A DNA stretch of 59,968 nucleotides, filler included, from Dimargaris cristalligena (taxonomy: Eukaryota), in NCBI GenBank assembly GCA_003614675.1. It is 11 parts of 11 records of this genome, joined end to end, with 100 filler letters (N's around TTAATTAATTAA, not from the genome) between each part and the next. Parts side by side here need not be neighbours in the genome. Positions count along the whole stretch, not along the records: positions 5,509 to 10,887 come from ML003638.1; 10 more parts are not named here. The stretch is one strand, 5' to 3'. A program made the position numbers and the translations under genes. This document shows positions 1-59,968 of the stretch, one piece after another; the stretch's first letter is position 1, and every line of letters begins with the position of its first letter. Below the pieces are notes generated by a model that was given only the letters and a program-made list of their open reading frames with translations, did no database searches and was not told where the DNA came from.

Positions 1-341
1 TTTTATTCAGGTTGCGATTTGAAGGGGTATTTATACCCCGAAAATATTGGGCAGTAAATATAATAGATGATTCTATCTACGCTGGTTCTGCTATTGTATA
101 CTTCAGATAAAAGGTAAATACGCTGCACTAATGATATATAAAGAGATGGATGAAAACAGAAAGTGATAAACGAAATATAACTATGATATAGAAGGTGATA
201 AATGGATATAGCTATGATATGACATTGCAATTGATAAACTAAGCTAAATATAGTAAAACGGTAGTAATTTGATTAATGGACGTTAGGTACATCATCGGTG
301 ACATCACCAAAGCTTAAGGGTGTTCAGTACCTGTCAAAACA
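1..341 (-). mobile_element. LTR (family A) fragment, 5' LTR or solo LTR, same family as the Ty3/gypsy element at 43767-49102
   Basis: The reverse complement starts TGTTTTGACAGGTACTGAACACCCTTAAGCTTTGGTGA and aligns without gaps to the 3' LTR start at 48909 (TGTTGTGATGGGTACTTAACACCCTTAAGCTTTGGTGA). The reverse complement of 1-119 aligns to 43767-43883, including TATAAATA and AATAAA. No polypurine tract precedes it. Confidence 0.9.
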
Positions 342-353
342 ACACAACAGAGT

Positions 354-425
354 GGCTCGGTGGTTTAGTGGTATAATACTCCCTTAGGGTGGGAGTGGTC
401 CCGGGTTCGATTCCCGGCCGAGCCC
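354..425 (+). tRNA. tRNA-Pro(AGG)
   Basis: 72-nt cloverleaf: acceptor stem GGCTCGG/CCGAGCC, anticodon arm CTCCC-TTAGGGT-GGGAG (AGG at 386-388), T arm CCGGG-TTCGATT-CCCGG, T-runs downstream. Confidence 0.97.
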
Positions 426-1070
426 TTTATTTATGGCTTTTTTTATAGTTTGGATTAAGTTCGGCCCACTTGTATAATGTTTCAAGTATTGAACTGGGTG
501 ACATATTTTCGGACAGCAGCGTCAGACTCGCTCATCGGAATCATCCTTCTACAACAGGGGCAGATTCTCCTATTACATTCGTCTAGTAGTGTGAAATTGT
601 ATCTTTATATTAAATACAAAGGACTAATACGTGTGCCTTTTATGTATTTTATACAGTCGGTAACTGGCACTTGTCTCTACAGGAGTATCCCTCAAGACTA
701 TTGTAAAATATTTCAATGAGGGTAGTCCATTTCTCCCAATATACTTACTTTAGAATTAATTTTGTCCTAAAATCGATCCCATGATGGGTGCCACAACTTC
801 ATTTTAGTAAACATATGTTTTCTGCCTATGCTCGCATCCACCAGCAATACGAGCTCATTTTTATTGAGTGGGCTTGTTTACTCCAGGACTTTCAATAATT
901 AAATGGTAAATAAAGACCAATGCTGTGATTGAATCAAGGCAACGAATGTTCGAATGTCGGCCTGTAGACTTTATTATAGGATTAGTTAACTTACCTGCTC
1001 TGCTCCGCTATCACTGCTTTTCTTGCTAAAGTATACCCGCTCGGTGGATAGTTTATTTCCCCTTAAAGCA

Positions 1071-4000
1071 ATGTCGTCCACATGCCCTTCCCCCTCTGTA
1101 CCCCCACCCGATGCACCTACATTGGAACCCACCCCACTTCCGACCGATAGCTGCTCCCGCTACTCCCTTCGCAAACGGAAAGCCATTGCCCTCTACCCCT
1201 ACACTCTATTTTCCTGGGTCCAGCCCGATACTCTCCCGGTGGGCCGAAATAAAACCGTCGATTTGTCGGTTTTAGCGGACGGAACAGCTATACCCAAAAC
1301 CTCCGCCGCCAACAATCACTGCTCTTTGCGAAATGCCACCGGTATTCTCTCAGACAGACCCCCACTCGACCGGAGCAGTCAGAATTCCCCCGATTTCTCA
1401 AGGCGGAAGCGACAGCGAACTACGCATGTCCGTCCTACTTCCGATGGCCTTCAAGTCCGACCTCATATAGTCCGAACTCATAAGCGGTGGCGTCAGCTAT
1501 TACAAACTCGCCCCTGGGAAGCCACGGCCTGGCGTTCGGTCAATCGGCGACTTATCCCTTTAGGCTATCGTTTGTCGGGTCTGCTTAGTTCAAGCCGCCG
1601 CCGTCCTCGAACCGGTACCTGTTTACGTTTACTACCCAAGGCCCAGGCCCTGCCAAAGTCCCAACGGACCGCTACCGCATCAACCCAACCCGCCTCCGGA
1701 ACCCGGCATTCCCAAGGACGCGCCCAACGCCCCGGCCGCCGGCATATTAACAATACCCTCCTATTCGGGGATTCCGATGACGACGACCCCACCTTCTCTC
1801 CCACCGATTTATCCCCCTTACCCAGTCAGTGGGACGGGGTGGACTCTTCAGGCACACCAGTAGACCAACAATGGCCGACTGACCATCCGAGCACAGACCG
1901 ACGGCATCGGAAGTTACCCCAGGTAATCACTAAGCGACATTTGGCCGGAAAATTACCGGCCTCATTTCTGCGGCTGATTCATAATAGCTCCCAATCCGAC
2001 CGATCCTCTGGCTCTCATTTCAACCGCCACCCACGGCATCGACAATCCACTACCACGGTCCCTTTTGCTAATCCCGGGCCCGCACTACCTCATGTAGGCC
2101 GTACTCGGATGCAGCCCCGTGACCACGCCGCCGCTTTACGAAATCTAGCCGCCATGGTCGATAGCGATAGTGATCTATCAGTGATTACCCTTTCCGATAC
2201 CGAGCCCGATCCATTTCGCTTGTCCGAACAGTCTGGCTTTGGTGACCGTCGGGAAAGGTCGCCCAGCCGGCGAACCCGCCCTTCAGTTGTTGATGATATT
2301 TTCGCCTTTGTTTTGAGTGACCCGGAAACCCAATCACTATCTGACTCAACCAACCATCCCACTACCTTTATCCAACCTACCACTTCTGGGCAACGGCGCC
2401 GGAGGAAGCAACGGCAATCTAAGCTAGACCAGCAGGTCGCCCGGGAATGGAAATCATTGTTGAATGACAGTGACTCTGGGCCCGGATCTGACCTCGATCC
2501 GGAGGTTTCGTACATAGGTCAGGGCCCCACGCCACGATACAAGCAACTAGCACTAAATGGTAAACGATCAACTAAACCAGAGCGGCCGCGCCCTCGCCAG
2601 ACTAGACCTGATCAACGCCCTTTTCGCCACCATCGTGGAGGTAGGGTACAGGCCCAATCCCGTATTCCCTGGGCTGACACCCCCTCCGACATAGACCCAG
2701 GTCTGGCTATGCCCTACCGGCCTCGCAGACCTCCTGTCGTCAGGGAATTTGAATTTTTGGACTCCCAGTTCCGAAATTTTGAGGCACCCGAGACCCCTGG
2801 TGTGAGCTCTATCCACCCGATCCGGCGGTTGGCTAAACAAAGCCGACTGCCGAGTTCAAAGCCTGTGGGATCGGGCAGCGAATCCGATGGCTCTGACCAA
2901 CCCCGACACCCCAACCGGGTATCTAACCGCGGCCTAACCTTGGTGAGTAGCCAACGACGGGCCCAGCCCAGGACAAATGTTAACCATCCGAAGACGCCAA
3001 GAAATCGCCCAGGACAAAGCAGAAATGACCGACTCTCCCAAAAGTCAAGCGACAGCTGGGGCCGAACCAAGAATACGAAAGCGAAACGCACTAATCGACC
3101 GGTGCCACGTTCGGCCCGGCCCACTCGACCACCTAAGCTGTCTGCTCCACCGGCAAATAAACCCATTCTCAGTTTTTTAGACTACTGTGCACGCGAATAT
3201 GGCATACCCACCAATACGGTAATGCCCTCACAACTAAGCCAGGCACTTTCCAGCCCCCCACTACCGGCCCGGCCCACTCGGACTGGATCGCACGTAGCAG
3301 CCGGGTCAAACAAGGGTAACCCCGCGTCCGATGGTTCGTTAAGGACCCGCATGCCCGATTGTATCCGTGTGGCGCACCGTACTTTACGGAAACGGGCGGC
3401 CCGGGGATTGTCCGTTATTGACAGGCCGTGGTCCAAAATTATCCAACCCGTGCCTCTGCATAACCCGAATCCATCCCAATCCTCCCATGAACAGGCTCGA
3501 CCAGTTCCATCCAAACGAAGTCGGCGGAATTTATTTAACCCCCCACCGTCCACACCACCTATGTGCAGACTGCCGGACGCAATGAATCATACCACTGGGA
3601 CTGCTATTGTGGAAAATATTAATACTGGTCTAGTTTCACATGATGTACCTTTCTCCCCTACTCCCTCTCAACCTATTTCACCCAGCTGGCAGTTGGGTCG
3701 GTCCCATGCGGCGGGTGATGCCACCCAACTTTGTACACCCCTTTTTCATTGGCAGACAGATGCCACCGACTTTGCCGCACCAATTCTTACACAGTGGATT
3801 AATGATATACGATCATCGGCGAGACAATCAACTCATGTATCCTCCATCGCACCGAATCTCGACTCAGGTCTCGGAATTTCTCATGAACCGTGGGTGGAAT
3901 TACCCCCAGACCATGAGGAATTTAACCTTAATGCTACTGAGCCATATTCCCCTTCAGCCTTCCCCAGCGACCGGGCCAGTAGCCCACCGCCGCCTCCTGA

Positions 4001-5408
4001 ACCGTCTCTTCCAACCCCGATTGTATTTCCCGACTATAGCCACTGGTTCCACCATGACCTTGTCACCCAATTACCACCTGGAATCGGCTTTTCAGGAAAG
4101 GGGTATGCCGGCCAGGGTCGCCTTCTCCAAATTGTCGAGTTGATCCAAAATTGGTCCCAAGCACCCAGCGTCACGAGTGTTGCCGATGGTGCGGTACCCT
4201 CAGCATTGCCGCCCACCGAACACCGCCTCATCTTCGACCAATCGGTTCCATTATGGGGGACACTGCCTACCTGGACCGCTAATTTCAAGGCCCTCCTTCT
4301 CCAATTCAATTTCAGGAGGTTTAAATTGGTACACGCCGACGGTGCGGCTGGCCCTGGTCTTCCTACCTTCCCCCACGGTGCAATCCCAGCTGACGTCCAA
4401 TTACTTCAGCCCATCGGCCCTGCTGAGGTTCGACAGTCCCTACGCGACATTATGGTCTTTCACGAATTTACGGCTGACTTCATTGACCAATGCCTCCCCC
4501 ACTATTCCCTCAGCGAACTAGAACAGGTTGCCCAGAATCTATTTAATGACATCGACTACTTAAGTTCCGACTTTTTATTCGTTCTGGCTAAACGCCAAAC
4601 CGGCAACTTGGTTGATGAAGTATCCATCCTAAAGGCGATCACCAGCCAGCGTACTCGAATAACCGACCTTGGCAACAGCTGGCGGGCAACCAGTAAGACA
4701 CCATCGGTTCAACTGGCTTTTCGCGGGCTTTGGGCCTATGTGGACTGGCTGGTCCGGCTACGATCCCTTCTCCAAAGTCGACTAGCGCCCACTGAGGGCG
4801 GGCCTCTCGCACCGTCGCATTCGCTAGTCATCCAGTGTCAAGTTCGCATTGCAGCCCTGGTGTGGTGCATTCTGATTTGGCTCATCCGACTAAACCTAAG
4901 TCCCTGGCCCTATAATACCAGCGAGCCCGATCGCGCGTTCTGTTTTAACCAAATGATTGCGACGTGGACAGCCGATTTATGGCACCAGATTCTGACCACT
5001 CTTAACTCGGGGCTATTGCCCCTCACCTACCCAGCGACCCTGGTTCCCCACATTTGGAAGGCCAGTACCCGTTGGAGTGACGTGATTCAACTTGTCCAGA
5101 CCGAGTGGCTAGTATCCAATATATCCTCGAAGTCTACAACTATCTTAGCGACCGAGGATAGTGATCGCCAAATTCCAGTCTGGACTATAGTGGGTGATGT
5201 AATTCAGGCCCCCTTGTCCTTAGCCAACGAGGATAATGGACTTTTAAAGCGCGCCATATCCAATGGGCCCCCACTTGAAGCGACTGCATCAACCGAACAT
5301 CCTTCAACGACGGTAGCCTGTACTTTACGTTGGTTGGTTTTCCAGATGGAGAAAAGTTGGGCGCTATTGTATTCGCTAAACCCCTGGCTTCATGTCGACC
5401 AGCGGGGC
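1071..5408 (+). CDS. Mms22/Mus7-like DNA repair protein, 3'-truncated by contig end
   Basis: ORF of more than 1440 aa from ATG 1071, open to the contig edge. A long disordered N-terminus contains short motifs resembling fungal Mus7/Mms22 (RYSLRKRKAIALYPYTL, HLAGKLPASFLRL, PDCIRVAHRTLRKR, LPPGIGFSGKGYAGQGRL), followed by a helical domain. Assignment by motif recall only. Confidence 0.6.
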
Positions 5409-5508
5409 NNNNNNNNNNNNNNNNNNNNNNNNNNNNNNNNNNNNNNNNNNNNTTAATTAATTAANNNNNNNNNNNNNNNNNNNNNNNNNNNNNNNNNNNN
5501 NNNNNNNN
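5409..5508. other. Artificial contig-joining spacer (first of ten)
   Basis: N44-TTAATTAATTAA-N44, with stops in all six frames. Identical spacers at 10888-10987, 16363-16462, 21838-21937, 27312-27411, 32779-32878, 38229-38328, 43667-43766, 49103-49202 and 54538-54637. Confidence 0.99.
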
Positions 5509-6655
5509 TCGCCGTTGTCCGTTACCCTGATCCCGGGATTGGATGATTCCAGGGACTCTGCGGAAGGCTACCGAGTGACCTGGTGGACCCCTCTCTTTGA
5601 TGATGAACTGGGGATGTCTCGTCCTTACCAGCGCTCCACCACCTTCCACGACAGTCCCAACGGTAGTGCATTGAGCCAGGCTCAGCAGTTCGTTAAGCAA
5701 GTCCAGGCCTCCCTGTTGACTATTTGGGAGGTACCAGCCCAGGTTTTCTACGAACTTTCCTGCCTGATCCCGTCTTTCCTGGAACAATTCCGCCTATATC
5801 GCCCGGGTTCCGGGGTCAATTTCTCTACGGAATCGGAAATGTCCTTCTGTTCCATGTTGAAGGCATTGATTCCTCTGGAGTGCTCCCAGCCCCACGATGA
5901 GTCCCTGATTAATCTCAATTGGTTGACCGGTTTATGGCTGGGATCGGGTCTAACTGGGTCCGTCCAGTTGGCATTCCCTTCCCCCAATTAGGACTAAGAT
6001 TAATTGCATCGGAAGCCGGCTTTTCATGAAGGTCGCCGAATTCGATACGTACCCCTCCGGCCAAAGCCATCTGGAAATTCGAGATATCCGCTTGGATGAT
6101 ACTGTCGATCGGAAGCCCGTATTGCACTCGATTTTGAACCACCTGGGGATCTTGCATACCCGCTACATCAGCGATGCCGTTTTGGCATGCCTGGTTAACC
6201 AATCCGCCCAGCATCGACTGGCTTTACTGGCCGGTCTGGTGGATGCCCACGGGGTTCGATTTACCGATGCCCATGGTTGGGAATCTATCCGCCTTTACCA
6301 AACGGCGGATAATGAAAGCATTCCCCGTTTCACCCAGCACCTTGCTCGATCCCTAGGAATGACCGCCGACGCCCGCCTGGTTTCCGTGGAAGGTCGCTTC
6401 AGTGCTAGCCTCAACCGGAAGCTTCCCGCCGGCGCACTCGTGTACAAGGTCACCCTGCGGTCACACCCATTCCTCCGTCTGCTAGACTGCGCCCACACCG
6501 ACCGGGTCCCCCGAGTGACCCGCCCCACCGTGCCCGCGACTAATCAATTCAAATTTACCATTGTACCCGTTCCCAATGGGGGTGAATACTTTGGGTTTGA
6601 AGTGGAAGGACCCACCCCTCGCTTCCTGCTCCGTGATTTTACGGTGGCCCACAAT
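5509..6655 (+). mobile_element. Prp8 intein 1 (N-terminus off contig) with degenerate LAGLIDADG endonuclease
   Basis: Ends [24 protein letters not shown] (blocks F/G, His-Asn, +1 Cys at 6656). LAGLIDADG-like helices are [10 protein letters not shown] (frame of ORF 5515) and [10 protein letters not shown] (frame of ORF 6026). Confidence 0.93.
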
Positions 6656-9600
6656 TGCCAAGTCTTTGACCAGGAACTGGAAGCTCTCCAAATCCAGTCT
6701 GTGTCTAAGGAACAGATTCACCCTCGCAAGAGTTATAAGATGAATAGCTCCTGTTTCGCCGAGGGTACCCGTCTGTTGATGGCCAATGGCACCCACCGTG
6801 CGGTTGAAAGCCTCCGATCGGGCGATCTTCTGATGGGTGATGACGGAAGGGCCCGTCGCATCGAAGCCACATGGTGGGGTCGCAGCGATACCCTGTACCG
6901 GGTCGATCAGAACCAGGCCGCCAGCTTTACCGTTACGGACGAGCATATCCTGGTTCTCGTCGCCCAGGGACTGCGCCCGAAGATTAATGTGTCGGGTTCG
7001 CCTAACCGGCCTGCAGTGACCGTTCAGTTCATTGATCGGGCCCTCCGCACCCACAAGCGAATCTTTGAAGGCAAGGCACTGACCCGTGTAGCCTCCGAAG
7101 CACTCGACTGGCTCCGCACTCTGCCATCAGAAAAGCTGGTGCGTGACGGTGATATTGTGGAAATGACTGTTAAGGACTACCGTTGTCTTCCTGCTGCTAT
7201 CCAGGCCGGGCTAATGGGCTACCGGACCGACGTTCAGACCAAGCCCCAGTCCTTATTGGATCCCTACTTCTTAGGCCTCTGGTTGGGTGGCCCCCTCCGC
7301 CATCGGGCCGGTGTACTGACTACTCGCCCCGACGTGGCCGAGCCAGTCCGCCGGTACGCCGCTACCCTGGGTCTGACTTACCGTAGTAAGTCATACCGCC
7401 TCTTTGATCAGGTACTCCAAGTGATCGAACTGATACCCACCAACCCCAGCACCGCTTTATTTGTTGATGAGGCCCTGGCCCATTACGATCTATTGGGCAA
7501 TCCCGACCCGCGCCTACCCGCGGTGTACTTTGGAGGTTCCTCGGCCGACCGCCAGGCGTTGCTCCGTGGCTTCAGCGATTCGGCTTCGGTATACCTGGCC
7601 GACTGCGGATCCACCTATACCCAGTACCTGACTCCTCTGCTGCTGGCTGATCTAGCCGCCGTTTATCGCAGTCTGGACCTGGAGGACCGCCGTAACTGTC
7701 TCAGTCCCGCCTTGAACCATCTGTTAGCCAAAATACCCGTTCCTAGCACACTTGGGGTCGTTGCCGGGCGATCGTCCAAGGACGCCCCGACCACTAACTT
7801 GACCAGCCTGCAGATTACCCCCGTGCATAACGCGGGACAGGTTTACATTGGCTTGCGAACCGACGCTAACCAGCGCTTCCAGCTGTGGGACCACAGTGTG
7901 GTACACAATTGTGCCGATATTCTCCTCAACGCGGCCTACAAGTGGAGTACGTCCCGACCCAGCCTGCTTACCGATAGTAAGGACGTGATGGACGGCACCA
8001 CCACCCAGAAAATGTGGGTGGATGTGCAGCTGCGATGGGGTGACTTCGATTCCCACGATATCGAACGGTACACCCGCGCCAAGTTCCTGGATTACAGCAC
8101 CGATAGCATGAGTATTTACCCGTCCCCTACGGGTATTATGGTTGGCCTCGACTTGGCTTACAACCAGCACTCAGCCTATGGCCATTGGCCCCCTGGCTTT
8201 AAGCCCTTGATGTCTCAGGCCATGAATAAGATCATGAAGGCCAACCCGGCCCTGTTCGTATTACGCGAGCGCATTCGCAAGGGTCTGCAGCTGTACTCCA
8301 GTGAACCGACCGAGCCCTACCTATCCAGCCAGACCATCACCGAAATCTTCAGTAACCAGATCATTTGGTTCATTGACGACACCAACGTGTACCGAGTCAC
8401 CACCCACCGAACCTTCGAGGGGAATATCACCACCAAGCCCATTAACGGCGTGGTGCTTATCTTTAACCCCCGCACGGGCCAGGCTTTCCTCAAGGTGATT
8501 CATGCCTCCGTGTTCGCTGGTCAGAAGCGTCTAGGTCAACTAGCCAAGTGGAAGACTGCCGAGGAGGTGGTGGCCCTGATCCGTTCCCTACCCGTAGAAG
8601 AACAGCCCCGTCAACTGATTGTGACCCGTAAGGGTATGTTGGACCCCCTGGAGATTCACTGTCTGGATTTCCCTAATGTGGTGATTCGCGGTAGCGAACT
8701 CCAACTACCCTTCCAAGCCTGTCTCCAGGTTGAGAAGTTCGGTGATATGATCCTTAAGGCGACTGAACCCAAGATGTGCCTGTACAACCTGTATGATGAC
8801 TGGGTCAAGACCATCTCCCCCTACACGGCCTTTTCCCGCTTGATTCTAATTCTCCGCGGCCTGCACGTCAACACAGAGCGGGCTAAGATGATTCTGCGGC
8901 CGGACCGTAACACTCTGACCAAAGAGTATCACGTCTGGCCCACCTTTACCGATGAAGAATGGATCAAGGTTGAAGTGGCCCTCAAGGACCTAATTCTCAA
9001 CGACTATGGCAAAAAGAACAACGTGTCCACGGCCTCCCTCACCCAGTCCGAAATCCGGGACATTATCCTGGGTATGCAGATCAGTGCCCCTTCGCTGCAA
9101 CGCCAGCAGATTGCCGAAATTGAGAAGCAGGCCAAGGAACAGTCGCAGCTCACGGCGGTGACCACCAAGTCCCGGAACGTGCACGGAGATGAGATCATCG
9201 TTACCACGACCAGTAACTACGAAACCCAGACCTTTTCATCCAAGACTGACTGGCGGGTGCGTGCGATTTCCGCCAACAATTTGCATCTGCGTATCAACAA
9301 CCTGTTTGTGTCCGCGGATGACATTGGCCAGTCCGGCTTTACCTACGTGCTGCCGAAGAACATCCTGCGCCGCTTTATCATGTCGGCCGATCTGCGCACT
9401 CAGATCGCGGGTTACTTGTATGGTGTTACCCCCGCTGGCCGCTCCGACGTTAAGGAAATCCACTGTATCGCACTGGTTCCCCAGTGGGGTACCCACCGCG
9501 AAGTCCACCTCCCGCACGACCTGCCCCACCATCCACTGATCAAGGATATGGAGCCTCTGGGTTGGATCCATACGCAACCCAACGAAACAGCCCAACTCAG

Positions 9601-10042
9601 CCCCCAGGACGTCACTATGCACGCCAAGACCATGGCAGAACACAAGTCGTGGGACGGCGAGGCCACCACCATCATCACCTGTTCGTTTACCCCCGGCAGT
9701 TGTTCCCTGGCCGCTTACAAACTCACTCCCCAGGGCTACGAGTGGGGCGCGCAGAACCGGGACACGGTCTCTGCCCAACCCGCTGGTTACTCGCTCGGCC
9801 ACTTTGAGAAGGTCCAGATGCTTTTGTCCGATAAATACCAGGGCTTCTTCTTGGTGCCTAGTGACGGAGTATGGAATTACAACTTCATGGGCCCCAACCA
9901 TCGGGCGGATATGAAGTACGAAGTGGAATTGGATATTCCCCACGAGTTCTACCATGAGGTTCATCGACCCAACCACTTCCTTAACTTTACAGCCATGGAA
10001 CGGGCTACTATTGAGTCAGAACGTGAAGACCCCCTCAGCTAA
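5509..10042 (+). CDS. PRP8: Pre-mRNA splicing factor Prp8, 3' half (5'-truncated), interrupted by two inteins
   Basis: Exteins 6656-6751 ([32 protein letters not shown]) and 7910-10042 (CADILL...[15 protein letters not shown]...[21 protein letters not shown]...WIHTQPNE...[14 protein letters not shown]) join into contiguous, highly conserved Prp8 covering the endonuclease-like, RNase H-like and Jab1/MPN regions. There is a frame break near 5954-5991 inside intein 1. Confidence 0.98.
6752..7909 (+). mobile_element. Prp8 intein 2, complete, 386 aa, with degenerate LAGLIDADG endonuclease
   Basis: Block [14 protein letters not shown], block [12 protein letters not shown] (TxxH), block [11 protein letters not shown], block [11 protein letters not shown], blocks [25 protein letters not shown]. 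Removing it restores KMNSS-CADILL. Confidence 0.97.
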
Positions 10043-13000
10043 AAATAGAAAGAAGGAGGTCGGTTCGTTATCATTGTGATTTAATATCATTACTTTATTA
10101 TTCAATTCATACCAGTTATATCATCGCTTATGTTGTTTTACACCTTTACTCTTTATTCACAGAGTTAGAGCCACCGTTTCGTTCCGCTATTCTATTCCTA
10201 TTTCTATTCTCATTGGATGATTATCTTAGCAAGGTGCTCTCCAGCCTCCAGCATTCTAGCTGACCAAATTAAAGAGATATTTAAAATTTTCTTCTCTTAA
10301 GTCAACAGTGGTAGGCTATTCGAATAGTTTATTCATGTGAATATATTTTTAGGGAACGCCAGCCCCGGCTAATATTCATTTATGCTTGAAATAGTTGGGA
10401 TACGACCATTCATTATTACACCCAATGTAATAATGGTGCATAAATTTCACGATTACATCAATAAGGATGAGCGCCCTATATATCAGCAAAGGTGAGCATA
10501 TGGGAGAAGTTCAATTAAGCTATATAACGATTTGAATGAAAGTTCCAATTGATGTAGCGGGACTATTTTTTTATCGAAACGGGAAATAGGTAGATCGATG
10601 GGACTTTTTTTTAAACCGAAGGAAAAATGATCCCCGACCCTGTGATCAATCATAAGACCTATAATAAATCTATGAATAATGACTCGGGAAAGCCAAAAAA
10701 AAAAGTGTACTATGTAAATTGATATCTGGCAACCGGACTAGTAGTAAATTAGCTTTCTTTAACTACTTTTTACTATTTTTCAATACTTTCTACTACTTAT
10801 TAAAGGACTATTCCTATACTGAATTAAATTACAATAAACTTAAACTTTCTTTTATATATAATCTTGCAGCTAGTGTATAGAAACTGTNNNNNNNNNNNNN
10901 NNNNNNNNNNNNNNNNNNNNNNNNNNNNNNNTTAATTAATTAANNNNNNNNNNNNNNNNNNNNNNNNNNNNNNNNNNNNNNNNNNNNTAGGTCTTCCGAA
11001 TACTCCTGCAAGGGTGTAACTGTAGGATGTGCAAGGATCACATGACGAAGGTTGCGACTAGTTTGTCTTGTGGAGAGGATAATCCATCCCGACCCATGTC
11101 AGTACATCTAGCTACACTTAGCCAAATAATCCCGAAGATACATCCGAAGCCAACAATTGATTTCATATACCAATAATAACGACGACGGGCCTTACGCCCG
11201 GATATGAACTGCATAACAAGTACAGCCCGAGGGCTATAATGAATTGATAGCAAACATCATGGATTTACCTCATGAGAGGGTGGTTCATGGACATTAAATA
11301 AACCTTATCCCTCTCATGTACCTCTTCCAGCGCATGCTGCGTTATAAACCAATGCATCTAAACTATTACGAAAGCAGAAATGAAGACGGTATTCATAAGG
11401 AGGATAACGCCACTAGGGAAAGAAATAGATATCGTGTCTTCCAATTTTGCTCCATATCTGTATTGTCTCGCTCCACTTTTCAGATGACCTGCTTGGAATA
11501 AAATCCCTCTAATAGGAAAATACGGGCCATGCCTGCTAACTAATACATGCATGATTATTCGATACATAGGTGGATCTGGGCCCATAGCGTCGGAGGGACC
11601 CCTTTGGTGTCACCTCTAGTCAACGCTATGGCCGTTTTGGAATAAACCACAGGTCATCTTAAGCACATGGACATCCGTGATCATCATTTAGAGGCATTGG
11701 AGGCGTGCCTAAACATTCATTTAAATATGAATGAGTAAAAATAGATTATTTGTACATGTGAATGGGTGGATGGATTGTGGCTTGAGGGAATGAAGCAGGT
11801 GAGGGTATAGCTTAAGCGGCTGAGGAAGAACATTTTTCCTGCCAAATGTCCATACCCAAGGCTTTAGGGTCAGCGTGTCAGCGTGTCAGCTAGCCGGTAT
11901 AGATATCCGAAGCCGGGTGGTAGAATAAGGGGCACCCGACTATTTTTCTATCCCGATTCTGGTAGGTATAGTAGAGTTCGCTTTACATTCCGTTTAGTCG
12001 AGTTAACATTTTACCTTGAGGCGATACCTGATAACAACTATACATTAGCCTAGTCTTAAGACACCGAATTCCTTAGATAACCTAAAACGGATGGATCCAG
12101 CCGCCCTACCCCTAAGGGATCGAGGTGGTAGCGAAGGGTGCCACGCCTTGATTTCATCCTGTAAGGGACAAGAATATATTTTTCCTGCTGCCTCTAGCCT
12201 GATATACTGGAGCAGTGGCTTAGTCCCGCAACTCTATCTTTCTTGGGCGCTCCTCCGATTGTATCAGCTGTTCGCTCTTTAGAAATGGCATGATGGTTCC
12301 CGATAACGACTGAGTAAACGTTTGGTTTTTTAAAATCTAGCCCAGGAATTAAATGGGTGGATAGAACCATCGGGTGTATCAATCACTTTTCTGATCGTGG
12401 TGCCATTTAACCAACTCCTGAAGGAAACTGTCTGGAGGCTGTCTGGAACAATGTCCTTTGGATTGGGTCTATTGCTGCCGTAAAACCTACCCCATATTAT
12501 CCATAGCGAATGTATTGATATTGTGAACCCAATGGTTGCACCCAGCTTCGCACTAAAATGGCGGATATTTGAATAGTGTCCAATTCCCCTTACCAATACT
12601 GTACCCACAGGCTATCTGATGCGGTGTCTATAAGTAACACCCTATTTTCATTGGTGCATAATATTAACCCTAAGAACATTTATAATCGCAGAAAGAAAAA
12701 CAAATAATCCCAAATAATTCGTCGGCTGCGCCTAAAAGGTGTAACAGTTGGTTGGCTGAAGAAAGTATGAGACGTTCCAAAATCCAGCCAGTAATATAAT
12801 GCTTGTGATGTAGTTCCACTTGTAAGAGTCTCGACAAGATGATTAAACATGGTTGGCTGATTTTGGTAGGCTAAAAAAAATGAAAAAAGAACTTTGGAGG
12901 GGGAGAATTCTTGAGGGTCAAACCAGGCTGCCTTTAGCTAAGGGGAAATTGGAGACCAAGAGGTGTGGTGGGGCCGCCTCTTTCTGTACCACACGATTGG

Positions 13001-15682
13001 CGTACGGTAAAATAAAATCCCGAACTTGTTTTCCGTTAATAGCAGCTACTGGACGCCACATCTACAAGTCCAATGGGACATGGAATATAAGCGTGGTAAA
13101 ACGGCTTTCCGATTGTCGCGCGCTCCTAGAAACAAGAACGCACCACAGAGCCCATTTCCACAATTCTACAATGCCGTGATTCGTTCACCACTTGCGCCGT
13201 TCATTGTCTTTTTTTATATTATTTTTTCAATTAAAAACCGTACAGCCTTTAAGGGTTTCCCATCCGTCAAATCCGGAAATGATTATTGTCAATGTCGCAA
13301 TGCATAGGCAGGCCATTGGGCGGCAGGGGAACGGAACGGTGGGGGAGCAAATGGAAAAGTGGGCATTAATCGTTGGTCTAATTGGATCAAGTCGTTCGAG
13401 AGAATGGTTGCCAATATATGGCAGGATCAACTCAGTAAAGTAGTAAGTAGCTCCGACTCACTTTCCTAGTGGACATGTCTGCTGCTCAGCGACCAATGGA
13501 CCAACGAAAAAATAATTGCAATCGAATGGTCAGCCAGCTACTCGGCGTGAGACCTCGCCTAATCTCTTATCCGGCCGAACGCTGCGGTTTCAGACGCCCC
13601 ATTTTTTTCGAATCCAATGACCCGCTCAAGCATGGCAGGAATTATGAATGGATAATGAGTAGGTGGTTTCGTACTTTTCATGAAAATGATGAGCACCGAG
13701 GCAAGAGAAGAGGGAGTGGGGGCTCTTCACATGATACCGCCTGGCATCTTCGTACTTTCCGGCATCCAGAAAGGATCAAGCAGGTGTCGAAATGGTGTAC
13801 TGGATGTAGATTACAGAGTATGTGAACCAGAGGTGACGCCACACTGCCGATTAATGTACCATCCGTGGCCCTACACCGACGCGGAATGGATAGACCGAGA
13901 GCAACGTATAAAGGTTGGTCAAATTAAACCAGGTGGGCTGCGAGAAGAGGGCACATGGGAGGGGGGTTAGCAAATGGGTTATCAACCGTCTCTAAAAATG
14001 ACCCATCCCCGTACTATATAATATACTTATTTACAACTAAACCAGGGTTAGGGTCCACGAATACGTACATCCGACCAGTTGGATTTTATGTGGGCTGAAG
14101 GGGGTGGTAAGGAGAAGCAACTTTTGCGATTAATAGGCTGTACTTGTTGTCCTTTGAGGTGGTAAACGGCTGGCTTGCTTTAGAATGCCCCCATCGGCGG
14201 GGGTCTCTATATGAATGATAGAATCGACGGGGGCGCATTCCTTCCGCCACCTCCGATTTCTTCCTGATATTAATGGCAGAGAATCTGCTGAGTAATAGCC
14301 TGCTAAGATTGCTATCGCTACCACTATTCAACCGTCAGATCTACCCTCAGTTAGAAAGATAAAAAACAGCATATTCAATAGCCTAAGTGGATATTTCACC
14401 GATTGGCTATCACTCCTCACCGCCTCGTTTCCGTTAGGTCGACTAACTGAGATGCCTTAGCTTTGGTAGAGTATCACTTGCCGTCCGCCCTGTCCAATAA
14501 CGATCACTGGGATAGTTCTGGTATGAGATGGTGTGGCCCAAACCGACTTCATCTAATTGGACCCTGGTGGGAAGACCAGCGGGGTGCCTAAAACCAGCCG
14601 AATAATCCACTGGAACAGTCGGTCGGCTGACTCCTAGTGTCACTGGTTGTATATATTATATACATGAATAGGATTTGCTATTGTAAAAGCCGGACATCTA
14701 AGGTATTATTGAATAGGGCGCGTGTATCGGCGTATCTAATAAGAGGTCGCCTGTGGCTCATAATCCAGCACTGGCTAGCGAGATCCCCTGGGAAAATGCA
14801 TCAAAGGATACTACCGTGTGCGCATGGTGGTCGTGAGCCCTGCGCTGCCCAGTCAGTGTCAAATAACCACGGAACAGTAGAAAACAGGAAAGGGGAGAAG
14901 AGTGATTAGGCTGATATGTCGATTAATATGCCTATGTGCCTGGCCAAGTCGCCCTATAAAAACTCTATGCTGACCTCTCCCCCCCTTTGCACATAATCGG
15001 ACCTCCTATCCTCCATATACTCCTCCTCTCCTCTCGTACCTTCTGGATCCGAGGTCTTCAGCTGTGGTTTGACTCACCTCTCTTACCTCAGCCGGCGTTT
15101 TCTTCTCGCACATGTGCCCCTGTTGTTCAGTCGGCATCCGGGTTTCACTCACGTATACACTATTCATCTACTCTGGCCGATACTCTTGAGTCTATCGTTC
15201 GTTCAACTAGCTCTGCTGACCATCGTCCCTCGCTCTTACTTTCCATTTACTCCAAGCGGTGCTGTATGTTATTATAGTGTTTATCAGTAACCCCGTCCCA
15301 GTTCAGGTGCCTTTAGTAGTCGGTGGTGGTTTATCTCCGTAAACGTACTCTTCTTTTCCTTGATACTGTCTATTTTTATTCCTGTACATTTTTATTTGAT
15401 TTTATATCGCCTGTTCATCATTTCATTTATTAGGGCAGCTTCCATCCTTTTATTTATATATATACATATATATTTGCTACTTATTCGATCGACTATCACT
15501 GTGGTCTTGTCGGTGGTTTTGAGCCTCAACTGTGGTTTAGCGGTCGAAATTCGGTATCACCCCTGAGCCCGTGGCCATGTTTACAGAGCAGTGTCACCAT
15601 CACTAAGTACCTTTCTTCCTCACACTGTATCAGTATATATAATTTAATCGCCACTTTCCAAAAACATACACACACACACAAA

Positions 15683-16362
15683 ATGGCCGAATCACCAGAT
15701 ACCCACGATATTACGGGTGCTTTCTATACGGAAAGTGACATACACCCACCGCACGAGGTGCATGGCGTGAAACACGGTCTCACCATGAAGCCCGAGAGCC
15801 GGGATGTCGTCCAGATGCTGGGTGAAAAGGCGGCCGAAAGTCGCATCATTGAGAATGCCGGCCCTGGCGACTTGGACGACTCCTCGAACGCGGATGGCGA
15901 ACATCCGGAACCCACGGACGAGGAGTGGGACACCCTGCGCCACGTAATTGACAAAATCCCGGTGGCCGCGTTGTTCGTGGTGGTGACGGAGTTTTGCGAA
16001 CGGTTCACCTACTACGGCTTGTCGGGTCCCTTCCAGAACTACATTCAGTTCCCGTACGACCCGAGTCAGCACGAACAGCCGGGTGCCATTGACGGTGGCC
16101 ACCAAATGGCAACCGGGCTAACGACCTTTTTCCAGTTCTTTTGTTACCTGACCCCGATTTTCGGAGCCATTGTTGCCGACCAGTACTTGGGTAAGGTGCG
16201 GGCTATCATCATTTTTTCGCTAACCTACGTGGTGGGCCTGATCATTTTGACCTGCACTTCGATCCCCGGCGCCATTCGGGCGGGGGCGGCGTTGCCCGGT
16301 CTCATTATTGCCATGATCATCATCGGGGTCGGTACCGGTGGTATCAAGTCCAACGTATCCCA
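15683..16362 (+). CDS. PTR2: POT/PTR family peptide transporter, 3'-truncated
   Basis: EFCERFTYYG (ExxERFxYYG) motif, GAIVADQYLGK, GTGGIKSNVS and several hydrophobic helices. An A-rich context precedes the ATG. Confidence 0.92.
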
Positions 16363-16462
16363 NNNNNNNNNNNNNNNNNNNNNNNNNNNNNNNNNNNNNN
16401 NNNNNNTTAATTAATTAANNNNNNNNNNNNNNNNNNNNNNNNNNNNNNNNNNNNNNNNNNNN

Positions 16463-16567
16463 CCCCTAACACTAGTAGCCCGCTTGGCCGTGCCCAACAC
16501 CCCGCCTACTGTTAGAAGCCTACCCCCGAGACTCTTGACAGACTAAGAGTGGTTAACTCGGGCGACA
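16463..16567 (+). repeat. LTR family B, 3' end fragment at contig start
   Basis: Matches 53700-53800 (ACTCTTGACAGACTAAGAGTGGTTAAC) and ends GGGCGACA. Confidence 0.85.
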
Positions 16568-17926
16568 TACTCTAATAGTGTTATTAACTGTGGAGTATAT
16601 AGGCCTAAAGGATAGTCTATCCATAGGTCATGGATTGTGACTGCCTAAGTCACTGTAAAGCCAACAATCTAGTGCAGGAAGGTACTCATCCCATATACCC
16701 AAAATTCTGGTGGTTATATTCAGGGCATTTCTGCTATACAATCCAGAGTTGGCATATGTACTAGGCATGGTTCCGGCCCTTACTCTTCTATTTATAATTT
16801 GGCCACTGACCACTGTAAGAAAGTATATCTTTTCTTTATGCTCCTATTGCACAGGATCACTAACCTAGAATTGTCTCACAAATATAATACAGGTCTCCAG
16901 TGGCCTTTTTTTTGGTATGCCACTTGGGTGAATGCGTAAATTCATTGATGATCCCACACAGTTCAACCCCCTTATTTTGGTCCTGATAGCCGCCTACTCA
17001 TTTGAATGATCGACAGTTGCATCACTACTTCCAGTTTTTGTAGTCCATAAGTCAACCAGGGTCATATAGCCAGCGGAGTGGCGGAGATGCAATCGTCCAA
17101 TGGGCTTCTTATACCCTTCAAGGGACTCGGTCTAGATATAAGGTTCGAGAGGGATGACATCCGGGAAATAAAATTTAAGAATATAGCCCAGTAATATATT
17201 TTCGAATAGGCTAGCGTAAATGCACGAGGTAAGGAGCAAGTGTATTGTACCATGATGACGTTAGTGGCAGTAGTAACAACAGGGGAGGTGATCTAGCACA
17301 AATTATCATCCAAAGGCCCATTTCACACAGTATTTGTGGTTAAATAGGGGCGAAACTTGAGGGCGACGTATGTTACCAAGGATAGCGGATAATAGTTAAA
17401 CAATGACCACTGTGGACAGTGCGACCATTAACTAATGTACCAGATCCACATCTGTAGGTTGGTAGAAAGTGTATGTTGTAAGGTGTATATTTTTGGTATT
17501 CACTACTCGCTACACGCAGATACCCTACAGACACTAGAGTTCGCAACATTTTAACAATTTGTAATTAATAAATGACCTGAAACGGAAACCAGACGGTATA
17601 CTAGAGCCCCCCTTGTCGTCAGAGATCCCCCAGAGCACTTGGCACAGTAATATAATATTTACGCAGGTTCAACCTGTCGTCCACTTATAGCATTGGCAAG
17701 CAGACGAATATACTTTTCAGAATAACAGGGAATTTATTGTCGGATATATCACTATAAAAGGGCAGGAATGGATAAGCAAGGCTGCGTGCAACAAACCGTA
17801 GGATAACTAATCCGGATAATCGTGCAATAGGGGCTAGAATGCAAACTCATTAGTGGGTAGGATGGTAATATAGAGTGGCCAAAGCCTGGTATACCCAAGG
17901 CTGGTCCACCCCTGTACTCTAAATGG

Positions 17927-18973
17927 CTATTCCTGGGGCTTGAAGTCCTTCTCATTGTGCTGGAAGAACTGTTTGATGGTACTGGGCTTGTGACCCAGCA
18001 TCTTCTCGAGGTCCTTGGTTACTTCATCCATGTGGCCCTTGTTAATGTGCTCGAAAATCTCCAGCATACACTCAATCTCTTCCTCGTGCAGCTGGCCGTG
18101 TTCCTTGAAGTAGTGCTCGAGCTCGTCCATGGAAATGCGCCTAAACTCGAACTTGGTGCCCAGGGCGTCACCGGCCTCCTTGGCAATGCATTCACCGGTC
18201 ACCTTCTCAGGGCCTGTGACGCAGATTACGTGGGCCTTGCCCTCCGACATCCAGTCCTGGTGCTTATCAACGTCGAGAATGTCAGAAGTATGGTGGTCAC
18301 CCTGCTTCTTCAGGTACTTGCTCGCCAAACACATGTACCCGGTGGCCAGGTCAAACATGGCCATGGGCGCAAACCTCTGATCTTTAATTGGCAGGGGGAT
18401 TTGGCTCTCACCCTGGATACTATCCTGGAAGAAGTACAAGTGATCCATGGGCAGGGCCATCCGGAGGACCATGGCATGAATCCGACGGCGGTGCAGCAGC
18501 AGTTGCTCATGTCTGCCACTCTCAACGTACTCCTTGAACATCTTTTCCATGTGGCAGACCATTTTCAGGCCACGGCCTTCGGCCTTATCAAGGTTAAGCA
18601 CCGACAGCATGGTCAAGCAGCGAACGTTGGCATCCTTGGCGCACTCCAGGAAACACTTCCACAGCTTGGGGACATGCTGTTCGCCGGACTGGGAGAGGTG
18701 CTGGTGGACAGGCACCAGGACCACGGCGTCGGCCTCCTTGAAGTACTTGCCGATATCCTGCTTGTGGTCCTCGCTGTACTTGAACAGGTGTACGCGGTCT
18801 TCCTTGCGGAGAATCTTGGCCCACTCGCGGTTCTCGTCGGTCACACCACAGTAGATTTTCTCGATACAGTCGCGGGCCTTGCCGTGCAACAGTCCGTAGC
18901 AGAAGCTGAAGCCGATCCACTGGTCACAGGAGGTGACGCAGAGGGTGATTTTGTTGGAGCGGAGGCAGGTCAT
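17927..18973 (-). CDS. NmrA-like atypical SDR / NAD(P)-binding Rossmann-fold protein
   Basis: Intronless ORF with strong codon bias from ATG 18973 (MTCLRSNK). Degenerate Rossmann strand ITLCVTSCDQWIG; family-like FAPMAMFDLA, VTGPEKVTGECIA and VTKDLEKMLGHKPSTIKQFF. Confidence 0.75.
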   Translation of the reverse strand: MTCLRSNKITLCVTSCDQWIGFSFCYGLLHGKARDCIEKIYCGVTDENREWAKILRKEDRVHLFKYSEDHKQDIGKYFKEADAVVLVPVHQHLSQSGEQHVPKLWKCFLECAKDANVRCLTMLSVLNLDKAEGRGLKMVCHMEKMFKEYVESGRHEQLLLHRRRIHAMVLRMALPMDHLYFFQDSIQGESQIPLPIKDQRFAPMAMFDLATGYMCLASKYLKKQGDHHTSDILDVDKHQDWMSEGKAHVICVTGPEKVTGECIAKEAGDALGTKFEFRRISMDELEHYFKEHGQLHEEEIECMLEIFEHINKGHMDEVTKDLEKMLGHKPSTIKQFFQHNEKDFKPQE

Positions 18974-19122
18974 GGTGAGGGTGTTGGAGGTGGAAGTGCG
19001 AAGTTGTAGTGAAAGTAGCGGGGTTGGGAATTGAAGTGTATTGGCAATAATGAGGTATGCTGAGATAATGGTATGATGGTTCAAGTTGGACTGAAGAATC
19101 CATTGAGGAAGGTAAGGGCTGC

Positions 19123-19132
19123 TTTTTATATA
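19123..19132 (-). promoter_or_regulatory. Putative TATA box of the NmrA-like gene
   Basis: TATATAAAAA on the minus strand, about 150 nt upstream of the ATG. Confidence 0.5.
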
Positions 19133-21552
19133 ATGGTCATATAGCTTCTTTCAAAGCCAGGAAATGTGGCCCCACTTCCATCTATATCACCCATGCAAGT
19201 GATAAAAGGTTGCTTTGCCTATGGAATCAAATATTAAATTAATATCACAGAGCGCAGTCACGTTCCCATCATCTCCAAATGTATATCACACATAGGTTCG
19301 ATGGCAATCATATAATCCACAAATGGCCAGTGCTAGTTTACTCACCTTGATGAGGCAGGTCGAAGCTAAGGGATCATTCGGCTACACATGCAGTGGGAAT
19401 ACACCCTGATATGTTCAGCACCTCACCCAATCATGTTGGAAAAGGTCCGGAGTCTTGAGTAGTTCCGCCGGCATTGTTTTCTGTGTTAGGCTTTCGGCAG
19501 TGGGATTTGTGATGAATGGGCGGGGGTATATCATATTCATGGGGGGTTTAAGTGAAGTAGGATTTGATTAAGGGATATCTATAGTATAGTCAGGGGGCAA
19601 TGTCGAAGGGAGAGAGAACACATTGCATTGAAAGTGATGTATAATTATTTATAGAGGTGAATATTGGTAATAATCGGTGTTCGCATGCTGTTCCAGCCCA
19701 AGTAGTGTGCCGGGCCGCTTCAAAGCTCCAGCTGGAAATATTAACAAAATAATTCAATCCTATCGAGGTATATCAGTATTCAACAATCATATTATCCTCT
19801 CCGTGGAGATGAGCAATTTCATCTTTGGAATACCCGACGACGGAAGCCATTTAACCATCAGAAACGAATAGCTAGTGTCTAGTGTCTAGTGGTGTAGTGG
19901 GAAGTAGATTGTATGTGCCCATAGTTGACAGTGAATTCCGACTCTAGTAATAGTGGGAATATGCATGCGATGAAAACGCGATCCTCCACTGGATCTGTTG
20001 ACAAGGATAGTGTTAAAGCCAAAGACGTCACTCTGTTAGATATAGAGGTGCTGCTCCTAATGGAAGAAGTGCTGCTCCACTTTTATCTAAACCACCAGTT
20101 TTGCCGTTTTGGCGGAAGACACCGACTTGGATAATGGGCCAAAGTATGCTCAAGCTAGATTCCAATCAGAATCTATTGATGGAATGTATTGTATCGTTTT
20201 GTAGCCATTTTTGCAGTTGAAAATGTATCTGTATTTAGAATTCACATTCCCAACGCCACTGGTGGCATTGGGTCAAGTCAGTTTCTAAGCTAAACAGACC
20301 TTCCCTTTTCAGTTATGGTGATGGTAGAAGAGAGGGCATCTGTTGATGCACCAAATTCCCCACCATCTATAGGGTGAGATCTCCATGTGCACTGGAGCTG
20401 GCGGATTTCTTACAAGCAGCTGTTCCCCAGGAAGTGTACTACCTGGGAGGTCCGGCCTATTGCCAGCAGCCTTTGGGTTTCACAAGGAGGCAGTGGCCTC
20501 CTTATCAGCATGGCAAAAAGTCGCAGTGGCCAGCTCCCTGGTTGTTGAAGACTAGAGGTTCACGGAGTTAGAGGAGACAAGGGCCGAGTTGAGTGTCATT
20601 ATGCTGAGGTTACAGAGGGGTGGATGGGTAGTAAACCAGATGGGGAACAGGGGAATAAATGAGGAGTGTCAAAGTTTATTAAGAAACAATAAAAACAAGG
20701 GAGTTGATAATTAATAATCAATAAAAGTTGTTATCGAGTTCAAGGAATATTAAAATGAGTTTAAAATTTAAATGAGTGATGATTGTTGTCCCAAACAAGT
20801 GGGAATTCACTGGTTACTTATGTAACCATCCTATGGGCCTTAGGGGCTGCTGGATACAAGAAAAGGGACATAGAAAAAGGGTCAAGAATGGAACAAGATG
20901 GAATGACAAGGAATTCACCAAAAAATAGGTCAGACTTTTAAATGCAAGGAAGAATAGTGGACTTTTTTAATGCAAACTGTGAGTATAAAGAAATAAGTAA
21001 TATTTTGTTAGTTTTTTGTGTATGCCACAGTATAGGTGGTATATTTTTTTTGTGGGTAAATGATGGGAATGATACCACCATTGCATATCATGGCATACTC
21101 TGCCCTCTGACAATGAGGACTGGCTGTCCATAGTCTGGGGATAAGTGCCAACCTCCGGATGGTACTACAGAAGCATGGCTGGCAGTATTCAAAGGGATAT
21201 ATATATATATATATATTATATAAACTGACAATGCTGTAGAAAAGCACCATGGGAAATATCCCAACTCATATTACATAGCAAATGATATAAATAAGATGCA
21301 GCAGGATTATCTTACAAAGCTGTGATGATATACCAATGAGAGGAAATTGACAAAAATTCTGGATACAGATGGCACTTGGGAAAATAGTTCTGGTGGTTAT
21401 TGTCTGGGAATTACATTGAAATAGGGCTTTTTGGGTATTTATATTACAAGCATAGTATTTATGGGGACCGAACATGGTATACACTATGTGGGGGCTAATA
21501 ATGGTTTACCAATGTCTTTTTCCTTTGGCACAGTTATATATTCAGATATACA

Positions 21553-21625
21553 TGTTACCTGAGTTAACCACTCTTAGTCCATCAAGAGTCTCGGGGATAG
21601 GCTTCTAATGGTAGGTAGGGCATTG
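21553..21625 (-). repeat. LTR family B, 3' end fragment
   Basis: TGTTACCTGAGTTAACCACTCTTAGTCCATCAAGAGTCTCGGGGATAGGCTTCTAA is the reverse complement of the family B terminus. Confidence 0.8.
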
Positions 21626-21937
21626 TCACAGTGTGGTGGTGTCAAGCTACTAAAATGAACAACAAAAATATATCAAAAGGGTAGGGTGGCTTCTCCAGGC
21701 AAACTGGTTTGTCACTCAAATGAAAATATTAATAAAACCAACTTTATAAAGTTTTTAACCAAAGTAATCCAATATGAAAAATACTTGTTTGGAAGCTCAA
21801 AAGGTCAGTCCTTGGCAACCACAACTTGAAGTATAAANNNNNNNNNNNNNNNNNNNNNNNNNNNNNNNNNNNNNNNNNNNNTTAATTAATTAANNNNNNN
21901 NNNNNNNNNNNNNNNNNNNNNNNNNNNNNNNNNNNNN

Positions 21938-22450
21938 GATATCCAGTACCTGCACAAAACCCACCCCCATGCTAGCCCGTTTCGGGCGGCACGTAACCAA
22001 CTGGTTGGCCGACAGCACTATCGGTCAGTAGGATTAACCCACTGCGGGGATCCCCATTGGGCCCCGCCCCCGCCCCTGCGCACCCTCCTACTATCCCCTG
22101 TGTATCAGACTTATAACCATTTAATCCGCATGGTCTACCGAAGCTGGTACTCCATGGTGTGGTTTATGCTTCTTCTCCTGGGACTGGAAATCGTGGTTGT
22201 GCTGGTGGTTTACCAGATGGGTCGACCCGACAGTGAAGGGCCGCTATTCGGCTCGCTAGGACAATGGTGGTCCCAAAGTACGTCCACCCTACTTGGTCCC
22301 ATGGATCTTCGCGAGCCTTTCCGGGGCTCATGGCTCGTTGGGACCTACCACTGGTGCCAGAGATTAGGTCGGGATCCGGGGCGAACAATAGCCTGGGCCC
22401 GCTATTGGCTGGAGGATTACGTCCGTGTATTTATCGCCCAACTCGGTTGA
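21938..22450 (+). CDS. Hypothetical protein, C-terminal fragment with one transmembrane segment
   Basis: Frame is open from the contig edge to TGA 22450 and contains the hydrophobic stretch MVWFMLLLLGLEIVVVLVVY. GC-rich relative to the downstream flank. No family recognised. Confidence 0.4.
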   Translation, partial: DIQYLHKTHPHASPFRAARNQLVGRQHYRSVGLTHCGDPHWAPPPPLRTLLLSPVYQTYNHLIRMVYRSWYSMVWFMLLLLGLEIVVVLVVYQMGRPDSEGPLFGSLGQWWSQSTSTLLGPMDLREPFRGSWLVGTYHWCQRLGRDPGRTIAWARYWLEDYVRVFIAQLG

Positions 22451-23234
22451 CTCGACCAGCATCAATAGAACTTACGACACGATCACCTTCGACTTTTCTA
22501 CATCCATGGCCATTGTCACTTTCTCTGGGCGCTCTAGTAATTATCGGTTAGTTAGTGCCATTTTAGTTATAAATTGCAGTGGCAGGTGTTTCTTGCCATT
22601 TACCACTATACTTTTACGGAATAATTAGAACGGATTCACCGTATAGGCCGTGGCGCTAAACGGCAATAGAGACGCCAATCTAGCCAATACGAATACTCAA
22701 AGGACAGTCAGTCAGCAGGATGGGTGGGTGGTATCATTATTACTATTATTATTATTGATGGTAGTAGTAGTATTATTACTAGAAGAAGGGATTACATTAT
22801 CAGTACCTGATATGATCCATGAAGAGTGAAATGAGGAAGCGCCATTGTCCATCACAAACACTTGCCAACAATTTAAATAACCAGTCAAGAGTTAGATGGG
22901 CCAAATGGAATTTGGAGGGCGTGGTACATGGGCGAAAGTAAATTATGGGGAAGCAATTAAGAGACATGTGGGTCGTAAACTATAAAAAGGGAATCTCGTA
23001 TGTATAGCTATTAAATTTGGGCTAATGGGGGAGGGAGGAACGGTGAAATTAAAGGGCATAGTGCGTGCTGGCCGAGTCAAGCCCATGCCAAAGGAAGGGG
23101 GGGACGTGGTGCGAGAAGAGGTGAAGAAGAGTATAGGGGATAAGCCCCTTTCTCCCCCTATCAATGATCCACATGCCCTCCCCCGCACAAGTATATATTT
23201 AAAAAAGAAAAGAAAGGATCAGAAGACGATTAAT

Positions 23235-24557
23235 TTACATGATAATCTTGGGCTCGGTGACGTTTGAGCTAATGGTCTTATGGGGAAGCACGAAGCCGCC
23301 GTTGATGTAAATCTCGGGAGCCACGGTGACATCGTCACCGAGCACGGTCACGCCCTCCAGACGACTCCAGCGGCCCACGGTGGAGTTCCAGCCCACGATG
23401 GCACTCCGAATCCAGGCGTAGTCCTTGACCCGCACGGAATCGAGAAGAACACACCGCTGGAGCCGGACGCCGTCGCCGATGACCACGTTGGGGCCAATGA
23501 CCACATTAGGGCCGATCTTGCAGTCCTTGCCGATACGGGCGGTAGGGTGGACCATAACGTGGCCACCGTGGACATAGGGGGCAGTGGCAGGGGCCAGTTG
23601 CTCGGGGCTCTTCTTGGCCAGGCTGGCCAAGTACAGGCAAGTACCGGTCAGGAAATCCTTGGGTTGACCCACGTCCATCCAGAAGCCCTCCAGATCGAAA
23701 CAGTGCAGGGTGCTGTCGGCGGCCATACCCGGGAAGATTTCCTTTTCAATGGAGGTGGGGCGCAGGGGGATGCGGTCCAGGATGGTGGGGTTGAAGATGT
23801 AAATACCGGCGTTGATGCGGTTACCGACGAACTCAACGGGCTTTTCGACGAAGCGATCAATGTGGGTGGAACCAGGCTTAGTTACCACGACACCGTACTT
23901 GGAAGGTTCTTCGACCTTGGTGACCACGATGGTGCCTTCGTTGCCGTGCTGGATATGGAAGTCGCGGAGGGCCTCGAAGGGGAACTCGCAGATGACGTCG
24001 CTGTTCAGCACAAAGAAGGGCGAGTTGTCCTTGGACAGGATGTCCTTGGCAAGGGCCAGGGGACCGGCGGTACCAAGGGGCTCGCTCTCGACGGAGAAGG
24101 TGATGCGCACGCCGAGCTCTTCTTCGTATTTTTGCAGGACGGCGACCATGACTTCGGGGCGGTAGTTGACGGCCAGGACAATGTCCGTGACGCCGGCCTA
24201 GTAGAGCGGGAGAAGGGAGTGGAGTGTATGAGAGGATTAGTTAGGGTATAGGTGGGTCGAAGGAAGGTCTGGGGGTTATAGACCTTTCGGAAAGTGATAT
24301 TAGATTTAGGAGGGCGAAGGAATAGCGAGCGCCCGGGAAATTTCCGGGGGTAGACAACGCAGGGGCTGTTGCCCTTGTGTGCTAAGCACCTCTTGGCAGG
24401 AGCACTAGAGTAGAGAAGCTACACTTACCTTGACAAGCGCCTCAATCTGATGGAGAATCATGGAGCGGTTAGCGAACTCGACCAGAGGCTTGGGCTTGGT
24501 CAAGGTCAAGGGGCGGAGACGGGTACCGAAGCCACCGACGAGAATAAGAGCCTTCAT
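23235..24557 (-). CDS. PSA1: Mannose-1-phosphate guanylyltransferase (GDP-mannose pyrophosphorylase), 2 exons, 363 aa
   Basis: Exon 1 24557-24429 ([30 protein letters not shown]); intron 24428-24198 (GTAAGT...CTAAC...TAG); exon 2 24197-23235 ([18 protein letters not shown], hexapeptide repeats). Confidence 0.96.
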
Positions 24558-26471
24558 GGTAAATGGAGCGGGGGTTAGAGGGTTAGGAGGTGCAACAAGC
24601 GATAGTCCCGGAGTCGGAGCCGAAGGTATGCAGGTAGTAAGTAAGAAGGATGAGGTCGTAAAGAGAGAGAGAGTAATAGAATGGGTCAAGGAACGAGCGG
24701 GGTAGGTAGTGAAGGGGTATTTATTACATGGGTTTCGGATACACGGGAGAGTATCAAACCAAAGTATGTCTGGTCTCATTCCCACCCAGGCTTCTAGACC
24801 GTATATTACAATAGCCGTGGTTGGGGAAGGCCTGCTCACTTTCACTCACTCAGTCAGTCAGTCAGTCAGTCAGAGAGTATGTGTGGGTCTCGCTCGTTCT
24901 AATCACGGTGGCCCAATACTCCAGCTCTGATTGGTGCGGACGGCGTCACTCTTTCTTTGCCAACGGATTGTCGTCCTTCACCCCCCGCGCTCCCGTTTGG
25001 CTCGAACCGCACATCCCCCCATTATACAACGAGGACGACATTGTCCAAACCAGAGCATACTAAATAAAGACATTATATTGTTTAAAGCCAGGAGGAGGAG
25101 GAGACATGCCCATCCCTTACTGACCGGCCTATACAAGTCCACCTTCTCCTTTCACTCAACAAACCCACCACCATTCCTCGTAATTATCCCGACCCCCTGA
25201 CTGCTCCAACGAGACTACGCATCGGCCGTTTTCGGGTCCCTGGCTAGCAACCGAGTCCAACGCAGTGGGTCTGGATCCCCGCTGGTTTCACACTTCGACT
25301 GGCCCGAGACTGCGTTTCGTTCCGCATCAACCCCCCACGTGCACATATCTTCCCACCAAACCACCTCCGTCACCACCACAATCCTGCAGCATCCCTTGCG
25401 CTTCGGTTCCTCTGAGACTGAATTGCGGGGAGTGTCCCCGCCAACCTAACCCCTCCGCAACGACCAAAATATCCGCCCACTTCGTTGCACTTTGCAAGGC
25501 TAGTCTGTCCTCGCCCTGGCCACTGACTGTGTAGGTGTCTCTATCGTTCCCCCCTGTACGGGGAGTCGGCCAGTCAGAGTGGAGAGCCCGGCGGATGATA
25601 TGCTTACGCAGGTCAATCCCCAGGTAATTCACGAAGCACAGGAGTGTCTGTGGACCGCTCCGACTTTCCAAGGGGTGTTATCCATACAACTCACTCTCTG
25701 TTTCCATTCCCTCCCGCCTACTTTAGTCACTCCATCTGCTAAATTTATTTCCCCACAACAATAATATGGTGACAATCGGGTATCTCCTCCTTCACCACTC
25801 ACTGCTGTTGGATGGGCCTAATGTTTACCAACCGGCCCATCACTGGCTATTTCCGGACCGGCTTGCCACGGGTTCTTTAGGAAGGGGAGATTGTATTAGT
25901 GCTAGGTCATGTTAATATCCAGAGCGACACACCGTCGAGTTCCCAATAAGGACGTCCATAAGTAGGATGGGGTGGCTCCTTCCTTACAACCGGAAGACAA
26001 TCCCCCTAGAGACCAGTCGGGATAAACTTAATAATGCCGTTTACTGAAGCCCCGGAGAGCCGTGACTGCCGCCCGTTTGCAATAACTGCGCAAAAAAGCT
26101 AAAGGTGACCGGGGTATTGCCCAGCTGTCGTCCTTCCCTGACAGATTAAATAGTCCATTGGCCCAAGGCATCGGGGCATTGTACTAGTAGGGACAGATGA
26201 GGGTCAGTTAGTCAATGTACCAAACTAAAACTGTATGGCATTGGACTGCATTCCCCCCCCCCCCGGCCTGGGTTACCCGGGATAGCCTGATTGGCGCAGA
26301 CCCATTTCCTGGGGAAATTCCTTTACTGACTGTGGTTATTGGAGTGACTTTCGGTTTTTACGGACCATCATAACTTTACTTCATTTCCTGCCAACCCTGT
26401 TACCGTCTTTCAAGCCTTTTCTTTTTCCAAACTTACATTCCAAGTGCTTCGTTGATACGCCGACCAAAACC

Positions 26472-27167
26472 ATGGACGACTTCTCCGCCTACGTTCTCTC
26501 CACATCCCTGCCGACCCCGGACGAGCCCAAGGAACCCCAAGCGGCTTCAGTTGAACGTCACCAAGTTACAAGTAAGTGTAACCACCCTGAAGTGCTTTCT
26601 AGCCTGGCCTTTGTGTCACCGCAGAATATGCGGTCGAGGTGCGCGACCCATATAGTCCATGGTGAAGGAACTTCCCCAATGGACCTGCGGCCATCTGGCC
26701 GTTTCTTCCAAGACAACCAACTGACCGGCCCCGCTAGGCTATTTTCAACCTACGGCTGGCGATTTATAACCGTTCGATAGATGCCTATCCAATGGTGGCT
26801 ATATCTCGAGTCGTCATGTTCGTATTATCCCCACCCACACTTGGCTATTTCCAAAGATGCCTGCAGGGGTTAAAACTAAATTGTATATGGCTATGGTATC
26901 TTCCCCCATTTTATCCTGCCTTGTTCGACCATAGGTCCATCAACTTCCGCACAACCGCAGGCATCAGCTTCCACGAGCGGCCCCTCATCATCAACCGCTC
27001 CATTGACTGCTTCCTTCGAGCTACCGTCGGGCCAGTCCACTGCGGAGGCGGACTCGGATGCTCTCACCCATCTGCTTACGCACTCGTCCGACTGGTACAC
27101 CAAGGATATTTCAGAGTTCAAGGATGCCGTCCATTTCGATAAACTCTACGCCGCCTTGAAGAAACAG
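26472..27167 (+). CDS. Hypothetical spliced gene, 5' part
   Basis: ATG exon 26472-26571 ends at GTAAGT (phase 1) and splices in frame to exon 26935-27167 (after CATAG, ending at CAG|GTAGGT). It continues beyond the contig. No family recognised. Confidence 0.4.
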
Positions 27168-29649
27168 GTAGGTTATGCATTAATTATCCTCTCGTGCCCC
27201 CTTCATACAAATCCTGGGTTTAATAAGTTTATTCAGGCTAATACACGGGTATGAAATTTCCATTCCCCCGTCTCTAATACCCCCCCCCCCCCCCCCCCCC
27301 CCCCCCACCTTNNNNNNNNNNNNNNNNNNNNNNNNNNNNNNNNNNNNNNNNNNNNTTAATTAATTAANNNNNNNNNNNNNNNNNNNNNNNNNNNNNNNNN
27401 NNNNNNNNNNNGGCTTCAGGTGCTAATTAGCCTTTCACCCTGTTTCATCTAATTTAGGCACCTCACCAGCACCCGAGGATTATCAATAGAGCCCTTTGGG
27501 GTCATGGTGATGAATTATTTTCCAATTACCTTACAGTACCCAAAGCTGGGAGTGACACCAAACACTTTATACCCAGTATCCCATTGAGTATTTGGTGTTT
27601 GGTTAGCATCCATCCTACTTGGGTAACCCTTAGGGTTGTCCAGCTTCTACCATATGAATATCCTTCTTGAATAACCCCTCCAATCATCAGATATTTGCAT
27701 ACTTGCCCCATAAAAACTTACCCTATCAGTTCCCCATGTCCCAGTATCATTATATATCACACTACTCTCCCATCCATAGGATGCTTGAATAGATAATCCA
27801 ACACAGCTTGATTTAATATCAGCCCAGTGAACCCCTAGGCCGCACTTGAGCAACTGTCATTTCCAATATCACCTATTATTCTTATTTTCCTAGTGCAGGA
27901 TTTGTGTGCTTAATTGAGCAGTATACAATGATAATAGAGGCTACTGCATAGTCTAGAATGCTTAAATGAGGACGATTGCTAATAGTTGACTCCAGACAAA
28001 GCGGGCCACTATTATCAAAATCATTGGCTGTTTTATTTCAACAATCCCTGACATTGTATGGTCAATCCATGCTGTCAATGAAACATCTGGCAGGAAACTA
28101 GGATAAATTGGGATTCCTTCCCCATAGATACGTGGGTTTAATAGTCACTTACTCTGAAATTTCAGCCAACCAGTCTGGATTTCAAATACCAAGTTTATTT
28201 TCAATACATGTAAAACATGTTGGAATATAAAGATGCATCAATACAACTGGGATTAAAGGAGGAAAGCAGCTGGTAATCAGTTGTTGCCTTTAGGTGATTA
28301 GTTTTATTGAACAGTATAATCTGTAGGGTGAAAGAAAAGTGGTTAAAAAGAGTGGGCTCAGGTTAGCTAAATTAACTAATGTATTTAGTGGAAAGGATAG
28401 GATAAAAGACTTGTCAGGATATATTTTTCAACATGTTTGATATTGGTTACTGGCCATGTATCGAAGCATCCCTTGGGCAAACAGGGGGCTAAAATGACAC
28501 GAGGTCTTTCTGGGGCTGTCTAGTGACCTAACATTGACCACACGCCATTTCGAAGAGGAAGGTAGGGGTGGCGGGTGCCAGGGAGGGGACTTTCCTGTAT
28601 TTAAAAAAATGTGCCAGGCTTACGGGACAAAGATAGTACCTGGATTTTCGGAAATTATTCTGGATAGATACCACAGGCCAAAGAAGGCTACTAAAATAAT
28701 ACGAGGAAAAGAAATTCGTAAGGCAATCGGGAGACTATTTTTGCGTAGTTTTATGGAATAATGGCTGAATAGTCGATAAGGAGAATACATATTTCAGACC
28801 TGCCACTTCCATGCCAGTACCCACAGATACCAAAATATATTAATAAAAAAACGGCGATATAATTTGTATGGTTTATTCCAATTGTAACTTGGATGGTCAT
28901 GAATAATTCCCGGTCGGTCTATTATTTTGGCCGATCACCGAAGGACAGGAACCTTCACCCTTTTTATTAGGGGCGCAGCATTTGACCGAAACTATGCTAT
29001 GTCTTACTGGTGACCATTTGGTCAGTGGTTAAGCTTCTCCAGTAGGGTTTAACAGGAGCCATCGACAGTGTATTATAATGCCTAGCAGGCGAATTCATCC
29101 TAGCTAAATAAGGCATACAGTAGATAACAATGCAGGGTCTAACTGACATGTCTGATCTGATTATCCTCGGGCGAAACCAGACCGGGAAGTTAATGGAGTG
29201 TTACAGCATTGTCATCATAAAATTCTTATTTATTAGGAGCCTCCTGTCAAAAGCCTCGGAAATAGCCCTATCCTAGGATTAGGTGCCGCAGGTTATAATG
29301 ACCTGTACCATTACACTAGTTAATTATGTCTAGCCATAGTCTAATAGTTATTGTAATACAGATTCGTCAGTTGGACAGGTTCATGAAGCCATTCGAATAA
29401 GTCAGCAAAGGGAATACCGGGACTTGGTTGCTATTCCATGGCCAATTTCTAATATCTACCACCTGATTAAGGCATTGTCTCCCCATTAATTTTTTTGGAA
29501 TAGCCACATGGTTGTAAGTCCGCGTTGAAGGGATCGCTGGATACCTGCATAGTATCTGGTCAATAAAATTTATGATAGTAACTCATGTGGGTGAAATGTG
29601 ACCCAGCGGTATAGGGCTGTAAATAATATATATGCGGGACAGTAGGTGG

Positions 29650-29760
29650 ATATCTATTTTTTTACCTGAGGCCTTTGCCTTATTCAATGGGGTTTTCACT
29701 ACACAGCTTGGTTGGACCCCACCTATATAAATGCAGCTGAGTTTCGTACTTGGTAACTGT
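29650..29760 (+). repeat. Decayed dispersed repeat/gene-family fragment (copy 1 of 3)
   Basis: Reads GLCLIQWGFHYTAWLDPTYI, homologous to minus-strand NICFIQRIFRYTTRLNLSHI (about 33440-33520) and NFCLIQQIICYTTRINLSYM (about 39440-39515). Boundaries approximate. Confidence 0.55.
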
Positions 29761-32152
29761 GACGTTTTACGACCCTTGTCTAACGCACATAATATTACTG
29801 GCGTGTCCCTTCGCGTCTCCTTAATTATCATTCGGCAGTTCGAGTCATCGCTGCTTTGCATTACTCCGGGTTACCCCGGCCCGACCACAACACGCCATAA
29901 TTGTGTCCCGCTTTCAGTAACTACATTAACTTCTTATAAAAAGGACGTCTTCGGTGCACGTCGAAAAACAACAATCATCATAACCCTCAACATTTTACAT
30001 CACCGTTTTAGTTCTTCTATCTATCTTCCTATTTTTACCTATTATTTTATTATACCCCGAATAAACCTTTGTCTTAACACCAACATTGACGTTGGACAAA
30101 CTGGGGTTATCTCTAAACGCTTATATCGTTACAGTAACCATAAATTGATTACATATGCTAGGTTCACTACTCCACCACACTACTCCCAACTGGCATTCTC
30201 TTGTACCCTCCAAATTCTATTTGCACTCCTCCTATCCCTCTCACTTTCTCCCTCACCCCCTACCTCCATCATCCTTCTTCATGCAATGGCCATACTAAGG
30301 CCTCCCCCTGCATCAACGCAGGCAACAATTATATTTAGTCACCCCCAACAGGGTGATTTTTCGCATCCCTCATTTATCTTGAGGGATTACGTTGTGCACG
30401 ATCCACAGGCCAAACTTACTGAGGCCGACCGGGGTCGTGCAAATCAACCAGCCTCCCTCTAGTCCAATCCCGGGAGGTGCCTGCCAAAGTGCAGGTTAAA
30501 TGAAGTTAATTTCACCGATTTTTGTTTTACCTTATATGGATATTTGTATATAGTTGTAGGTAGCTGGATTCAACATCCTTTATATATTCCAGTTTCCGTC
30601 CACTTAATGAACGATTTCAATAGTCTAGTATATTTTTTTCTTTAGAACCTGGTCTAGGGTAAAGGCCGGTAATAAGATAATTGGGCTGCGTTATTCTGTA
30701 TATACGATAATGCCGTCGCGGTGATTGGGATAATGGAGGGGCTGTGGAGGAATGCCTTTGTTTGATTTTTCGGTGGAATTTATTGAAATGGCTGGCTGAA
30801 GCGGGTACATTTTAATTTAAAATATTAGGATTGGCAATACATGCTAGTCAGGGAGATATTTACGGATATATTTCAGGTTAGTTGTCCCTTCGATTAGTAT
30901 CATAAAAATAGATACCGATTAATACAAACAGCCCATCTATCAATCGGCCAGTATTCTCTATTCGATTTCCAGGTATAATTATAAAAAATCAACTCATTTT
31001 ACATTATTAGATGAAATTTACAGCCCCAATAGACATCCCCTACCTATCTTGCCAATGGCTGTGCACCGGCTCGATCTTAAGGTAACCGTTAGTTTTACAT
31101 GGACGTATCTGTAAGCCTGTGTTACTCTTTATATAAAGGTTTGGGCCGATGGATTCATTGAAGATAACATAACCCGTAAATGTACCTCTAGATTATTTAA
31201 TTTACTCAGGAAATTTCATTGATATGGCTACTTTCTCGACAACTTCCATCGTCAATAAACATATACCATGAAATATGTAGTAGCCCGGCTATAGCCCTAC
31301 TCCAACAGATAAGGCCACCTTTTACGATTAATATTGCCTGATTACGTCAAGGGGACATTGCTCAGTAGCAGTCATTTATTTATTCTATGAATAGGTTGGG
31401 TGTAGTTCCGGTGGGTACCAATAACTTACATCGATATTACAACTCACATTACAATCCAAACCTACAGTTAAGTTGAATCTCGCCCATATTTTAAAATCTG
31501 ATCAAGACAATTAAATTCCTATCCATATATATTTGCTAGACATTCGACAGCACCAGCTGGTAGAACGTTTCTTATAATAATATCGCATCGTTCGGCGTGG
31601 CTTCATTCATTACTTTCAAATTCAAGTAGAGAGATCGATTCCTTTAAAAAAACAAGAGCAAAAAAAAAGTAAATTACTTGAAACTTCCGTTCTGCGGTAA
31701 GCTGATTTAGCCATCATAACTACTAATAAAACAAATAACTTGAGGGGCTTAATAAAATGGTATGAAAGATATGGATATAACTTAGATTGCAGTCAAGTTT
31801 ACACCGCCGGGTGTACTATATGATGGGGGGGGTGTAGAAACTCATAAATCTGGAAAGAGCAGTCAGTCACCCAAATAGATTAGTAAAAAAAAAAGGTATA
31901 AAATAGGGCGAATTGGAATATTAAAATAGCGATGCAGGCCAACTGGATTGCAAATACACCCATTGGATGGTGTTGGTTGCTCTCATCCGACAGTAGCCAT
32001 TTCAGGTCCAACGGAACTACGGAGGCGACACAGTGCACACCGAGACCCGTAAAAAAACTGCTTGTAAAAAGGGTTTGTTTGGTTTTTGTAGAAAATGAAA
32101 AAACACACGCACACACACACGGAGTAGAGTAGCAAAACCAAATAATTCAAAA

Positions 32153-32778
32153 TTATTTTACATAAAAGTAATGGCGAATCTTGTCGAGAGCGTCCAAGAC
32201 GGGTTGCACCTGCTGCCCTTCCACCGGGGGATAATAAAAGACCGAACTCTGAATGGCCTCGTGGCCTGAATTCGATTTCGAATGGGTTGATGAAGCATCA
32301 TGACTCGTCACCGAACTATTATCCGCCGTCCCTCCATGGCTCGACCCCGGCGTATCCGCTGGGCTTCCTCCGCCTTCGGAGGTCGCCGCCCCTAGTTTAT
32401 CCCACTGTTGGTCCGCCCGCCATTGTGGCCGGTAGAGCAAGTCGGTCCAAATCGTGAGGAGTGGTCGGATATCGCGCGTGACGTCTTCGACCTCTTCCTG
32501 CTGACTCAGCATAAGTTCGAGGACTTTAAAGAACCCGCGGCTTAGTTCACTGAAGTATTCGACCAGCATTGGACCAGGAAAGCCAGGGATAACGGAAGAA
32601 GAAGGCTGTTGTTGCTGCTGGTGGTGGTTTCCCCGACCCGGTGTAGGACTACGGTCCCGACCCCGGGTCAGGAGTTTAGCCAGTTTGTTCAGCGTATCAC
32701 GGTACATGGTAATTTCCAGGTTAAGCGGGTCCCGTTGGGCGGATTGCAAGATTAAATTAAACTGTTTTTTAAGACGGG
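32153..32778 (-). CDS. Hypothetical protein, C-terminal fragment
   Basis: Frame is open from the contig edge (RLKKQFNLILQSAQRDPLNLE...) to the stop at 32153. GC-rich, with helical segments and low-complexity inserts. Confidence 0.55.
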
Positions 32779-34033
32779 NNNNNNNNNNNNNNNNNNNNNN
32801 NNNNNNNNNNNNNNNNNNNNNNTTAATTAATTAANNNNNNNNNNNNNNNNNNNNNNNNNNNNNNNNNNNNNNNNNNNNTGATGTTCTTCATCTTTTCTAA
32901 ACTAAAATTAGTTTGGCCGGGATATGCTATTAGAGTTTAAGCAGGCCCGGCCACAACACCAGTTATTTACTTTAATATTCAAGAATATAATGTTATTTTT
33001 ATTAAGGTATAGCAAGGTCAGGATATTGGATCATTATTCCTAATGTACATATATTGCTTGTTAGTTGGCTGACTTGGGCAGAATCTGTTCACCACTTGTA
33101 TTGCGAGGCGTGATTGTCATTAGGAATTAGTTGGATATTTACATTGGTGAAATTGAGCATCAGCTGGAGTTCTTAGTGTTTAGTCTTGTTTAACAATTGT
33201 ACTAGTACAGAGAGAGTGTAATACAAAAACCATTAATGGCAAAGATCATATCCGCAAAATATTGAAATATCAGGGACCTTGGAGCTCTAGATCATGAATA
33301 TTAGGGGTGTTTCATCGAATGAACGTGAGTCTCAGTTCTGGGCTATCATTAGGTATAATATTTACATTAGAATAGAGCAGTTGTGTTTGGTGAGGGGAAG
33401 TGTATGGGCACCTCCATTTCCTCTTACTGCTGTTTTCTCTATAGATATGGGAGAGGTTCAACCGAGTTGTATAACGAAAAATCCGTTGGATGAAGCAAAT
33501 ATTACTGGTTAATAATAAACCACTCATATAATATCACATACACTTATCATTTAAAACCTTATACAGCTGGGCCGGATTTCACCCATATGCATTGTTAAAA
33601 AGTGCAGGATTGGGGGCAGTCTTATCTATTTACCAATTTTACCGTGTATAATCATTGCCAAATTTATTCATGTTACAATAGAGGCATTAACATTGCCTTA
33701 ACAAAACAGTAATCCGTCACCTCTGACACTGTGGGTGGAAAACATCCACCGATAGCAAGGTCTGATGCAGAAAACATATATCGTTGTTAATAAGAAACCC
33801 TCACTGGTGACCGCGTGGACATCAGCAGTGATATTATATCAATTCCTAATGCCCGATTCATTTAAACCCACCAGTTTTCTACTTAAATTGGGGAGCGCAA
33901 ATATGGGTACGAATATGAGTATGAACATGAACATGAGTTTGAGTATGGTTTCAAGTGCGATTTTGAGTCCGGTCATATTTTTACTGTCCGTTACGATTAT
34001 TTACTACAGAGTATATTAATAGATTATTATGTG

Positions 34034-34095
34034 AACCTGTTTTTTAATATATCTTTAAAGTCAACCTGTTTCTTAATATATCTTTAAAGTCAACC
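34034..34095 (+). repeat. 29-bp tandem duplication
   Basis: AACCTGTTT(T/C)TTAATATATCTTTAAAGTC twice, plus AACC. Confidence 0.9.
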
Positions 34096-36038
34096 ACTCG
34101 TTTGTTAATTATACGAGGAACCTCAAGGGTGGAGTGGAAATAACCAGGATTCTTTGAGTCAACTAATATTGACCTTACTTTAGTAATTTATTTTGTTTCT
34201 CTATAAATAGTTTTAATTCTCATTAACCACCCTATCCCGAACATCCTGCCACCATTCTGTTTTCCCAAAAGAGACGAAGTCCCCGTCAACGGCATCCTCA
34301 TTGTTCTCGTTTTCCAGGCCTATATCCTCAAAGGAGTGGTGTTGTGTCCCAAGCACCCCACCCAGCTCTGGTTCTATTCAGCCCGAAAGGAATACGCTGA
34401 ATCTTCTCATATCCCCGGAACCCCGGGCCCTGCGCCCTGGCACTTCAACTACGCTCTTGAATAAATTGGTTATCTAATCCCAAGTGATCTACGTGCTTTT
34501 AATATTTAGGATCCATGCCACAGGGGCCAACCACTCTTAATCTACGAAGGGTCTATGTGCAGAGCTCCCCAACGGTAACATTTTCGTCCCCAGCTGTGGG
34601 CGGCGTGTGTTCGTCAGTGAAAGGCGGGAGAAAGGACTAATTTTAGTGGTCACTTCACTCCAGTGTATATTATACCCATAGATTACCTTGTAAGATAACT
34701 ATTTGGCAACTATCTCTCTTGAGTAAGTCGCTCAAATAAAGGAGTGGCCAATTGTTGGCCTTGCATTGGCGACTATTCTAAAAATAATTGCCAGGGGGTT
34801 GGAATTTACACCTGCATACCAAAGTCTAACATCTCTTGCATTATCCGACCACCTGTTTTGAGCCTTTTGGTCCCATATTGCTGAGCTATGACCCAAGTAT
34901 TCATACCACCAATCAATATAGGCAGTCAGCGGAATTTCCTCCTTTGTGGGGTGTCATCGGCTTCATCTCGGAATCTATCGCTGATTCTTATTATTAAATT
35001 GCCACAATTAATCTCTCTGCTAACTAACGTCAATCTCCTTACTTTTTTTTACAATCATATTTTAATATTTTCTATATAATTTGAACTAATGATATTCCGA
35101 TTGCTCGTCCCTGCCTGTCTGATACAGTGACTGCATTCATCCCAGGAACTACCTTTTCCAAGTCAATGAGCGTCCCATTCTCAGCTGCTAGGGAGCCGGC
35201 CCCAACGTCTTTGGGCCATGCTGAAAGGGGGGCAGCACCTCCCACCCGATTTCCCGAGCCTTATAGCAAAAAGACTGGAGTCCAATAACTCTACGGAGTG
35301 AAGGGCTTATATAGTAAAGAATGTACTCATATTCCTGTATACTAAGGTAGTACAGTTTGAGAGTTTTACCGCATTACTGTGTGATACTAACCAGCTGAAG
35401 TACATTCTCAGTTTTTATGTAGTTATTATGACGAGAAAAGTGAATATTAATATACAATAATTTATTTAAATCCCAGGAATAACATGCAAGGACATATCCA
35501 CAAAATACGGATATATTTCTAATTATGGAGCTCTGATTTGCTACTACTACTGCAATTCCATTAGATGGTCCCTGCTTCCCTTGGCGCCGAGCCGTCATTA
35601 GGGGGGTGGTATTTGCACTACATAATATCTTGGTTGCCATATTTGGTGAGAGGAATGACATCGATATCCTCATTTACTCTCCCTGTCGTTTACCTTCTAC
35701 AAGGGCCACATGAGCCCCAACCTTGCCCTTGTTGGGCCATTCACTATATGGCCCGGTTTCACAGAAACCAGATCCACTGTTGAAGTTGCAAATTAGGATA
35801 CGCACGACGTTCTTCCTTATGCATCTCAAGCCAGGCAGCGATTGTGGTTTTATTGATAGATAAGCCTTATACCTAACCCCGCTTTGCTCGCCCGTTTTTC
35901 CGGTAGCTAGTTAAAATAAAGCTGATAGTCTTCCAGCCCGTAGCCCTAACCAAGTATTTCCTGCTTAGATTAAACCACCCACCCTTATCTATATTTACCG
36001 CCCTTTGTCTAAGCGAACTCTAAGCTCTATTCACTCCC

Positions 36039-37034
36039 ATGACCACATGGCTTATCCGCGTTGCCTTCCAGGCTCTATGCTGGACATTGGTCTTGGCCAA
36101 TCATTTTACATGGGCCACACATAGCCCTTATCAAACCACAAATGCTTTTTCACCATTTCCGATATTATCGTGGACCTCCTCGCCAGTCATCGACCCTCGA
36201 ACGGGGAAATATTTTTATGGAGACAGGTATGTGAATACACCCCAGTTCATTGGAGATAGTCATGAAAATGCCCGGCCAAGTTTGCCAGTAGGCAAAGGAA
36301 CACCGCCGTCTTCATCGGATCCGTCATCAACCGCGTTAGGGACAGTGAATCATGAACTTAGGTCGGCCATCACGGGTCCTTATGACACTCAGCCCCGGGA
36401 TGCTGTCGGTCCAGAAAATCACTCGAGCACCCAGGCTATCCGGGCAATAAAATCTGCGGTCCCTGCCACTGGGAAGGATATGGGATTGCCGGATGTGCTC
36501 GCACTTCTAAAAAGGAATCGCACTACTCTCCCGTTGGAAAAAAGCCGAGAGATATGCAAGAGCCTATCGGGTATGGCCTTTCATGTATACCCGCACGCAT
36601 CTGCCATTGACATTAGCGCCAACTCTGTTAGTCCGGCACACTCATGGATCAGCTTAACTTTTCGAAGCCATTTCGGCTCATTTTGGGAAAGTATTAAAAA
36701 AAGCGGAACAAGTTGTAGCCGACCTTTCGCTGCAAGACTAAGTCAATTTCTTAAAAATAATGGACGATCTATGTCTAAGCCAGTAATGGTTTACGGGTTT
36801 ACGTGGGACCACGATAATAGAAAAATCCAACTCCATTTCTTCACCAACAACCAGGGATATCAATGTGACGAACTTATCCATTTTACCGAAACATTTAATT
36901 GCAATGGTTCACTTAAAATTATTCCTCTTATAGAGGATTCCGACCACACAATTGCGGGCCTAAATAATTTAGGGGCCAAATTTAATATTCGGAACAAAAA
37001 CCGCTTTTGCGACAGAATGCCACCCCTTCCTTGA
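36039..37034 (+). CDS. Putative secreted protein of unknown function, 331 aa
   Basis: Intronless ORF in an AT-rich, gene-poor contig. Hydrophobic signal-peptide-like N-terminus (MTTWLIRVAFQALCWTLVLA), Ser/Pro/Thr linker and a Cys-containing C-terminal domain. Confidence 0.6.
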   Translation: MTTWLIRVAFQALCWTLVLANHFTWATHSPYQTTNAFSPFPILSWTSSPVIDPRTGKYFYGDRYVNTPQFIGDSHENARPSLPVGKGTPPSSSDPSSTALGTVNHELRSAITGPYDTQPRDAVGPENHSSTQAIRAIKSAVPATGKDMGLPDVLALLKRNRTTLPLEKSREICKSLSGMAFHVYPHASAIDISANSVSPAHSWISLTFRSHFGSFWESIKKSGTSCSRPFAARLSQFLKNNGRSMSKPVMVYGFTWDHDNRKIQLHFFTNNQGYQCDELIHFTETFNCNGSLKIIPLIEDSDHTIAGLNNLGAKFNIRNKNRFCDRMPPLP

Positions 37035-38049
37035 ATAAATTATTGTTATTATTATTTTACCACGAACACTTTGTATTTTATTAATACCCAGTGATTAGTC
37101 AAGACTGAGAAGTATTTGGATTGTTCCATGAACATGGCATTGAGTAGAATTACAGTAGATTTTAGAACCTCGACATCTAGACAATGTTTGCTTAGAGTAC
37201 GCCCAAACCAAAGCTGTAAAGGGCGTCTTATGGGTAACAAGGGTCGCGGGTATGGAATATAATGAGTTGGCTAGTAAAATGACATATTAGTCTGCCTAAT
37301 ATCTGAGTGACAACTCTGTGAATGGGTTCGGCTTGATATAACTACGCAGAAAAAAAAACTGACACTGCCGACAAGGAATAGGCCAGGGAAGCACACTAGC
37401 AGATAATAAATATATGGCGAGTAGGGGAGGTAATACCTTCAGTAATTGAATTCCCTCGCCTCATTGATGGAACTAAGCAACAGTTGCGCCTCAAATATGA
37501 AGGAGGGATGGCACTATTCCACCTGATTATTAAAAACGGTAGTAAGTAAATATGTTTATCCATTAGGAAACCAACCCCTCCGCCCACTTCCTATGTTACA
37601 ATAGACCGCTGCACTTATATTCAAACGGGGATTCATGATGTAAAATATTATATTGTATATCCTTCAATATTGGCCGCCCTGAATTCAAATTTACCATGTC
37701 CCGTATATTTCTTTGATAGCACGGTCTATCAGGTGATCCAAATAGTAGTTCACTGAACCATAATAACAAGTACTGATATACATTAAAGCACACCTGGCCA
37801 GCTACCAAGGGGGCTACATTTTCATTTTATGGAGTTGTTGTCGGAGACCAATGAAAGGAAGAATAAAATTTCAAAATAATATGTTTAGCACTGCATACGT
37901 AGGCTAAACGCATTAATTATTTTGGGAAACGATCATGCTATAGGCATCTCTGCAACTACTAATGACCATAACGAAAGACCATACACTAAAAAAAAAAATC
38001 CATAAAAAGAGTTAAGGCCAAATCAGCCTTAGAAAGGCTGAAAAATAAG

Positions 38050-38121
38050 GGGCTCGGCCGGGAATCGAACCCGGGACCACTCCCACCCTAAGGGAGTATT
38101 ATACCACTAAACCACCGAGCC
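38050..38121 (-). tRNA. tRNA-Pro(AGG), second copy
   Basis: Exact reverse complement of 354-425 with different flanks; T-run terminator downstream. Confidence 0.97.
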
Positions 38122-38132
38122 TCTTACATGTT

Positions 38133-38228
38133 TGTTATGGTAGGACCTAAGACCACTTAATTAACCATAGTATTCCTTTTCTATTTTTATATCCTTTTAT
38201 CAACGAAGTCCTGATTTATTATTTTATA
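38133..38228 (+). mobile_element. LTR 5' terminus related to family A, cut by contig end
   Basis: Begins TGTTATGGTAGGACCTAAGACCACTTAA, similar to family A TGTTGTGATGGGTACTTAACACCCTTAA. A second copy lies at 39174-39240 on the minus strand. Confidence 0.65.
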
Positions 38229-38626
38229 NNNNNNNNNNNNNNNNNNNNNNNNNNNNNNNNNNNNNNNNNNNNTTAATTAATTAANNNNNNNNNNNNNNNN
38301 NNNNNNNNNNNNNNNNNNNNNNNNNNNNTTTCAATTAAAAGAGTAAAAATAAATAGGACAATGCCAAATACTACTATAGCCATTTGGCTATATCACAACA
38401 AAATTTGTTATGCAATAGTGGGAAAATAGTGAAAATGAAAGTTTAAACAGTAATAAATATCTGGTAAAAATTGGTAAAAGAATTGGTTATCTCAAAGGTA
38501 AGAAACAGGGTATCAAAGTCTACTTTATTAATGATGGGTGATTACCCCCTTATTTATATGTTGGGAAATAAATCAAGGGGTTAGGGTATTTAGGAGTAAT
38601 GGAAAATAATAGTTAGTATTAATACC

Positions 38627-39173
38627 TGTCACCCAGGTTAACCACTCTTAGTCTATCAAGAGTCCCGAGGATAGGCTTCTAACAGTAGGTGCAGCTTAGA
38701 CTCAGCCAAGCAGGCTACTAGCATCAGGGTAGAATTAGCACTAACTATTAAAGGATAAGTAAAGATTAATATAAGGGATATGCAGTGGGCATACTTACTG
38801 GTTAGTACAATGGGTGAGTATATATGGAATTTATTGTGGTAAACTATGGGGGTCAGGAGTAAGCTAAGGATTGAATTGGTCCTAGAGGGGCCCGGTTATT
38901 TATATGCAGGGACCACTCATAATAAGAGGTCCCTAAGAGAATGTGAGGACTAGGAAGAGGTGAGGATTGGAGTCTTGACTGGGAGGGTTTGCTTTCGGAA
39001 GACTCCACTGGGAGGGGAGGAATGGTGGATCAGCCAGTGGAGTATGGTGTGAGAAGCATTGGGACTCAAACATAGTAGGTTCTATAGCAAGAGAGGGGTA
39101 ATATGGTGCAATAAGGCATGATAAGATGGGACAATCAGTGTTCTGTATTTAGGAAGGATTAGGTGGGCCAACA
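38627..39173 (-). mobile_element. LTR family B, internally deleted solo LTR
   Basis: On the minus strand it runs TGTTGGCCC...GGGTGACA and is colinear with 52895-53800 but lacks roughly 350 nt. Contains TATA and AATAAA. No matching TSD. Confidence 0.75.
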
Positions 39174-39240
39174 GATAAAAATAGAACATAATAAATAAAG
39201 GAATAATATAGTTTACTAAGTGGTCTTAAGTCTTACTAGA
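39174..39240 (-). repeat. LTR terminus fragment homologous to 38133-38200
   Basis: Minus strand GTAAGACTTAAGACCACTTAGTAAACTATATTATTCCTTT versus GTAGGACCTAAGACCACTTAATTAACCATAGTATTCCTTT. Confidence 0.6.
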
Positions 39241-40517
39241 ATTTTTTTTTTTTAAACAATATAAATGTTATTCATCCTACTTAATAATTAATATGATTAA
39301 AGCTGGCTGATCTTTGGAAACTAGAGGTCATCATTGCCAAGTACCATCAATACAGCATGACAATTACAACACCAAAGGTCCCTCTCCCACCATTGTCCAA
39401 CTAGTACCACCTCCCCATTCATATATTCAATGTATTTGATATATCATATAGCTAAGGTTTATCCGGGTTGTATAACAAATAATCTGTTGGATGAGACAAA
39501 AATTACTGGTTATATATGCACCCCCCATCTTTCCACCCGTTTTAATGATACAAAACTTCTTTGAGAAGAATCCAACTAACGCCTAATACATAGAAATAGA
39601 CAACTGTAGGGAATAGCCCCTTCGGAGAGCAATGATAAATACAGCCAAGTTTAAACATATTCACACTGTATACCGAAATATGATAGGTAGGAGGGTTTAC
39701 ATCTGTGAAATCGGACAACTTGGTTTATTGATAAACATACGCTTAGTGAGGTCGATTACGAATGATCCACCATCTTATATAATGAATCACAGAGTCTCAA
39801 GAATGTATAGATGGCTGGAACAGCTGAATTCAAAAGCATACTAGAGAGATAGTCACCAAAATAATAGGATAGCTAAAGAATGCAAAATGTGCTCAGGGTT
39901 GTTGGGTGTATCTGTATTGGCGTCGGGGTTATCCAATCCACCGCTAGGATTTGGAATGTCAGTTGGTGTGGCCTGCTCAGGTGCAGAGCGCTGGAGCATT
40001 GACGGTGGGGTACCCGGGCCGGATGAAGGTGGGACGCTAGGTCCGGAGGAACGAGTAGGGAGACGTGACATTAAAGAGAAAGTATTGGATGTTTATACAT
40101 TTTTTGAGTGAAGAAATATAGTATAAGTTATTATTTATTATAGTAGTAGTCGTAAAGATAATAGGAGTTATGAACAAAAGTGTTTTCCGTTGCAGGAAGA
40201 GGGCTCCCTGAACTAAGGTCGTAAATCGGCCGTTATAAATAATCCCGAGTCATAACATAATCCAGAATATCATCACAAAGCTGCCATAGCACATGGCCGT
40301 TGTCATGAATATCAAATAATAAATTGGGAGTTGACTTCCCAAAAGGTGTGGAATATTTCTTATAAAATTCGTCATATCGATCGTAATCGTTAATATTTGA
40401 TAAAAAACAGTCGTAAGCATTTTAATATTCAATAATCATCAGGTTAACTTAATAATCAACGGATGAATTGAGAGCCGGATACTGAAGACTGATAACCGAC
40501 GTTCTCACGGCACTACA

Positions 40518-43360
40518 GAAGTGGCTCGCTTACAATGCCTCTTGCTCCAAGGACAGGAGTCTCTGCAGTTCGGGTATTTCGGCCAAGTCCGTACGGTTGC
40601 TTCCAAAGTGTTGGTGCAAACCAATTCGCAGTTGATTCGCTGCCCACCGGCGGAAGAAGAAACCGGGTGAGGGGAAAGTGGAAGCGACGTGGAGTGGGTA
40701 ATTCTCGAGCGAATCCACGATGCCTGTCGACTCTACTTGAGCATAGTGCACCAACGATAAGCCCTGGCCAGTGGGTTTGTGTCTACAGTAGGATCCGTCA
40801 TGGACCATATTTAAACAGCTTACCCCGACCTCCTCCCGGCTGATTATCTGGAGCACAGTTTGGTCACTTTGTACCGGTTCCAGCGAGGGGCCGCGGTTTC
40901 CGGCACTTCGGCTGCTTCGTAGACGTTAACGCCATCACCTCTGGACTCCGCCCATCGTGCGGCAGCTCACGCTGCTCTGGCCTGCCTGTCCCTACGGGTC
41001 CAGCTACGTACTTTAACTCTGCTGTCGGAGTTTGCTGCACCCGCCGCTAACCTCTATTTCCAGCTGGCGACCCTTTACTACGACTACTTCCGCGAGGCAA
41101 CGACTACAACTACCACTGCTACTACTGACTCGGTCGATGAAGAGGCTGCCACCGCTTCCTCCATTGCCGAACAGGCCTGGCTGATAAGTGCCCTGCAGGT
41201 CAACAAAGCCGCGTTGCAACTCCAACCGAGTCAACCTGAGTACTGGAATCACCTGGGGGTGTGGTTGCCTTATCCACCTCATCGTCATTGTCAACCGCTG
41301 AAGCCGACCCCCGCCTGGCCCAACACGCTTTCATCCGTGCGGTCACGGTCCAACCCAAGAATGTATCGGCCTGGTCGAATTTGGGGTTCCTCTATCTCCA
41401 ACACGGGGAACTGGAATTGGCCAATCGGGTGTTTACACAAATACAGAACCTGGACCCCGAATTCGTTCCGGTCTGGGCAGGCCAGGCCTTGCTGGCGGAT
41501 CAACTTGGGCAGCCGACCGAAGCACTGGCCCTGTATCGTCATGCCTTCACCTCTATCGAAGGAGGCGCGGCTAATGGCGGCGGTGGTGGGAGCAGTAGTG
41601 GCAGTGGTGGTGGCTCGCCCCGGCATATATCCGAAGTGAATCTATTGTTGGCCCAAAGTTACTGGGGGGCAGTAGCCGCGCGGCACGCCGCCGGAAACGG
41701 CGGGGACGGGGACGCTTTACCCCCGCGCACACTAGTTCAGTTCGCCCTGGAGAAGTTCACGGAACGCGACCCCCGGCAACCCTGGGTGTGGCACCAGTTG
41801 GATTTACTGCGCGAAGCTGATCGTCGTTACGAAGGGGCGATTGGGGCCTACCGGATTGCCCGGGAATTGCTAGCCCAGCGGGACAAGCCAAGGTTTAATG
41901 GGGAAGAGGGTGGTCTGACTACCGTATCACCGCCAGAAATGGTGGTGCTTGAAAGCAATTATGCGCGAGCCTTGTGTGCGGGTGGACACTACACCGAGTC
42001 GGTGAAAATCTACACAAAACTCATGGAGTCTCCGTACTTTGTGGCGGCCACCGCTGAAATGGAAGAAGAAGATGAGCAGCAGCCCCAGGTGGACGACACG
42101 GCCACTACCCAGCAACGCCGGTACTTAGTTTGTAATAAACTGGGACAGGGCCTGGCTGAGTATTGGTCTGGCCAACTCGAGGCTAGTCTCCATTCATTCG
42201 AAAGGGCACTCGTCTGGGCGGAACCGGACGCCCGGCTTTACCAGGATACGTCGGTACTACTGGCCAAGGTGTTATGGGCGCTAGACACGACTGAACACCG
42301 CGACTTGGCTAAACAGCAATTACTTCACAGTGTCCAAGCGGCCGGTGAAGCGAATGGGGAACTCAGTACTGGTGCTGGCGATGCTGGTGACAACCTAGGT
42401 AACCCGGATGTATTTACCTCATCAGCATTGAACCAGTCGTCGTATGTTCAGCTCCTGGCTACTCTATTCGCCTTTGGTTTGTGTGAACCCGACGTCGACC
42501 TCACTACCGCTGTCCAGCGCGAACTGCCCGCTGTGACCCCCGAGGCTGACCCCCACCTAGTGTTGCCCTACCTAGCTGGTAGACTGGCGCTATTACAGCA
42601 GGACCTGGCCGGCGGTATCTGTCGAACGGCGAGTAAAGCCATCCGGGCCTACTCCGCCCACCGACCCCTGTTTACCGCCCTGAGCGACTTGGTACGGCGG
42701 TCTCAGGCGGCCGGGCGAGATGAAGGCGAAGATAACACCGCGCTTACACCCTCGAGGGAGGTGGTCCGCCTCGCCTTACCGGAGCAATTGGCCAGAACGG
42801 CTTTGCAGGGTAAACCAAAACGTGCCCTGACGACCACCCACGCTTACTTATCGCTCGCACTCGCTTTACAAACCTGTCATCCCGGATTGGTCAAAGTGAA
42901 TGATAGCGATGGCGATGCTGCTGACGATGTCGATGGTGTAATTGCTAAGGATAATCAATCGGCCCTCATCCACTACACTGCCCTGAAAACCCGTCTTCGG
43001 CAGGCCAAATCCGCCGCCCAAAAGGCCATCCGTCTCACGCCGTGGCTTCCGCTTCCGACTTTCATTACCACCCTCATCACAGTCGCCGACCTCTTGATCT
43101 CCGTGCCAGCCCAACCTTATGGCGGCGGAAAGTATGTGTCAGCCTCTCCGAGTTTGGCTGATCAATGGGGATTTGTAGTTGACTTATTGTGTAGGCAGCT
43201 ACAGTGGGTGACGGAATCGTTGGAGTCGATGGCTGAAGGGACCGGCGAAATATCGGCCGCGGGTGAATTCGACTGGAGTTTGCCCTTGCGGGATAATCCG
43301 GTGATTGTACTCGAAAATGCGGCTAAATTGGTGGAGACGATGCGTTCTTGTGTTTTTTAA
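40518..43360 (+). pseudogene. SKI3: SKI3/TTC37-like TPR protein, truncated and disrupted copy
   Basis: Ski3-like TPRs (YWNHLG..ALS...LAQHAFIRAVTVQPKNVSAWSNLGFLYL..ELANRVF..Q.LDPEFVPVWAGQALLA; LLAKVLWAL...RDLAKQQLL). The upstream frame has stops at 40668, 40758, 40812 and 40920 and a frameshift at the G5 run 41255-41259. The N-terminal half is absent. Confidence 0.72.
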
Positions 43361-43766
43361 ACCTAAATCAAGACCGGATGCTTGCCATTAGTTTTGTGTA
43401 TCTCTGGAGATCGTTGGGAATGGATTATATAAATGTTAAGAAATCAGTCGAGGTTTACTGCAAAAATAAACATTTAAGATGAGGTTGCGTTCTGCCGCCA
43501 TGGGTTTCCCACACCTAGTTGTCTGCAGTCTATCTAACGTGATGTATTGTTTGAAGCTGCTCACATAGTGAAGGGGTAGTGGTTCTTAGTAAAATGGGCC
43601 ACCCAATGTCTGATCAGGCAAGTTAACTTTAAACCTGTTTACGGACTCCCAGATATTCGTACATTTNNNNNNNNNNNNNNNNNNNNNNNNNNNNNNNNNN
43701 NNNNNNNNNNTTAATTAATTAANNNNNNNNNNNNNNNNNNNNNNNNNNNNNNNNNNNNNNNNNNNN

Positions 43767-44064
43767 ATTTTCTTTTATCATAAGTATACAATAGCAGAAC
43801 CGGCGTAGATATAATATCCATTATTTCTACCGCACAATATTTCTAGGGTATAAATACCCCTTCAAATCGCAACCTGAATAAAACATCTTGATTTTATACT
43901 TGTTTACTTAGTATAGAATTGTATCGACTTATAGTCTACAATTCTCTGCCTATTTTCGACTATTGATTATTATTTACTAGTGTCTAAGTATTTTTCGCCA
44001 CTCTATAGCTATCGGGACTTTTTATTTATTTATTTCGTCGAGTTTTTCCCATCGCTGCACAACA
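43767..44064 (+). repeat. 5' LTR (3' portion)
   Basis: TATAAATA at 43849-43856, AATAAA at 43877-43882, ends CACAACA just before the PBS. Homologous to 1-119. Confidence 0.9.
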
Positions 44065-44067
44065 TTT

Positions 44068-44075
44068 TGGTAGCG
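44068..44075 (+). promoter_or_regulatory. Primer binding site, initiator tRNA-Met type
   Basis: TGGTAGCG three nt after the LTR end, complementary to the CGCUACCA 3' end of fungal tRNAi-Met, as in Ty3. Confidence 0.85.
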
Positions 44076-44095
44076 ATGCTACGTTTCGATCGACA

Positions 44096-45205
44096 ATGAA
44101 CACTAACATAACATTAGATAGTGTTGCCGAGGCCATTGTGGCTATTAACCAGTGCCTGGATCAGTTAGCCGAGACCCAACAGACTGGGTTAGGTCAAGCA
44201 GCCCAGGCTTTTCAGTCGACGACCGTGGAGGCACACACAGCTCAGACTGCTGCCGAGCAGGCTACGACCATCGCCCAGCAAGCTAGGGAAGCAGCTGCCA
44301 GTACCCAGACCGCCGTTGGACATTTACAACAAGCGCTAGCTCAGGAAGAGGCTGCTATTGCGGGGATTCAAGCTACCCAGGCATCTGCCCCCTCTTATCC
44401 TTCTGTGGTTTTGAATGTAACCAAGCCTAAACCAGATAAGATCCCTTGCTATCATGGTAACCCAGAGGAGGATTTAGAGGCCTGGATTACAGTGGCGGAG
44501 ATTGCTACTGATGGGCTTTGTGCATCAGAGGCAGACCAGGTGCGCCACTGTGCTCATTTTTTACGTGATAATGCCATGGTATGGTATTCCAAGCTCTACC
44601 GTACGCACCAGGGGTTTACCACTTGGCAGGACTTCTGTACCAGTCTGAAGACAGCGTTTCTTGATCCTGAGGCTACGAGTCGTCTACGTATCCAGTTAGA
44701 GGGGGTGAAATTCCGCAATGATATTGGGGAATATACTGACGCTTTTCTGAAAATTGCCAATCATATCACCACCATGACGGCAGAGGAGGCAATTCACCGT
44801 TACACCATTCAGCTCCCACGTAACATGGCTGTCTAGGTTGGCCAACAATACCCATCATCCCTTCAGCAGGCCACCCACATTGCCCAGCGTATCTATGCCA
44901 CTCTCCATCCTAATTATGTTCCACGACGCCAATTAGTGGACCCCACTACACTTAATGGAGGCACTACACCCATGGAACTTGACACCATCACGAGATTAAC
45001 CCCTTCTGAGAGGGATCGCCTTCGTAAGGAATGTGGTTGTTTTTACTGTCGTCGCATTGGACATATTCTCCGCAACTGTCCTAAACTACAAGGTAAATCA
45101 CGCCGACCTGGGACTTCCCAGAATATCACACCAGGTGCCACCCAACTGTCAAAAAATGCCAACACCCTGGAGACCAACCCGGGTCCCTCCAGGGAGGATC
45201 TTTAA
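44096..45205 (+). pseudogene. gag: gag with one in-frame TAG (44834-44836)
   Basis: Capsid-like YHGNPEEDLEAW...FLRDNAMVWY...TWQDFCTSLKTAF; PMELD motif; zinc knuckle CFYCRRIGHILRNC. ORFs 44096 and 44936 share a frame. Confidence 0.9.
45151..45194 (+). promoter_or_regulatory. -1 programmed ribosomal frameshift signal (gag to dUTPase-pol)
   Basis: Slippery heptamer A AAA AAT at 45151-45157 in the gag frame, 7-nt spacer, then stem CCCTGGAG (45165-45172) / CTCCAGGG (45187-45194). The -1 frame is open into the dUTPase. Confidence 0.8.
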
Positions 45206-45255
45206 CTTCCTCGCCTTTACTTGCTCAAAATTGCAGCCTTGCTTCCCCTTTAGCC

Positions 45256-45660
45256 ATGAAATACACTAAATCCAATTGCTTATTACCTGATTTAAAGTGT
45301 GCCTATGAGCAAGCTGCTGGTTTTGATTTACCCTGTGCTGAAGCCCAAGATTTATTACCCGGGATTATTACCAAAATATCATCTGGTATTTCTATTAAAC
45401 CTCCTACAGGTTATTATATTCAATTACAATTACAGTCTAGTGCTGCCCAAAAGGGACTATTATTACAAGGGGGTGTCATTGACCCTGATTATCGAGGTAT
45501 TATCTATTTTATTATTTATAACTTGAATACTTATTCTATTCCTATTTCTATGGGAGATTATTTAGTCTAAGGTATTCTGATACCTCATACATTAATGCAA
45601 CCTATTTGTATTGAACAATTACCTACCACTTTACGTCAAGATCAAGGATTTGGGTCTAGT
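45256..45660 (+). other. Trimeric dUTPase domain within pol
   Basis: All five motifs in order: AAGFDL, LQLQSS, GGVIDPDYRG, GDYLV*(Q), RQDQGFGSS. Confidence 0.92.
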
Positions 45661-48600
45661 TCTATTTCCCTTTACGAAGACCAAACCCAACCCTTATTAC
45701 TTTTAAAGGGGACCATTAATTCATCAGAGATTACTGCTTTATTTGATCCTGGTGCCACTAACAATTTCATCTCTGAGAATATGGCCACTCGTCTACAGCT
45801 TTCTCTCAAAATATTATCTCATCCTCAAATAGTTCGACTAGGAGATTCCACCCAATTATCTATTACCTCCTCTACAACTTTAACTATTACATTTGGTGGA
45901 TGGAATCATATTATTTCAGCTTGTATTTTACCCAAAGCACCTTACAATATATTATTAGGGCAGCCTTGGATATTAGAACATGAACCTCAACCATTGTGGA
46001 GAGAATATCAACTATTTTTACCTGGCCCTCAATTGTTGCTTCAGGGCCATACCAGTTTTAACCCGCCTTCCCCTTCTAATTATTCTCATATTACATTAGT
46101 GGAAACTGATACCATTACTGCTGATTTAAAAGAGGAAGGTGGATTCTTATTATTTGTTCAAACCCATAGTGATGAGATCCCTTCTATTCCTGAAGAGTAT
46201 CAATCTGTATTAGCAGACTTCCAAAACTCCATCTTGGGCCCACTACCAACAGGGTTACCACCACCACGAGCCATCGACCATCGGATTGACACAGTCAGTG
46301 CTGTCCCCATCTACCGACACCCTTATAAGTTACCCCACTCGGACCTACAGGAGTTACGTAAACAGTTGGATGAGTACCTGTCCAAAGGCTGGATCCAACC
46401 TGGAGCTTCACCATGGGGCGCCCCCGTCATCTTTGTCCCAAAAAAGGATGGTACCTGGCGCATGTGTATAGATTATCGAGCCCTAAATTCTAAAACGGTA
46501 AAAAACAGATATCCTTTGCCCCATATTGATGAGACTTTTGCTCGTCTATCAGGCTCCTGTGTTTTCTCTAAAATTGACCTGAAATCAGGATACCACCAGA
46601 TTCGAATACACCCTCCTGATGTCCCTAAAACTGCTTTTAATACTAGATATGGGCAATTTGAATTTCTGGTACTTCCCTTTGGATTAACTAATGCACCCGC
46701 CACATTTCAGACCCTTATGAATAGTGTGTTACATCCCTTTTTAGACAAATTTGCCATGGTGTATTTAGATGATATTTTGATTTTTAGTCCAGATGAGGAA
46801 ACTCATCAACAGCATTTACGGCAAGTGTTAAAACTACTGGAGAAACATCATTTGTATGCTAACCTTTCTAAATGTGTTTTTGGTCAAAAGTCCCTAGAAT
46901 ATCTCGGGCATATTATTTCAGAAAATGGGATTGAAGTAGATTCTAAGAAAATTCAGGCCATGCAGTCTTTTCCAGTACCTACGTCAATTAAAACTTTACA
47001 GTCTTTTTTAGGTTTGACCAACTATTATTGTAAATTCATTGCCAATTATTCTTCTATTGTTGCCCCATTAACAGGTGCTTTACGTAGCAAACCTAAAGAC
47101 CTCCAGTGGACCATTGAATGTCAAAAAGCTTTTGAAACTTTACGCCAGCAGTTAGCATCCACACCCCTTCTTATTTATCCCAACTACAAGTTGCCTTTCC
47201 ATGTATTTACTGATGCCTCAACTATAGCATTAGGAGCTGTTTTAATGCAGGATCATGGGCAAGGGTTCCAACCCATTGCCTATGAATCTAAAAAATTAAC
47301 CCCTACTCAAACCCGTTATGCCATACATGAGTTGGAGTTATTTGCTATTATTCATGCTTTAAAAATTTGGAGACATTATTTATTCAACCATCCATTTACT
47401 GTTCATACAGACCATCGGGCATTACAATTTCTTTCTACAACCCCTAAGATTCCTATAAGATTACACCATTGGTTGGAAACCCTTTTAGAATTTGACCTTG
47501 AAATTAATTATCTCCCTGGGGCTAAGCAAATTGTAGCTGATGCCCTATCCCATTGTCATGAGACTTTACCAGTGGGCCATCCATTAACCAATTCCACTCT
47601 TGCTACTATAGCCCACTGGCCCTCTGAGTGGCCGGAATATATTGTTCAATTATTAAGGCAGGAGACCTTGCCTAGTACTGTCACTTTGTCCCTGAGGGAG
47701 CAGCTCCAATGTGAACTATCCCAGTTCACTTTAGATCCTGATACTGGTACACTATGCCGCCTGGTTGATGGTAATCCGGTACCCTACATTCCACCCAATG
47801 AGCGAGACCGATGGCTTCACCAATTCCATGACCAGTATGGACATGAAGGGTATCAAAGTACCTACCAGCGGTTGAAACCCCGGGCATGGTGGCCACACTT
47901 GTTACCAGCCATCCGCCAATTTGTTTGGGCCTGTCCACGATGTCAAATTGACCGACGCCTGTATCCTATTATGGTAATAGAACCATCACCCCCAGACCCG
48001 GTAGCCCAGCCATTGGATCAATGGGCCTTAGATTTTGTAGGACCACTACCTACTTCACGACAAGGGAATAAGTATATTATAACAGCCATTGATCAGGCAA
48101 CAGGATTTCCTATCTGTCATGCCATTCCTGAAGCCAATGCTGACGCTGCTGTTTCTTTTTTATCTGAGAAGATTATTTCTATTTTTGGGATCCCTAGGGA
48201 AGTACTTACCGACCGAGGGACCCAGTTCTTAAGCGATACTTTTCAAGAATTACTTCAACGTTACAATATCCATCACCTGAAAACCTCAGCTTATCATCCA
48301 CCGACTAATGGTAGGGTGGAAAGATTTCATGCTGAGCTTAAAGGAGCCATTCGACGCCAGAATACTGGAGCTCGAAGGGATTGGGATTTATTTTTACATT
48401 CAGTATTACTTGCTATTTGTACCCGATACTCGAGGGTCACCAATACCTCACCTTTTTATCTCATATTTGGTAGACAGCCTAGAATACCCGGGGATAGGAT
48501 CCTACCACCATTGCCCGAGGCAGACATACAAGCACTACAAACACAAGCCAGCCAGCGATTAGTCACTTTAGGGCAGCAACGAGCTCGTGTTTTTTCAAAT

Positions 48601-48896
48601 CGGTTAAAATACCAGGCTCAAAGTCGTCGACGGTTCTGGGCAATGCAACCACGTGTGAGACAATTCCAGGTGAACGAGGCAGTACTTATGAGGGACCCTA
48701 CAGCTAGGGCCCTGCAGCCACGGTGGTTTGGACCTTTTCGAATTCATCGAATATTACGTTGGAATATTTATCTACTCATGGCACCAAATTTAAGGGTTAG
48801 TCCTGTGCCCATTCATGCCTCCCGGTTAAAACCAGCAGTAGTCTCGGCTGCAAATTATCGTGCTTGGCATTTACCTCCCAGATATAATCGCACCCT

Positions 48897-48908
48897 AAGG
48901 GAGGAAAG
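48897..48908 (+). promoter_or_regulatory. Polypurine tract
   Basis: AAGGGAGGAAAG immediately before the TG of the 3' LTR. Confidence 0.88.
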
Positions 48909-49102
48909 TGTTGTGATGGGTACTTAACACCCTTAAGCTTTGGTGATATCACCAACGATGTACCTTATAATTATTAATCGAATTATCACCTTTTTACTAT
49001 ATTTAGTTTAGTTTATCAATATCAATATTATATCATACCTATATTTCGTTTATCACATTATATATCAGATTCATATCCATATATCTCTTTATATATCATT
49101 TA
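48909..49102 (+). repeat. 3' LTR (5' portion)
   Basis: Starts TGTTGTG after the PPT; homologous to the reverse complement of about 130-341. Confidence 0.9.
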
Positions 49103-49202
49103 NNNNNNNNNNNNNNNNNNNNNNNNNNNNNNNNNNNNNNNNNNNNTTAATTAATTAANNNNNNNNNNNNNNNNNNNNNNNNNNNNNNNNNNNNNNNNNN
49201 NN

Positions 49203-49257
49203 GGTATAATTACCGCCTGCCACGCGGTAGACCCGGGTTCGATTCCCGGTCTGCGCA
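49203..49257 (+). tRNA. tRNA-Gly(GCC), 5'-truncated by contig start
   Basis: Anticodon arm ACCGC-CTGCCAC-GCGGT (GCC at 49219-49221), T arm CCGGG-TTCGATT-CCCGG, 3' end TCTGCGCA, T-run terminator. Confidence 0.9.
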
Positions 49258-49488
49258 TTATTTTGGGTTTTTTTATAACCTTTGAGATACCCGAGTAGGA
49301 TGGTATATTTCATCAGGCATACAGTCCGAGTCGTCCTTTTTGCACTATCTCCAATTCAGTTAGTTATGGGGAAAATCAATCAATGGGTTTTATTTGCATG
49401 CTATGTCTCTCAAGATGGCCGAGGTACTAGAATGAAATAATATTATACTTAAATACTCGACTGTCCAGGTCACCAGTCGAGTGTAGAT

Positions 49489-51376
49489 TTAAAAATACTC
49501 TGGTACTTCGAATGGTTCGCTCCAAAGTTGATCTATATGGACGTATCTGTTACTGTTTTCTGCTGGACGAGAAGCAGCGTAGGCAATTGATCGAAGAGAA
49601 TGGAAGTACACCGGGTCCAAATCACGCGAAACAACCGTTGAGTCAAATACATCAGTGACCCACGGGTCAGGGTTATTCAGATTTTTAGTCCAGGGTACCC
49701 AATTGGAGGAGTCTGGCATGTTAGTCTGAGGGAAAGTTGATGTCAAGACGGATATAGTCATTTGGTTATTGTCCGTAATAACTAGTTGACGCATGGCGGG
49801 GAGTAGGCCGAAGCCAAAAAGGTCTTCATCAGCCCTTTGGTCGCAGTTCCACTTGTGACTCAGCATTTCGGCGCCTTGGGGTAGCCCCATATCCCGCATG
49901 TTCTTAGCCAGAATGCACTGATTGGTGTCAAGATCATCCGAGAGTTTCTGGGCTCGCTCCGTGGTATAGAAATCACCTAATGCATCAAGGGCAGGGGTTT
50001 GGCGGGCTACAGCCGCCAAAACAATGGAAAATTCAACCATACCCAAAAATAAAAGGGAGGTGTTGATACACTCGGGCCATGTAGTCATGACTTGTTCCAG
50101 TCCGAGAATGAAGGCTTGCAAAACATCGAACCGGTTGGTCGTGCCCAACCGGGCCATAATGATGGCCACAATATCGCTATACAGTGCCACAAACCAATGG
50201 GACCATTTACTTTCACCCGCGCTGGTTGCTGTACCCCCAATGGCTAAATTATTCATTCGTTGGAGGTCCGAGGCGGACCAGCCATGTCGCACTAGCGTGC
50301 TAATCATTGGGCCAGTTAGAGTACGAAGCACCTCCAAAACAAGGGTGCCATTGGCCTGAGAATCCACTAGATCTAGCAGGGGCAATTGGGTAGCCAGCAC
50401 CTGAGGTGATAAATGAGCAGGGTTGACGAGCCGCCAAGCACTCAGTTGCATAATGGGGTCGGCCTGATTAGTCTTTAAAAATTGGTAATAGGCATAGACC
50501 GCGGACTGGTCCACTATACCATAATGCGCAGGCGATTCCCGAGTAATTATTGCCGTTTCTTTCCAGTTGTCGTGGATCATTTGTAGTAGGCTGCTGTCGT
50601 AGTGATGGCGGAGGAGTCGCTGCCAGGATAAACTCACATGCCGGGCCATTTGATCAATTGGTACTCCCGCGCCAATATGGTCAAGCCCTTTTTGAAGGGC
50701 TAGGTATGGCTTCTATTCATTGATGAATCATTCAAGGGTCCGTGGGTTAAATTGCAGGATTTGGATGTGATTATTATACATATTCAACGGCGGGGAGTAT
50801 ATGGCGGTGATCTATAGTGATCCACAATCGCACTGTACAATTATATACTTGGTAGTTTCTTTGTTTGTACGAAATGTGACTTACTTTCATTAATTTAGTT
50901 AGGTGCTCATTCACTAGTTTCGAAAACAAGCTCGATGTTAGCGAGAGTTGGCCCAAAGTGACGGGGTCAGCAACTTCCACAATCAAGTGGAGTGGCTCGA
51001 CAGGAATGGTCGCTAATGTATGTACCGGACCCAGCTTTCGTCGTTTTGCAGATTCAACCACATGTCCGTGGCCCCTTTCTGGATTTCCTTCACTGACCTT
51101 TACTTCATGGTCAATTAGGAAAGATCCCTCAACAGGGCTCTCGAGGTGCCTTTTGGTACTTGTGTTCACAGTGTTGAAGGTGGCGGCGTCATGAGTCTCC
51201 GTCTGACTATGTTGCTGGGGATACAGCCCATTGAGGGGCTGATCGAAAACTGTATTTAGGGAAAGGTCAGGTGAGGGGCCAGATGCGGGAGCGAGCGCGA
51301 CTCTCGGCAGGTGATAGGTGAGCGAAAGACAAAGCGCGAGCCAGCCAAAGTGGTTTACTTTCCTTGAGATACACAT
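49489..51376 (-). CDS. Putative secreted F-box-like protein, 2 exons (possibly a pseudogene)
   Basis: Exon 1 51376-50885 (signal peptide, KRRK, F-box-like aa 121-159) ends at GTAAGT, phase 0. Exon 2 is in frame with ORF 50649-49489, starting either at 50811 (leaves TGA 50730 and TAG 50715) or at 50712 (intact). Confidence 0.6.
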
Positions 51377-52894
51377 AGTATAGGATAAGTGGCGGTTGAT
51401 TTTGCATCAAGTAAGGGTTAAGGGATCGATACAATCAAACTTGGGGAAAGTGGACGGATACTGGATGGGAAACGCTCTACTTACAAAAACTAGATAACTT
51501 CTGTCAGGCTATAAGAAGAAACACGGATGAGAGCGGCAAAATAACGTATATATCTAAAAAAAATTCACCGTTCGGCAGCACTAATGGGATTAGTGAACAG
51601 CTCACATATTCTGGGGTAACGATGCAACCCACTCTTTATAGCCGCCTATAGTCGGTCAATGGGTTGGTCAATCGGTGAAAACCATATGGGGAAGACATGA
51701 AAATGAGGAGCGAAATTTCTGCATGTGACAGAATTTCTTGCCTGCGCTTATCCATCATTGTTGTCTTATTATTATTATATATTTGATTTTAAAAGAGATC
51801 TTAATTGGCCGACAGGGCAAGGCCCACCACGAAAGGATCAAGTGACAAATGCAAGTAGGACAATGAATGAAGTGTGGCCAACATCACAGTGGCCATTTTG
51901 GAATGATCTTTACGATTATACAATAGTTGGGGTCTTATAATCGATCTTGGAAAAAAAATGAATACATATTTTTGGTACAACCTTGATTACTATTGGCGAT
52001 TGAAATACTATGGCGAGACCACCAAGTCACCAACTTGACGGGGCTACATTTAAGCGATGCGAAGGCCTATGGCAAACGCAAATCGCCGAGCTCGTATGGG
52101 CTACACTGAGGCTGTGATGTCCAACCCAAGGAAAAGCCATAATTCTACATACTGTCTATGCATACTGAATGAGTGAAAACAAGGATCCTTGCCGATTTCC
52201 TGACTCGCCCTAACATTTAATTTGTATCAATCATGGTCACCAGTCCAAATGGGGGTATTGCATGCGCCATGTCGAGTAAACCGCGAAGTTGTTTGCTACC
52301 AGTCACTGATACCATTATTAAATTTATTCCGAAAGCTGGAGGGGTTGGCGGGAAATTGAATGGAAGGGCATGTCCACCTTGTAGCTGGTCATTAGGCCGC
52401 ATTAAACTACTAGTATGTGGGAAAGGAATGGGGCAGTTTAAACAAATGATATGATTCTAGGTAAACAGGTTAATGGACATTCACAGCGTAAACTATGCAA
52501 ACGTATCAATTGAACATGATCGGGGCTTCGTCCAATTATATTAGTTAAACTATTGGGGTACACTAAATATATTCCATCATATGGTCGCGTGCATAGTGAT
52601 ATATAGATCTCAACCTTCACATGATAGGGTCCAATGGAGATGAACAACCCCATGGTTTTTCCATTTATTTTGTCTCATAGGGAATGTGCACTAACCGGTG
52701 CCATTTAAGGATACCACTGATATCACAATGCTCGAATAATGAAAATGATGGACATATGTTCCCCAGAGGAGATATTCATTACTGGTAGTTCTTCAATAAC
52801 ACACTTCAAATACTCTTAACTAAAATACATATTAATATGACTGGTGTATAGATGGCCTCATTTTGGACATGCTATTCACCCCAGTATCAATACC

Positions 52895-53800
52895 TATCAG
52901 CCCTCCTAATCTGACTTAATCTGGACTTAATGATCATCCATCCTTATTAGGCCTTATAGTGCCATATTAACCCTCCCATAGTCATCCCCAGTACTATGGG
53001 ATTGTCATCTATTATATAACCCTTATCCTTCTGACCCCAACACTTCACACCAAACACCCAACCCACTGGTCCAGATGACTCTTCTGGTTCTCATGAAAGT
53101 CTTCCAGATATGAAGCTATCTAGTCAGATTCTTTATCTACCTATACTGCAACTGGGGGAGGCATCCACCACTCATAGGTGAGAGGTCAATCCTCCCCACA
53201 GTACATGGTACTCAAGTAAGGAGGAACCAAAGGACCATGCCACAACTCATCTATCCCCTGCCATAGAGGAAGATAGCCCCACCCCAACGGCACAAGAACC
53301 ACATCTTATCCCAAAGGAATAATATAGGCTGCCCTGAGTGGCAGACCAGGATCCTGTGTCTTTCAATAAAATAATTATTATCTACTTTATTTTGTTTAGT
53401 TATTTGCCCTACTTAGCTTTAGTCATTTATACAGTTCTCTGGCCCCACTCAGCTTAATCAGTTACAATACCTTAGTCTTAGTAGCATTCCCCTTGGGACC
53501 TCCTGCTAGAGCTATCCCCATGTATATACAACTGGGCCCCACTGGGACCAGTTCAATTCTTTAGCTTATTATTACCCCCTAGTTTACCCCAATAAACTCT
53601 ATATACACTCACCCCCTTGTACTAACTAGTAAGTGTACCCACTGCACATCCCTTGCATTTGCCTGCATTTATCCTTTATTAGCTAGTACTACACCCACCT
53701 TAATACTAATAGGCCACTTGGCCAAGCCTAAGCCCCACCTACCATTAAAAGCCTATCCTTAGGACTCTTGACAGACTAAGAGTGGTTAACCTGGGTGACA
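52895..53800 (+). mobile_element. LTR family B solo LTR, 906 bp, with 5-bp TSD
   Basis: TATCAGCCC (consensus TGTCGGCCC)...GGGTGACA, flanked by ATACC at 52890-52894 and 53801-53805. TATA-like and AATAAA motifs; almost no CpG. Confidence 0.85.
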
Positions 53801-54032
53801 ATACCCTTTATATTTATTACAGATCTCTCCCATTAGTCAATAGATCCACAAAAAATTAAACCAAAAGGGTTGTTAAGTCTTTGGGGTTTAGAAGGGTGGA
53901 TGAGCTTAGTGGTGGGTGAAAAAAAGGGACATTATAATGTTTATCAGTTATTTAGTGAAATTAGCACTATGAATTATATGAGATAATGGGTAGATACATA
54001 TTAGTAAATGGATTATGCTATATAATAATATT

Positions 54033-54130
54033 TGTCGGCCCTTCTAATCTACCTTAATCCAGATAAAGTGATGGTCTATCCTGACTCCAGCAATATAGCA
54101 CCATATGTAACTTCCCATAGTTTCCCCCCT
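54033..54130 (+). repeat. LTR family B, 5' end fragment
   Basis: TGTCGGCCCTTCTAATCTACCTTAATCCAGA aligns to 52895 onward. Confidence 0.7.
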
Positions 54131-54637
54131 GGTGTGGCAAGGTGGACTGTTCCCCTATAGCTACACTTATATTATTATTATTATTATTATTATGCAGGGT
54201 ATGAAGTGGCTTTTTTTTCTGGTATAACCAGTTTTTTCCCTTCCCCTTTAACCCATTCTTTCCATACGAATTTTCCCTTTAATTTCTATATATTTCTATT
54301 AGTTAATCCACCCCTTTCATATAATTGGGTATGCATATTCATGCATGATTATTAGTAGTTCTTTAATTTTATTCCTATACTCTACTTTATTAGTTATACT
54401 TTATGAATTCACCTTTCCTTTTTTATTAGTTATGCAGGTTCACTGTATGCTTACTGGCTTTAATAATTATGTGCATTATACTGAGAATGGCTTGGCATTC
54501 TTAGCCATAGAACCAAAAGTCTTGGCTTTTTTTTGGANNNNNNNNNNNNNNNNNNNNNNNNNNNNNNNNNNNNNNNNNNNNTTAATTAATTAANNNNNNN
54601 NNNNNNNNNNNNNNNNNNNNNNNNNNNNNNNNNNNNN

Positions 54638-57286
54638 TCGACCCCGTCATATTGAAGGGACGAGGAGGTCCGGGGGCTAGTGGTGGTGGCAGACAGGTGG
54701 TTAGAAGTAGCTGAATCAGTGTTCGTTTCGGACAAAGGTAGGGCGCTGTACATGGGGTCAGATACACGCAAGATATCCGACACTAGCAGAATGTAGAGTT
54801 GCACCACCTGCCCCGCCATTTCCTGGCAGCGGGCCTTCTGGGCACTCTGGTCAGCAGGGGGATTACCACCTTGCCAAGTCGCGGGATACCGATGGTCCAT
54901 GAAGATCTTGGCCAATTTCCAAAAGTCGGGCAGGCTGCGGGTCAGGATATCCGAGAGCTGCTTAATAGTCCGGACCGTGGCCTGCCATTTGCGATAATTC
55001 AGGTCCTTACTAAATGTAGCGTCGTATTCCATGGTTTCTTTAAGGGCTAGTACACCCAGGAATTCTTGGTTACGCTTCTGCCACAGAGCGTTGACGGCTA
55101 CCGACATTGCTGACCCGGTACTGTCCACGGGTTTGCCGGAGGATGTCCGGGTCTTTTGCTGGTGGATCAGCTCGAAATTTTCCAGCTTCTGGATATAGGC
55201 CACGTGGACCGACTTAAGTTGGTCAATGGTGTACTCCAACTGGCTCTGAAGGTAATATGTGACGGGGTCGGCGGCGCCCATGGCATCGATTTCCAATACG
55301 TACCCAATCACCTTCTCCTGGGACTCTACCGAACGCCACGGCTGGCTCAAGTGCCTGTAGAGCGCAGCGCGAAGAGTGGCCAGGGTACTCTCCACCTCTA
55401 GCCAAACTTTTTCGATGATGCGTTTGAATGCAGGAGATACTTCGGGTTGAAAGACTTGGTTACCCGAACTTTTGGATTCGGGGGAACTATTAAGCTGGGC
55501 TGCCACTAAAGAGTACTCTCGCAACTGTTCACTTCCTGATCGCTCGCCTCGGGCGGCCGACTGACGGGATTCGATCAAAGAGCGGAATAGCGCTTTTCCC
55601 TTTTTGTACTCTCGAACAGCGACCTCGAATTTCTCCTGTTGGATATAGTCACCCAGACTGCTTGGCAAATTGAAGTAGAACTTGTACCGCTCCACCAAAG
55701 TAAGGGTATTGCGGATTTTTTCCGCCCGGGCCCGACGATGGATGATTGGACTGTACACCTCACTTGCGTAATGGGAAGCTGAGTCAAGGGTTCCATCCAA
55801 GGGAGCGGTTCCGTAGGTATGGTCACTGTCCACATCTTTGGCGCGGATTTCGTTATCCAGCACTGTCATTGACAAGAAAAATTATTGAGATGAAGTGTTT
55901 TAGTTGACGTGAGTCATTGCAACTAGGGAGAGTACATAAATACGAGGGGTAACTATATGGAGTGGGAAGCATTGTAGTTGGTGGCCCTATAAGCTAGTTC
56001 GAGGCCAACGAGCACCGGCAGTAACTTCTGCCTAGGTACCTACCATCAATCTTATTTCGGGCGGCCACGAAACGGTCAAAGTTGTTCTGTACCAGGGTTT
56101 TGAGTGCTTCTGAGCGCTGGTTCACGGCATAGCGCAGATTTTTTAATCCCGTTTCCAGCTCGGGGTAAGGGGTTTCTTTGTGTACTTCGTAGAGGAATTG
56201 GCGGGGGTGGAACTTTCGGTTAGAGGCGGAGAGCTTGGATTCTGAATGTCGAGAGAACCCGTAGAAAAAATTAGAATGTCACAAAGGGATGTGTTGAGTA
56301 CCGGAATGCCATCTCACCAATAACCAGTTGCCAATGTAGTGAGCGGAAAAGTTGGATGCCAAAACAAGGCCTTGTCCAGCGTGCTTAACATGTAGATGAT
56401 CGATTGAAGCCCAAATAATTGGGGAGAAGACGGGTAAACCGAAGTATCCATTGACCTACTCATTTCTCTTTCTTGGGCCAGGAGGTCGGGGTCAGTGTCA
56501 GGCCCTTCGATGACATGGGGAATCGACCTATGTATTTTTTTAGATGGATTCATTGATCGATTATCAAAAGTATAAGGGATTCGTGAGAAGATAGTGGATA
56601 CCACGGAAATTGGCCGAAGGCAGAGGCTCATTCCCGCACTGGACCCGTGGCTATAGAGTCCGCCAATCATACGGCATTTTATGGATAAAAACCGCTTTAA
56701 TAAGGTATCCCAAGGGACGAATTCTCTGGGGATTTAAAGACGTGACAACGACTTACGTGAATACGGACTTCTTAATCCCGAGCGGATCCCAGTCTTTAAT
56801 TTGGTCGGCCATTCGATGAATCTGGAAGTGGAGCCGCTCCGAACCGGAGTGCACGGACTCGGCGGAGTGGGTTTGGACGCTAGTGCGGTCCCCACCAAGT
56901 TGGGGGGTTTCGGGACCCAGGGATTTGCGGTTTCGCGGTGAGCCCTCAGCTTGGCGGTGGTCAACGGGCCATTGTTGCGGCTGAAAGGTATCTAACCCGT
57001 AGAACTTGAGAACTGTATTAAGCGTTACCAAGTGGTATAGCCAGTGGCCCATTTAGGCAATAGTGGGGCTATAGTTAATGGGAGTGCTTAGGTAGGGTCC
57101 GACTAGGAGACAGTAGTGGCAGGAGGGCTCTACTCTCCTTGGCGCCTTGATACAGCCAAACGGGAAACTGGGGTAATGGCAATGCCAGGTTAGCAGGGTA
57201 TGGCCATGACCTGGCCAAGCCAGTCTCATCTGTGGTCGCGGTACATCAGTGTTCCGGGGATACTTACTCTGTTGGTCATCGGACAT
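54638..57286 (-). CDS. SEC5: Exocyst complex component Sec5, 3'-truncated
   Basis: Phase-consistent GT-AG exons 57286-57268, 57012-56757, 56527-56460, 56241-56044 and 55862-54638 give MSDDQQILKFYGL...DWDPLG...FHPRQFLYEVH...LKTLVQNNFDRFVAARNKID...FYFNLPSSL...VREYKKGK. Confidence 0.9.
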
Positions 57287-59302
57287 GCTGGCTTGGTAGG
57301 CACAAATAACTCATATAAAATAGTAAAATGAAAAACGACGGAGAACGTCTACAAGCGAATCGGCAATGAGAGGACAATGGCCATACCCCTTCTAGCGGAG
57401 TGTCCAGGCACTGCTAACCACCATGTCTGGTCAGTGAATAGGGTTACAAGGAAGGGTATCATTTTACCATTGAGAATATCCTGCCTTGGTGGTGGGAGTT
57501 TTTTTTTGGGGGGAGAGTGTTGTTTGGATGAGCCGCTCCTAATAGCCCCTGTTTATGAGCAGATTGGGCTCAGTTATATTAAAAAGGGAATCCTTACTAA
57601 AAGCATATTTCAACCACTATACTCGGTAGCTAGGCGCTTTAAACCCGCCACAGTGTCATTGGGACTATATAGGGGACCTGATAAATTATATACCTGCTGG
57701 GCCCGTGCCAAATGGGAAAGTGGTATTCCCAGCGGAGTCTGTGAAACTTAACTATTATATGCAGCTAATACCAGGATTTGGAGGGCTCACAGTTATGTAA
57801 TGTCCCTTTGCTATTAGTTCTGGGAGTGGATTCATAATTTCGGCGAGTGTTTTTAATAAACATATTATATATCAATTTTCAACATGAAGGGGGATATTAA
57901 AGATAATACCAAATTTGGCAATCTCAGATTTTGGCCTATGGTGAATGGATAAGAGCATGATTAAGAACTTGGTTTATTAGTAGCACTCAATAAGGATCTT
58001 ATAATCCTATTTTCCAATATATCATTCTCCTGGGTAGGAAATCAGTGAGTTTAAGTACTCCACCATCAACTTACCACTTGTCTTTCTTGAAATGATTTTA
58101 TGATTGCTAATACACTGATGGAAACTACATTAGAGAATCACAATCCTTTGATAAAAAGAAAGGGATATCACCATAACTAACTCGCATACTGTGATACTAT
58201 TTTTGAGATTGCCATACATAACACAACTAAAAATAAAATACTAAGAATCATAAAGTGGGATATCAATAGAAATTCCCACAAAATAAGCGTTATTGTATAG
58301 CCTTGGCAGGTATGTTCATTATAAAAGGATCAATACATGAAGCCTCTCATCTTTCTTGTGTTTTATATATATTTACTTGATACAGTTGCTTCTCTGATAA
58401 TTTCCCCCGCCATCTGGTGCACAATGTAGAATAAATGCTGCTGTTTGTAGAAAATACTGGTGGTGACTGCTTTTCCCAAGCTCCATTATCTAATTGTTAT
58501 AATAGGAAATTACTAGATGGCAACACTTGCCAGCCTGTTGACATGGGGACAGGCTCCGACTGGCCATATAACCAGAAATTCGGTTGATGTGGCTGATTTT
58601 ATTAATTAGTCAAATCCCACCTGCTATACTATTCATATTTCCTTCCAAGCATTATACAGTTAAGCTAAATTTCGCCCAAATGAACCCGGTTTGCGGTGTT
58701 CTCTTAAATAGCTGCACGTATCGTGGAACTATCATATCTCTCTTTAGTCAATAACGGGGTTGATTTCATTGGTTGACTGGGCTTAAGAACCCGACTCAAA
58801 GCCGCCAAACACTTGGTTAATTGGGTATTTAATTAGACCGCCTTCATTAGTTAGTACAGATGCCTAATGAGTGGTATGGTATCTATCTAAATATATATTC
58901 GTATGCGGCTTAGAGCATTAATAGAAATGAGTTTGACCCAGGTGACAGCGATAAAAATCATCGGAATTGACGTTAAATTATCGATACACAGGTTATAGCG
59001 GTACGAATTCAAAAAATAAAGACGATCGTTATATACCAATTCGGTTTTCAATACTCTAAAGCTTTTATTTGAAAGGTATGAGGGCAGCCAGTACTAAACC
59101 GGGTTTAAAACGGCCCTTCTGCAGTTTTTTTTTGTCAAACCCAATGTATAATAATTAAAGCACCTAGAGTGGGCCGGTTTCTGAATATATCCTCTCACTA
59201 TATCGCGCATTGACCTAAAAATAACCAAGTGAGGTAATGTGACCCTATAACCCAGTCTCGCCAAACATTAGTTAGCCAAATACTTTAAATCGAGTTGCTT
59301 AT

Positions 59303-59968
59303 TCATTCCGAGGGGATGTCCAGATGCACCAGGGGGGCCACACACCGGGTCCAGATTTCAAACTGGCAGCGGGCTTGTTCAACAAGAACATCCACTCCGT
59401 CTACCCCCCGCCAGCCATGGCGGGCTGCCGCCACTAATAACGGAGTGCGGCGGGGCTTATAGGCCATATCCAAGGCAATACCACCGCCGCCCTTGCCGTT
59501 GCGATGGACGGCGGTGAAGAGGGTATCGGGAAGGTCAATAGCGAAATTCGTGGCGGGCACAGTCGACACGATAAGGGAGACCGCGCCGGCCTCCTCACCC
59601 AAAACCCGTTGAAGGATGGGGTCTTCACCCAACGTAGGGGTCGTTAGAACTCCGACTATGGAGGTGAAGGATCGGACCTGGTCGGCCAATTCCACTGCCC
59701 GACTGGTCGTACGGTTGAACAGAAGGATACGGGCGACACCCAAGCGGTGGAGGGCGTAAATGGCAGCCCGGGCGGTTCCGCCAGCACCGAGCACCAATGC
59801 CGTTTGGTCGGCCCAACCCCGGAGCGAAACCGGGGTGGCCGTGCCGCCGGAGGTGGGTGGCAGCCACTGAGTCCGTTCGATACATTGCTTCATACCACGC
59901 CAGTCGGTATTGTCACCCGCCAGACGTAGAGGGTCGTTAGCGAGACGGTAGATTGTGTTGACATCTAT
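59303..59968 (-). CDS. ARO1: Shikimate dehydrogenase domain, probably the C-terminus of the AROM protein (5'-truncated)
   Basis: VNTI, GDNTDWRG, ALVLGAGGTARAA, FNRT, LDMAYKPRRTPLL, GVDVLVEQARCQFEIWT. A standalone or qutR-type SDH cannot be excluded. Confidence 0.75.
   Translation of the reverse strand: MDVNTIYRLANDPLRLAGDNTDWRGMKQCIERTQWLPPTSGGTATPVSLRGWADQTALVLGAGGTARAAIYALHRLGVARILLFNRTTSRAVELADQVRSFTSIVGVLTTPTLGEDPILQRVLGEEAGAVSLIVSTVPATNFAIDLPDTLFTAVHRNGKGGGGIALDMAYKPRRTPLLVAAARHGWRGVDGVDVLVEQARCQFEIWTRCVAPLVHLDIPSE

Follow-up and report, generated by a model that had tools for sequence, protein, structure and literature searches.

Two inteins 32 residues apart in the Prp8 of a Dimargaritales-like fungus

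Prp8 intein sites and the locus

Prp8 is a textbook hot spot for inteins in eukaryotes. In the portions of text available, the literature distinguishes seven lettered insertion sites and an eighth from 2023, and the record it gives for a single protein is five inteins (PMC6805012, PMC10710043). In the available text of Monier 2013 (PMC3749507), site d of Bathycoccus lies 87 residues past site a, and the same site, written VMDL/CQVF, is also named in the accessible part of the Anaeramoeba paper (Gallot-Lavallee et al. 2023, PMC10710043). The eight published sites (a-g and AKWK/TAEE) were mapped on proteins of the named organisms in the coordinates of a reference Prp8 protein, P0092, with letters matched to sites through the organisms that the available text of the papers mentions:

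P0092 602: site g (Acytostelium)
P0092 774: site b (Batrachochytrium, Capsaspora)
P0092 1373: site e (Capsaspora)
P0092 1562: site a
P0092 1649: site d
P0092 1743: site f (Capsaspora)
P0092 1896: 2023 site, AKWK/TAEE (Anaeramoeba)
P0092 1931: site c (Spizellomyces)

Site d minus site a is 1649 - 1562 = 87 residues in P0092. Capsaspora Prp8 is 3413 aa long.

The window, which is the whole stretch of 59,968 nucleotides that was analyzed, consists of 11 contigs of ∼5.4 kb each separated by 10 artificial spacers. Contig 2 (5509-10887) carries the 3′ part of PRP8; a tblastn search of all 11 contigs with Dispira Prp8 turned up no other piece of PRP8 on the remaining 10. The following features were located:

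5409..5508, no strand: artificial spacer (N44, TTAATTAATTAA, N44), adjoining the start of the PRP8 contig at 5509
5509..6655, plus strand: C-terminal portion of intein 1 at Prp8 site d, with a +1 residue equivalent to human C1594 (tblastn and alignment with five site-d inteins)
5923..5949, plus strand: intein 1 LAGLIDADG motif 1 (block C), LTGLWLGSG, Ser at the catalytic acid position (alignment)
5981..5982, plus strand: position of 11 bases missing from the window assembly and present in reads (read contigs of X1, X2 and X3)
6224..6253, plus strand: intein 1 LAGLIDADG motif 2 (block E), His at the catalytic acid position (alignment; Hom_end 19.6 bits, cut-off 21.1)
6656..6751, plus strand: 32-codon extein between the inteins, equivalent to human PRPF8 1594-1625 (phmmer domain 1)
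6752..7909, plus strand: intein 2, complete, 386 aa, in KMNSS/CADILL, +1 residue equivalent to human C1626 (yeast 1698) (translation, phmmer, Pfam)
7268..7294, plus strand: intein 2 LAGLIDADG motif 1, FLGLWLGGP, Gly opposite the Asp (residue 218) of PI-SceI GLWIGDG
7559..7588, plus strand: presumed intein 2 LAGLIDADG motif 2, no acid at the expected catalytic position (register by eye)
7910..10042, plus strand: Prp8 C-extein, comprising the remainder of the endonuclease-like region, RNase H-like domain IV, Jab1/MPN and PROCT (Pfam and alignment)

A long open frame on the plus strand (5954-10042) runs through the end of intein 1, the 32-codon extein, intein 2 and the C-extein to the TAA stop of PRP8 at 10040-10042. 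The C-extein was matched by the Pfam profiles PRP8_domainIV (7e-119), JAB and PROCT. It is nearest to Dispira (82.5% identity), followed by Tieghemiomyces (77%) and Mucoromycota (72-76%), and by this measure the host is a Dimargaritales-like (Kickxellomycotina) fungus.

Junctions, splicing residues and site occupancy

Searched with phmmer against PDB chains, the downstream Prp8 part aligned gap-free to human PRPF8 1625-2332 (yeast 1698-2407), and domain 1 of the same search placed query residues 1-33 on human 1594-1626 (E 1.6e-8). As these extein alignments contain no gaps, the inserts sit exactly before C1594 (intein 1) and C1626 (intein 2; yeast 1698). The first-pass annotation had described two tandem Prp8 inteins separated by 32 extein residues, the first ending at 6655/6656 and the second (386 aa, 6752-7909) within KMNSS/CADILL; frame translation returned exactly these coordinates. 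It had also taken both +1 residues to be conserved Prp8 cysteines, and Cys was indeed present in 81 of 84 Prp8 proteins at the first site and 83 of 84 at the second, in a regex-selected set that missed Smittium and Geranomyces and was used only for conservation of the +1 Cys. Both inserts are in frame, as class 1 inteins are, and their flanks are contiguous in the human and Capsaspora homologues, the Capsaspora protein reading VMDLCQVFDQ and MNSSCAD without interruption.

Intein 2 begins with Cys (CFAEGT), carries a block B with the TxxH pattern that is conserved in Dispira (VTDEHILVL, 6932-6958) and ends in VVHN followed by Cys +1 at 7909/7910. Its Cys1, TDEH, His-Asn and +1 Cys are common to the Dispira, Smittium and Geranomyces inteins at KMNSS/CADILL. 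The Pfam profile Hom_end_hint matched with 50.1 bits against a cut-off of 32.1, PI-SceI was matched in the PDB with E 1.5e-7, and full-length homologues were found at both junctions in Dispira (E 2.3e-185); on these three lines of evidence the inserts are not chance open frames.

Intein 1 is represented on the contig by its C-terminal ∼80%, the ∼90 residues of its N-terminus, blocks A and B among them, lying off contig. It is homologous along its length to the site-d inteins of Dispira and Tieghemiomyces. In tblastn, residues 100-234 of the Dispira simplex site-d intein fell on 5566-5949 and residues 268-445 on 6122-6655, in the next frame. The intein ends in VAHN followed by Cys +1 at 6655/6656. 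The C-side junction CQVFDQ is present and the N-side is off contig, as is the window's own first residue, which is Cys in the Dispira and Tieghemiomyces alleles. The sub-threshold Hom_end score listed above was the sole Pfam match, the N-terminal Hint part also lying off contig. By these alignments, intein 1 belongs to the published site d (VMDL/CQVF) as one of its alleles.

Site mapping agreed with the first-pass annotation that neither intein occupies the classic fungal site (WEKA/SGFEE). That site is off contig, and the possibility raised there of a third intein is plausible, since all three Dimargaritales Prp8 records have an intein at it. The suggestion that the two sites or their co-occupation might be undescribed fared less evenly. 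It did not hold for the first site, which is published site d. It stood for the second (P0092 1681), which coincides with none of the eight published sites as mapped from the available texts of the papers rather than from their figures or supplements. Public records nevertheless show an intein at KMNSS/CADILL in two species of Dispira, four of Smittium, Geranomyces and metagenome proteins. For co-occupation the suggestion stood in one respect, since no paper describing KMNSS/CADILL inteins or co-occupation of the sites in these fungi was found in the literature searched, and fell in another, since public proteins of Dispira simplex and D. parvispora already have both sites occupied with the 32-residue spacing, which covers most of what the first-pass annotation had named as a refutation. 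The arrangement is thus undescribed in print as far as searched, but it is not unique.

Together with the public records of its relatives, the window adds KMNSS/CADILL (human C1626) as a Prp8 site inside the endonuclease-like region, and shows that apparently fixed inteins lying close together are the norm in one fungal subphylum. The result is of use for intein catalogues, for gene prediction in these fungi, whose PRP8 is swollen by inteins to 4-5 kb of protein, and as a source of natural tandem-intein cassettes for the study of splicing. The mechanism is ordinary, and the view of how inteins work is unchanged.

Splicing, inheritance and alternative readings

The locus is very probably the 3′ part of PRP8 from a Dimargaritales-like fungus, interrupted by two separate class 1 inteins whose endonucleases are dead and which have been inherited vertically. 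The gene would be single-exon-like, and each intein would be translated within the Prp8 precursor and have to excise itself. An N-S acyl shift at the first Cys of the intein would be followed by transesterification to the +1 Cys, cyclisation of the terminal Asn and an S-N shift, so that the 32-residue piece between the inteins would be ligated at both ends. Both inteins are expected to splice, independently of each other, because their splicing residues are conserved and the gene is essential. None of the read contigs showed a joint skipping an intein.

An active LAGLIDADG endonuclease carries an active-site Asp or Glu in each of blocks C and E, according to the available text of bioRxiv 10.1101/2023.05.24.542141. 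Neither intein has motifs ending in such an acid or an endonuclease profile score above the cut-off. The catalytic acid is absent from three of the four motifs by alignment and from the fourth (intein 2 motif 2) by eye. In the acid column of intein 1 motif 1, Glu occurs in Anaeramoeba, Asp in protein P0006, and Ser, Cys and Ala in the three proteins from Dimargaritales. For intein 2, the alignment of query residues 171-224 to PI-SceI 209-263 (domain 2) was weak (6.8 bits) while the motif match was clear, and Pfam returned no LAGLIDADG or Hom_end profile match above the cut-off. The endonucleases of both inteins are thus presumed dead. Since the splicing residues are kept and the LAGLIDADG catalytic acids are missing, both inteins are most likely immobile and fixed, and most likely inherited vertically since before the split from Dispira.

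An intein tree was calculated from 91 inteins and 165 columns by a quick search on the short splicing blocks, after 17 of the 108 extracted inteins had been dropped for unclear boundaries. Seven rows from site 1681 formed one clade with the window (SH-aLRT 91), and the window grouped with the two Dispira rows with a support of 96; support at deeper nodes was just 80-91. Intein 2 is accordingly placed by the tree within a putatively monophyletic group of KMNSS/CADILL inteins.

The inteins were probably retained only since imprecise loss would destroy an essential gene. The alternative that they are kept for a benefit to the host, through conditional protein splicing in which redox- or metal-sensitive inteins would control the maturation of Prp8 and with it the assembly of the spliceosome, draws on the use of Cys1 and Cys+1, on the conservation of the intein pair between genera though it is apparently endonuclease-dead, and on the inhibition of the Cryptococcus site-a Prp8 intein by Cu and Zn in a reporter, as given in the available text of PMC6805012. 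It is improbable. A dead intein in an essential gene is expected to persist anyway, as only precise deletion is tolerated, and at KMNSS/CADILL Smittium and Geranomyces retain mini-inteins only and Tieghemiomyces none. Similarly doubtful is the wider proposal that Kickxellomycotina Prp8 is the most intein-dense protein known, that KMNSS/CADILL is one of at least 10 uncatalogued sites, and that retention across genera of endonuclease-dead, Cys-dependent inteins, some of which lie 32-39 residues apart, reflects a redox or metal checkpoint on spliceosome assembly and not simply an inability to lose them. For five to eight inteins in one natural protein, the sole report among the matches listed was PMC10710043 (five).

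As it stands in the window, intein 1 is divided between two frames, 5509-5991 and 5954-6655, and a stop lies at 5989-5991. Read-derived contigs of X1, X2 and X3 (three runs from two studies) contain an 11-base insertion behind 5981, and with the insertion, in either version, 5509-6655 reads through 386 codons without a stop as a single open frame. The apparent frameshift is therefore an assembly error, as the 11 extra bases of the read contigs restore the frame. A second error at the contig end is 5590 C>A relative to the read contigs. The read contigs span all of 5509-7912 (X1), 5982-7912 (X3) and 5890-6831 (X2), and one X1 contig of 17,464 bases reaches 12.4 kb upstream.

The two frames and the stop at 5989-5991 would also be expected if this copy of PRP8 were a decaying pseudogene, with a real frame break and no protein made. 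This reading is very unlikely: X1, which has a depth of 237 and may be the source sample, and, from another study, X2 and X3 all give the 386 open codons, and the other 4 kb are open and 82.5% identical to Dispira Prp8. A short spliceosomal intron bridging the frame change, for example 58 bases at 5958-6015, was suggested by a GT...AG stretch seen by eye, whose length leaves a remainder of 1 on division by 3 and whose 3′ half is AT-rich. This candidate was rejected as exceedingly improbable, since the read contigs show 11 missing bases instead, and these account for the frame change alone and fall within the supposed intron. A chimeric contig, named in the first-pass annotation as a possible refutation, or a contaminant such as the host fungus in a mycoparasite culture, might be thought of in a short-contig assembly with errors at a contig end, but can be set aside as next to impossible given that in both studies the junctions of intein 1, extein and intein 2 lie together on single read contigs (one X1 contig covering all of 5509-7912), that the same architecture occurs in two Dispira species and that the extein is closest to Dimargaritales.

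A gene interrupted by two vertically inherited inteins remains the preferred reading. A second PRP8 copy, free of inteins, may be present elsewhere in the genome, since assemblies of Dimargaritales hold numerous duplicated BUSCOs (PMC9866270, in the text available).

Comparison with known systems

The nearest counterparts are the Prp8 proteins of Dispira simplex (4512 aa, P0003) and D. parvispora (3999 aa, partial, P0002), both deposited as 'hypothetical protein', which have inteins at both junctions and the 32-residue spacer. Their intein pairs are homologous to those of the window along the whole length, and the catalytic acids are missing from their LAGLIDADG motifs in the same way. Identity to the window is 82.5% for the extein but just ∼40% over the full length of intein 2 and ∼34% over the portion of intein 1 that aligns, and the window therefore comes from a genus-level lineage other than Dispira. 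Dispira simplex has five more inteins upstream, whereas the upstream part of the window's gene is off contig.

At site d, the inteins of Bathycoccus (PMC3749507) and Anaeramoeba (PMC10710043) share with intein 1 the junction, the Cys +1 and a full intein of the LAGLIDADG type, as far as the available texts describe them; a green-algal Chloropicon-like protein stood in for Bathycoccus in the comparison. The tree separated the Anaeramoeba, Chloropicon-like and P0006 inteins as a group from those of the Dimargaritales, the support being weak. Both catalytic acids, Glu/Asp, are kept in the Anaeramoeba intein, whereas the window and the Dimargaritales lack them.

At KMNSS/CADILL, the inteins of Smittium (4 species) and Geranomyces michiganensis have the same junction and splicing blocks as intein 2 and fall in the same clade (SH-aLRT 91). 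They are mini-inteins of 228-244 residues with no endonuclease domain, whereas the window intein, at 386 residues, has kept a degenerate one.

Beyond these sites, the Cryptococcus Prp8 site-a mini-inteins (PDB 6mx6, 6mwy) and the S. cerevisiae VMA1 intein PI-SceI (PDB 1dfa, 1vde) have the same Hint-type splicing domain and mechanism class as intein 2, and their block A is very similar to that of intein 2 (E 1.5e-7 to 2e-5). They differ from it in insertion site or host protein, and the LAGLIDADG motif of PI-SceI holds an Asp at the position of the Gly in intein 2.

The PRP8 fragment of contig 2 and its two inteins

The window comprises 11 contigs of ~5.4 kb each, set apart by ten N44-TTAATTAATTAA-N44 spacers, and is not a single molecule. 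The 3′ part of PRP8 was read from one long open frame:

5954-10042, + strand, long open frame, PRP8 3′ part, contig 2 (5509-10887)

Pfam returned Prp8 domain IV (7e-119), JAB/MPN and PROCT in this frame, plus a Hom_end_hint match where the frame begins. No PRP8 pieces were found on the window's other ten contigs. Using phmmer against PDB sequences, the 32-residue piece between the inserts was aligned to human PRPF8 1594-1626, and the sequence 3′ of 7909 was aligned gap-free to human 1625-2332 and yeast 1698-2407. The insertions therefore lie exactly before human C1594 (site 1) and C1626 (site 2), and the frame reading and alignment reproduced exactly the coordinates and 32-residue spacing of the first-pass annotation. 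Going by the yeast Prp8 domain map (Galej et al. 2013), residues 1666 and 1698 presumably lie in the N-terminal portion of the endonuclease-like domain. G+C was ~56% in coding sequence vs 30-37% outside it (window 10043-10887 and 1-1000), making the coding regions of the D. cristalligena genome conspicuous by composition. On contig 1, a Ser/Pro/Arg-rich open frame of 1488 codons (990-5408, +) continues into the spacer.

Intein 2 (6752-7909, 386 aa) has Cys1, TDEH in block B and a terminal His-Asn followed by Cys at +1. It scored 50.1 bits against Pfam Hom_end_hint (cut-off 32.1) and, among PDB sequences, matched PI-SceI and the Prp8 inteins of Cryptococcus (E 1.5e-7 to 2e-5). Intein 1, whose first ~90 residues lie beyond the end of contig 2, terminates in His-Asn, then Cys, and is homologous lengthwise to Dispira and Tieghemiomyces inteins at the same junction. 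The earlier claim of two inteins is borne out by these splicing residues and matches, and on such sequence criteria both inserts are inteins.

As deposited, intein 1 occupies two frames, that of 5509 (stop 5989-5991) and that of 5954. The break was examined with Logan contigs of four public runs. Contigs of X1, which has depth 237 and may be the source sample, and of X2 and X3, two runs from another study, carried 11 additional bases behind 5981; with either 11-base version, 5509-6655 reads as 386 codons with no stop. Since 11 bases give exactly the frame shift required, the frameshift is an assembly error; a 58-base intron bridging the break was rejected on the same bases. Chimerism of the contig, a check raised in the first-pass annotation, was addressed with read contigs of X1, X2 and X3 crossing the intein 1/extein/intein 2 junctions, so the tandem arrangement is not chimeric. 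No contig skipping either intein was found among the Logan contigs of the four runs. The X1 contig reaches 12.4 kb further upstream of 5509, and the end of contig 2 is thus an assembly artefact as well. At 5590 there is a C>A difference between the deposited contig and contigs of X1, X2 and X3; poor-quality contig ends in this assembly (5590; the 11 bases missing behind 5981) can imitate frameshifts.

Insertion sites in Prp8 and their occupancy

When the intein region was searched for homologues, 3009 candidates were scored and 94 proteins (2385-5000 aa) were returned at E up to 0.001. The top matches by far were Prp8 of Dispira parvispora (43% identity) and D. simplex (42%), with 94% query coverage and E 2e-185. 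The C-extein shares 82.5% of its residues with Dispira and 77% with Tieghemiomyces; identity is ~76% for Mortierellaceae and 66-70% for Kickxellales and Harpellales, so the PRP8 host is a Dimargaritales-like member of the Kickxellomycotina, distinct from the compared Dispira and Tieghemiomyces species.

To map insertions, the intein-free reference P0092 (2389 aa) was compared with every protein by BLAST, taking the +1 residue as the coordinate. Published sites were located via proteins of the organisms named in the papers, where most sites appear solely in figures or supplements.

Prp8 intein insertion sites on reference P0092
Site a, WEKA/SGFEE: 1562
Site b, EAWR/CWKAN: 774 (Batrachochytrium, Capsaspora)
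Site c: 1931 (Spizellomyces)
Site d, VMDL/CQVF: 1649 (window site 1)
Site e: 1373 (Capsaspora, Anaeramoeba)
Site f, KFLDY/T: 1743 (Capsaspora)
Site g, AFHL/CREIL: 602 (Acytostelium)
2023 'novel' site, AKWK/TAEE: 1896 (Anaeramoeba)
Window site 2, KMNSS/CADILL: 1681 (none of the eight published sites)

Site 1 lies 87 residues downstream of site a, with junction VMDL/CQVF. Bathycoccus site d is defined by that same distance (Monier et al. 2013, PMC3749507) and VMDL/CQVF is printed as a known site (Gallot-Lavallee et al. 2023, PMC10710043). By junction and position site 1 is published site d, so the suggestion that the sites might be undescribed fails for site 1 and stands for site 2, which is uncatalogued in the searchable literature. 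Capsaspora Prp8 has VMDLCQVFDQ and MNSSCAD uninterrupted. The literature searches turned up no publication that treats Kickxellomycotina Prp8 inteins. One sentence of PMC10710043 labels VMDL/CQVF 'b' and EAFR/CWKA 'd', opposite to Monier 2013, and the new AKWK/TAEE site is called 'Prp8-f' there, a letter already taken by the Capsaspora site; site letters are therefore inconsistent between papers. The Capsaspora record P0351 (3413 aa) follows Prp8 to reference residue 1742, enters the intein at site f and finishes in sequence unrelated to it, which marks it as a gene model without the C-terminal third of Prp8.

Site 1 was occupied in 6 of the 94 homologues (P0002, P0003, P0005, P0006, P0007, P0012) and site 2 in 4 (P0002, P0003, P0004, P0008). 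Both were occupied in two, the two Dispira species; co-occupation, suggested earlier as possibly undescribed, was already present in the GenBank entries of these nearest relatives. In Tieghemiomyces an intein sits at site 1, and site 2 is empty. When 1.84 billion representatives were scanned, 5066 matched; among the best 150 of these, 75 matched the Prp8 extein and two had a site-2 insert (P0096; P0099, which ends inside it). Of 30 Prp8 proteins of at least 3414 aa, the 20 new ones were mapped together with 3 cluster members. Site 2 proved occupied in Geranomyces michiganensis and Smittium simulii, and site 1 in Entrophospora and one Chloropicon record. Thirteen newly mapped proteins from a set of 106 (some others mapped earlier; the remainder, mostly ascomycetes, left out) added Smittium megazygosporum at site 2.

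The published record is five inteins in one protein (PMC10710043). Dispira simplex Prp8 has seven (reference 660, 774, 986, 1479, 1562, 1649, 1681), and 5-6 were counted in each of several 4700-5000-aa records from Coemansia and Kickxella; intein-rich Kickxellomycotina records include P0003, P0295, P0293, P0290, P0291 and P0248. At least 10 more sites fall outside the published eight (660, 673, 932, 986, 1346, 1479, 1513, 1600, 1820, 1855; junctions include QIRM/CKDLK, NTLF/SKDRH, TINR/SNVY and GNLT/TKPIN), with Cys1, His-Asn or Gly-Asn, and Cys/Ser/Thr at +1, some boundaries being uncertain. Site 2 is an additional catalogue entry, and Kickxellomycotina Prp8 is far richer in inteins than the literature states.

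Intein relationships, endonuclease state and probable splicing

A quick IQ-TREE search was run on 165 columns from 91 inteins, each represented by its first 110 and its last 60 residues; of 108 inteins extracted, 17 were left out for unclear boundaries, and window intein 1 was left out for its missing N-terminus. Seven site-1681 inteins and intein 2 formed one clade (SH-aLRT 91), intein 2 adjoining those of Dispira (support 96), and this clade had site-a inteins as its neighbours, a weakly supported placement (80-85). Site labels clustered on the tree (22 changes vs a shuffled mean of 66). Dimargaritales site-d inteins were placed, with weak support, apart from Anaeramoeba and green-algal ones. 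Inteins at 673 (YRFN/TGPVG) and 1855 (GNLT/TKPIN) begin CFP, end in Gly-Asn followed by Thr, and formed one long-branched clade regardless of site (SH-aLRT 97), flagged as a long-branch join; it would fit an intein jump between sites inside PRP8.

In LAGLIDADG inteins, block C and block E both contain an Asp or Glu of the active site (Duan et al. 1997, as quoted in bioRxiv 10.1101/2023.05.24.542141). Intein 1 aligns Ser and His at these positions in the first and second motif. Dispira and Tieghemiomyces site-d inteins likewise have no acid (Ser/Cys/Ala; Cys/Val), unlike that of Anaeramoeba, which has both (Glu and Asp). In intein 2, Gly aligns with the Asp of PI-SceI GLWIGDG, and the presumed second motif, read by eye, has no acid at the expected position. 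Neither intein gave a LAGLIDADG profile match above cut-off. Smittium and Geranomyces have mini-inteins alone at site 2 (228-244 residues). Both window inteins have most likely reached the late stage that is usual in the homing cycle, in which an intein is fixed, can no longer move and decays; in the essential PRP8 they could not be lost imprecisely.

The precursor is very probably spliced twice, by class 1 reactions of the standard kind that are independent of each other. In each, the first steps would fall to the intein's Cys1 and to the conserved +1 Cys of the extein, an ordinary mechanism for these tandem inteins. The 32-residue spacing is likewise unexceptional in the Prp8 family: sites 1561 and 1600 of Coemansia are similarly close (39 residues), as are sites 1820 and 1855 of P0006 (35 residues).
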